Sequence record: MW269952.1
Length of the DNA stretch: 64,000 bases
DNA from: Escherichia phage P479
Direction: 5' to 3' (one strand)
In this document: positions 1 to 64,000 of the stretch, piece by piece
How positions within the stretch are numbered: the first letter of the stretch is position 1
How the letters are laid out: the number at the start of each line of letters is the position of its first letter
Notes under the pieces: model-generated
The model's input: only the letters and a program-made list of their open reading frames with translations
The model's database searches: none
What the model was told of the DNA's origin: nothing
Translations under genes and position numbers: made by a program

Positions 1-778
1 ATGCCGCAGCTCTTCCCACCGCACCAGTTGACATAACGCGATAAGCAAAAGTCACATCAAATGTAGCTATCTGATTATCCCCTTCATAGCTCAATTCAGG
101 CGCAGATACACTTACAGGAACACAACCAGTTAACATAACAACCGTGTGCGGTAACCCATTACGTGAATGAAGGTTAACCTGAATATCAGCTTCAACGTCT
201 TCAGGCAAAGCCCTTAGCTGGGTAACTGGGTCCTGTACAGAGTTAACCCAATCGTTAAATGCTCTGAAGTTCCCTGCCTCTGAATCCATTCTAAAGCTCA
301 ATACCAACGGAGAATATTCTCTCCCGGTTATCTTGATATTTGGTGCATTATGGTTAAGGTCCATTTCGTAGTTCAATGTGTTATCCGGAAGCTTAACAGA
401 GTGAACTAATAGACCAGCCGTTGGATATGCCATATTAAAGAAATCAAGTAGGTAAGTACCAACCTCAAATTCCCCCAATAATGATTGCACAACACGGTTA
501 CTCATTGCACCGATAAGATATTTGCTTATCCCTGATTTACGAATAAGCTTTTGTGTTCCGGCCGTAACAAGAGTTGTTATCCCCTGAGTTAAGTCACCTT
601 GTGTTAATCCGAACCAATCTGAGTTAACAGGAAGGTTACTGAATAATGCACCCCCGAACTGGTCCAGAAGATTCTGAGATTTGGAGGAAGGCGTGGTCGC
701 GAAGACCACACTAAAAAGGTTATTCCTCTGCAAGTCGATATTAATCGCTTGTGTTTGAAATTCTTGTAAAGTAAACAT
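1..778 (-). CDS. 54: baseplate tail-tube initiator gp54 (partial; C-terminal part lies beyond window start)
   Basis: Open minus-strand frame from ATG at 776-778 running off the window; N-terminus MFTLQEFQTQAINIDLQRNN resembles T4 gp54; TAATG overlap with gene 48 stop; synteny. Confidence 0.8.
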   Translation of the reverse strand, partial: MFTLQEFQTQAINIDLQRNNLFSVVFATTPSSKSQNLLDQFGGALFSNLPVNSDWFGLTQGDLTQGITTLVTAGTQKLIRKSGISKYLIGAMSNRVVQSLLGEFEVGTYLLDFFNMAYPTAGLLVHSVKLPDNTLNYEMDLNHNAPNIKITGREYSPLVLSFRMDSEAGNFRAFNDWVNSVQDPVTQLRALPEDVEADIQVNLHSRNGLPHTVVMLTGCVPVSVSAPELSYEGDNQIATFDVTFAYRVMSTGAVGRAAA

Positions 779-1872
779 TAGAAACCTTCCGCATATAGTG
801 AGCCACGGTTAAGCGTAATGATTTCACGGAAAGTGATTTCAAGTACAAAAGTCGATGGCAGGTTAGGAGCAATAGCTAATCCACCGAAATGACCATCCGG
901 AGATTTATCGAATCTTATACTCTGAATCTGACACGGCCCAAATAGCTCCCCACGGCCATCGTATGAGCTTGTATCACCGAAGTTGCGGATATACCAGATG
1001 GTAGGGTTAGAGACCACCAGAACGTTCGTTAGGAAGCTTGTTATCTCTTCACCGAGCAACTTGCCGTCAAAGTTATCGATTGCTTCTTTTTTGAAGGTGG
1101 ATTTATACCATGTGTCGATTTTATCTTTCAACTCGGAAGCAAACGAACTTTTACCGGTTTCCCCATAGGAATAATAGTTAAAAATCTCGTATATCTTCAC
1201 TATCTGGATTAAGTCCTGGGCCGAACGTGGAGTCATTTCCCAGGTGTAAACTTTTGTCCTGTTATCCGGACCAGCATACATGCTTCGTGCGGTTGTGTAA
1301 ATCTGTTCGCCATGGTCGGCCATTACACCGTTTGTAACTGATTCGAGTGCGCCGAAAACTGCAGTCGATGCGATGTTACTAAGAATACCTGTAGCTGAGC
1401 CGCCCCCTTTCGTAATAAGAGATTCACCAACATCGTTGAATCGGTGTGATACGGATTCTACATCAGACTTCGAACGAGGCAACAGGATATTTGCAACAGC
1501 GTTTGAATCAAAACTTTTACCTGTTGAGCCCGCCCCGGTTAATTTCGATTTAGCAAAAGATGTTAAACTTTTAACCGGGTTAAATGAAGCACCATTGGAA
1601 ACTTTCTTTAATGAAGTCAATTGGCTTGACCTATCTGAGCGTAATTCCGGAGATGTTCTTGAACTGAAATTGTATGCCGTGAATAACAGACCATTTTTAT
1701 AAAGGTCATTAACTCGCATATCATCTGAAGAATCATTACCGGAAGCTCGTTCTGCTGGATATTGCGCCACAATAGTAGCTTGAGTCTGGGCAGCTTTTGA
1801 CTGCCCAGCGGAGGTCTTAGAACCTCCGTTAAATAAACCCGCAATATCAATATCGAGTTCTTTTACTTTCAT
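778..1872 (-). CDS. 48: baseplate tail tube cap gp48
   Basis: 364 aa, same length and position as T4 gp48 between 29 and 54. Confidence 0.8.
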   Translation of the reverse strand: MKVKELDIDIAGLFNGGSKTSAGQSKAAQTQATIVAQYPAERASGNDSSDDMRVNDLYKNGLLFTAYNFSSRTSPELRSDRSSQLTSLKKVSNGASFNPVKSLTSFAKSKLTGAGSTGKSFDSNAVANILLPRSKSDVESVSHRFNDVGESLITKGGGSATGILSNIASTAVFGALESVTNGVMADHGEQIYTTARSMYAGPDNRTKVYTWEMTPRSAQDLIQIVKIYEIFNYYSYGETGKSSFASELKDKIDTWYKSTFKKEAIDNFDGKLLGEEITSFLTNVLVVSNPTIWYIRNFGDTSSYDGRGELFGPCQIQSIRFDKSPDGHFGGLAIAPNLPSTFVLEITFREIITLNRGSLYAEGF

Positions 1873-1880
1873 GTTATTCC

Positions 1881-3626
1881 TTAGTTAATTCTCGTGGCCT
1901 GTCTCATGCCAGGGGCAGGGGTTGAACTTTGAGGAGGCATATTGTATTGCGTCCTGGAAGTCTTCTGAATATTATTGACCGTGTTAATTTGTGCCTGAGC
2001 TGGTACATCCTTGTATTTATTTTCTTTGGCCTTCATGCCTTCGTCAACCTTCGCAGCTTGTTGTGCATCCGGAGAAGTCTTAACATCCGGCGGTTTAACT
2101 TTCGGTTCGTCTTTGAACTTCTCGAGAGACTTATCAAGTTTTTCCAACAGGGCGCGCATATTCAGGTCTTTCGGAGCTCCACCTTTTGCCATAGCTGGGT
2201 CAGCTAATTGTTTTTCAATGTTAGCTCTCATTTCCATCGCATTCTTTTTATCGGTTGCGTCTGGCTTCATTAGGTTGTCAGCAGTTTGTGTCAAACGAAT
2301 AATATCAGCCTGTGCTTTGTCACGCTTCTTGAAATAGTCCAGACGTTCTTCTTCCGGAAGGTCTCTGAAGCTTGTGTCAATCCCACCTGCGCGAAGCTGG
2401 TCAGCTTGTTCCTTGGTAAGGTTACCATATTTTTCGGCTTGATTAATTAGTTCAGGTTTATCCTTATACTTCTTATTCATCTTCTCTGCAGCTTCCATTG
2501 CTTCGGCCGAACGTTTGTCATGATATTTTGCTATCTTGGTTTGGTCTTCATCATCCAGAGTTGCCCCTGTATTTTGCTGATAAGACATCAAAGCTGAGGC
2601 TTCCACATTATCTGCTAAATCACCCATCCCAGGGATTTTGCTTAAGATAGCTGAAATCAGTTTCGAAATACCAAGCATAAGAAGTTGAGCCATGTTCTTC
2701 GTTAAGTTGACCATCCCACGGATAATAGCTTCAGCTAATCCTAACCAGTTCCTTTCACTAAACATCGCTTCGGCGTTCTTAGCCCAGGTCATTAGTCCTT
2801 CAAGCAACGGTCCCCATTCTTTGAACTTATCATTAAATTCGGCCCATCCTTTTTCGAATTGCTTCATGAAATATTGGAAGTAAACTCGTATCGCATCGAT
2901 ACCAAATACCAACAACAATAATCCACCAATAAGCTTGGCTGCTTCGGCTGCTGCCGTAATTGTATATTTGAACAGCATTCCGGAGATTCGGTCAGCAACA
3001 GAAACCGATGCCTTAAATCCTTTTTCGGTTATCTTCGAAAGGGTATCAAGCTTATCACCAAGTGACCAGGTATTAGTCTCTTTACCTTCTGCATCGTTTT
3101 TTGGCTGTTCTGGTTCCGGAATGAAGTCAGCGTCGGGCTTTTGTTCTTCTGGCGGTATGAGCGCTGGAACGCTCGCTGTGGGCTTATTCTCTTCAGGCTC
3201 TGGTAGTGCATCCTCCACAGGTTTAAGGCTTTCAGAACCAGCCACAGGAGACGTGACGCCTATTTTACCGCTTATCATTGCACTGAGTTTGTCGAGCTTA
3301 TCCGAGAGAATATCCGTGAGGTTTTTAATCCCTTGTTGAGTCTTCTCGGTGGCTTCGGCCGTTAGTTCAACTCCGGCACTGATATCCTGGAGGACTCCAT
3401 TGTTGGTCTGGATATTCTCAATAATCTGATTACCCTTATCCTCAATAGCTTCCGATACAAGTTCGGTTGCAGCCTGAGTATTTGTAAGGGTTGTGTTCAG
3501 ATTCGATAATTCATCATTCTGTTCAGCAGAGAGGGCTTCCGCCCTCCTTTGTGGTGCTAATTCTTCGATAAGCTTTTTATTAGGCCCACCGCGTCTGAAG
3601 CTTGTTTGTTCGGAGTTCTTATTCAT
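1881..3626 (-). CDS. 29: baseplate hub subunit / tail length determinator gp29
   Basis: 581 aa, extended coiled-coil-rich protein at the T4 gene 29 position (T4 about 590 aa). Confidence 0.8.
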   Translation of the reverse strand: MNKNSEQTSFRRGGPNKKLIEELAPQRRAEALSAEQNDELSNLNTTLTNTQAATELVSEAIEDKGNQIIENIQTNNGVLQDISAGVELTAEATEKTQQGIKNLTDILSDKLDKLSAMISGKIGVTSPVAGSESLKPVEDALPEPEENKPTASVPALIPPEEQKPDADFIPEPEQPKNDAEGKETNTWSLGDKLDTLSKITEKGFKASVSVADRISGMLFKYTITAAAEAAKLIGGLLLLVFGIDAIRVYFQYFMKQFEKGWAEFNDKFKEWGPLLEGLMTWAKNAEAMFSERNWLGLAEAIIRGMVNLTKNMAQLLMLGISKLISAILSKIPGMGDLADNVEASALMSYQQNTGATLDDEDQTKIAKYHDKRSAEAMEAAEKMNKKYKDKPELINQAEKYGNLTKEQADQLRAGGIDTSFRDLPEEERLDYFKKRDKAQADIIRLTQTADNLMKPDATDKKNAMEMRANIEKQLADPAMAKGGAPKDLNMRALLEKLDKSLEKFKDEPKVKPPDVKTSPDAQQAAKVDEGMKAKENKYKDVPAQAQINTVNNIQKTSRTQYNMPPQSSTPAPGMRQATRIN

Positions 3627-4137
3627 TTAGGAGTTCCATTATTTTCAGTAACCCCTTAACAGGACCATTCGGACCCGGGATTGCTAATGTGCTTGTGATA
3701 TCGTCTGCCCACTTAGCAACAAAAGCAGGCATATCCAGAAAGTCTGGAACATCTTCCCCGAGATAAAGGGTCTCCAGGAGATTGTCAACTGGTCCGAATT
3801 CTTCATACGGTTTATTGGAGCGGAATTTAAATGTCTTTCCTTGATAAGAAAATTCAAGGCGCTGACAGATATAAACAGCATCCAGCTTATATGTAAATCC
3901 ATTAATCTCGCGTTTGTCTTTTAGCTTACCATTAAATTCCAGAAGATGTAAAGATACAAAGTCGGATTCGGCTGCTGTAAGATTAGGGAATATCGATTGC
4001 ATAATCTTTCTTAATGCAACATAAGGATTAGGTTCGTTTTTAATCAGATTGTGATGCTTGAGTCCAAGCTTGGGAACGTGAATCTCTTTATCACCCAGCT
4101 GTATTTTCTTCGTCGGCAGAATCAGTTTTAAGTTCAT
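3619..4137 (-). CDS. 28: baseplate hub distal subunit gp28
   Basis: Position between 27 and 29; internal ATG at 4137 has GAAGG Shine-Dalgarno; ORF track start 4179 would overlap gene 27 by 89 nt. Confidence 0.65.
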
Positions 4138-5260
4138 TTTTAACCTTCGGTGGTTCTTCAACTTCGATAGGCTTACCATTGGTAAACATATAGAGGTTTG
4201 TAATTGATGTATTGTTACTCACTTCATGAATAACTTCGTCTACGTAAAAATCATATTTGAATTGGTTCTTAGGGTCAAAGAAATTTATCTTATCGCCCGG
4301 GGTTAATTCAAAGTTCCCGTATGTTTTGCAATGCGCGTAACCGTCATATTGTGACATGGTTATCAATCGTTGTGCTTCCTCGAAACCATTTCGGTATGTA
4401 TAATCTGCATAGCCACCGGAACGAGATACCAGAATACTGTTTTGTCCTTCCCCAAAAGTTATTCTGGTTGCGTTCTTATCAAGGAATGAATGCGCATACA
4501 CGGTTGCGTTTTCGTATGGTTTTCTTGTGTGTTGGTTTGCCTTTGTTAACCATTCAAAATCGAAGGCTAAAGGAGTAGTCAGGTTTTGTACAAATTGACC
4601 AACCAATCGAGGTTCACCCACCACAAAATTAATTGGCTCTTGTGATGTTAACCATTCATAATCCTGGATACTTATTCCATCAATATCTTCCCATACAAAA
4701 ACAAATTTATCAGTTTCTACCGACAGGCCAACTTCCCTTATGAATTCCATATATTGGTTCATCGAATCACACCATGGAACGTTAGGAGCATAAACGTTTA
4801 TGCCGTTTATTGGTGGGGAAAGTAATGGTCTATCTTGATAAATTACCCCGGTCATTTCGACTAATGTTTCCTGTACGCTCGGGTAAAACATACGACTAAA
4901 TTTCAAGTCTTCAATTTCGTGAATAGGAGCCAGCTGAATTGTAATTATGTTATCACCCTTTGAATCCACGGAAACAGCAAAGTGTTTACTTCCATATATT
5001 CTGGATTGTGTTCGGTCGGAGTTAGCATTCTTAACGGAAATCTGAATAACCTGTTCACCATTCATTTTTGTATGCAGGTTTTTCGTATCATAGAATTGCA
5101 AGAGCCCCTCGTTTCTTCCATAAAGGGAATCACGCATGGTTAACGTTGTAAAGGTGGCAGCTAGTTCCACAAAACGGTGTTCAAGCCATGCATCATAATC
5201 TTCGTAAAGGCGGATGCTGATATTAGGAAAGCCTTCACGCTGCATAGATTTAACTGTCAT
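4091..5260 (-). CDS. 27: baseplate hub subunit gp27
   Basis: 389 aa (T4 gp27 391 aa), synteny 51-27-28-29. Confidence 0.85.
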
Positions 5261-6009
5261 TTTTTCAAGTCCTTCTCAACTAGTGATAAAGCAATACCTC
5301 GTTCAATAGGAATCATATGCATGATGCTATCTAGCGAATATTGATTCTTTACCAGCAAGTGGTTAATTTGATAAAATACAAAGACTTCATCCGGGTTAAG
5401 GATAAGCTTAAAGACGTCAAGCAGGTCAGTATATTCGGTTTTGTGTTTTTCGCAGCAACCATATGTAAATGGGATATAAACTGAATGCATTTTCTTAAGG
5501 AGTGCTTCAAGGCTCTCTATATCAATTGCATCGATAACCTGCATCTTTGTTTCTTCGGGGAGGTCTTCCCAATTGTATTTTTGTTCCGAGTCTTCGACAG
5601 TCTGGATGGTGTTTAGAACAAGCTCCGACTTATCTTTATATTCCACTTCAGGGAACTTAAATTGTATTTTTATCCCGGCGGTTTCCATTGTTGGATTTAT
5701 CAATGGACCCTGATTCATGTTAAACAAAGTCTGCTTTGTCTTTTTACATTTTTGACATTCGAACGCTACCGGGACTTTTGTCTTACCGATAGAGGAAGTG
5801 AATACCTTCAGGAATATGTAAGGCCTCCATGCTTTTGGATACTCTCCAAAATAATCTTCCAACAGTTCGTCTAATAATTGTTTTTGTTCTTCGACGGGTT
5901 TGTTGTTCATGTCGTTTCGCACAAGCAGTAAATCACGGTAATCAGCGACTGTAAACGGTTTGAAACGATGAACTCCGTCTGGCATTTCACATCTTACGAT
6001 ATTGGCCAT
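5257..6009 (-). CDS. 51: baseplate hub assembly catalyst gp51
   Basis: 250 aa (T4 gp51 249 aa), divergent from gene 26 as in T4. Confidence 0.75.
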
Positions 6010-6033
6010 AGAATCCCCTTTTATCTTTATTGA

Positions 6034-6045
6034 TATTTATAAATA
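6034..6045. promoter_or_regulatory. overlapping divergent late promoters (TATTTATAAATA) for genes 51 and 26
   Basis: TATAAATA on plus strand at 6038-6045 and on minus strand at 6034-6041, 18-25 nt from the two divergent start codons. Confidence 0.45.
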
Positions 6046-6062
6046 CAGTAAAGGAGCAAATT

Positions 6063-6686
6063 ATGACTTATGAATTTATTGTCCAAATTAAAAATAAAAC
6101 TATAAATTGTAGGGCTTTTACCTTGCGCGAATACAAAGATTTGCTTCAGGCAAAATTAGAAAAGCGCATGGAACCTGCAATAATTGAACTGCTTAATAAA
6201 TGCACTGATGCTAAAGGGTTAAACAAACAGGAAGCCGAGCTGCTTCTTATTAATCTCTGGGCAAATAGTCTCGGAGCTGTTAACGTCGAGCATACATGGG
6301 TATGTGAGTGCGGAAAGGAACAAGATATTCCTGTGACTATAAGTCGCGCAAGCATCGTGGATGAGTCTGAGGTTATTCGTGATTTCGGGGCGTTTAAAAT
6401 TAAATTCCGTTATCCTGGACTGTTTGAAGATGGCGATAAAGGAAAAATGATTGCTTGTTGTATCGAATATATTATCACGGAAGGCGGTGAGCGTATCGTT
6501 GTTGATGACTTAAATGAGGCCGAAATCGAGGACCTGTACAATGCAATTACCCTCGATGATATAAATGCACTAACAGAAGAACTTCTCAAGCCACAGGTCC
6601 AAATGGCTATTCCTATCTCTTGCGAGTGTGGAGCACATTCTGTCCATGTAATTAAGGGGCTTAAAGAATTCTTTAAGTTTATGTAA
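6063..6686 (+). CDS. 26: baseplate hub subunit gp26
   Basis: ATG at 6063 preceded by AGGAG; about 207 aa (T4 gp26 208 aa); synteny with 25 and 51. Confidence 0.7.
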   Translation: MTYEFIVQIKNKTINCRAFTLREYKDLLQAKLEKRMEPAIIELLNKCTDAKGLNKQEAELLLINLWANSLGAVNVEHTWVCECGKEQDIPVTISRASIVDESEVIRDFGAFKIKFRYPGLFEDGDKGKMIACCIEYIITEGGERIVVDDLNEAEIEDLYNAITLDDINALTEELLKPQVQMAIPISCECGAHSVHVIKGLKEFFKFM

Positions 6687-7076
6687 ATGAATATAAACAA
6701 AATGTATAGCGATGTGTCTCCCGACTTATCTACAAGTTGGGATAAAGACGTTGCTAAAGTAACTGGTGCAAGGTCTGTTAAGAACAGTCTTTTGGGAATA
6801 ATCACCACAAGAAAAGGGTCAAGGCCTTTTATGCCTGAATTTGGATGTGATATAAGTAATCAGCTTTTTGAGAATATCACTCCATTAATCACAGATACCA
6901 TTAAACGCAACATCGTCTCCGCGGTGCGGAACTTTGAACCAAGGATAAGCAATCTGCAGGTTGCAGTTGTCCCTATGTATGATGATAACTCCATTATCGT
7001 AACGGTTCAGTTCAGCATTGTTGATGACCCTGATACCCTCGAACAAATCAGGATTCAGCTAAGTCAAAACGGTTAA
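6687..7076 (+). CDS. 25: baseplate wedge subunit gp25
   Basis: 129 aa; sequence NINKMYSD...SLLGIITTRKGSRPF.PEFGCD closely matches T4 gp25. Confidence 0.9.
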   Translation: MNINKMYSDVSPDLSTSWDKDVAKVTGARSVKNSLLGIITTRKGSRPFMPEFGCDISNQLFENITPLITDTIKRNIVSAVRNFEPRISNLQVAVVPMYDDNSIIVTVQFSIVDDPDTLEQIRIQLSQNG

Positions 7077-7112
7077 TGCTTTAATTTTATGGCTGTATAA
7101 TGGTTCTAGACC
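7077..7112 (+). promoter_or_regulatory. middle-type promoter (MotA box TGCTTTA, 11-nt spacer, TATAAT) with conserved GGTTCTAGACCC downstream module
   Basis: TGCTTTA 7077-7083, TATAAT 7095-7100, immediately upstream of uvsY; same module recurs at 13121, 22008 and inverted at 48229. Confidence 0.5.
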
Positions 7113-7129
7113 CTTACATTGGATACATT

Positions 7130-7564
7130 ATGAAAACAGAGATTGAATATAAGTTAGAAGTCTTTCAGGATGAGTTGGATGCAGATTTAAAAATTGATGG
7201 TACACAACTTCAATATGAAACACAAAACAACGTTTTGTTGCATAGCAAATGGTTGAGATTGTATACTAACTGCAAGAAAGAAATAATGCGTCTTGAGATT
7301 CAGAAGAAAACTGCACTGAAAAAACGACTAGACCATTATACAGGAAGGGGTGACCCAGGGGAAGAAGTATGCATGGATGTATACGAGAAGTCAGAATTGA
7401 AAACAGTCATGGCCGCAGATTCAAGCGTGTTGAAGATTGATACTTCAATTCAGTATTGGGCACTGCTCCAGGACTTCTGTAGCGCTGCATTAGATGGTGT
7501 TAAGTCACGAAGTTTCGCACTTAAACATATGTTAGAAATAAGACAATTTGAGGCGGGCAAGTAA
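7130..7564 (+). CDS. uvsY: recombination mediator UvsY
   Basis: Alignable along whole length to T4 UvsY (LQYE..NNV.L.SKWL, MRLEIQKK.ALK.RLD.Y.GRGD, IKHMLEIRQFEAGK); start taken at internal ATG 7130 downstream of the promoter -10. Confidence 0.9.
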   Translation: MKTEIEYKLEVFQDELDADLKIDGTQLQYETQNNVLLHSKWLRLYTNCKKEIMRLEIQKKTALKKRLDHYTGRGDPGEEVCMDVYEKSELKTVMAADSSVLKIDTSIQYWALLQDFCSAALDGVKSRSFALKHMLEIRQFEAGK

Positions 7565-7797
7565 TGCGATATTCTATCGACGATGCGTTTAACCAAGACG
7601 AAGAGTTCGAAGAAGAAATTAAGTATATGATGAAGGAATGGAAATTGAATCGTGCAGATATTCGTATCTGCGCTGACCACCCTTGTGGTGAAGATGTTAT
7701 CTATGTTAAAGGTAAATTTGCGGGATACATCGATGATGCGTTCTATTCTCACAATATGGGAATAGATACTGGTATGAGATACTTTAAGGAAAATTAA
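7564..7797 (+). CDS. small conserved protein, uvsY.-1-like
   Basis: 77-aa ORF with ATGA overlap to uvsY stop, position as in T4. Confidence 0.55.
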   Translation: MRYSIDDAFNQDEEFEEEIKYMMKEWKLNRADIRICADHPCGEDVIYVKGKFAGYIDDAFYSHNMGIDTGMRYFKEN

Positions 7798-7908
7798 ATG
7801 AAAAATATTAGTAAGATTCTCGACGAGATGGTTATCTCTGCAAACCGAATAACCGAAATTGTTAATGAGATGAAAGCTCGTGCTGCTATTATGAAGAACA
7901 CTAAATAG
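7798..7908 (+). CDS. hypothetical small protein (36 aa)
   Basis: Short ORF tightly packed between neighbours; not in ORF track (below length cutoff). Confidence 0.25.
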   Translation: MKNISKILDEMVISANRITEIVNEMKARAAIMKNTK

Positions 7909-7936
7909 ATATGTAAGTTTAACTGAGGAGACAATC

Positions 7937-8104
7937 ATGTCAGATAAGATTTGTGTTGTCTGTAAAACTCCAATCGATTCTGCATTGGTTGTGGATACAG
8001 ACCAAGGTCCGGTGCATCCGGGCGCCTGTTATAATTATGTTCAGAGTTTGCCAGTTACGGAAAATACAGAAGAGCAACTGAACGAGACCCAACTTTTAAT
8101 TTAG
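7937..8104 (+). CDS. small Cys-containing protein, uvsY.-2-like (possible zinc ribbon)
   Basis: 55-aa ORF MSDKICVVCKTPID...HPGACYNY with CxxC plus distal Cys; GAGGAG upstream. Confidence 0.45.
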   Translation: MSDKICVVCKTPIDSALVVDTDQGPVHPGACYNYVQSLPVTENTEEQLNETQLLI

Positions 8105-8161
8105 CTAGTGTTGTTAACCATTTTTGGTTTTGCCCCTTCCTTTTGGTTGGGGCCTTTTTAT

Positions 8162-8389
8162 TTAGAAATCTTCGTCTTCTTCGTCGTCCATATCCTCAAG
8201 CTCGGCGCGTTTACCGGCAAGAGCATCACGAACACTGATATCATCGGAATCTTTCAGTTCAGCTTCTTTGCTGCGTTTCTTATAATAGCCTTCCAACTCC
8301 TTCAGACCGTCCATGGTCTGACAGGAACCAATCTTAGCCATAAAGCCTTCAATTGATGCTTCGTACATAATTTCTTCGAAGGATTTCAT
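8162..8389 (-). CDS. uvsW.1: UvsW.1 small acidic protein
   Basis: 75 aa, acidic C-terminus, lies downstream of uvsW as in T4 but separated from it here by an endonuclease gene. Confidence 0.7.
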   Translation of the reverse strand: MKSFEEIMYEASIEGFMAKIGSCQTMDGLKELEGYYKKRSKEAELKDSDDISVRDALAGKRAELEDMDDEEDEDF

Positions 8390-9174
8390 TATATTTCCAC
8401 CTGTTTAATAAATTTATCGACCATTTTCCCATAGTGTACTTTAGGATATCCAGCTTCGACAGCGATTTTGGTAAATCCCGTTACTTTAGGTTTATTGTTA
8501 TTTATCCAAAGTAAAAATAACTCGTCATATAATAGCCAATGCGGATATTTTTTGGCATGAGTCTCTTTCCAATTTTTGGAATGGTCTTCACTTCTAAAAG
8601 ATTTTTTAACACCTTTATTTGCCTTTCCCGCCTTAGAACATGTCGCATAATCACCCGCCTTGACAGGAGTAAATCCTTTCATAGCTTTAGATTTTTTGTC
8701 ACGCGTTTCCTGAGACTGTTTGGACCCGGTGTTTTTTGCCCAGGCCTTTTCCAAAGCTTTTAATTTCGCGGGAGTGAATCCGACTTTTCGCATGGCGTCA
8801 ATATGTATTTGGAGACGTTCTGCGGACCATTCATATGAACCATGATTATTACCCATCAAAGCTTCACTAATTAAATGTGATGCCTTTTCTTTAAGCAGTG
8901 TAATGGTTCTTGAACTAACTTCTTTTAGGCGTCGACCGTTTGTCATACCAAATGCTGCGCGCCATAATTTACCACCTTGTGCTTTTGCTAAAATAACATG
9001 AGCTAATATATGTTCACGAACTGTTAAAGCAACTAAATTATTAGGATGGTTGGAACCTCCAACCGACTTTGGTATAATATGATGTATTTCAATTCGACAA
9101 GGAGCAGAGGTCTTTGTCCAACCCCTTGTCCTTGCATTTGAAATTAAATCATCGTAAATTTTTTGATAATTCAT
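8389..9174 (-). CDS. HNH homing endonuclease (freestanding, mob-like)
   Basis: Motif IHHIIPKSVGGSNHPNNLVALTVREHILAH (HNH); lysine-rich C-terminal DNA-binding tail; start and stop overlap the flanking genes. Confidence 0.85.
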   Translation of the reverse strand: MNYQKIYDDLISNARTRGWTKTSAPCRIEIHHIIPKSVGGSNHPNNLVALTVREHILAHVILAKAQGGKLWRAAFGMTNGRRLKEVSSRTITLLKEKASHLISEALMGNNHGSYEWSAERLQIHIDAMRKVGFTPAKLKALEKAWAKNTGSKQSQETRDKKSKAMKGFTPVKAGDYATCSKAGKANKGVKKSFRSEDHSKNWKETHAKKYPHWLLYDELFLLWINNNKPKVTGFTKIAVEAGYPKVHYGKMVDKFIKQVEI

Positions 9175-10670
9175 AGTTCCACATGTTTCACTACATAGTT
9201 AAAACGTTCATCAGCATATCGTTGAATACGTTCAAGGCCGTGTTTAAGAAGATAGTTCAAATGAACATATTTCTTTTTAGCGTTTGCTGATTTAGGACGG
9301 ACCCCCATGTCGTCAACGATATCCCAAACATTTGCTTGCGATTTGGATGCGTGTTTTCGAAGTACACGACCGATTGTTTGAAGGACAATTACCTTTGATT
9401 TTACACCGTGGGCGAAAATAATATGATGGAGGTTTTTAACGGAAATCCCCGTCGAGAATACACCGTATGAAGCTACAACAATAATTCCCTTTCCATTCTC
9501 TGCCATGACCTTCAGAGCATTACGGGTTTCGGTATCGACTTCCCCAGAAACATAATACACTTTTTCATGACCAGCTTCTTTAAGCATTTCAAACATCGAT
9601 TTGCCGTGCTCGATATTCTTAAACATCAAAAAGACGTTTTCATCTTTTTTAGAAAGCTTGAGTGCAAGGTTTGTTACCCATTTATTTCGGCGTGTAGCTT
9701 TTGTAATTACCTTGATTTCATCCTGATAAGTTTTACCTTTCATTTTAACGGTGAATTCATCAGGGTAACGAAGGAAAATACTATTTATTTTAAGGTCAGT
9801 AACCTGACCATCTTCCATCAATTTCGATGTTGATACTGGTTTAAAGATATCACCAAACAGACCCATATATTGCATAAGGTTGGCTTTGCCATCACGGAGT
9901 GAACCTGACAGACCAAATTTAAACATGCAATTCGTAAGGCCTTCGATAACCGTCGAAATCGATTTACCTGTAGCCATGTGGCATTCGTCATTCATAAACT
10001 GGCCAAACTGTTCAAACCATTCTTTAGGTTGTTTTACAGCCGTCTGATAAGTCGATACATAAATCATCGCATCAGAATCGCGTTTAGTCCCAGAACGAAT
10101 ACCCAGACAAGCTGCACGAGGGAAAAGCCGATAATCAACAAAGTCATTAATCATCTGGTCAACAAGGGCCGTTGTAGGAACAAGGATAAGCACCTTGCCT
10201 TCATAGTTCTCGAGATAATATCGCGCCAGAAGCGCCTGGATGAGGCTTTTACCTGCAGACGTAGGTAAGTTCAGAATCTTTCTTCTGTTGACCAGACCAT
10301 CATATACGGCGTCAGATTGATACCAATGGGGCGTTATCTTGGTATTGCCTGAATAGATTTCTTTTGACTCGACCCATTTGTCGAATTCTTCGCGAGAGAT
10401 TTCTTCTTTCTCGGTGATTTGCGGGTCAATCCAGAATGAATAACCAAACTGGTCAGCGAACTTTTTAATTTGATTAACCAAACCGTATGGTAATTTACGA
10501 TTGTAATCCAGGAGGCGGATTCGTCCGTCCCAAACTCCCTGCTTGAACTTTGGATTGAAGCGATAGTTTTCAGCTTCGAAGCTGAAGTAATCACGGAGTT
10601 CGTAGAAGATTCCATCTTCACATTCAACATGCACGTGACTAAAATTTAGAAAGTTGATTTTAATATCCAT
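9171..10670 (-). CDS. uvsW: UvsW RNA-DNA/DNA-DNA helicase
   Basis: Near-collinear match to T4 UvsW from MDIKINF...; Walker A LPTSAGKS, DECH box; start placed at internal ATG 10670. Confidence 0.92.
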   Translation of the reverse strand: MDIKINFLNFSHVHVECEDGIFYELRDYFSFEAENYRFNPKFKQGVWDGRIRLLDYNRKLPYGLVNQIKKFADQFGYSFWIDPQITEKEEISREEFDKWVESKEIYSGNTKITPHWYQSDAVYDGLVNRRKILNLPTSAGKSLIQALLARYYLENYEGKVLILVPTTALVDQMINDFVDYRLFPRAACLGIRSGTKRDSDAMIYVSTYQTAVKQPKEWFEQFGQFMNDECHMATGKSISTVIEGLTNCMFKFGLSGSLRDGKANLMQYMGLFGDIFKPVSTSKLMEDGQVTDLKINSIFLRYPDEFTVKMKGKTYQDEIKVITKATRRNKWVTNLALKLSKKDENVFLMFKNIEHGKSMFEMLKEAGHEKVYYVSGEVDTETRNALKVMAENGKGIIVVASYGVFSTGISVKNLHHIIFAHGVKSKVIVLQTIGRVLRKHASKSQANVWDIVDDMGVRPKSANAKKKYVHLNYLLKHGLERIQRYADERFNYVVKHVEL

Positions 10671-10698
10671 GATGATTCCAAGGTAATAAATATATCTA

Positions 10699-10706
10699 TA
10701 TTTATA
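10699..10706 (-). promoter_or_regulatory. late promoter TATAAATA upstream of uvsW
   Basis: Plus-strand TATTTATA about 29 nt upstream of the uvsW start. Confidence 0.4.
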
Positions 10707-10724
10707 CACTAACCGAGGTTCATC

Positions 10725-11390
10725 ATGATTGACAAGAACTACATTGAGGAAATTCGTGTCCTCGAGAAAAAAGAAGCCAAAGAAAAATTAGCCGAATATG
10801 CAGCATCACTTGGTGTTGATGTTAAGAAAACAAAAACCTTTGATAATATGTTGGCTGACCTGGAAGCAGGACTTAAAGCATTTGCTGACATGCCTATGCC
10901 TGATGATAATGAAGGCCTGAGCATCACTGACCTTATCGATGCCGATGATGAATTGTCAGGTGCTAAATTTGATGGTGATGAGTCAGCTAAAGAAGAAGCT
11001 AAGCTCTTATTTGATGCTCCAACCGAAGCAAAGGTTGAAGTTGTTGAAATCGAAGAACCAGTTGTTGTGGTTGAAGAAGATGCTCCTTTTGTCGAAGAAA
11101 AGTTCGAAGCTGCTGTTGCTAAGGTTATCGAATCTGAAAAACCCGTATTTGCTCTGCCAAAAAACTTTAGCCCGAATTTAATGCTTATTGGTAAGAACCC
11201 TGGATTCTGCACTGTTCCATGGTGGATTTATCAGTGGATTGCCGAGACTCCAGATTGGAAAGAACGTCCAACTGCTTTCCCACATCCCACCGCACACCAA
11301 ACTCTATTCAGTTTGATTTATTACATCAATCGTAATGGGTCTGTTCTAGTACGAGAAACTCGTAACTCATCTTTTGTCACTTTAAAATAA
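10725..11390 (+). CDS. inh: Inh, inhibitor of prohead protease (hoc-adjacent)
   Basis: 221 aa (T4 Inh 226 aa), acidic central region, immediately upstream of hoc as in T4. Confidence 0.7.
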   Translation: MIDKNYIEEIRVLEKKEAKEKLAEYAASLGVDVKKTKTFDNMLADLEAGLKAFADMPMPDDNEGLSITDLIDADDELSGAKFDGDESAKEEAKLLFDAPTEAKVEVVEIEEPVVVVEEDAPFVEEKFEAAVAKVIESEKPVFALPKNFSPNLMLIGKNPGFCTVPWWIYQWIAETPDWKERPTAFPHPTAHQTLFSLIYYINRNGSVLVRETRNSSFVTLK

Positions 11391-11399
11391 GGGTTTATT

Positions 11400-12533
11400 A
11401 TGGCTTATACCGTAACTATTGCTCCTTTGGCGGCTACGGCCGTTATTGGGGCAACAACAAATTTCACTGCAACCGGTTCCGGTGCTGCAGCTGAAGGTAC
11501 CGAATCATTTGTCTGGACCGTTGATGGCGTTCCTCAATCTTCTGTGACTGCTGCAATGGATTATGTCGCTGTTGGTCCAGCAGGCAGTAAGACTATTAAA
11601 GTTGTTGCAACCACCACTCCGGCAGACGGGGAACCGGAAACTGCTGAAGCTGAAACAACTTTAACTATCCAGAATAAAACAATGCCGGCAATCACGCTGA
11701 CTTTAGACCCGGCCTCTGTTACTAAAGAAATAGGGCAATCTCAAGTTGTTACTGCTAACGTGACAGGCGCTCCTTCTGGTGCAACAATCGCTTATGTTTG
11801 GAAACGAAATGCCGACGTAATCCCAGGACAAACTGGTAAAACAATCACCGTCACCGAATCGGCTGAAGCAAATTATACATTGAACTGTGAAGTTACTGTT
11901 TCAGCAGCAGATTATGATAATGGCACAGCAACTGAAGGTGCTGCTGTTATCTTTGTTAAGAAAACTATGTCAGGTGTTTCTGTAACATTAACCCCAGAAT
12001 CAATTAATGTTCCGGAAGACACCCCAGCCTCTTTTAAAGCGGATGTAGTCGGCGCACCGAGTGGAGCTACTTTTGCCTATTCTTGGAAGAAAGACGGTTC
12101 TCCTGTGGTTGGCAACACGGATACTCTAGCAATCGATACAAGCGCTGAAGGTTCACAGGTTATTGAAGTTTCTGTTGTGGTTTCGGCGACTGATTATAAC
12201 CCGGCGACTGTCACAAAAACTGGTAATGTAACAGTCACGGCTAAAGTCGCACCAGTTCCAGATGGTGAACTACCTTACGTTCATCCGCTGCCAGTTCGTA
12301 ATTCAGCTTATATCTGGTGTGGTTGGTGGGTTATGGACGAAATTCAGAAAATGACTCTTGCTGGACAAGACTGGAAAACTGATGCTCCAGATAGCCCGTA
12401 TTATTTGCACCGATATACACTTCAAAAAATGATTACCGACTATCCAGAGGTTGATGTACAAGAATCTCGTAACGGTCGAATTATTCATCGCACCGCTTTA
12501 GAAGCTGGTATTATATACGATTACGTTTATTAA
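11400..12533 (+). CDS. hoc: Hoc, highly immunogenic outer capsid protein
   Basis: 377 aa; repeated Ig-like segments and C-terminal capsid-binding block PYVHPLP.R.SAYIWCGWWVMDEIQKMT...YYLHRYTLQKM as in T4 Hoc. Confidence 0.9.
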   Translation: MAYTVTIAPLAATAVIGATTNFTATGSGAAAEGTESFVWTVDGVPQSSVTAAMDYVAVGPAGSKTIKVVATTTPADGEPETAEAETTLTIQNKTMPAITLTLDPASVTKEIGQSQVVTANVTGAPSGATIAYVWKRNADVIPGQTGKTITVTESAEANYTLNCEVTVSAADYDNGTATEGAAVIFVKKTMSGVSVTLTPESINVPEDTPASFKADVVGAPSGATFAYSWKKDGSPVVGNTDTLAIDTSAEGSQVIEVSVVVSATDYNPATVTKTGNVTVTAKVAPVPDGELPYVHPLPVRNSAYIWCGWWVMDEIQKMTLAGQDWKTDAPDSPYYLHRYTLQKMITDYPEVDVQESRNGRIIHRTALEAGIIYDYVY

Positions 12534-12540
12534 TTAAAAA

Positions 12541-12566
12541 GGGACCTTCGGGTCCCTTTGTTTTTA
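12541..12566 (+). terminator. intrinsic terminator (GGGACC-TTCG-GGTCCC plus T-run) after hoc
   Basis: Perfect 6-bp GC-rich stem, tetraloop, followed by TTTGTTTTT. Confidence 0.6.
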
Positions 12567-12649
12567 TGGTACTGTACAAACGTTGCCTGGCATAAAAACC
12601 CTGTTTACAAGTTAAAAATTCTATGATAGGATAGCTTCACTAACTCAAC

Positions 12650-12853
12650 ATGAGAATCATTATGGATAAGGTTAAAGTACATTTTCTGCATGAATCTGGT
12701 ATGACATTTATTGAAATCGCCAAGGTATTAGGCGGGACTGCTAAAGAGATGGCAAAGGCCTGGGTTGATGTAGAACAAGCTAAAGCTAAATTTAAAACGA
12801 AAGAAAAGATTGTTTATCGTAAACGTTTGAATAACAAAAAGGTGAAGAAATGA
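12650..12853 (+). CDS. hypothetical protein (24.3-like position)
   Basis: 67-aa ORF between hoc and rnlB; start uncertain (ATG 12650 or 12662). Confidence 0.4.
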   Translation: MRIIMDKVKVHFLHESGMTFIEIAKVLGGTAKEMAKAWVDVEQAKAKFKTKEKIVYRKRLNNKKVKK

Positions 12854-13113
12854 CATTCGCAGAAGAACTACGTCAAATCGCAAAAGAATCCCAAGATAAA
12901 GTTGCAAATGACTTTATTGCTATATTCCGCAAAGTGGCAGTTGCCGCCGCTGAAAATGGCAAAGATGCTGTTAATATGGCAGTTTCTGAAAAAGAGTATG
13001 AAGAAGGAAACCGCGCAAAGATATCTGAATTTCTGCGAGCAGAAAAATTTACATCATTTACCTGGAATTATGATTGGCAAGAAGCCAAGCCAATGCTGTA
13101 TGTAAAATTCTGA
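12850..13113 (+). CDS. hypothetical protein (24.2-like position)
   Basis: 87-aa ORF, ATGA overlap with upstream ORF. Confidence 0.45.
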   Translation: MTFAEELRQIAKESQDKVANDFIAIFRKVAVAAAENGKDAVNMAVSEKEYEEGNRAKISEFLRAEKFTSFTWNYDWQEAKPMLYVKF

Positions 13114-13120
13114 CCCTTTT

Positions 13121-13158
13121 TGCTTCAAATAAAAATGCGGTATAATGGTTCTAGACCC
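13121..13158 (+). promoter_or_regulatory. middle-type promoter (TGCTTCA, 13-nt spacer, TATAAT, GGTTCTAGACCCC) upstream of rnlB
   Basis: MotA-box-like TGCTTCA 13121-13127; TATAAT 13141-13146; same module as at 7077. Confidence 0.5.
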
Positions 13159-13240
13159 CTTTGCGACTATTAATTCCTTTCAGAGAAAGTATAGTGGGTC
13201 TAATTTATAATGATATTTATAACATCAAAAGTGAGAGATT

Positions 13241-14248
13241 ATGTTTAAGAAATACAACAGCCTTGAAAATCACTATAACAACAAGTTCATTGAAAAGATT
13301 CGCCTGCAAGGCTTCACCAGCGGTGAATGGGTAGCTCGCGAGAAGATTCATGGTACCAACTTTTCATTAATCATTGAACAAGACAATGTGACATGTGCGA
13401 AACGCACTGGACCTATCCTGCCTGCAGAAGATTTCTATGGTTATGAAATTGTACTAAAGAATTATGCTGATTCTATTAAATCTGTGCAGAAACTTTTGCA
13501 GGATATTAATTACCAGGCATACCAGATTTACGGTGAGTTTGCCGGGACAGGTATCCAGAAGAATGTGGATTACGGTGATAAAGATTTTTATGTATTTGAT
13601 ATCCGCGTTACTAAAGAAGATGGTTTTGAATCCGTCCTGACTGACACACTTATGGAAGCCTTTTGTATTATTCATAAGTTTAAAGTTGCCCCGCGCCTGG
13701 CTACAGGTAGTTTTGAAGAATTAATTAAGCTACCTAATGACCTGGATTCTGTGGTCCCTGATTACAATTTTACAGTGGATAACGCAGGATTGACTACAGC
13801 AAATACCACTGATTTTGATGCAAAGGTGGAAGGTAAAGTATTCACTGCTGAAGGATTTGTATTAAAACCTGATGTTCCTGCATGGTTACCTAACGGCGAG
13901 CGTGTAGCGATTAAATGTAAGAACTCTAAATTCAGTGAAAAGAAAAAGTCTGATAAGCCTATTAAGGCTGCAGTGGTTCTGAGCCAAAATGATATGGATT
14001 TACTGTGGAATTTCACTGATTATGTGACTGTTAACCGTATCAACAATGTTATCAGTAAAATTGGGGAAGTAACACCGAAGGATTTTGGAAAGGTAATGGG
14101 GTTAACAGTTCAAGATATTCTGGAAGAAGCCGGGCGCGAAGGTCTTGAATTGTCCCTGACGGAAAATCCTGTTGAAGTTAAAAAGCAACTCATCGCAAAT
14201 GTAAGAGAAACATTAAGACATGTTTGGATTGCATTAGTTAGTGAATAA
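13241..14248 (+). CDS. rnlB: RNA ligase 2 (Rnl2)
   Basis: 335 aa; nucleotidyltransferase lysine motif KIHGTN near residue 35; collinear with T4 Rnl2. Confidence 0.92.
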
Positions 14249-14255
14249 AAATAAA

Positions 14256-14277
14256 GGGACCCGAAGGTCCCTTTTTT
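14256..14277. terminator. bidirectional intrinsic terminator (GGGACC-CGAA-GGTCCC) between convergent rnlB and gene 24
   Basis: Hairpin flanked by A-run upstream and T-run downstream, so it is followed by a U-run on either strand. Confidence 0.6.
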
Positions 14278-15556
14278 AATTTATTTCAGTCAGAACTTTA
14301 GGAAGTTTCACACCAAGCAGTACAGACATATCTGAACGTCCTGCCATCAAATCCATATTTGTTGCATCAATAATACGAGCTTGTTTATCATCAGCAGTCA
14401 CTGTATAAGGGTTAGCTGCTAACGCATAACGAACCATTAATGCAATAGACGGCTGCAAACTTTCTGGGTCAACGACAACTTTGAACGAACCAACATGTTC
14501 AGGGTCTTCCAGGTCAAGACCTTCGGTATAAGGTGCATAAAACAGTGAACCCACCATCTCTTTCCCACCGAAATCTTCTTTAACACCAACAGTCACATAA
14601 TCAAATGGAGTGTTCGTATCGCAATAAAGCGGTAGACCATTATCCAAGAAACCATACGCATTATCGGAGAGATATTTCTCATCTTGTGGACGATGCTTCA
14701 ACCAACCGGAACCAGCCAAAACTGCAGCTACACGCGTAGAAGCAACAACGTATGTTGCGGTGTAAGAAGTTGCCCGCTGAATATGGGAGACCATCTCACA
14801 CATGATTTCGTACAACTTGCGTGAAGCTTCCGGAGAGTTGGTATAAGACAGGTCAATCAGGCCATCATCACAGAGCCCAGCAACTTTATAACGCTTGGAA
14901 ACTGTTACCAGGGATTGCAGGATATCTTTGTTAATTTCATCAGCCATTTCGGTAGCTAACAGGTCTTCCAGGAAGTTTGGAGCGTCAAAACCGTTTGCTT
15001 CCAGGTCCTGGGCCAGTTCCACTGTAACAGTGCTTTTCAGCTTACGAGATTTAACCGGAGCATTCCATTTGTTAACCAAAAATTTAGCTTCGGCAATTTC
15101 AACTTCCTGTGGTCCTTCAAAACGTTCGGTGATTGCAGCTTCGGACATAATACGGATGGTCAATTTAACCATCGCTTCTTGAAGCTGGTCATACTCATCG
15201 CCCGTTGCTCCAGCAAATGGAGTTGCTACCAGCGCTTTATAAACTACATTTTCAAACTGGAACAAATCGTCTTTAGCATAAACTGCGCCAGCAACAAAAA
15301 CCGGAATGGTCGCACGGTCTTTTGCTGATACTGCACCAGAATAGGTTGCACCAGTCTGGAAAGATAATTCATCTTGCTGAGTCAGGTATTTAAGACCGTA
15401 TAATGCCGCCAGTGGCTGGGATGTGCGCTGTTGTGCTACTAAATCGGTGTAAATCAGTTTAGTCGTAGCTCTGGTTAAAGCTACTAGATTCGGTCGACCA
15501 ATCGAAGAACTTGTGGTCGTGGTCGACTCTTTTAAGAGTTCGTTAATTTTAGCCAT
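14276..15556 (-). CDS. 24: capsid vertex protein gp24
   Basis: 426 aa (T4 gp24 427 aa); paralogous to the gp23 fold; directly downstream of gene 23. Confidence 0.9.
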   Translation of the reverse strand: MAKINELLKESTTTTSSSIGRPNLVALTRATTKLIYTDLVAQQRTSQPLAALYGLKYLTQQDELSFQTGATYSGAVSAKDRATIPVFVAGAVYAKDDLFQFENVVYKALVATPFAGATGDEYDQLQEAMVKLTIRIMSEAAITERFEGPQEVEIAEAKFLVNKWNAPVKSRKLKSTVTVELAQDLEANGFDAPNFLEDLLATEMADEINKDILQSLVTVSKRYKVAGLCDDGLIDLSYTNSPEASRKLYEIMCEMVSHIQRATSYTATYVVASTRVAAVLAGSGWLKHRPQDEKYLSDNAYGFLDNGLPLYCDTNTPFDYVTVGVKEDFGGKEMVGSLFYAPYTEGLDLEDPEHVGSFKVVVDPESLQPSIALMVRYALAANPYTVTADDKQARIIDATNMDLMAGRSDMSVLLGVKLPKVLTEIN

Positions 15557-15581
15557 TGCTATTTCCTTTTGTGATATACTT

Positions 15582-15589
15582 TATTTATA
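15582..15589 (-). promoter_or_regulatory. late promoter TATAAATA for gene 24
   Basis: Plus-strand TATTTATA 26 nt upstream of the gene 24 start. Confidence 0.4.
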
Positions 15590-15595
15590 AAAGTT

Positions 15596-15642
15596 GTTTA
15601 CAACCAGATTAAGATAAGACATAATGATTCCATACTGAGTTA
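15596..15642 (+). promoter_or_regulatory. early-type promoter (GTTTAC -35, CATAAT -10) with conserved ATAATGATTCCATACTGAGTTA module
   Basis: GTTTAC 15596-15601 and CATAAT 15620-15625; the downstream 22-nt module recurs at 54469 and 55513. Confidence 0.45.
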
Positions 15643-15666
15643 ACAAACAAAACCTGGAGTTTAAAA

Positions 15667-15948
15667 ATGAACAAAGCAACTTTCCTTCTGAACACCTTTA
15701 AAAATCTGGAAATTGAAGTTATTGCCTTGGTCAACAAATACCCAAATGGTGTTAATGGTAATGCTCTGAACAAACTAGTTAAAAAATATGAAAACTTAGC
15801 ATATGACACTGATTTCTGGTGGAATGGTAATTATTCTACTCACACTAAAGATAAAAATTGTAACTGGTTGAAACTTCAAGAAAACAATGTTAACTTCAGA
15901 GACCTCATCAAGCGCCGGGTAGAAGTTCATTTAAATGGTATGGTATGA
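15667..15948 (+). CDS. hypothetical protein between genes 23 and 24 (opposite strand to both)
   Basis: 93-aa ORF with its own promoter-like element and terminator; occupies the slot where T4 carries segD. Confidence 0.5.
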   Translation: MNKATFLLNTFKNLEIEVIALVNKYPNGVNGNALNKLVKKYENLAYDTDFWWNGNYSTHTKDKNCNWLKLQENNVNFRDLIKRRVEVHLNGMV

Positions 15949-15956
15949 AAACAAGA

Positions 15957-15980
15957 AAGGGACCTCAAGGGTCCCTTTTT
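15957..15980 (+). terminator. intrinsic terminator (GGGACC-TCAAG-GGTCCC plus TTTTT)
   Basis: Hairpin plus T-run after the 15667-15948 ORF; also downstream of the gene 23 stop on the other strand. Confidence 0.55.
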
Positions 15981-15998
15981 ATTTAACTTAATCTAGGA

Positions 15999-17558
15999 TT
16001 AAATTCCTTTAACATATACGCGGCGGAAGTAACCGTTCAAGCCAAGGCTGTTAACGATGTCCGGCATGCCGTTCTGAATGCGCTTGGTCGGAGCCTGAGC
16101 AGCAGGGTCAGCAAACGGGTTGATACCGATACCGTAACGGGTTTTGAAGCCCATAACCGGCTGGAAGTTTTTCGGGTCAGAACCACGCAGCGGGGTCAGT
16201 GCAACATATGGTGCGTAGTAGATACCAGCATCCATTTCGTTAGCGCCTTTGTAACCAATGGTGAAGTAATCTGCACGAGCATACTGGTCGATATAGACAC
16301 GGTATTTGCCACCCAGAACACCAGCGAACACAGCTTTAGTGGTGTCAACGTTGAAACCTTTACCCAGACCCTGAGCAGCATAACTAACAGAAGTATCAAC
16401 AGCAGCCAGCACGTTAACTACGTTACGGGAAGCGATGATGAAGTTACCTGCACCACGACCGGTCTGACGAGCGATTTCAGCGGCTTCTTTATCAATCTGG
16501 AACAGTAAAGCTTTGAAGCTTTCACCAGCCCAACGAGCACCACGGATATCAATCGGGTCCTGGAAGTCAAACACACCAGCTTTAGCACCAACGGTGTTGG
16601 TCATACCAGATTTACCAACCTGTGCGGAGTAGTTAATCCAATCGATAACTTCGCGGTTGATTTCCAGCATAATTTCGGTAGCCAGAATACCACTCAATTC
16701 GGCATCAGCATCCATACCGTGAACAGCGCGGAGGTCCTGTGCCAGTTCGATGGAGTAGCTTGCTTTCAGCTGACGGGATTTAGCTTCGATAACTTGTTTG
16801 TCGATGCGGAAGCCCATTTCGTTCCACGGGTTATCAGAGGAACCGTTAAAACCTTCTTGCAGTTCGGCGATGGAGGTAGCCATACCTTCAGCCAATTCAG
16901 CCAGCTGACCAGCTTCGAGCAGTTTGGTAACTTCAGCGTCAAGTTTAGCAGCATCGGTAGCAGCAGCATCAACAGTTACAGCTTCAACAGCCTGGAAGTG
17001 TGCAGAACCGGTTGCTTCGAAGAAGTGAGAATAAATTTTACCAACTTCCAGAACTTTGCTTGCAGCCAGTGCTTCAAAAGTCTTAGCAGCGCCCTGACCA
17101 GAGAACATAGCGTTCGGAGCATACATCGGATGGAAAGCTTCTTTAGCACCAGATGCAACAGGGTCTTTACCGTATACTGCACGCAGTGCAAATACCTGGC
17201 CAGTCGGGTTGTTCAGAGGCTGTACGCCACAAATGTCAAACGCAATCAGATGCGGGATAGCACGACGAACCATACCCATAACTGCCGGCCCAATCTGAGT
17301 TACTGCACCAGAGGTCTGGCCAGCAGCAATATTGGTAGCATCATAACCATGGTCACCACCGATTTCAGCTTCGGTCAGGAAAGAACCAAATGCTTCGGAG
17401 ATTTTTTCGTCACGGTATTCAGGAGCGGTCAGAATATCTTGTTCCTGGTTTTCAAAGATTTTAGCGATGATAGCTTGTTTAGAAGCACCAACGATTTCCG
17501 GAAGAGCTTCGTTTTCCAGCAGAGCGGACCATTTTTGAACTAATGCATTCTTTTTCAT
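15999..17558 (-). CDS. 23: major capsid protein gp23
   Basis: 519 aa; near-collinear with T4 gp23 (521 aa), including the N-terminal propeptide region. Confidence 0.95.
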   Translation of the reverse strand: MKKNALVQKWSALLENEALPEIVGASKQAIIAKIFENQEQDILTAPEYRDEKISEAFGSFLTEAEIGGDHGYDATNIAAGQTSGAVTQIGPAVMGMVRRAIPHLIAFDICGVQPLNNPTGQVFALRAVYGKDPVASGAKEAFHPMYAPNAMFSGQGAAKTFEALAASKVLEVGKIYSHFFEATGSAHFQAVEAVTVDAAATDAAKLDAEVTKLLEAGQLAELAEGMATSIAELQEGFNGSSDNPWNEMGFRIDKQVIEAKSRQLKASYSIELAQDLRAVHGMDADAELSGILATEIMLEINREVIDWINYSAQVGKSGMTNTVGAKAGVFDFQDPIDIRGARWAGESFKALLFQIDKEAAEIARQTGRGAGNFIIASRNVVNVLAAVDTSVSYAAQGLGKGFNVDTTKAVFAGVLGGKYRVYIDQYARADYFTIGYKGANEMDAGIYYAPYVALTPLRGSDPKNFQPVMGFKTRYGIGINPFADPAAQAPTKRIQNGMPDIVNSLGLNGYFRRVYVKGI

Positions 17559-17579
17559 GTGTTGTATAACCTTATTAAA

Positions 17580-18398
17580 TTAAGAAATTCGTGATGCTGC
17601 GAGAGCAGACAAGTCCGCGAAGGACAGGGTAGGCTTGGCGCCTTTTTCTTCAACTGCTTCTGAAATGTAATTCAGTGCCGCAGCATCGTCTACATTTTTA
17701 TTTATAGCGGCTTCGGTGATTGGTTTGTCGGTGGGTTCTACCTGACCTTTAACCATTTCAACGATAGCGCCAATTTTGGTACCGAATGCATCAGAGTATT
17801 CCATGCCTTCTACCAGAGAACCAACTTTTTCTTTCTGAGATTCAGTCAGGTCTTTAGTTGCTTCAGTCAACGCAACTTCACGTTGGACATAATTGATATA
17901 AGCATCACGCTTAGAAACTTCTTCGAACAGGCTAGCGGTTTCTTCTTTCTGTTCAGCCAGTTCTTCCTGCATTTCTGCGACAACATCGACAGATTCTTCC
18001 GGAACAACAACGTTGTGCTCAACGAACAGTTCTTTCATGCCGGTGAACATGGATTCGAACAGGTCAGCTTTAATGCCACGGTCGACAGCCAGTTTATTTT
18101 CAGCAAGCCATTCTTTAGCAACGTGGTCCAGGAATTTAGCTGCAGATTCTTTCAGTTTTTTCTCTGCTTTTTCGTCGGATTCTTCTTTATTCTTTTCGAC
18201 TTCTTCTTCAGCTTTTTCAGCGATGGCGTGAATGTGAGATTCTGCCAGTTTGATGGCGTGTTGCTTGACGGTAGCTTCGAATACAGTGCCGAAGGTAGCT
18301 TTCGCTTCCGGGGACAAATTAACTGATTCGAAAATACTATCGAGAGCAACGGAAGCATCGATATTCTGAGCTTCGGCAATGAGTTGTTCTTTAAGCAT
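17580..18398 (-). CDS. 22: prohead core scaffold protein gp22
   Basis: 272 aa, highly acidic alpha-helical protein upstream of gene 23 (T4 gp22 269 aa). Confidence 0.85.
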   Translation of the reverse strand: MLKEQLIAEAQNIDASVALDSIFESVNLSPEAKATFGTVFEATVKQHAIKLAESHIHAIAEKAEEEVEKNKEESDEKAEKKLKESAAKFLDHVAKEWLAENKLAVDRGIKADLFESMFTGMKELFVEHNVVVPEESVDVVAEMQEELAEQKEETASLFEEVSKRDAYINYVQREVALTEATKDLTESQKEKVGSLVEGMEYSDAFGTKIGAIVEMVKGQVEPTDKPITEAAINKNVDDAAALNYISEAVEEKGAKPTLSFADLSALAASRIS

Positions 18399-18427
18399 TT
18401 TGTAGTCCTGTTGTTAAGATATACATT

Positions 18428-18435
18428 TATTTATA
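18428..18435 (-). promoter_or_regulatory. late promoter TATAAATA for gene 22
   Basis: Plus-strand TATTTATA 30 nt upstream of the gene 22 start. Confidence 0.4.
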
Positions 18436-19069
18436 ACGTCTTTAAAGCCTCTGCGAGAGCCATAAAGGCGTCATCGGCACTGGTATCGGCAACAGCCGTT
18501 TGTGATTCTGTAATCTGCTTTGGTTTGACCCAAGCGTCCGGAGCACTTGGCCCCCATACTGCGTCTACTCCAACCGTCAATTTAAAACCTTCATTAACGA
18601 TGCTATAACCTTTTGCTGATTTAGTCAGGGAACCAAGTCCACGACTAGATACACCAGGAATCCAACCTGCTCTTATATTCGCAGCAAGTTTATCACCTGG
18701 GCCATGGTCGCCTTCGATAATACGAGCGCGGCCATATACATCATTCCCTTTCCACCACATTTCCTCGATAATAATTGCCGCCTGCATAGGGTCAACGTTT
18801 GCACGAGGTGGATGGTTTAATTCTCCAAGAGACTGCTTGGTTTCAACCTGTTCGGCGATATAGTCCGCAACGGCTTTTTCCAAAATATGTTTAGGATAAA
18901 GTCGTTTATTACGGTTAACAACTTCAGCTTGTAGGAAAATACCTTCAATATAAAGTCCTGGCTTTAAACCGCTGCTGGAACCATCATGAGATTCCAACAT
19001 CGGTACACCATCTTTAATTTCGCCCGGTTGACCCCAGTGTTCGATTAGTAACTCTGGTTTCTGTTCCAT
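18431..19069 (-). CDS. 21: prohead core protease gp21
   Basis: 212 aa (same as T4 gp21); position 68-21-22. Confidence 0.9.
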   Translation of the reverse strand: MEQKPELLIEHWGQPGEIKDGVPMLESHDGSSSGLKPGLYIEGIFLQAEVVNRNKRLYPKHILEKAVADYIAEQVETKQSLGELNHPPRANVDPMQAAIIIEEMWWKGNDVYGRARIIEGDHGPGDKLAANIRAGWIPGVSSRGLGSLTKSAKGYSIVNEGFKLTVGVDAVWGPSAPDAWVKPKQITESQTAVADTSADDAFMALAEALKTL

Positions 19070-19497
19070 TAATCAAGTCCGAATGCTTTACGCTTAGCTC
19101 GAGCTTTTTTGCGCTTGCGCTCTGCTCTGATTTGCGTAGATGGGTTTGCTCTTTTCGTTTTAGTAGCCAGACGGGCAATTTGACGACGTTTAGCTTTAGA
19201 AAGACCAGTTGTTTGGAAAGCGTTACGCTTACGAGTAGCTCGGTCTTTTGTGCGGGTTAACTCACCGCGAGACGATACATGTTTAACGATAAATTCGTTA
19301 AGCTGAACACCTTCATTCAGAGCGCCGATAACCGTTGCTTTTTCGTATTCACCGGCTGCAAACATGTTTTCTACAATAATATTTATATCGTCTTTTTCTA
19401 AGGCTTCAGATAATGAATCAAATTGTCCCTGAGCTTCTTCGGAAACACTTTCGATGTTTTCAAGAGTTAATTCGTAATCATCAGGGATAATAAACAT
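19069..19497 (-). CDS. 68: prohead core protein gp68
   Basis: 142 aa with basic C-terminus; position between 67 and 21. Confidence 0.7.
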
Positions 19498-19751
19498 TAT
19501 TCATCGTCCTCATCTTCATCGTCGTCGCCTTCGTCAGCGTCATCAGATTCTTTTTTGTCTTTCTTTTCTGCTTTACCGTCATCTTCATCTTCATCATCTT
19601 TAGGCTCTTCGCCTTCAATCATGATGGAACGTGCAATTTCAATCTTACGTTCTTCAATCAAACTACCGCATACTGGGCCAATGTTTTCAGCAAAATATTT
19701 GCGAACGGCTACGAGGTCGTTTGATTTAATGGCTTCAAATAAATCATCCAT
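19497..19751 (-). CDS. 67: prohead core protein gp67
   Basis: 84 aa with poly-acidic C-terminal tail; position after gene 20. Confidence 0.7.
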
Positions 19752-21325
19752 TAGAAATCCTCTTCTTCTTCTTCAGGGTTTTGGAAACGAGCCTCTTTGG
19801 ACTCCAATTCAATTTGCTTAGCTTCTTGATTAATTTCTTCATCAGACATCTGGAGGAAATCCTTCATAGCCGTTTGATGCGAAATATATTTACCGATAAA
19901 CGGTTCAGCCATCGTTAGCATATTGATTCTGCGTTCCATGATTTCTGCATCTTTCATTTCAGTGAAATAGCTATCACGGTTGAACGTAACTTTAATATTA
20001 TTTAGTTCCTTTTCCCATTCCTCTTCTGAAATAATTTTTTTCAGGATAAGGTTGGTTTTAAGTGGGTCGAGGAAAACTTCTTCAAATTTATTCTGTAGCT
20101 GTCGAATCCATTTAGAGAAATTCAATTCATCGCGAGTAATTGTCGCGCCCGCATCAAACATAACACCACTGTTTTGGTCATTAGGGATACGAGATAATGG
20201 AATTCGGAGAGCCTGATATAGGTTGTTCTTAAACCAGCGAACATCGTCCATATCCGACATGCCTTGTGCACCCGGGAGTGTATCAACTTCAGTGACTGCT
20301 TTACCATCACGACGTTGCAACCAATAGTCTTCTGTCATTGACATGTTGTGCTGTTGGTTTTTGATTTTACCCGTAGTTGCATCATATACGACACGGTTTT
20401 TCATCGTGTTCATAATATGTTGCATGTGTGCTGCTGCTTTACGGGACGGCATATTCCCGGTATCGATATAAAAGACTCGGCGGTCCGGGGCACGAGTTAT
20501 ACGATAAATGACTAAAGCATCTTCTAATAGTTTTAATTGGTTTGCAGGTTTAATTGCTCGTTGCAAGTATCCGATGATATTCTTGCCACAACAATCAAGT
20601 AATCCAGAATGCGCATATACAATCGCCGCACGAGGAATTTTTATTTTAGTACCTGCTTCATATATACGACCATCGGCACAATAACTTTCATGGCCAGTAT
20701 CGTATACAAAATATTCTCTGTAACCGTCGACAATTTTTGTACCGTTTTCCATGCGTGTAACGATTTCACGGATGAACTGGATTTGTCTTGGGTCAAGGCG
20801 ACGAAGTTCTTGAACACCATCTTTAAGTTTTGATGGGTTGATAATTTTGTGGAAGAAAATTCGAGAATCCACATACCAACGTTTAAAGTGGTCAGAACCT
20901 TTGCGCTCGAAATTAAGGAGGTTATTGACTTCCGAGAATTCTTCGAGGATTCGGTCTTTAATTTTCTGACTAAATTCGGTAGCATCAAGGTTAAGAGCTA
21001 CAACATCTTTACCGTCTTCAAAAACGATAGCATCAGACACAATTTCTTGCACTGCGTTATCAACTTCATAATTATTTAGTAAGTTGCGGTAGGTGTCAAT
21101 TAATTCCCTGGTATTTTTTACTTCAGGTTCATTGCTCCCGAACATCTGTTGCATCAATGCATTATACGGGACGTTTTGTTCTTGTGACTCAATTTCGCGA
21201 GCCCCATCATCAAACTTCGGCCCGGTCATTGACTCTAAATTATTTTTTTCTTGTTGCTTATATTCTTGTTCATCTTCTTTAGCCCAAGGCTTAAGAAAAT
21301 TTAGTATTGTGTTAAAACCTGCCAT
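19751..21325 (-). CDS. 20: portal vertex protein gp20
   Basis: 524 aa (same as T4 gp20); synteny 19-20-67. Confidence 0.9.
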
Positions 21326-21382
21326 TAGAGTCTCCGAAGTTTGGGAAATGAGGCCGAAGCCTCATAATAACTTTATTTATAC

Positions 21383-21874
21383 TTATTCCCACCAGTCAAT
21401 TGCGAACGTTGCTTCGAACGTTTCAATTTCGTTGTTTGAATCCCAATCCATCTGGACTTCCCCAACGTTGGTTGGCCACATGCCGGTAATAACAACTTCT
21501 TTCGTAATGGTCTTGCCATCACGATGGAACTGGCGGACAGTAGCGGTTTTCTTATAATCAGCAGGAGCTGCACCGGTGATTTCGTTAGTCATACCGTGAC
21601 ACAGATTTTGCCAATCAACAATTGCTTGACGAACTTTATGAGCATCGTCGTTATAAATCGTAATAGTCCAGTCATCAAATGTACGGTCGCCCGCAACGTT
21701 GATTTTACGGTTCATGTAACCGACAGGAACTTTTTCTACAATGCCTGCAGGCATCGGGGCTGCTTTACAATGGAAAGCAAAGTTTTTGCCCAGGAATGGG
21801 ATTTCGACTTCGAACAGGTTAGGGCGAGCAAAGTCGCCGGATTCGAAAGCGCGTGTGATATCGGTCAACTCCAT
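21383..21874 (-). CDS. 19: tail tube protein gp19
   Basis: N-terminus MELTDITRAFESGDFARPNLFEVEI matches the T4 gp19 N-terminus; start at internal ATG 21874 with GAGGA Shine-Dalgarno. Confidence 0.85.
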   Translation of the reverse strand: MELTDITRAFESGDFARPNLFEVEIPFLGKNFAFHCKAAPMPAGIVEKVPVGYMNRKINVAGDRTFDDWTITIYNDDAHKVRQAIVDWQNLCHGMTNEITGAAPADYKKTATVRQFHRDGKTITKEVVITGMWPTNVGEVQMDWDSNNEIETFEATFAIDWWE

Positions 21875-21926
21875 TAAGGAATCCTCTTTATAGACACAGG
21901 TTGCGTGAACGCGTCCCTGATGCATG

Positions 21927-21934
21927 TATTTATA
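21927..21934 (-). promoter_or_regulatory. late promoter TATAAATA for gene 19
   Basis: Plus-strand TATTTATA in the 18-19 intergenic region. Confidence 0.4.
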
Positions 21935-22007
21935 CTAGGTAATATGATTCATCATCTCAAGATAATGGCTTCCCAGAATCAACCACAGGAGCCCGTAGAA
22001 CCGATTA

Positions 22008-22045
22008 TGCTTTTATTTATAACACTGTATAATGGTTCTACGGTT
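22008..22045 (+). promoter_or_regulatory. middle-promoter-like module (TGCTTTT, spacer, TATAATGGTTCTA) oriented antisense to gene 18
   Basis: Same module as 7077 and 13121 but pointing into the 3' end of minus-strand gene 18. Confidence 0.35.
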
Positions 22046-22074
22046 TCTAACTGATTAATTCTAAGCGATGATAA

Positions 22075-24054
22075 TTATTGTGGCCCAATCAGCTCATCGA
22101 AATTAGCACCGGTGCTTGTTGCTACGAAATTAAGCGTGATGTAGTTGATGCTGCGCGCCGGTTTGAAATAAATGCTAGCAACAAACTCATTTCGGTCTAT
22201 GACCGACGGGGTGTTGTTAGTAGTATCACAAACCACACGACCTTCATAAATGCCACCGAGCGCACGAATACCATCCAAGTATTGAGAAGTTTCCATACGG
22301 AATGATGCACGAGTGAAGTTATCGTTAAGCTCAAACAGTTTATATTTGGATGCGTCACCGATATTTTTCTTCAGCATATTCGTAAGACGGCGAACGTTGA
22401 TATGGTCCATCGGAGATGGAACTTTAGTTGCAGTCTTATCACCATACAGAACAAAACCATCACCACCTGCGAAACCAACAACCGGGTTGATAGCTTCCTG
22501 ATACATGCGGTCACGTTGGGTCTGACGTGGTTCAACAGCCAATTTCAGAACGTTCAGAATCTGACCACGATTATAACCTGCCGGAGACATCCAAGGCTGA
22601 GAAACATCATCAGTACGAGCACACAGTCCAGCCATATCAGCTGCCAGAGGAACCCAACGGTTAACGTCGTTATATTTATCATACTGATATTTATAGTTGC
22701 CATCAATCGCTGCATAAGTTGTGCTGATATTCATATTATCAGTATCAAATGCACCAGCACCTGTACGCCAGTCAATCAGGTTATCCACTGCACGGGTCAG
22801 AGGAACGTTAACCAACAGACCTTTCGGCGGGGAAATGAATGCCAAGCAATCCTGACGTTCGTCAGCAATAGAAACTACGTGCTTCTGAACAGTGGAAGCG
22901 GTCGCATCACCTTCACCAGCACAAGCACCAGCGATAAGCAGGTTGATATGCAGAGCTTCACGGTCAGCGAACAGGTCCCAACCTTGCATCAAATCACCAG
23001 CGGTAATCTTATCGTTTGCAGAAATACCGCCAGACAGATTGATGATACCACTGAAGCCTACAGGCCAGTTGCGAGATGTTGCATAGATGTAGTTGGAAGT
23101 ACCTTTTGCAAAGTAGTCATCCAGGTAAATGTTATTACCATAAACATCTTTTTCGCCCTGCTTAGTAGACAAAACAACGTTTTCGACGATTGCACCATCG
23201 CGGCGAACGATAATAGCATATTGGTTTTCGGTCTGAGGACCATAGTTAAACACCGCACGAGCTATAGAAGCGCGGGAACCACCACCAGGGAAAATATCCA
23301 GATTTGCAGTTGCGCCTTTTTCAAATTCAGCTTTGGATACGATTTCAACTTCAAGAGTCGAACCAATTTCACCAGGATAAAGAGCAACAACACCCGGCAT
23401 TGCATATTTTGCCAATGATGCCTGGAATTCCAGAGAAGTAATTGCTTCTTCACTGTTTTCTGCTTCAGTCAACAGAATGCCAGAATCGGTAACAATTTTT
23501 CCGACAGTGATGGTACCAGATACACCGGAAGAAGTGGTCGTAACTTCTGCAGTCCATGCACTGCCCAAATTAGGATACTGATTAATAGTTTTAGCAAATG
23601 CAATAATCTTATTGGTAGGAATAAAGATTGCCAGAATTTTACCATCAACATCGACCTTGGTCACACGGCCAGCTGGTTCAACAACAGTCTGGTTGTGTTT
23701 AACCTGAATAACATCACCGACAGCATAGTTTGTACCAGCAGTTACGATGGTAGTTTCAATATTGCCAGCAATAGGGGATGCGTTTTTAGCTTCGTCACGG
23801 TTAACAACACGTACAGTACGGAGGTCATTACCATATTGCAGGAAGTTCATCCCACTCATAAAGTAATCTGCTGTTTCATTATTCGGACCACCAAACAAAT
23901 CAACAAGTTCAACTTCGTTTGTAATCTGAGTTACCTGGAAAGCTGGGCCCCACTGGAATTTACCAACCAGCGCCGCACGACCCGTCGCGTTACGAACAAC
24001 AGTGCTTTGGACCGTTGTTTCTTTGAGCTCAATGCCCGGGGATAATAAAGCCAT
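22075..24054 (-). CDS. 18: tail sheath protein gp18
   Basis: 659 aa (same as T4 gp18). Confidence 0.92.
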   Translation of the reverse strand: MALLSPGIELKETTVQSTVVRNATGRAALVGKFQWGPAFQVTQITNEVELVDLFGGPNNETADYFMSGMNFLQYGNDLRTVRVVNRDEAKNASPIAGNIETTIVTAGTNYAVGDVIQVKHNQTVVEPAGRVTKVDVDGKILAIFIPTNKIIAFAKTINQYPNLGSAWTAEVTTTSSGVSGTITVGKIVTDSGILLTEAENSEEAITSLEFQASLAKYAMPGVVALYPGEIGSTLEVEIVSKAEFEKGATANLDIFPGGGSRASIARAVFNYGPQTENQYAIIVRRDGAIVENVVLSTKQGEKDVYGNNIYLDDYFAKGTSNYIYATSRNWPVGFSGIINLSGGISANDKITAGDLMQGWDLFADREALHINLLIAGACAGEGDATASTVQKHVVSIADERQDCLAFISPPKGLLVNVPLTRAVDNLIDWRTGAGAFDTDNMNISTTYAAIDGNYKYQYDKYNDVNRWVPLAADMAGLCARTDDVSQPWMSPAGYNRGQILNVLKLAVEPRQTQRDRMYQEAINPVVGFAGGDGFVLYGDKTATKVPSPMDHINVRRLTNMLKKNIGDASKYKLFELNDNFTRASFRMETSQYLDGIRALGGIYEGRVVCDTTNNTPSVIDRNEFVASIYFKPARSINYITLNFVATSTGANFDELIGPQ

Positions 24055-24083
24055 TTTGAGTCCTCTAATAGTTTGCTTTACTT

Positions 24084-26390
<2,307 letters not shown>

Positions 26391-26394
<4 letters not shown>

Positions 26395-27266
26395 AATGGT
26401 ACCCTATTTTTTCTTGGGGCTGGAGGTGTTGGGTCAACCGGTACAGGAATATCCTGCGAGTAGGTTTGAACAGATTCACCTTGCCAGTCTTCTTGGTCGA
26501 CGTCTCGTGGAACGGCTTCCGAATCAACAGATTCGAAATTACCTTCCGGTGCAAGCTCTCTAGAATTTGCAAAGAAGTCAAGATAGATAGTACGGATTTC
26601 CCCTGCTACTTCCTTGACTGGTGGATATAACCAACCGTTGACTTCGAACATAATGGACCATTCGAGTCTACGGCGAGTCATTGCATCACCTTCAATTTGC
26701 TCATCCATAGCAATGGACTGGAGCACGATTCTTATATCACGTTCGAACGTAATTTCATTCGTATAAAGTTCAGTGATAGTTGTATTAAAATGTGGTTGGA
26801 AGTAAGGCATGATTTGTTCGATAATCTGGAACATATCATCTTGATGTCTTGTATATATTCCAAGTTCGAAAATCATTTTGACCGGCACAGGAGAATATTG
26901 AGATATCTGCTTGCGGGGGTCGTTATTAGCAAATCGCGCCTGTGTGTGATTCTGGAGAGCCGTTTTATATTGCCCGTTATACATCAAGTCAACCATATGT
27001 AGGTTCATACGGGGCAATACGGTCTCGATTTTAGCCTTCTGAGCAGCACGTTCTTGTGGTGTCATGTCAGGAGTAGGTGTATTCTGAATAGCGGTCCATT
27101 TTCCAAGCTGCATCATGAATTTTTCTTTTGAAGCATAAGAAATAGGGACCTTAATATATTTAAGTCCAGTGTCTTCTCTGGTTCTGGCCACTTGTACATG
27201 GGAAAATAAATCGCCCATTAAAACGATATAGCGACGCAGAGACGAATTATAAAAATGCCCAAACAA
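26391..27266 (-). CDS. 15: tail sheath stabilizer / tail completion gp15
   Basis: N-terminus [21 protein letters not shown] matches T4 gp15. Confidence 0.9.
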
Positions 27267-27309
27267 AGTAACCTCCAGGCGCCCAATTCGGGCGCATTAA
27301 TAAATGTAT

Positions 27310-28095
27310 TTATTCATCAAAGAAACTATCGTCAAAGCTATCCTGTTTTGTCTTAGGAGGAGCCTCAAGCCCACGGCCATTCTGCACAAAATATGGTTTA
27401 ACATATTCAGCTGCTTCTGCGTTAATCTCATCAGATTCTGCATAAGGGATATCGCTGATATCTGTAAGGCCATCGATATTGTGGATTGGTTGTAAATCGA
27501 GCTCGCTGAATTCTGAAATATTAATACCTTCATTCCGTTGCAATTCAGGTTTAAGTTCTTCCCCGGAGTAAATGTATTTGCTCGCGGTGATTTTACGAAT
27601 GGCGTTTTGACCTACCTGATAGAATGGGTCGTAAGGTTGTACCCAGGTTATCTCGAACAGACTGTTATCAAGAGGGAAATAAATCAAATCCCCGGCAATA
27701 GGTTCAGTCCCATTGCATTGGTGTTTAAACAGATTAGGGTTAATCGATACTGTGATTTCATCGTTCACAGACATACCCCATTTACTAAAGATAGAACCAT
27801 CACCCTGATATGCGTCAAACGTATCCAGATAACCTGCAAATTTCCATGCTTTATCAAATTTACTCTGGAGGTCTTCACCGAATAACAAATCCGGTTTAAC
27901 AAATTGTCTTGGGATATAATAGAGAGACATTCCGCGCATCTGAATACTTTCAGCAACAATAGCATCAGCTAAAGTCTGGGTATTTTCATGATGCATAAAG
28001 TTGACATAAGGGTTCAATATCTCTGTAGCATTGGTATTGTCATACCCGGTCCCGTCTTCGAGCCGGGCGAATAATCTTGAGTCATAAGTAGCCAT
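27310..28095 (-). CDS. 14: neck protein gp14
   Basis: 261 aa (T4 gp14 256 aa), synteny. Confidence 0.85.
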
Positions 28096-29033
28096 TAGCC
28101 CACCAATATAGGAGTCGGTGCATCCAGCAAGTCAAGTTCTTCGCGAAGACGTTCTTTTTCCATACGAGCTTCTTCGATTAAACGGACACCATCAACTGTG
28201 ACGCCACCTGGCATCATCATCCCCTGGTGTTTAGCCAATACGTTGCCGTTAACTTCCTTAACAAGCGCCGTGGCATAGTCTTTCACCCAACGGTTGTTGT
28301 ATGCACCATCTTGAAGTCCAAGGTCCTCACCGGCTCTCATACCGCTTATTCTGCGCGCTGGGTTATCCCACTGTGCACCAGCATTCCACGGATTATCACA
28401 ATCAGCCGAAGCAAAACCATAGCCAGCTGTATTGCCTACCATTGAATCCACACCGTTATATGATTTGGTATAAACTTCAATTACAATCACATCTCCCTGA
28501 CGGAAGTTGCCCATAATTTTGAGTTGTTCAGTATCGTCATTATACCAATAATCTGGCAGCGGAACCATCAGGTCTTGCATCATTGAACGGTATTGCATAA
28601 GCTGTGTAAAATAACCAAGGTCTGCACCAAAAGCATTTGGGCCAAAGCTGTTACATGAGCTACCCATTCCACCGTTAATCCCAGCAAGTCCCAGAACGAA
28701 ATCTGTGAACCACGGATATGTGGCTTGTCCGTCCATCGAAGTTAATGAACCGACGTTAGTACGAATAATCTGCGTTACTGCAAAAATATTACGGCCTTTT
28801 AAATCGAAAACACCATCGCGGAATTTCTGCTGTGAAACTTCATCATGGCCAATATAAAAAGCCTGATAACCTTTGTTATAACCATTATAGTGATATTCGC
28901 CATATAATTCTAATGCGCGCTGGATGCAATCATAAACCTGTTCGGTCGTAACTTCGATATTCGTGATTGGAGCACCAAGACGGCGAAGGATTGCATCTTT
29001 TAATTGTTTCGGGTTGTATGATTCAGTTGCCAT
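28095..29033 (-). CDS. 13: neck protein gp13
   Basis: 312 aa (T4 gp13 309 aa), synteny. Confidence 0.85.
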
Positions 29034-29052
29034 ATGTTTTCCTCTTTACTGT

Positions 29053-29060
29053 ATTTATAC
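29053..29060 (-). promoter_or_regulatory. late promoter TATAAATA for gene 13
   Basis: Plus-strand TATTTATA 20 nt upstream of the gene 13 start, just past the wac terminator hairpin. Confidence 0.45.
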
Positions 29061-29065
29061 GAAAA

Positions 29066-29085
29066 AAGGGCCGAAGCCCTTTTAT
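29066..29085 (-). terminator. intrinsic terminator after wac (GGGC-CGAA-GCCC hairpin flanked by A/T runs)
   Basis: Hairpin followed on the minus strand by a T-run. Confidence 0.5.
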
Positions 29086-30716
29086 TATGGTGCTGGATTT
29101 AATGTCACAAATGTTGACAAAAGAACCCATGCATTATCAACTAGAACATACGGGAGACCATCGGCCACAGGAGCAACAGGAGGCCTTTTGGCGAGCTCTG
29201 TTTCTAAGGCTGATACTTTACCTTCTAAAGTAGTTATCTTCGCCTCGGCCTCATCCAGGCGACCAGGGAGCGGAGTTACTGTACCTTCAAGGGTTGTCAC
29301 ACGAGTGGTTAATGGTGCAATTTTTGCAGTATCAAGTTTAATTGCATCAATCTCGGTTTCAGCATCGATAATTTCAGTCCAGGTTCCTTGCTTGCGACCA
29401 TATAACTTATTGTCCAATGGTGCATCGTTCAGCTTGGACGCCATCAACATATCCAAGTTAATTACAACAGGAAGAACACCACGTTCAGCCACAGTAGCAC
29501 CGTTAGGGTTTGTACCATTCATCTGACTAGTTAAAGTCAAAATAGAACCTTTCATACCAGTGTTATTTGTACCAATTTCAGCTTGTACATCCTGGAGACC
29601 TGATGCAGTTTCGTTAGCCAGCGTAGTGGTTGCATTCAACTTATACGTGATAGTGTTTGGCTCTGGAGATTGCTCTGTACCGATTCTCTGAGAAAGCCAT
29701 GCAGTGGTACCACGCAAACCGGAACTTGAATCCTGGCCAACAACAACCTGTAATCCATTGACATCCGCTCGTAAAGCACTGATTCGACCATTAATTGTCA
29801 ATGGCTCCAGTGCTGTTCCAATATCAGCTTCAACCTTAGTGAGTCTTGGTTTGATATTCGCAATATCTGTTTCATTGACCGAAACACGCCCACCAAGATT
29901 TTCAACGCGGGTTGTAATTGCAATCCCTGTACCAAAACCAATAGCTTCTTGAATGTTGGCAATATCTTCGTCAATTTCGACTGCTTTACCATCAAGAGTA
30001 TTCAGTCTAACAAATACAGCCGGTTTACCTATTGCTAAAGTAGACTCACCTAATTCTTCGCGAATTTTAATTACTTTTACGTTAAGAGAACCAACATCAG
30101 AATCATGGTAATTGTCCTCAAGAGTCTTAATACGAACTCCATGAGCAACAATAGCCGAACTGTTATCGATGATGCGGCGTTTCATGCCTTTTGACGGATT
30201 GCCGATAACCTGGAGACCATTTATATCTTGGTCAACATACTGGCCTAATTCATTTTTAATCCACACAAGGTCATTACGAACTGTGCGATAATATGAATCA
30301 GTTAACGGGTCATAAGCACCAACATCTTCTTTTAAATTTTTAAGGCCTTCGGATGTTTCGCTTGACAGTAATTCGGTATTAAATTGACGTTCATCAAGGT
30401 CAAGAATATCCGTACGGTTTTTTTCAATTTGTTTAACAACTTCCGTGTTAGTTGTTATATCCAAAGCTTCCTGGATATTATTGACGTTATCAATAATTTC
30501 GTTGATTTTTTCTTTAGATGTATTTGAGTTGTCGTCGAGTGTATCTACGTTTGTTTGAACGCTCACCGCAGCGGCGTTCAAATTACCATCATGACCATAT
30601 TTGGTACTGGCCGCAGTCATACAATCGCCGTTTTGTATCCAACGAATTCTCTGTTGACCTTCGTCTGGAATACCGATGCTATACGGCAGTTCTTTGAGAC
30701 TGAGTTTATTAATCAT
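29085..30716 (-). CDS. wac: fibritin (whisker) Wac
   Basis: N-terminal LPYSIGIPDEGQQRIRWIQNG matches fibritin; long coiled-coil; C-terminal foldon-like GLPYVLVDNAWVLLSTFV; start at internal ATG 30716 just after the gene 12 stop. Confidence 0.85.
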   Translation of the reverse strand: MINKLSLKELPYSIGIPDEGQQRIRWIQNGDCMTAASTKYGHDGNLNAAAVSVQTNVDTLDDNSNTSKEKINEIIDNVNNIQEALDITTNTEVVKQIEKNRTDILDLDERQFNTELLSSETSEGLKNLKEDVGAYDPLTDSYYRTVRNDLVWIKNELGQYVDQDINGLQVIGNPSKGMKRRIIDNSSAIVAHGVRIKTLEDNYHDSDVGSLNVKVIKIREELGESTLAIGKPAVFVRLNTLDGKAVEIDEDIANIQEAIGFGTGIAITTRVENLGGRVSVNETDIANIKPRLTKVEADIGTALEPLTINGRISALRADVNGLQVVVGQDSSSGLRGTTAWLSQRIGTEQSPEPNTITYKLNATTTLANETASGLQDVQAEIGTNNTGMKGSILTLTSQMNGTNPNGATVAERGVLPVVINLDMLMASKLNDAPLDNKLYGRKQGTWTEIIDAETEIDAIKLDTAKIAPLTTRVTTLEGTVTPLPGRLDEAEAKITTLEGKVSALETELAKRPPVAPVADGLPYVLVDNAWVLLSTFVTLNPAP

Positions 30717-30724
30717 TTTGGTCC

Positions 30725-32275
30725 TTAGTAATGAATTTTGATAATATAGTTTAAAGACATATTCCATGGGCGAGTTTCATAACCAATAAGACCTTCACGG
30801 TTTAATGTACCTAAAGCATCTCTGCCGCCACCGAGTTCAAATCCATCGTTAGTAAAATATGAAGCGTTATCCCAGTCTGCATATTTTCTTGTGCCCAGAT
30901 AACCCTGATAAACTGATGCACCAAATGGAGCTTCGTTACGTTGGTATTCACCCCAACCACCCGCGTGTTTATGATATGACATTTGCTGAGCTTGTACACC
31001 ACCGACCCATGAACCATCACAACCAACACCCAAACGGTCTTTACCATAACCATCTTGGCCGCGGTTATTCAGAATATGTCCACCGGTACCAGCACCACGA
31101 ACAAACAAACCACGCATATCAGGAATACCGACGTTGGTCCAATCGCCACCGAAACGAGTTCCAACAGTATTTCGATAGTCAGGGAATTGGTCACCATTAA
31201 CGGTGCCACCATGGCACATAATCCAACCAGGAGGAGCACTATCACCTGCAAACATCATCACGGTTCCGACAGGAACACGTTCAGAAGCATAACGCTGTGT
31301 AGAAAGTAATTCGCCACCCATGTGAGCTGTATTGGAATCAAAATTACCGGTGGAAATATAATCTAAAGAAAGACTTCCATTAATTCGTTGACCGCCGCGA
31401 GTGTTAATTACATCAGCGTTCCAAGCCAGCGCGCCTGCACCATCGCCGCCGGGAGCAACCCCTGCCTGAGTAGTTAATCTAACAACACCGCGAATATCGG
31501 TTGTAGCACCACGACCATTAAGAGTTGCTCCGGTTACCGCAACACCATCAGCACTGTTATTAATCTCTGACTGAGTACCAAGACGAATAATCCCCGCGCG
31601 GTCTTGTGTTGCTGTACGAGCATTTAAACCAGCCGGAGAAATTGCTACACCATCACCCAAAGTTCCTGCTTGTACTTCAGCATTTGTGGCAATTCGTACT
31701 AAACCGGAAACAGTTTGTGTGGCAGTTGAATAAGTCGGAAGAGCTGCTGTTGCCTTACCAATTGCCAGAGCAACTTTCAACGGAGACATAGCTGTTGTGT
31801 CGTCTGTACCAGCTAAAGCCGCATCCTCGGTACTAATACGAAGAACGCCCAAATTATTTTCGGTACCGACACGAACAGTAAAAACATCATCAATTGTTGC
31901 TTTTAATGAAGATGGAACAATAGCCGCATCGGTTACTGTCCCGGCAATTGCTTCAGCATCGGTTGCATAACGGGTAATACCTACATAAGTTTCTGTGGCT
32001 TGCGTAGGGATGTCTAAACGAGCTTTTAAGGTTGCTGGAGTAACTGCAGAGTCTGGACTAATACCATCAATAACTTCTTGTGTGGTGGCTAGTCTGATGA
32101 GTCCTGCAGTCGTTTCGGAAGAGGCTGGGATATATCCATCTAACGCAATTTTATTAAGAGACCCTAAAGCCTCTTGTACGTTGGTAACAGTCGACGGGAA
32201 GGCTGTCCCCGTCGGGTCGAACGTTTTATATTCGGATTTATCGCTAATGTGTTTTAGCGTGTTAGTCGTTGTCAT
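30725..32275 (-). CDS. 12: short tail fiber gp12
   Basis: 516 aa (T4 gp12 527 aa), synteny 11-12-wac. Confidence 0.85.
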   Translation of the reverse strand: MTTTNTLKHISDKSEYKTFDPTGTAFPSTVTNVQEALGSLNKIALDGYIPASSETTAGLIRLATTQEVIDGISPDSAVTPATLKARLDIPTQATETYVGITRYATDAEAIAGTVTDAAIVPSSLKATIDDVFTVRVGTENNLGVLRISTEDAALAGTDDTTAMSPLKVALAIGKATAALPTYSTATQTVSGLVRIATNAEVQAGTLGDGVAISPAGLNARTATQDRAGIIRLGTQSEINNSADGVAVTGATLNGRGATTDIRGVVRLTTQAGVAPGGDGAGALAWNADVINTRGGQRINGSLSLDYISTGNFDSNTAHMGGELLSTQRYASERVPVGTVMMFAGDSAPPGWIMCHGGTVNGDQFPDYRNTVGTRFGGDWTNVGIPDMRGLFVRGAGTGGHILNNRGQDGYGKDRLGVGCDGSWVGGVQAQQMSYHKHAGGWGEYQRNEAPFGASVYQGYLGTRKYADWDNASYFTNDGFELGGGRDALGTLNREGLIGYETRPWNMSLNYIIKIHY

Positions 32276-32940
32276 TACGATACTCGCTTATAATGGTAAA
32301 GTGAAATTGCGCCATTTGCTGTGCCACCTGATAATGTCTGGGTTGAAGTTCCAAGATATTCCCATGAACCATAACCACCGCGCGGTTGCTGTGTAATAGT
32401 CTGGCTAAGCGTACAACCATATTGAGTGAAAGGTACAAAATTATGGTTTTGGTAGTCGTTATATGTAATATTTAATATAGACTGGTCCACACTATCAATT
32501 GCAGAGCTTGACACAATTAAACTATCAGCAACAGCCGTCAGCAAAGCATCGTTAACCTTGGAAGCAACTAATACAGCCGAATCCCCGACAATAACCTCGA
32601 CCGGAATACCAAAAATGAAAAATAAAACAGTATCACCGACCCCTGCGCCAGAAATAGACCCGGTGAATTTAATTTTATCCGACTGACTAATTGCCGCAGG
32701 AGAAAGGTTATTCGTATTAGTAATTACACTGCCAACCGGAAGCTCATATCGAAACGCAATATCATCTATTGCGCTCTGAACTGTTGGATAAAAAATACCC
32801 TCGGTTGTTTGTGTTGCGGATGGGCCGCCGATTGCTCGTTGACCCATGACAGCCGTAATATTTTTTGATGTATTTTGAAATTCTAAGTAACTAGCAAGGC
32901 GGGAAATTACTCCAGCCTTTTTATTCGTTAATGTTTTCAT
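32275..32940 (-). CDS. 11: baseplate wedge / short-fiber attachment gp11
   Basis: 221 aa (T4 gp11 219 aa). Confidence 0.85.
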   Translation of the reverse strand: MKTLTNKKAGVISRLASYLEFQNTSKNITAVMGQRAIGGPSATQTTEGIFYPTVQSAIDDIAFRYELPVGSVITNTNNLSPAAISQSDKIKFTGSISGAGVGDTVLFFIFGIPVEVIVGDSAVLVASKVNDALLTAVADSLIVSSSAIDSVDQSILNITYNDYQNHNFVPFTQYGCTLSQTITQQPRGGYGSWEYLGTSTQTLSGGTANGAISLYHYKRVS

Positions 32941-34751
32941 TAAGCAATCCTTACCCAGCGATGAGCAATCAAATATGGAGGCATTGTATAAACCGGTTGA
33001 GCTTGAGGGTCTTGCGCCTGATTAATAGTGGCTTTGTCTTCTCTGTATTTGGTATAGGCTGGACCTTGTGCATCTGGGTCTACCTGACAACCGCCAACAA
33101 CAATCGGACCATTATCATCAACAACCAAAACTTTCTCATCGGTTTCAAGTTTAGGTACGTTTATATCTTTAATATGAACTTCAACACTACCACCTGTGCC
33201 ACCCGCTGTCGCTTGTGGGTTACCACCAGAATCCAGGTCATTATTGTTTGTATGGAAGTTTGAGGCAGGGTCATCAGACCAGGCAACGATTACACGTTCT
33301 TTCAAACGTTTCCATGAACCGAATCCCATATAAGTAACCGGGTTATTCGGGTTAACCGTATTTTCGTAAATTGTACCAACCGGATAGAATAATTCAAAGA
33401 TAGCGCCAACAGAAGATGGAACAACTTCCTGAAGACCGACAGGTTCAACGTTTGGTGCAAACGGATTATCAAAATCTGTAATACGTACACGACCAGTTAG
33501 GCTCAATGTATTTCCCTGAGAAACATAAAGAGTGTCAGTCTCATCACGGATTTCATCCATGGTCATAGTTGTGCCGATATCGTTATTGTACCAAATGACC
33601 GACAGAATATCACCGTCTTCAAATTCACGATAAATGCTAATACCTTCGATGCGGTTGTCATCATCAAATTGCAGCAAATAATCCTGGGTCGATTCAGACC
33701 AGCTACCACCATTTGCACTACATTCTGCAGCAGTAGAACCTTGTGCACCTTCGCAATAAAATACTGGAGTTCCTGCAGTCCCGGCTTGGTGTTGTAAAAT
33801 ACTGTTAATGAATACCTGACATGCGTTTGGGTTAATTGGACTACCCGGAGAAATACCAAGTTCTTCAATTGTAAAGGTGTGTTTGGATGTCAAATCTGTA
33901 ACAATCAAAGAACCATTAATTGTTGTTTCTTTGGTCCTGTCCTGACTACGAACAAGTACATCACGACGATTATACGAACTACGCCATTGCGCAATACCAT
34001 CATTAAATGTTCGGATGATAACCGTATCACCTTCGGCACATGGCATTTTCAAACGGATACTTTTGCCGTCAAGCGCAACAATTTCGCCAGGGTTTGCACC
34101 AGGGGAACCAAATTCAGCATTCACCGGGTCGAAAATATCATCTTTACCATAAAACAGGTCGTTACCACGATGTTTGACTTCTAAGTTCGATACGCTATAC
34201 GGAATAGCACCAAACACATTGATAAAGTCAGTTTGTCCTTCGGTAGCAATAAACTGTTGGGATGCAACTGTAGCAACGTCATTATTTGAAATTTTATCGA
34301 CTTGTTTATTATCGATATATTCCCAACGACCTGGTGAACAATATACAAGTTCAAGGTCAGCTAAGTTGCGTTTAATTTCTACTGGATTTGGTGAGCCTTT
34401 AATAGTATCCCCGACTGCAGGAACAATTGTCACCGGGTTGATTTGCCAAGTAGCAAACACGTCACGCAAGCGAATTACATAATTGTATTCTTGAGTTGTT
34501 CCTTTCGGGAGGACGACTCGAACTGCACCGGCTGATGTATCGATGGTATAGCTTCGACCCATAACAGCAGACAACTCGGTGCCTTCTTGTGTAGTCCAAG
34601 TTTTCCACGCACCAGCCGCATGAGGATTTTCACCGTCACCCAGCTGATAATAAAGGTCGTCAAAGTTATTGTTTATTTTTTGACCGCCGAGACGAAGGTA
34701 ATCACCAGTACCATCATCAACCATATTGCCAATTTTTAAATTCTGTTTCAT
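32940..34751 (-). CDS. 10: baseplate wedge subunit and tail pin gp10
   Basis: 603 aa (T4 gp10 602 aa). Confidence 0.85.
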   Translation of the reverse strand: MKQNLKIGNMVDDGTGDYLRLGGQKINNNFDDLYYQLGDGENPHAAGAWKTWTTQEGTELSAVMGRSYTIDTSAGAVRVVLPKGTTQEYNYVIRLRDVFATWQINPVTIVPAVGDTIKGSPNPVEIKRNLADLELVYCSPGRWEYIDNKQVDKISNNDVATVASQQFIATEGQTDFINVFGAIPYSVSNLEVKHRGNDLFYGKDDIFDPVNAEFGSPGANPGEIVALDGKSIRLKMPCAEGDTVIIRTFNDGIAQWRSSYNRRDVLVRSQDRTKETTINGSLIVTDLTSKHTFTIEELGISPGSPINPNACQVFINSILQHQAGTAGTPVFYCEGAQGSTAAECSANGGSWSESTQDYLLQFDDDNRIEGISIYREFEDGDILSVIWYNNDIGTTMTMDEIRDETDTLYVSQGNTLSLTGRVRITDFDNPFAPNVEPVGLQEVVPSSVGAIFELFYPVGTIYENTVNPNNPVTYMGFGSWKRLKERVIVAWSDDPASNFHTNNNDLDSGGNPQATAGGTGGSVEVHIKDINVPKLETDEKVLVVDDNGPIVVGGCQVDPDAQGPAYTKYREDKATINQAQDPQAQPVYTMPPYLIAHRWVRIA

Positions 34752-35620
34752 TATACCGGTACTCCGATTGTTTGGGCGGAAATTACTTTAATAGCGAGCT
34801 TCATGGCAGTGGGTGAGCTTATAGCCGCCTGAATGATATCCTGGTTATCAATTCTAAAATCGATGGCATATATCTCATCTTCTTCATTAGTTTGTCCACG
34901 TCTGATTACAGCGTATTCTGTGCTATATACCTTGCGGTCCTTAAGGTCGATGTAAAGTAATATTTCTGATGCTTTGTATTTAGTTTCGTCTGTTGAAATA
35001 GCTGTCAGCATCAATTTGATAGTTTTATAATCTGCGCGGAAAGCAAGTGGAATATCACGAACAACCGAGCTCATATTGTATGTTTTGTCGAGCAATACAG
35101 ATTGGTTGCCAAACATACTTTCAATTTTGTAGTCCCAGGTCCCTACACCGTTAGCATCGTCAATACACCACAATGTAATTTTTGTATAAGGCTGAGTAAA
35201 TTTCATTTTGTTCGTTGCAGCAGTCAGGAATGAATCCGTGCCTTGTAGTTCAACTTCCAAAGGCAACGAGGTGGATAATGAACCATTGGAGTTAATAAAG
35301 ATAACACCTTCGCCTGCTTTACCTTTTGCAATTCTTGCGGTGATAACACCTTCGGCAGTATTGACATCTCGCATAGAACCGAGAGCAACAGTTGAGTTCC
35401 ATTCGATGATATTTGTGGCTTTTTGATAGTAGCCAGTCGCATGAAGTACCTGGGAGTTTTCTCCATTGTTCACAGAGTACAGACGCTGGTCGCCGAATGT
35501 ATTATACAAACTGTCTAAATCCACGTTCAGTTTACGACCGCCTTCATATAGAATATCACCGGTGCTGGCGTTACCAATCTCGCCGATGTCTACTAATAAT
35601 TTTGGGGTTTGATTAATCAT
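34751..35620 (-). CDS. 9: baseplate wedge / long-fiber socket gp9
   Basis: 289 aa (T4 gp9 288 aa). Confidence 0.85.
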   Translation of the reverse strand: MINQTPKLLVDIGEIGNASTGDILYEGGRKLNVDLDSLYNTFGDQRLYSVNNGENSQVLHATGYYQKATNIIEWNSTVALGSMRDVNTAEGVITARIAKGKAGEGVIFINSNGSLSTSLPLEVELQGTDSFLTAATNKMKFTQPYTKITLWCIDDANGVGTWDYKIESMFGNQSVLLDKTYNMSSVVRDIPLAFRADYKTIKLMLTAISTDETKYKASEILLYIDLKDRKVYSTEYAVIRRGQTNEEDEIYAIDFRIDNQDIIQAAISSPTAMKLAIKVISAQTIGVPV

Positions 35621-35647
35621 AGGTAAGCCTCGTTATTGATATAGCTA

Positions 35648-35682
35648 TATTTATAGAATAAAAAAGGGACCCGAAGGTCCCT
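35648..35682 (-). promoter_or_regulatory. gene 8 terminator hairpin (GGGACC-CGAA-GGTCCC) followed by late promoter TATAAATA for gene 9
   Basis: Hairpin 35666-35682 with flanking A/T runs; plus-strand TATTTATA at 35648-35655, 28 nt upstream of gene 9. Confidence 0.5.
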
Positions 35683-35684
35683 TG

Positions 35685-36689
35685 CTAGAATTCAAAAATA
35701 ATGTTAACTTCTTCTGTCTGGTCCATTGCACGAATAATCGGTGGGCGGTTTTCCATATAAATCATTTCCCCGGAATGACGGTCTAAATCAATTGCATCGT
35801 AGTATTCTTTGATTGCTTTGATATTTGGGTCATTAGGATGTACTTTAACTTCAAGTGGGTTGGATATAATCGACAGCTGGCGGAAGCCTTTGTTCCCCGG
35901 GAGACTGAACTCTGGGAAATAAATGGAATCCATAAATGCTTTAAATCTGATTGTATATCCTTTGATTCTGTATATTAAACCGAAATCATCTTGTTGCCAG
36001 CTGATATTGTCTTTGTAGCCCCAACGTGATGGGTCTTCTTCGATTTCTTCAGGCCATGGAACAACAATATATTCGTTAGTACAACGGTTGATGGATACAT
36101 CAGGTGGAATCTCATACAAATATTCCCAGAGATAACCATCGCCCATATCGACTCGTCCTTCTGTATCACCAGTCCCAGCTGGAGCTCTCGTCGAGTTATA
36201 TTCTGCAGTCCATTTACCACCGAGTTTTAAACACTCTTCTTTATTGATAATAGAATAAATGGAGCAAGTCCCAACATCAGGAACGTCTACACAACGATAA
36301 ACCATCCAACCTTTACCAACATCAGTTCGGTTATACGGAGCACTGTTAGCTACAACAATTTCCCCTACTTGGAAGTTAAGCGGATTAGGATATCTGATAT
36401 CGCCCCAGTCTTTACGTGGGACAACACAATCAAGCATTGACTTATAAACTTTGACTGCACCCATCATATTTGTCCAAGTATCTTCAACACCTTGCGCTGT
36501 GTCAACCGGATAAGGAGGGGCGAACCCCGGGTCATTCTCATTCGAAGCCCAGGGTTCAGCGCGCCCAAATGTTACATACATCGTATTCTGGTCGGGCTCG
36601 TTACCAATCATTTTATAAAAGTTATACATTTTTTCAGTTCGAAATTTCGAGGTAATTATCGAACGATAAACTACAGATGAATTATTCAT
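35685..36689 (-). CDS. 8: baseplate wedge subunit gp8
   Basis: 334 aa (same as T4 gp8). Confidence 0.9.
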   Translation of the reverse strand: MNNSSVVYRSIITSKFRTEKMYNFYKMIGNEPDQNTMYVTFGRAEPWASNENDPGFAPPYPVDTAQGVEDTWTNMMGAVKVYKSMLDCVVPRKDWGDIRYPNPLNFQVGEIVVANSAPYNRTDVGKGWMVYRCVDVPDVGTCSIYSIINKEECLKLGGKWTAEYNSTRAPAGTGDTEGRVDMGDGYLWEYLYEIPPDVSINRCTNEYIVVPWPEEIEEDPSRWGYKDNISWQQDDFGLIYRIKGYTIRFKAFMDSIYFPEFSLPGNKGFRQLSIISNPLEVKVHPNDPNIKAIKEYYDAIDLDRHSGEMIYMENRPPIIRAMDQTEEVNIIFEF

Positions 36690-39600
36690 TTACCTTTACC
36701 TGTGTTGGGTCTTTCGGGTCGCGTGGATTACCAATATCATCCTTAAGACGTTGATTAACCAAATTGCGCCAGTTAGCAAAAGTCACGGCGGACTGGTCAA
36801 ACAATGGACTGTATTTTTTACGACGTTCAGACGGGAGAGTCCCATGAAAATCTGAAAAATCGTTTTCGGCATCATAATCTGCCGGTAATGGGAACGGTAA
36901 ACCTGCGTTAGGAGCAATATTATATACTGCTTCGCCTGTAACAGCATTATGCTCAATGTTTCCATCGGCTCCAATAACTGCGATACGGTCACACCATTCT
37001 GACGGAATACCCGACGACCAACGATAGTTGTTCAGTTTATTGATAATGGTTTCTGTGTGTTTTAATGACAGACCAGCATTAACAAACATTGTCAATAATG
37101 TAATTCCAACGAATCCAAATCCAACCGGATGAACAAATCGCAATACGTCATTACGATAACGAGATGTCGGGAGACTTGATTTAATGGTCATTACATAGTA
37201 AGAACGATTTCGGTTGATATAATCGATGTTATTGCTAAGTAATTCTTTCCCGCGAACGCCCTGAACAATCATGCCTTCAAAGGAAGTCCTTTCGGATTTA
37301 ATTTCTTGCCCAACAATAAAGCGACCAAGCAAGTTATGAATTGTGATACGCCATCTCAATTTACCCTGTTTGTAGTCACGCTCCATATAGGTAACGTTAC
37401 TGCGGCCAGTTGGTGTGTAAATTGTTTGCCCAACAATATCTTCGCTGATATTATCAGATTCGACGATTATGTCATACTCGGTTCCGTTCTTGGATTCAAT
37501 ATCGATTTCAACGTCTTCATTATATAACAATTTGAATAAAAACTTATAGGATGCTTCAGTCCCCTTGGTTGCCCAAAAATCAGACTGTCTTGCTTCAAAG
37601 AAACGAACTACTTCGTCCCGCTTGGTCTTTGACAAATATATATTTCTTTTGTACATTTCACTCCAAAGGTATTCCCATGCATCTTCCTCGCGTGGGTACT
37701 GGTTGCGAATCAAGTTCAAAAGGTTGTTATAATATGTGCCAGAACCATCACTGATAAACTGTAAATAATATTCACAGAATTTTTCGAAGTTGCTATCCTG
37801 GAGCAAATAACTATCCGGAACCATCTTTGTTAAAAGAGGACGCAAGTCCGGGTCTTTCTCTTGTTCATCATTATCCGGGGTCCATGGAATATCATGTTCC
37901 TGGTTCTGTAATTCTGCAGTGAACATAACTTCTTTCGGTTTCCAGATTAATCTAACTTCATCACGCATACGATAGTCGAATTCAAAATAACCAATAAGCT
38001 CACCAGTATTTTTATGTAACATAATACCCGAGGCATATTTTTTAAAGCCATTGAATTCGATGTTAGGAGAAGTAACTTTCACTTGACCTTTATTCCAGTA
38101 TTCGTGCACAATACGTTCAGGGGATGAACCACCAAAGGTATCGATAATCTTTTGATACAGCATGTCATTATATACAACCAGAGCTTTGTCTGATGTAGTA
38201 ATCCAGCAACGAGTATCATCACGGCGAGACCAGTTAAAGAACGGTTCTGCGTAATATGACATACGTCCAGGTTTAAACTCTTCCCAACCTGAATCTTTAT
38301 TTGACCTAAAACTCATCATCAAATAATGCTTGTCATGTATCCATTGTTCATCATACACATATTTGACTGCTTCGTTAACTTCTTCAGGATACTTAGCGGG
38401 GAGTTCGGTATCTGGCTCAACGGAATAACGGAAGTTACTTGAACTGATAAAAAGTTCAATTCCATCAGTTGACATGCTTGTGTAACCATGTTCAATACGG
38501 CGACGTTCATCCTCTGTATTACCAAAAACTCGTGTCCATGTATCGGTATCGGTATTTAATTTATAAACGCCCTTTGATAATGAATCGACAACATTTTCAG
38601 GCTTAGTCGGGTCTTGACGTTCTTCCTTTACTTCACCCGTGATTAATGCAAACACTTCACCGTCAATTGAATCCATCTTGTAACAAACAGCTTTTGGGTT
38701 GCCGCTTATTGTGCTATATCCAGCTTCAAATAATTTTTCACCGAATGTTGGGGAGTTAGGGTCGTTATCAATTGGAGCATCAGAAGATTTAGCTTTGTAT
38801 ACACGGTCGCGGCCAGCAACGTAAATCATGGAATCGGTCGTAGTAATTGCTTCGGCAATTGTTGAGATATATGCCGGAAGTCTTGCGTATGTGCCAAATA
38901 TTTCAATATCAAATCCGAGATTAATATCCGAACCAATTTTTGCAAATGTTATATCTTGAGAACTGAATCGAACATCATCAGCAGACCATCTTATGTCACT
39001 TGATTTACGACCGTAAAAAATTCGGTCATACCCGAGTACGTAAGTTGTCGTATTTGATTGATAATAAATCGTGCGCGATACCGGGTTACCGATACGGTCA
39101 TTAAACAATTTTACATAATACCAGTTCTGCCCTTTATCATTGGAGACTTTGACAGTTGTCTGGAATCGTTCAAACAAATACAGTACACCACCGAGTTCAG
39201 CAATCATCGTACGATTAACATCGTTACACACTGGCTGAATACTACCCTGAATTTCATGGTATTGGTCTTCTTTTAATACATAGTTTGAAATTGAAGACAA
39301 ATGAGAATAAGCAGGAGTAAAGCTAAAATCTTCAGACATCAACGATGCCATAATTGCATCATTATTAAAGTTGATATAAGCCTGATTATTGTTTGTGAAT
39401 TTTTCTTCGATGAATTTATTTGTTAATGTAAACTCACGCATGTGTTCAAATGTGTATGCGTTAGTTGCAAAGGTTTCAAATTCTTCGGTATAAACCCAAT
39501 CAGATTGTTCAAAACCCATTGCTGCAACAGCAACACGCATTTTGTAAAATGATACTGGACGAATAAAATCTTGTTCGAACCATTCATTGTCTGGAGTATA

Positions 39601-39780
39601 ACCTAAATTCCTCCATAACAGATTTTCTTCTGGAATAGCAACACCATTTTCTTTTGTCGGAGCAATCTCAACAAAATAATAAAAGTTGGCGCCAACATTA
39701 TCCCATTTTATGCTAACCTGGTTAGCAGATAGTTTATCAATCCGTAAGCTGGTTACATAAGGGGCTTTAACACTCATCAT
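36682..39780 (-). CDS. 7: baseplate wedge initiator gp7
   Basis: About 1032 aa from internal ATG 39780 (AAGGA Shine-Dalgarno), matching T4 gp7 length; ORF track start 39873 would overlap gene 6. Confidence 0.85.
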   Translation of the reverse strand: MMSVKAPYVTSLRIDKLSANQVSIKWDNVGANFYYFVEIAPTKENGVAIPEENLLWRNLGYTPDNEWFEQDFIRPVSFYKMRVAVAAMGFEQSDWVYTEEFETFATNAYTFEHMREFTLTNKFIEEKFTNNNQAYINFNNDAIMASLMSEDFSFTPAYSHLSSISNYVLKEDQYHEIQGSIQPVCNDVNRTMIAELGGVLYLFERFQTTVKVSNDKGQNWYYVKLFNDRIGNPVSRTIYYQSNTTTYVLGYDRIFYGRKSSDIRWSADDVRFSSQDITFAKIGSDINLGFDIEIFGTYARLPAYISTIAEAITTTDSMIYVAGRDRVYKAKSSDAPIDNDPNSPTFGEKLFEAGYSTISGNPKAVCYKMDSIDGEVFALITGEVKEERQDPTKPENVVDSLSKGVYKLNTDTDTWTRVFGNTEDERRRIEHGYTSMSTDGIELFISSSNFRYSVEPDTELPAKYPEEVNEAVKYVYDEQWIHDKHYLMMSFRSNKDSGWEEFKPGRMSYYAEPFFNWSRRDDTRCWITTSDKALVVYNDMLYQKIIDTFGGSSPERIVHEYWNKGQVKVTSPNIEFNGFKKYASGIMLHKNTGELIGYFEFDYRMRDEVRLIWKPKEVMFTAELQNQEHDIPWTPDNDEQEKDPDLRPLLTKMVPDSYLLQDSNFEKFCEYYLQFISDGSGTYYNNLLNLIRNQYPREEDAWEYLWSEMYKRNIYLSKTKRDEVVRFFEARQSDFWATKGTEASYKFLFKLLYNEDVEIDIESKNGTEYDIIVESDNISEDIVGQTIYTPTGRSNVTYMERDYKQGKLRWRITIHNLLGRFIVGQEIKSERTSFEGMIVQGVRGKELLSNNIDYINRNRSYYVMTIKSSLPTSRYRNDVLRFVHPVGFGFVGITLLTMFVNAGLSLKHTETIINKLNNYRWSSGIPSEWCDRIAVIGADGNIEHNAVTGEAVYNIAPNAGLPFPLPADYDAENDFSDFHGTLPSERRKKYSPLFDQSAVTFANWRNLVNQRLKDDIGNPRDPKDPTQVKVNE

Positions 39781-39808
39781 GGTTTCCTTAAAAAGCCTCC
39801 GAAGAGGC

Positions 39809-41755
39809 TTATAGTGTAATTGGTTCAAGGTCAATCTTTGTATATTGCGGACGAAGGTCATTCTCAAATACAATCAGTGAACCATCTTGCGTGTATATAT
39901 TATCTTGGTTAGGACTTGCATAAAGTTCGATTGATTGAACTTCAAAGCGGTCGGAGGTCAATCCAATCGCAGCGATATCCCAAAAAATATAATCAGAGTA
40001 ATAGTCAATTTCGCCAATTGCGTAATAAACTGTTTGGTCAGCCGGAGCTTCCATTTTATTAAAGTCATCTTGCAGGTAAGGCTGGATGTTTACATTTTCA
40101 ATAACATCGCCTGGACGGAATGGACCAATTACCATTTTACCATCACCACGAGAATCTTTATCAGTTGCAACAATGCGAACGTTATAGGCTTCACCCGTGG
40201 TCGGAACAAATTCAAATTCACTTGATTCGACTGAACGGTTGCCATACTGGTTATAGTATTTAATGCCGGATTCTGGAGTCTTAAAGAAGTTCAGGACTTC
40301 ACGCACCATCGAAATGGTTGCAGATGAACCAAGAATACTATGGTCAGTATTATCCACATACGTAAGCATTTTTGACTTAGCAAAACTTCTGTTAAAGATT
40401 TCAACTTCATCGATATAATAACGGTCAATCTGATTAATGATTTGTGCTTGCAGCCATTGTTCAGATTCTTGTAATTTGTTCAGCGCATAAGATACTTTGA
40501 TATTATGTTTAAGGAACAAATAATCCGGAGAAATTACCGAGGGTGTAATTGTTGATACGTTGAACTCACTAAGATAGTTCTGGATGTCCTCACGCTGCAC
40601 TGCAGTGAGATACAAACCCGATTTAGGCTTAACTGATATAAACGCATACCCAGGCTTATTTGCGTCTGTAAACGTCTGTACGGCTTGCACGATTGAGCCA
40701 AATCTTTCGGATACAAAGGTATCATAATCTGTTCCGGTGACAGCACGCATCTGCGCTTCACGTTTAACAACAGCCAGTTCACGGATACGTTCGATATCTT
40801 CTGGGTCACCACCGCCATCGGCACCGACATAATCAGGGTCGTCATTGTAGTTTTCAGTAATTTTATCCACTGTGATATAAGACAAAGTATCGGCATAACT
40901 GAAATCAACAGCACCGTTTGCATCGGCCCCTGAGGTACGAAGATATTCAATAACAATTGTCGAATCTTGCACAGGTTTGAGACCGCCAATATAGTTGGCT
41001 TCCATAACGCCGCCGGCTACGGATTTGGTGGATTCACCTTCACCAAAGAAAAATTCAGTATAGCCATCGATTGTTTCACGCATATAAAATATGGTGGAGG
41101 TCGAACCAGCATGGACCATTGATTTGTTCGTCCAGTCAACCCACTCAACACCGTTCACATATAACTTAACTTCTTTGCGGTCGATATCCGGGTCGCGAAT
41201 AAGAATAGGTTGTTTCGGGTCATATAAAAGTTCTGTACGAATAATACGGCCCTGGGCTAGAGATACAATCGGAAGGTATTGGTTGTTAATATCTTTAACC
41301 GCAATAACGTTTTCCGTGGTAACAAAAACATAAGGGTCAGCTGATGTATCACGAGCATATGCCAGGAATTTAGTTCCTCGTGGGATTTCAATATTCGATG
41401 GTTGCAGAGCATGAGAACATGTCAACATAACCGAAGTCTTTGCGGCCGAACGTGAAGATGGAAGATATCCATTATCCTGTGCTGCCTGAACAACCGAAGA
41501 CCTTAAGTTTGCAGTTCCGATAAATGATTCATAAACTGCCGTGTTAGCAAACTGCTGCATATACAATGTATTATATGCAAGCATGTCAATCAGGATATTC
41601 ATTCGCGAACCTACGAAATCATAATCCTTAAATTCATCCTGGCTTGATAACCAGTCGATGATATTCTTTTTAATTTCTTCAAACGTAGCTCCCACAAATA
41701 CTTTTGGGATAGCGTTAACGGTTCTTGTTAATTGGTAATTCGTAGGAGTAGCCAT
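39809..41755 (-). CDS. 6: baseplate wedge subunit gp6
   Basis: 648 aa (T4 gp6 660 aa). Confidence 0.9.
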   Translation of the reverse strand: MATPTNYQLTRTVNAIPKVFVGATFEEIKKNIIDWLSSQDEFKDYDFVGSRMNILIDMLAYNTLYMQQFANTAVYESFIGTANLRSSVVQAAQDNGYLPSSRSAAKTSVMLTCSHALQPSNIEIPRGTKFLAYARDTSADPYVFVTTENVIAVKDINNQYLPIVSLAQGRIIRTELLYDPKQPILIRDPDIDRKEVKLYVNGVEWVDWTNKSMVHAGSTSTIFYMRETIDGYTEFFFGEGESTKSVAGGVMEANYIGGLKPVQDSTIVIEYLRTSGADANGAVDFSYADTLSYITVDKITENYNDDPDYVGADGGGDPEDIERIRELAVVKREAQMRAVTGTDYDTFVSERFGSIVQAVQTFTDANKPGYAFISVKPKSGLYLTAVQREDIQNYLSEFNVSTITPSVISPDYLFLKHNIKVSYALNKLQESEQWLQAQIINQIDRYYIDEVEIFNRSFAKSKMLTYVDNTDHSILGSSATISMVREVLNFFKTPESGIKYYNQYGNRSVESSEFEFVPTTGEAYNVRIVATDKDSRGDGKMVIGPFRPGDVIENVNIQPYLQDDFNKMEAPADQTVYYAIGEIDYYSDYIFWDIAAIGLTSDRFEVQSIELYASPNQDNIYTQDGSLIVFENDLRPQYTKIDLEPITL

Positions 41756-41763
41756 TTTATTTC

Positions 41764-42057
41764 CTATTTTATAAAGACTTTTGATGAGGCTTGAGCCACA
41801 GTATCACCACATGAAATTGGGTCTGCCATTTGAACAGCTTTCTTACCGGTAACAAATACTTTTGATGTGCGCGGTTGTGTTACTCCGCCGTGAGTTTCAT
41901 ATGGTTTTTTAATTTCGGTATGCTCGGTAATAGGGTCTCCGGCAACTAACACCGGAATTCCCCCGGTGAATACTTTACCTTGAGTTGCATTAATTACAGT
42001 CGGTGGCCATGCTTCGTGGCCTGCTGTAACACATTGATTGAAACTTAATCCAGCCAT
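41764..42057 (-). CDS. 5.4: PAAR-repeat spike tip protein gp5.4
   Basis: 97 aa (same as T4 gp5.4); Gly/Val-rich beta repeats; directly before gene 6. Confidence 0.8.
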
Positions 42058-42638
42058 TAATCCCTCGCGTATACGTATGAACGCAGTTTATCTGCCCATC
42101 TTGACCAGTTGCCAACGATAGTTTTTGTGTAAACTTTTGTCATTGTTTTTCTTACTGGAGCAGGAGGTGGGTCGGTCTCATTACCTGCACGGCTATTACT
42201 GCCGCCAGAGCTCCCTGTGTCTCCACCAGAGCTCTCTTCTTGAAAGTCATAGGTCAGGGTTACCGTGTATGAAAAGACCTTCTGGAGGCTCGCTGGGGCC
42301 CTCCAGAGATACAATTGAGTACTCTTATCGGTAGGAAGGTCTTCCCATGAACCGGCAGTTTTGAATTCATCATTAAGCCGATATTTAAGTGCATCATCTG
42401 CGAATCCGAACACGGATTCGTAAACACCATAAAGATGATTCTCCTCAACATTAACGCCAGGGGTGGCCTCATATTCAGTTATATTTATTTCGACTAATGT
42501 TTCGTTTGTTTCTAATTGAGCTGTAAACGTAACATCGATTGAGGCTCCTTCCATGGAGTCTCCTAAGTCAGTGCTCATTGGAAGTATATTAGCCAATGTC
42601 AATCCTCGAACCATCAATAGTATATTGACCAGATGCAA
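42057..42638 (-). CDS. 5.1: gp5.1-like conserved protein
   Basis: 193-aa ORF in the T4 5.1 slot; true start uncertain (may be an internal ATG after the gene 5 stop). Confidence 0.55.
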
Positions 42639-44331
42639 TAGAACTCATTGTTGACATTGTTTCGGACCAATTGCCAGCCACGGTCATATCAACGTTTCCA
42701 TTAACGGACCATTTGACATTACCATTTACCGTATAATCATGGTTACCTTCGACAAGAGTTTTTGCGTCACCTTTAACAGTTATTTCAGCATTACCTTCGA
42801 CCAGAATACTTACATTACCTTTGACAATAATTGTACCGTCACCTTCAATGGTTTTGGTTTCATTCCCACGAATATGAATGCTTTCGTTTCCATCGGTCTG
42901 ACGACGAACGTTAGCCATATTGTAATAGGTTTCATCACCACCAACGTTGACTTTATTATTACCACCAACATAAGTACTCGAATCACCCTGGGTCATATAA
43001 TAACCATCAGCTACAGTCTTCGAAGTCTTACGACCATCCGGTGCAACTTCCTCGTAGGAACCGGTCGGGTGAATCAGTCGATAACGTTCTTGTCCAGGGG
43101 TGTTATCGAATTCCTGAACATGTCCGCCTTCAGTTTGCATTGTCTGCACATAAGGATATTCGCCCTTGTAACTGGATTCTGGCTCTTTAAATAGAATCCT
43201 CGTATCTTCTGGAGTCCACGGGTCGGCTGGGTCAGAATTTGTAGGGGCTGCAAAGGTTTGAATCATCCTATATGAACGTCCTTTAAATGACATTTCTTTA
43301 GGGGCCATAATACCATATGATTCCATGTTACCTGTGAGGATAATCATTGATACCCTTGATGCACGGCCTTTAGTTTGGTTAAACCATACAGAATCACGAG
43401 CGGCATCAAATGCTTTCTTATAATCTCCGGCTAACATTGCAGCGAGCATCGTTTTAAATTTAGCAAGCCCACTCAATCCCATTTGGAAAGCCATGTTTTC
43501 AAGAGCCATTTGTCTCGAACGGTTTTCTTTATTGTAAACTGGACCCACAACACTATGCCGGCCTATATCGTTTTGTACTTTTTTAAGGTCTTCTTGGAAT
43601 AATTTAGAGGCCTCGTCCATTGATATTGCACCAGGGTTACCTTTAACTTCACGACCTATTTGATTAGATAATATTTTGTTTATCTGATTCATATCTCTAA
43701 TAGGTTGTGGTGCAATTAAGTGTCCTATACCTATAGTAGGATAACCTTCGGTGTCCCAATATACTTTCAAACGAAGACCTTCATCACGGTGAAGCATATT
43801 TTCAATTGTGAAATTAGGATTATCATCTGGCTTAACTTGACTCAAATCAAGGCCATCGGGGTTAATACCAAGGTCAAGGTTTGCATCCTGAATTACGTTC
43901 GAAGTTGCATCATAACCGACCTCACCGCCTCGGTTGAGCGCAGCAGCATCATTACCTACATAAAGTGGATATTGTCCTGTTGGGTCAGAGAATCCTTCGT
44001 TGGGATTTGCTTTTTGTCTTGAGGCTGAACCATATGTACCAATAACAAGCCCGTTGAGTTTCCACTTGTCTAAAAAGTGACCATATACTTGAGTCCCTGG
44101 CACCATACCGGTCATTGCAGTTTGAATACCAGAAACTGATGCAGATGATGTTGGCATCAATACAGACATCCATGGCAGGTCTTCAGTTCTGATACCTTTT
44201 ACAGGCCCTTGCGATTTCTCATATGGATGCATACCCCATACACGAACACGAACACGACCTTGTTGAAGTGGGTCCATTCGGTCTTCGACAACACCGACGA
44301 ACCAACTTACATTATCTGACATATTAATCAT
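42589..44331 (-). CDS. 5: baseplate central spike / cell-puncturing protein gp5 with lysozyme domain
   Basis: 580 aa (T4 gp5 575 aa); internal T4-lysozyme-like segment LRLKVYWDTEGYPTIGIGHLI; C-terminal beta-helix repeats. Confidence 0.92.
   Translation of the reverse strand: MINMSDNVSWFVGVVEDRMDPLQQGRVRVRVWGMHPYEKSQGPVKGIRTEDLPWMSVLMPTSSASVSGIQTAMTGMVPGTQVYGHFLDKWKLNGLVIGTYGSASRQKANPNEGFSDPTGQYPLYVGNDAAALNRGGEVGYDATSNVIQDANLDLGINPDGLDLSQVKPDDNPNFTIENMLHRDEGLRLKVYWDTEGYPTIGIGHLIAPQPIRDMNQINKILSNQIGREVKGNPGAISMDEASKLFQEDLKKVQNDIGRHSVVGPVYNKENRSRQMALENMAFQMGLSGLAKFKTMLAAMLAGDYKKAFDAARDSVWFNQTKGRASRVSMIILTGNMESYGIMAPKEMSFKGRSYRMIQTFAAPTNSDPADPWTPEDTRILFKEPESSYKGEYPYVQTMQTEGGHVQEFDNTPGQERYRLIHPTGSYEEVAPDGRKTSKTVADGYYMTQGDSSTYVGGNNKVNVGGDETYYNMANVRRQTDGNESIHIRGNETKTIEGDGTIIVKGNVSILVEGNAEITVKGDAKTLVEGNHDYTVNGNVKWSVNGNVDMTVAGNWSETMSTMSSIASGQYTIDGSRIDIG

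Positions 44332-64000: not shown

Follow-up and report, generated by a model that had tools for sequence, protein, structure and literature searches.

A predicted free-standing HNH homing endonuclease gene at the uvsW tail of a Gaprivervirus-like phage and the diverged uvsW 3' tract that accompanies it

Results

The uvsW locus of phage P479

The window, by which the whole analysed stretch of 64,000 nucleotides of Escherichia phage P479 (MW269952.1) is meant, is that of a Gaprivervirus-like phage. Three ORFs which an initial annotation had placed on it were found again on the minus strand, namely uvsW, a 261-aa ORF here termed HNH-A and uvsW.1, with the following features:

10699..10706, minus strand, T4-type late promoter TATAAATA, upstream of uvsW
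10670..9171, minus strand, uvsW helicase gene, 499 aa from MDIKINF (ORF and Pfam)
9171..9411, minus strand, foreign, putatively co-converted uvsW 3' tract, nt 1260-1500 (identity break against phage RZ)
9405..9407, minus strand, UvsW codon 422 GGT (Gly), CCN (Pro) in empty alleles; left edge of the tract and first HNH-A-linked difference
9237..9251, minus strand, UvsW codons 474-478 (L-L-K-H-G), L474/G478 as against A474/A478 in empty alleles
9171..9191, minus strand, recoded substitute uvsW tail GTGAAACATGTGGAACTATGA (VKHVEL-stop), stop overlapping the HNH-A start
9174..8389, minus strand, HNH-A ORF, predicted free-standing homing endonuclease, 261 aa (Pfam and PHROG)
8998..9090, minus strand, HNH catalytic motif, residues 29-59 (family alignment)
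8389..8409, minus strand, native uvsW tail ATTAAACAGGTGGAAATATAA (IKQVEI-stop), now the 3' end of the HNH-A ORF
8389..8162, minus strand, uvsW.1, 75 aa (PF11637, E 7e-25)
8132..8153, no strand assigned, hairpin GCCCCAACCAAAAGGAAGGGGC between the converging uvsW.1 and uvsY.-2 (z -2.8)

UvsW displays the Pfam domains UvsW_N (1e-39), ResIII and Helicase_C, and SegE is absent from the window, in which inh and uvsW are 54 nt apart. The statement that uvsW.1 directly follows uvsW in T4 agrees with the literature; the T4 RefSeq record still presents uvsW as one fused 587-aa ORF because of an old sequencing error. A further annotation error is the label 'DNA helicase' for uvsW.1. As initially annotated, the ATG of HNH-A (9174..9172) overlaps the TGA of uvsW (9173..9171) in an ATGA, but its TAA (8391..8389) does not just abut uvsW.1, as it shares one base with the uvsW.1 ATG (8389..8387) in a TAATG. 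Equally, the placement of HNH-A between the two genes is correct with respect to gene order, while the insertion point itself is located within the last approximately six codons of uvsW.

Family assignment of HNH-A

The 261-aa ORF is predicted to be a free-standing Mob-type HNH homing endonuclease gene. In agreement with the proposed HNH homing-type endonuclease gene between uvsW and uvsW.1, the protein scores 22.9 bits with Pfam HNH PF01844 (beta-beta-alpha-metal nucleases; E 9e-5), narrowly above the gathering score of 21.4, matches PHROG 655 'homing endonuclease' (E 1.2e-45) and has approximately 32-35% identity over its full length with annotated mobE/mobD genes of related phages (tblastn). 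The motif HHIIPKSVGGSNHPNNLVALTVREHILAH quoted previously is present in the translation, and an alignment of 20 sequences of the HNH-A family shows no variation at E29, H31, H32, N46, H55 and H59, among which are the catalytic His (general base), the Asn and the distal metal-binding His. The second HNH protein of the window (47519..48193) likewise matches PHROG 655; its suggested paralogy is real (37% over 110 aa, E 4e-17), but restricted to the N-terminal nuclease domain.

With respect to a beta-beta-alpha fold, the AlphaFold2 model, of medium confidence (pLDDT 75.5), has two strands (28-32 and 47-51) and then a helix (52-66), these at a pLDDT of approximately 86-92. A Foldseek comparison of this model with the PDB gave nothing significant, with weak HNH-domain matches to Cas8-HNH and the Gme nicking HNH (E 0.7-3, probability <=0.89). 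At the sequence level, PDB matches were restricted to the HNH motifs of Cas8-HNH and McrA (E >= 0.085), with no match to I-HmuI or any solved homing endonuclease. NUMOD modules were not found in HNH-A (NUMOD3 E 3.6, 8 bits against a cut-off of 20.4). Between HNH-A of the window and that of phage P8, dN/dS is 0.12 over 98 substitutions, which indicates purifying selection on HNH-A. A 99% identical copy is present in an independent metagenome. HNH-A is free-standing, that is, not located within an intron or intein; a group I intron was considered and rejected, as no Rfam match was obtained in 8000-10800, and there is no room for a ribozyme because the ORF overlaps both neighbours.

Duplicated tail and expression signals

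The HNH-A ORF closes with exactly those nucleotides that end uvsW in empty relatives, and this native tail includes AGGTGG, the Shine-Dalgarno sequence of uvsW.1. In the substitute tail, with which uvsW of the carrier now ends, a change of AGG to ATG weakens the Shine-Dalgarno sequence; the two copies in the window are identical at 16 of 22 positions, with the left copy degenerated. The native tail is also kept 3' of the HNH gene in the HNH-A alleles L120, L124 and L125 and, in two genera, by HNH-B, a different Mob-type HNH gene at the same spot, which in phage SP18 is flanked by a 22-nt direct repeat (95%). In SP18 and UPEC01, HNH-B has been called 32 codons too short.

The late promoter motif TATAAATA has 19 matches in the whole window as opposed to 5.25 expected, and the one at 10699-10706 is the single match within 8100-10750, with none inside uvsW or HNH-A; it is thus presumed to be the source of a uvsW-HNH-uvsW.1 transcript and probably drives expression of all three genes. 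Sigma-70-like and terminator-like matches inside the locus are at chance level. A hairpin hiding the ribosome-binding site before HNH-A, as for Aeh1 mobE, was rejected, as the region -60..+40 folds like its shuffles (z -0.37). The hairpin downstream of uvsW.1 corresponds to a conserved bidirectional terminator described for T4-like phages. The earlier suggestion that the insertion separates two co-expressed genes does not hold, as the Shine-Dalgarno sequence and TAATG of uvsW.1 are intact after HNH-A and the three ORFs are chained behind one late promoter.

A one-sided foreign tract in uvsW

Compared with the empty relative RZ, uvsW of the window has 16 mismatches in nt 1-1254 (98.7% identity), but 51 in the 246 nt that follow (79%; Fisher p 9e-29), while only one mismatch is found in the first 400 nt from uvsW.1 onwards. 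No match above 88.7% to the tract was obtained among 50,697 phage records. Compared with P8, tract and HNH-A are both 87% identical, whereas the upstream part of uvsW is 97% identical. The Dhakavirus phage Bp7 shows the same pattern against L028, with 21 mismatches in 966 nt, then 66 in 238 and 0-1 per 50 nt downstream, so that in two genera the foreign stretch covers approximately 240 bp of uvsW and does not extend into uvsW.1. As the left boundary is known only as intervals (uvsW nt 1207-1260 in the window, 1225-1264 in P8 and 935-1264 in Bp7), a common boundary rests on the first informative site. For the Acinetobacter phages (AbTZA1 against L027) a boundary was not discernible because of a background divergence of approximately 20-25% along the whole gene. 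In VR7, which lacks an HNH gene, a patch of HNH-B type (nt 1333-1479) is set in a backbone like that of VR26. The sharp identity breaks at uvsW nt ~1260 in two natural isolates, that of the window and Bp7, indicate that flanking DNA was co-converted with HNH-A, and the identity pattern shows that the unit entered an RZ/VR20-like Gaprivervirus backbone by gene conversion.

Distribution among relatives

As regards the proposed insertion relative to close relatives, the uvsW/uvsW.1 junction is indeed uninterrupted in 20 of the 26 sequenced Gapriverviruses, with HNH-A in one and HNH-B in five. HNH-A and HNH-B are approximately 52% identical over the first 65 residues with unrelated DNA-binding parts; HNH-B of SP18 has two NUMOD3 motifs (E 7e-19). 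Dhakavirus is equally polymorphic for presence and absence, and both HNH types occupy its uvsW tail. HNH-A follows uvsW with the 4-nt overlap in Gaprivervirus, Dhakavirus, Karamvirus, Acinetobacter, Aeromonas and metagenomic phages, with uvsW.1 downstream in some and absent in others; the Acinetobacter phages have no uvsW.1 and carry HNH-A directly after uvsW. Copies in the Acinetobacter phages Maestro, Morttis and AB-Navy71 are fragmented. Identity of HNH-A is 76% with Dhakavirus and 55% with Acinetobacter phages and roughly tracks the divergence of the phages, which also fits a long vertical residence with losses. A scan of IMG/VR with the HNH-A alignment kept 80 loci, all distant paralogues (28-55% over the nuclease domain), and was uninformative on alleles because the back-translated patterns were too generic.

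A split of uvsW and uvsW.1 created by the HNH gene was rejected, as both genes are already separate in all empty alleles. The 68 close UvsW.1 homologues all stand alone (43-96 aa), and a profile search of 1.84 billion representatives yielded no UvsW-UvsW.1 fusion, sought as a helicase of approximately 500-600 aa with a C-terminal UvsW.1; the split is older than the element.

UvsW substitutions linked to HNH-A

P422G, A474L and A478G occur in UvsW of HNH-A alleles from at least four phage groups and, among empty alleles, only in T4, the uvsW of which combines G422/L474/G478 with the lack of an HNH gene. In alleles which are phylogenetically non-independent, G422 is found in nine of 10 with HNH-A and P422 in 18 of 19 without; two HNH-A alleles, L121 and PVA23, keep P422. 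Within the last 285 nt, only nt 1264-65, 1420-21 and 1433 separate HNH-A from empty alleles. The substitutions are located 47-216 nt upstream of the insertion point and, since they are up to 170 nt apart and thereby extend beyond one recognition site, at least one of them is hitch-hiking or compensatory. Codons 474-478 are a candidate recognition or immunity region. Across genera, no run of at least eight invariant bases was found among empty alleles, so that the enzyme must tolerate third-position variation.

Discussion

Proposed homing of HNH-A

The reading which we regard as probable is that HNH-A entered an RZ/VR20-like backbone together with its uvsW tract and, as predicted from the comparison of alleles, homes by cutting the 3' region of HNH-less uvsW. 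The mobile unit would then be larger than the ORF and comprise approximately 240 bp of uvsW 3' coding sequence, the recoded six-codon tail and the HNH ORF, with the left junction near uvsW nt 1260 and an in-frame right junction six codons short of where uvsW originally stopped, so that the HNH ORF ends on the native tail and the ribosome-binding site and start of uvsW.1 are left untouched. Co-transcription of uvsW, HNH-A and uvsW.1 would start from the late promoter upstream of uvsW, and translation of HNH-A would be low and coupled to the termination of uvsW. Upon mixed infection, the enzyme may nick or cut the HNH-less uvsW allele of a related phage in its last approximately 240 bp, with the N-Y-A-L-K-H-A codons at nt ~1415-1435 or the H-P-V codons at nt ~1260 as candidate targets, and repair off the HNH-bearing genome would copy tract and gene. 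P422G, A474L and A478G may protect the carrier allele, or some may compensate others within UvsW, while HNH-B would be a second Mob-type lineage that competes for the same site. A target within the final approximately 240 bp of uvsW is more probable than one at the junction with uvsW.1 because the tract is one-sided in two genera, the substitutions are situated upstream of the insertion point and MobE nicks more than 120 nt from its own insertion.

The initial annotation had proposed, conversely, that the enzyme cleaves the uninterrupted junction, in which case the insertion would shield the carrier by splitting the site. Homing endonucleases encoded in introns and inteins classically behave in this way, several genera agree to the codon in the point of insertion, and the degenerated left tail copy (16/22) could reflect removal of a half-site. 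We nevertheless judge it rather unlikely, as the native junction, from ATTAAACAGG through the whole of uvsW.1, is intact in the carrier, both tail copies of SP18 are near perfect (22 nt, 95%), a break at the junction would be expected to convert DNA to its left and right, and the Acinetobacter phages, which have no uvsW.1 and hence no such junction, still carry the HNH gene after uvsW; moreover, the cuts made by MobE, SegG and SegE lie some way from the respective genes. Still less probable is long vertical inheritance of HNH-A as an accessory gene of the uvsW operon, possibly domesticated as a nuclease that acts with the helicase; most relatives would have lost it by deletion between the direct repeats, and it would no longer home. 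The same position in two subfamilies, an HNH divergence that approximately parallels that of the phages, strong purifying selection (dN/dS 0.12), repeats that could mediate precise loss and the resemblance of VR7 to a loss product are in line with such a history. On the other hand, a backbone 98.7-100% like that of empty relatives flanks a 1-kb patch 13-21% diverged from everything known, which points to recent import instead of vertical descent; two unrelated HNH lineages alternate at one site within one genus, broken copies exist in Maestro, Morttis and AB-Navy71, and PHROG 655 corresponds to the Mob family of T4, a family with demonstrated homing. Similarly improbable, in our estimate, is an inactive relic of past homing kept since its removal would disturb uvsW/uvsW.1 expression. 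While many T4 homing endonuclease genes such as I-TevIII are defunct, and the Shine-Dalgarno sequence before HNH-A is weak with no promoter of its own, the ORF is full-length with every catalytic residue intact, the low dN/dS extends over 98 substitutions against P8, and the nearly identical copy comes from an independent metagenome.

An extension of the favoured homing reading, which we put forward tentatively and with less than even confidence, is that the element is a cassette carrying its own replacement helicase 3' end, in which the substitutions would provide immunity and compensation, two lineages would contest the same six codons and some alleles would be scars. HNH-A would go along with P422G, A474L and A478G and HNH-B with W449F, A478G and K489R, at residues otherwise invariant; P8 and the P479 window would carry mosaic A/B tracts, and VR7, and perhaps T4 uvsW (G422/L474/G478), would represent 'resistant empty' scars of past occupancy. 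If true, such an element would have remodelled, in two phage subfamilies, the amino-acid sequence of a helicase that is important in repair.

Comparison with other free-standing endonucleases of T4-type phages

T4 MobE is a free-standing HNH homing endonuclease, the promoterless gene of which lies between nrdA and nrdB with coupled start and stop codons (UAAUGA), and nicks 122-126 nt inside nrdB, away from the insertion site. MobE and HNH-A have in common PHROG 655, an N-terminal HNH domain with a variable C-terminal region, the lack of an own promoter, a start overlapping the upstream stop (ATGA here), a sporadic presence among relatives and flanking DNA that appears co-converted; the distant nick of MobE fits the one-sided tract of HNH-A. 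In contrast to MobE, HNH-A neighbours uvsW and not nrdA/nrdB, is inserted in the last codons of a coding sequence, the native tail of which now forms the C-terminus of the HNH protein (mobE, by contrast, is intergenic), and has no detected internal terminator or RBS-sequestering hairpin. SegE of T4, encoded between inh and uvsW, is likewise free-standing and adjoins, and targets, uvsW, but belongs to another nuclease family (GIY-YIG) and is located at the 5' end of uvsW, while HNH-A is at the 3' end.

SegH/Hef reportedly replace mobC/mobE in T4 relatives. One slot with different occupants is similarly seen here for HNH-A and HNH-B in Gaprivervirus and Dhakavirus, although, unlike in the former case, both occupants of the uvsW tail are Mob-type HNH enzymes. 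As with Aeh1 mobE in nrdA and T4 mobA in gene 39/60, the HNH gene is inside a coding sequence the function of which survives; unlike in such 'genes in pieces', only six uvsW codons are displaced and these are replaced by a copy on the element, so that UvsW is not split. I-HmuI-type enzymes share the layout of an N-terminal HNH followed by an extended DNA-binding region, with NUMOD3 present in HNH-B but not in HNH-A.

Implications

HNH-A is an ordinary kind of phage parasite with an unusually clear footprint, at a site, the uvsW 3' end, for which no description of an endonuclease was found in the searchable literature. New here are the end of the HNH ORF in the native uvsW tail, the one-sided tract, the linked UvsW substitutions and the purifying selection. 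The locus is easily tested by crosses, as it has two competing occupants and many natural empty alleles, one or more alleles look like scars, and E. coli is a host of close relatives. For phylogenetic purposes, the 3' part of uvsW is not a safe marker in Gaprivervirus and Dhakavirus. With the uvsW tail, the free-standing homing endonucleases of T4-type phages gain a further well-defined site, and, if the substitutions represent immunity or compensation, a selfish nuclease would be driving amino-acid change at invariant helicase positions near motif VI; the locus would then also be a source of short, sequence-tolerant HNH enzymes with mapped specificity.

Organization of the uvsW locus

On the minus strand of the window, which derives from a Gaprivervirus-like phage, uvsW, an endonuclease gene (HNH-A) and uvsW.1 form three chained ORFs. 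The genes inh and hoc lie on one flank and uvsY.-2, uvsY.-1, uvsY, 25, 51 and 26 on the other, and the gene order around uvsW matches that of T4.

Features of the locus and the related HNH genes
10699-10706, minus strand: T4-type late promoter TATAAATA, just upstream of uvsW, the region's only such promoter
10670-9171, minus strand: uvsW, 499 aa (Pfam UvsW_N 1e-39, ResIII, Helicase_C)
9174-8389, minus strand: HNH-A, 261 aa (Pfam HNH, 22.9 bits; PHROG 655 'homing endonuclease', E 1.2e-45)
8389-8162, minus strand: uvsW.1, 75 aa (PF11637, E 7e-25)
8132-8153: stable hairpin after uvsW.1
47519-48193, plus strand: second Mob-type HNH ORF, 224 aa (PHROG 655, E 4e-56)
SP18 (locus L002) 1791-2486 and UPEC01 (locus L033) 1790-2485, minus strand: HNH-B gene

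The HNH-A ATG overlaps the uvsW TGA as ATGA, and a single base is common to the HNH-A TAA and the uvsW.1 ATG (TAATG); the hairpin sits where a conserved bidirectional terminator has been described in T4-like phages. Elsewhere, at 6034-6045, two back-to-back TATAAATA late-promoter motifs on opposite strands lie between divergent gene 26-like and gene 51-like ORFs. The identification as an HNH gene in the initial annotation is upheld by the Pfam score, above the cut-off of 21.4 bits, and by the PHROG match, and its paralogy with the second HNH ORF stands as well (37% over 110 aa, E 4e-17); the nuclease domain of that ORF is nearer to HNH-B of SP18 (50% over 107 aa) than to HNH-A (37%). This second ORF has a 19-nt overlap with the 3' end of an upstream DNA-end-protector-like ORF (46692-47537) and precedes a tail-tube-family ORF (48219-48878).

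Two endonuclease lineages at one site

A megablast search of window 8100-10750 against 50,697 phage records retrieved Yersinia phage P8 as the only record with the full-length arrangement (93.5% identity; HNH 89.7% aa identity). No insert is found in 20 Gapriverviruses, among them RZ, VR20, VR7, VR25 and VR26, where uvsW stop and uvsW.1 start overlap as TAATG, so that the proposed insertion is borne out. Five further phages (SP18, UPEC01, DK-13, TH40 and pEC-M719-6WT.2), with flanks 95-97% identical to the window, carry a different insert of ~690 bp. This encodes HNH-B, a Mob-type HNH ORF of 231 aa (LNYQKIYDDLI...SHHIIPECMGG; PHROG 655, E 7e-57) with NUMOD3 motifs and a TTG start overlapping the uvsW TGA, whose similarity to HNH-A is confined to the first ~65 residues (52% identity). 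In databases HNH-B of SP18 and UPEC01 is annotated 32 codons too late, as 199 aa from an internal ATG, leaving a 92-nt 'gap' after uvsW, whereas the full ORF takes in the HNH motif. Its label is 'group I intron endonuclease' in the UPEC01 record, and the SP18 record likens the product to a chlorella virus protein.

Another presence/absence polymorphism lies between uvsY.-2 and uvsY (window ~7100-7940 compared with loci L001, L003 and L035): the uvsY.-1 region is present in the window, SP18, UPEC01 and RZ and missing in VR20, VR7 and VR25. When the right flanks are aligned, it shows up as blocks of 100% 'mismatch', and the P8 record stops hereabouts.

The element lies within the last codons of uvsW

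Empty alleles read ...TATGTA ATTAAACAGGTGGAAATATAATG AAATCC, with the UvsW C-terminus IKQVEI* and the AGGTGG that is the uvsW.1 Shine-Dalgarno sequence. At the end of the HNH ORF of the window stands ...GATAAATTT ATTAAACAGGTGGAAATATAATG, the latter being the native uvsW tail base for base, and uvsW terminates in a recoded copy, GTGAAACATGTGGAACTATGA (VKHVEL*), which places the element in frame within uvsW, six codons from its native end. It supplies the helicase with a substitute tail, and its own C-terminus is encoded by the native one. The reading of an insertion between the two genes, separating them, is thus to be revised on both counts, as the element sits within uvsW and the uvsW.1 translation start region is unchanged, preserving its coupling.

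The same ending recurs in HNH-B of Gapriverviruses (ATT AAA CAG GTG GAA ATA TAA) and Dhakaviruses (ATG AAA CAG GTG GAT TTA TGA) and in HNH-A of the metagenomic loci L120 and L125, and in Acinetobacter phages the HNH gene runs into the GGGACC...GGTCCC terminator hairpin that is the uvsW end in the empty relative. A repeat finder detected direct repeats flanking HNH-B of SP18 (22 nt, 95%) and the gene of UP19 (24 nt, 75%); the tail copies of the window have drifted to 16/22, under its seed length. At every HNH start, either the start codon is weak or the Shine-Dalgarno sequence is weakened: TTG in Bp7, EnC07, SP18 and UP19, AGG changed to ATG in the window and no Shine-Dalgarno sequence in AbTZA1. 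Such starts would fit the pattern reported for endonuclease genes of T4, whose translation is low and coupled.

Acinetobacter-type phages and two metagenomic lineages (L007, L121, L123, L124) have no uvsW.1 after uvsW or HNH, the next genes converging from the opposite strand, so that uvsW.1 is not universal in uvsW-bearing Straboviridae. About 10 metagenomic proteins of 260-301 aa (P0132-P0142, P0144) possess an N-terminal UvsW.1 domain (PF11637, E 1e-17 to 1e-23), one with a weak cytidylyltransferase-like match in the remainder, and may be a lead to UvsW.1 function.

A one-sided foreign tract in uvsW

Aligned with eight Gapriverviruses, the window carries foreign uvsW sequence from nt 1260-1266 (counted from the uvsW start) to the native tail. 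Against empty RZ, there are 16 mismatches in nt 1-1254 (98.7% identity), 51 in the 246 nt of nt 1255-1500 (79.3%; Fisher p 9e-29) and a single one in the 400 nt that start at the uvsW.1 ATG. The best match of the tract in the phage collection is P8 at just 88.7%, which implies that the donor lineage is unsampled. Between window and P8, tract (87% identical) and HNH (87.5%) are equally diverged and upstream uvsW is 97% identical, which argues that tract and gene form one unit older than the surrounding backbone.

The pattern recurs in a second genus: compared with empty Dhakaviruses, the HNH-A-carrying Dhakavirus Bp7 shows 21 mismatches in 966 columns followed by 66 in 238, the break falling at the same codon as in the window, and in uvsW.1 0-1 per 50 nt. 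HNH-B carriers have a shorter tract (nt ~1332-1473), also one-sided. The alignments thus establish a presence/absence polymorphism at a fixed site with a one-sided foreign tract in two genera, and retention of the native tail and uvsW.1 start region; the sharp breaks in identity are evidence that the element arrived by gene conversion. In Bp7 (locus L005, 1001-2504), uvsW is annotated as two fragments; it exceeds the gene of relatives by 7 nt and has a cluster of mismatches at nt ~120-240, which could reflect a frameshift or sequencing error.

Linked UvsW substitutions and the candidate target

Across the last 285 nt of uvsW in 10 HNH-A, 3 HNH-B and 19 empty alleles, which are not phylogenetically independent, just five nucleotide columns distinguish HNH-A alleles from the empty ones, in which they are near-fixed.

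Substitutions linked to the endonucleases
HNH-A, nt 1264-65: Pro422 to Gly
HNH-A, nt 1420-21: Ala474 to Leu, Cys, Ser or Met
HNH-A, nt 1433: Ala478 to Gly
HNH-B, nt 1346-47: Trp449 to Phe
HNH-B, nt 1433: Ala478 to Gly
HNH-B, nt 1466-67: Lys489 to Arg

Gly422 occurs in 9/10 HNH-A alleles and Pro422 in 18/19 empty ones, counts to be read with the shared ancestry of the alleles in mind. The Gly422 carriers span Gaprivervirus, Dhakavirus, Karamvirus, Acinetobacter phages and metagenomic lineages, and the contrast recurs within at least four groups (window and P8/RZ; Bp7/JS98; AbTZA1/locus L027; loci L125/L023). Exceptions are L121 and PVA23, which carry the gene and retain Pro422, and T4, with Gly422, Leu474 and Gly478 (HG..NYLLKHG) and no HNH at the site. 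In T4, segE lies at the opposite end of uvsW; through a known sequencing error, the T4 RefSeq record (L008, NC_000866.4, 2678-4441) still shows uvsW and uvsW.1 fused into a single 587-aa ORF.

The initial annotation took the intact uvsW/uvsW.1 junction as the probable cleavage site; the flanks point instead upstream, into uvsW. As HNH follows uvsW where uvsW.1 does not exist (Acinetobacter phages, L121, L123), the junction cannot, on this comparative evidence, be the general target of the family. The two best candidates would be the N-Y-A-L-K-H-A codons (nt ~1415-1435), which hold two A-linked changes, one common to HNH-B, and the H-P-V codons bordering the tract (nt ~1260). VR7 (L035), a further exception, combines a VR26-like backbone (25 mismatches in nt 1-1263, 2 in the 400 nt downstream) with the full HNH-B-type patch at nt 1333-1479 (F449, G478, R489), yet lacks an HNH. 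It looks like a scar, either of precise endonuclease loss between direct repeats or of conversion stopping short of the gene, the latter requiring a break well upstream of the junction. A-type and B-type markers occur together in P8, and the window has the B-type Arg489, which suggests that one allele was occupied successively by both lineages.

State of the enzyme and proposed mechanism

HNH-A is a Mob-family gene with an intact catalytic motif, E29, H31, H32, N46, H55 and H59 being invariant in 20 homologues. With 98 nucleotide differences between window and P8 and a dN/dS of 0.12, the gene is evidently under purifying selection, and an independent sequencing run contains a copy that is 99% identical and has the same flanks. 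In the Acinetobacter phages Maestro, Morttis and AB-Navy71 the copies are broken into pieces, in agreement with the usual decay phase of such elements. An AlphaFold2 model (pLDDT 75.5) places two strands and one helix across the motif with high confidence; it also shows disorder at residues 166-193 and a confident helical domain in the C-terminal ~60 residues; Foldseek found no significant match to the model in the PDB.

HNH-A would be co-transcribed late with uvsW and translated weakly by coupling. Upon co-infection, it would nick or cut HNH-less uvsW alleles somewhere in the last ~240 bp, and repair would then copy tract and gene. Some of the linked substitutions would protect the carrier, with others hitch-hiking or compensating.

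Among characterised enzymes MobE comes closest: its gene has no promoter of its own, its start codon overlaps the preceding stop, and its nick falls at nt 122-126 of nrdB, far from mobE itself, so that action at a distant site has precedent. Co-conversion and immunity polymorphisms are already established for SegE, SegF, SegG and MobE, and database annotations already name these ORFs 'homing endonuclease' or 'Mob-like HNH'. In the literature searched there is no description of an endonuclease at the uvsW 3' end, of a substitute tail carried along with it, of two lineages competing there or of UvsW substitutions linked to them. To the specialist, the locus would be a tidy, testable case and not a surprise.

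Follow-up and report, generated by a model that had tools for sequence, protein, structure and literature searches.

A putative early-type gene cassette between the vertex and major capsid genes of a T4-like phage and its relatives

Anatomy of the locus

The DNA analyzed here, a stretch of 64,000 nucleotides that we call the window, comes from Escherichia phage P479. Over the 801 bases round the locus of interest it shares 99.9% identity with Escherichia phage DK-13 and 99.4–99.5% with the phages RZ and SP18; by this similarity the window belongs to a T4-like phage of the genus Gaprivervirus, as do those three. Two minus-strand genes from the list of open reading frames flank the locus. On the left lies gene 24 (14276–15556), which encodes gp24, the capsid vertex protein, called head vertex protein in the DK-13, SP18 and VR7 records; on the right lies gene 23 (15999–17558), which encodes gp23, the major capsid protein, and figures as the major head protein in the records of the relatives. 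Gene 24 is single in this phage and in DK-13, and there are two tandem gp24 paralogues in VR7, JS10, UP19 and a metagenomic relative. Between the two genes the list contains an ATG-initiated plus-strand frame of 93 amino acids (15667–15948). This ORF is already catalogued and is not new: it carries the GenBank status of a hypothetical protein, it has been annotated since JS98 and VR7, the latter listing it as VR7ORF190c, “similar to JS98 ORF173c”.

Ahead of the ORF, a promoter scan places a sigma-70 promoter of the early type at 15596–15625 on the plus strand, in agreement with 10 of the 12 consensus positions. Its -35 element is GTTTAC at 15596–15601 (in the E. coli register, TTTACA at 15597–15602) and, after a spacer of 17 nt, the -10 hexamer CATAAT follows at 15620–15625. 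The four sequence features of T4-type early promoters are all present: a GTTTAC-like -35, a spacer of 17 ± 1 nt, a TATAAT-like -10 and an AT-rich upstream region. The -35 GTTTAC is invariant in the Gaprivervirus, Dhakavirus and Mosigvirus relatives and reads ATTTAC in PP01 and T4. A Shine-Dalgarno GGAG (15656–15659, +) stands 7 nt 5' of the ATG, with GGAG or GAGGAG at the same place in all the relatives. No significant fold was found in the 5' untranslated region, and a search of the cassette region against Rfam returned no family at threshold, only sub-threshold terminator look-alikes. Within a 4-kb scan, promoter-like matches were not enriched over shuffled sequences (4 vs 6.2 expected), so that the case for this promoter rests on a repeated module and on conservation rather than on the consensus match.

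That module, ATAATGATTCCATACTGAGTTA, is 22 nt long (15621–15642, +). Exact copies lie at 15621, 54469 and 55514, and a copy with 2 mismatches at 54986; shuffled sequences yielded 0 matches. When the four copies are aligned, only the -10 hexamer and ~17 nt behind it prove to be conserved; the spacers and the remainder of the leaders vary. The three other copies precede small plus-strand ORFs of an early-type cluster at 54.4–55.6 kb. A 37-nt module query hits each Gaprivervirus genome in 10–14 places, and the record of Morganella phage MP1 gives the module sequence the annotation “promoter”. By its repetition and position, ATAATGATTCCATACTGAGTTA is best described as the genus-typical -10 and initially transcribed region of an early-type promoter class, and its occurrence in the early-type promoters of the genus supports the “early-type” label of the cassette.

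The distant cluster has some features of its own. At 54386–55560 there are three tandem promoter units with the module, two of them with hairpins just upstream of or overlapping the -35; these two units appear to display the full arrangement of the promoter-early stem-loop (PeSL) cassettes discussed below. The ORFs 54524–54949 and 55033–55476 have the C-terminal motifs AARRA.ID and VQSYASNFRK in common and look like diverged paralogues. Two further early-type promoters, at 50243–50300 (GTGTAC...TATTAT) and 51567–51640 (GTGTAC...TATGAT), stand ahead of small ORFs, the one at 51567 with a partial, diverged module, tatcccatcaactactgag.

Behind the ORF, a terminator scan of both strands detected a bidirectional intrinsic terminator hairpin (15954–15980) of the family AAGGGACC-loop-GGTCCCTT. 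On the plus strand a 12-bp stem is followed by the T-run UUUUUAUUU (-17 kcal/mol, z = -3.25), which is the G+C-rich hairpin and subsequent U-run of an intrinsic (Rho-independent) terminator; on the minus strand the hairpin scores -15.9 kcal/mol (z about -3.3) and its U-run is interrupted. Terminator-like matches as a class were not enriched in the 4-kb scan (5 vs 3.6 expected from shuffles). Near-identical palindromic hairpins of this particular family occur four times in the window (12539–12558, 14254–14273, 15957–15977 and 35664–35683) versus 0.15 expected, and a hairpin occupies the equivalent position in all the relatives that were compared. The one at 15954–15980 would serve both the 93-aa ORF on the plus strand and gene 23 on the minus strand. 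The four-copy family resembles the A3G3...C3T3 stem-loops of the PeSLs of phage nt-1.

The T4-type late promoter box of gene 24, TATAAATA, can be read on the minus strand at 15582–15589; this sequence is the T4 late-promoter consensus. It is set back-to-back with the early promoter, within the latter's AT-rich upstream stretch, and the same box lies at the equivalent place in VR7, JS10, ST0, UP19, TH15, PP01 and T4. Overlapping the start of gene 24 (15555–15580, +) is a weak MotA-box-like ATTGCTATT, followed after 11 nt by TATACT; with a MotA call that is a consensus match with one mismatch only, this site could be a middle promoter for the unit of the 93-aa ORF.

A sequence-only reading of this DNA had proposed a self-standing plus-strand unit of promoter, ORF and terminator, antisense to the late genes 23 and 24. 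It was essentially right in describing an early-type cassette embedded antisense in the late structural operon: the ORF is in the list, the GTTTAC/CATAAT promoter of T4-early type is present and is conserved in the relatives, the module that it had noticed in this promoter is common to the promoters of the early-gene cluster, and the cassette's own terminator was recovered in the scoring of both strands.

The protein and its family

The product of the ORF contains 17 Asn and 10 Lys among its 93 residues and has a pI of 9.3. Its Asn/Lys-rich composition thus agrees with the earlier description, as does its unrecognised character, for the only family that matches, phrog_6003, is one of unlabelled function. 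A short frame with a G+C content of 33% (vs 40.7% in the window) and no match to any family of known function might be thought a chance opening in an AT-rich spacer and no gene at all. This suspicion is refuted from several sides, and the probability that we would still assign to it is negligible. The phrog_6003 HMM is matched over the full length of the product (E = 4.4e-46, residues 1–90 against positions 1–90 of the 90-position profile), and tblastn finds matches in 237 phage records, in all but one of them at a single place. Identity is 90–99% in 31 records, 60–80% in 82 and below 60% in 124; the records inspected in these three bands belong to Gaprivervirus, Dhakavirus and Mosigvirus, respectively, and one outlier at 33% to the Vequintavirinae. 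Pairwise dN/dS ratios (Nei-Gojobori) are 0.17–0.28 within Gaprivervirus and 0.07–0.12 within Dhakavirus, where dS goes up to 0.78; being well below 1, they indicate that the ORF is under purifying selection. The Shine-Dalgarno sequence and the start codon are conserved as well, and an AlphaFold2 model built from a 19-sequence alignment reaches a pLDDT of 93.4 and a pTM of 0.80. The predicted fold consists of a helix (3–24), a second helix (31–48), a hairpin (52–61/67–71) and a third helix (77–90).

Searches for a functional relative of this protein were negative. Foldseek retrieved one family member only from BFVD and nothing from the PDB, and a sequence-profile search of the PDB gave chance matches only. 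Pfam offered only DUF5380 at E = 0.21, NCBIfam contained nothing usable for the ORF product, and 0 of the anti-phage defence families of PADLOC matched at E <= 1. A profile search of 1.84 billion representatives returned nine matches, several of them spurious: the long match P0025 is a repeat protein that aligns only through a repeated NGN-type motif, the other long match, P0026, also aligns in several separate stretches, and a third is a chimeric assembly. By this count the phrog_6003-type family is very small.

Nor did the Pfam search find the GIY-YIG domain of the homing endonuclease that T4 has at this place. Some database names given to the family are misleading. The “glycosyl hydrolase family 25” of phage EAWsc9 (520–801) can be set aside, since a Pfam search at E <= 1 contains no GH25 and the predicted fold is made of helices and a single hairpin. 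A family member from a JGI metagenome (P0017) is named “NADPH-dependent curcumin reductase CurA”, which is implausible at 90 aa.

The gap between genes 24 and 23 in related phages

The sequence-only reading would have lost its footing had the ORF been absent from close relatives or not conserved in them. This was not borne out by the comparison of the 23–24 gap across T4-like phages, in which the relatives inspected for the ORF have it in this very gap. Homologues in the same gap and orientation are found in Dhakavirus (JS10, UP19, C6 and others) and in Mosigvirus (ST0 and O157 typing phage 6), and two metagenomic T4-like contigs also carry the ORF between genes 24 and 23. The surroundings are as constant as the position. 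From the ATG of gene 24 onward, the frame consists of the TATAAATA box (minus strand), (G/A)TTTAC (plus strand), the -10, the GGAG, the cargo, the hairpin and the gene 23 stop; it is common to Gaprivervirus, Dhakavirus, Mosigvirus and Tequatrovirus and is kept in every state of the gap but the deletion in TH57.

Five such states could be distinguished. In the first, seen in every segD-free relative inspected apart from TH57 and RB69, the ORF stands alone. In the second, found in UP19 and the LF82 phages, a segD-like GIY-YIG gene begins 3 nt behind the ORF, within one transcription unit; the UP19 neighbour matches SegE_GIY-YIG, below the Pfam gathering cut-off. In the third, segD stands alone, as in the Gaprivervirus TH15 and in PP01 and T4; in TH15 the homology to the window stops directly after GTTTACA and restarts ~4 nt before the gene 23 stop. 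In the fourth, that of Gaprivervirus TH57 (1425–1500), the slot is empty and the late-promoter region abuts the hairpin. The fifth is that of RB69 (NC_004928, 9292–9532), whose copy has two frameshifts relative to ST0, is annotated as two tiny ORFs, RB69ORF188c and RB69ORF189c, and is either a pseudogene or the product of old sequencing errors. Taken together, these comparisons mark the gap as a slot whose cargo is polymorphic and whose promoter/terminator frame is conserved. Replaced in TH15, deleted in TH57 and frameshifted in RB69, the ORF is dispensable and exchangeable, and with such repeated loss its benefit would be conditional at best. As to the TH57 deletion, it turns the late box of gene 24, TATAAATA, into AATAAATA, and it leaves in place the TH15-type hairpin that is linked to segD; the retention of that hairpin suggests that segD was lost from a TH15-like ancestor.

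The gap comparison with T4 also upheld the earlier statement that the cassette occupies the position of T4 segD. The two cargoes sit in the same slot and both run counter to genes 23 and 24, with the late box of gene 24, the adjacent (G/A)TTTAC -35, the GGAG and the hairpin before the end of gene 23 in common. They differ in that the T4 cargo is a free-standing GIY-YIG enzyme of ~220 aa and the cargo here a 93-aa protein without a nuclease domain; furthermore, the -10/initially transcribed module of the present cassette is specific to Gaprivervirus.

This correspondence also has a bearing on timing. T4 segD has been classed as “early-RNA, middle-protein”, and its protein was quantified in a time course (Wolfram-Schauerte et al., PMC9697503 supplements); a review of 2010 stated that no segD-specific promoter had been found in T4 and expected vanishingly low transcription (PMC2988022). 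Directly 5' of segD, both T4 and PP01 have a sigma-70-like TTTACA, a 17-nt spacer and TATTAT, in a position homologous to that of the early promoter of the window (T4 NC_000866, ~887–859 on the minus strand of the 106400–107500 piece, L023; PP01, ~1953–1981 of L007). This promoter is the likely answer to the puzzle of an early segD RNA from a gene with “no promoter”, and we infer that the slot promoter may be an early promoter throughout the subfamily. Early expression of the 93-aa ORF is predicted both from its promoter and from the classing of T4 segD RNA as early. The literature searched contained no transcriptome of Gaprivervirus, Dhakavirus or Mosigvirus that covers the ORF, nor any direct detection of a transcript or protein in this phage or its close relatives.

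The presence of segD in this slot invites the question of whether the ORF is tied to SegD homing, either as an allele that carries or masks the SegD cleavage site or through a protein that modulates SegD, the two genes being competing or cooperating occupants of the slot. Homologues of segD do occupy exactly this slot in four genera, in UP19 and the LF82 phages as immediate downstream partner of the ORF and in TH15 in its stead. Against such a tie, the ORF stands alone in the gap of every segD-free relative inspected and has its single place in all but one of the 237 records; its product resembles neither nucleases nor nuclease inhibitors, and no homing endonuclease was called near the homologues of the Vequintavirinae type. 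Moreover, Sokolov et al. reportedly found in 2018 no homing of the T4 segD gene by SegD itself. We regard a role of the ORF in SegD homing as unlikely.

A possible mode of action and origin

Given its anatomy and conservation, the purifying selection on the protein, its foldability, the polymorphism of the slot and the dispensability of its occupant, we are confident that the unit is an autonomous, non-essential accessory gene cassette whose site, a cargo slot separating genes 24 and 23, is conserved in the Tevenvirinae; the early timing, the ends of the transcript and the role of the protein are what we infer in addition. The product of the ORF is probably an accessory protein that is made early and is not essential. 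At the onset of infection, the sigma-70 RNA polymerase of the host would initiate at the early promoter, with a start near 15632, and produce a monocistronic mRNA of ~350 nt. Translation driven by the GGAG would yield an 11-kDa basic protein with three helices and a beta-hairpin in its predicted structure, and the hairpin at 15954–15980, a clear terminator signal, would halt the plus-strand transcript ahead of its antisense entry into gene 23. In the late phase the same hairpin, acting on the opposite strand, would terminate the gene 23 transcripts, and gene 24 would restart from its own TATAAATA late promoter, inside the AT-rich upstream region of the early promoter. As to the protein itself, its most likely part is to bind some macromolecule of host or phage at an early stage, in host takeover or in some adaptive function that is useful yet dispensable.

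Such an arrangement could also be imagined to act at the level of RNA or transcription, with antisense or convergent transcription tuning the late expression of genes 23 and 24 and the ORF being incidental. The unit is indeed oriented opposite to the late genes, its early promoter overlaps the region upstream of the gene 24 late promoter, and transcripts that ran on past gene 23 late in infection would be antisense to the mRNA of the ORF. But transcription from this promoter leads away from gene 24, and the -17 kcal/mol terminator lies 18 nt short of the gene 23 end, which makes an effect on gene 24 expression unlikely. The same frame tolerates an unrelated cargo (segD) or, in TH57, none; Rfam offered no family at threshold, and the 5' untranslated region is without significant structure. 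A tuning function of this sort is thus highly improbable, and the stricter version, an element that works as RNA only, is rejected by the purifying selection on the protein sequence, the confident fold and the terminator.

We return to the accessory gene cassette and to the known systems that it resembles, of which the T4 segD locus described above is the nearest. The moron, a concept of Hendrix and Juhala for the lambdoid phages, is a unit of promoter, gene and terminator inserted between late genes. Like a moron, the cassette has an independent promoter and terminator between two structural genes, is missing in some relatives, and has a G+C content below that of its neighbours. Unlike one, it belongs to a virulent phage, where neither prophage expression nor lysogenic conversion comes into question, and early lytic expression is predicted instead. 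The cassette leaves current concepts unchanged; the gene is real but ordinary and of a known kind. What is added is the five-state polymorphism of the slot, its conserved promoter/terminator frame and the likely explanation of the early transcription of T4 segD. On this evidence the T-even-type phages have, between their major capsid and vertex genes, a fixed and framed slot with a variable cargo (the ORF, segD, both or nothing), and with it a natural insertion site for engineering.

The second comparison is with the PeSL cassettes, described in the T4-like phages RB49/phi1, PST/T4 and nt-1/KVP40 (PMC2839356, PMC4122927; Arbiol 2010, Comeau 2014). There too, a strong sigma-70-like promoter with Shine-Dalgarno and ATG and an A3G3...C3T3-type hairpin are both repeated round the genome, the small ORF is of unlabelled function, and replacement or deletion occurs among close relatives. 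The cassette might accordingly be a mobile regulatory unit of this type, inserted, excised and swapped as repeated promoter and hairpin modules recombine, possibly via mini-circles. This proposal concerns origin and turnover and is compatible with an accessory cassette. Both ends of the cassette are modules repeated genome-wide, the promoter module at one and the AAGGGACC...GGTCCCTT hairpin at the other; the promoter module occurs four times in the window and at 10–14 places per Gaprivervirus genome. The known crossovers fall between the -10 and the Shine-Dalgarno/ATG (PMC2839356), which is where the 22-nt module lies. The cargo differs among close relatives by indels or replacement, with the left junction inside the promoter (TH15, TH57), and PeSLs in core regions are said to go with plastic, non-essential genes (PMC4122927). 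Family members exist, moreover, in the unrelated subfamily Vequintavirinae, among small same-strand ORFs and with a hairpin of their own; the copy in the contig L017 has a promoter-like site and a downstream hairpin, and that in ABPH49 a downstream hairpin and no convincing promoter. This setting also fits the accessory cassette.

Other observations speak against PeSL mobility. Neither the sequence nor the terminator scan reveals a hairpin upstream of the cassette promoter; the stem-loop that should lie immediately 5' of the promoter is replaced by the gene 24 start and late promoter, and the hairpin comes only after the ORF. In addition, the block of structural genes round the cassette is conserved, and three genera have the cassette at one and the same position, with a protein identity that falls by genus from about 95% to 61% and 35%. 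This stepwise identity in a fixed gap fits a long vertical residence rather than recent mobility. We do not class the cassette as a PeSL, and consider it possible, at odds well short of even, that it is a mobile unit of that type; the cargo swaps could reasonably be put down to PeSL-like recombination at common modules. A bolder proposal, which we offer as speculation with little probability in its favour, is that the phrog_6003 protein is an early effector with a new fold, directed against a host target or defence system and traded horizontally among coliphages of the Tevenvirinae and the Vequintavirinae; such effectors and segD would compete for the 24|23 slot, a dedicated exchange site with the promoter and hairpin modules as recombination handles.

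For the accessory protein itself, a parallel is offered by Emp/Gp94 of Mosigvirus AV110, one of the small early Tevenvirinae proteins with known action on the host machinery (bioRxiv 10.64898/2026.09.14.751387). The two are alike in their size of ~100 aa, their early-type promoter, their presence in several genera of the Tevenvirinae and a confident fold without functional match, and they are unlike in that their sequences have no relationship. The AV110 early-protein screen chose its genes by homology to T4 (bioRxiv 10.64898/2026.09.14.751387); the 93-aa family has no T4 homologue, so a screen of that type would not have picked the ORF. It is one more conserved and foldable early gene candidate for screens of host takeover or counter-defence.
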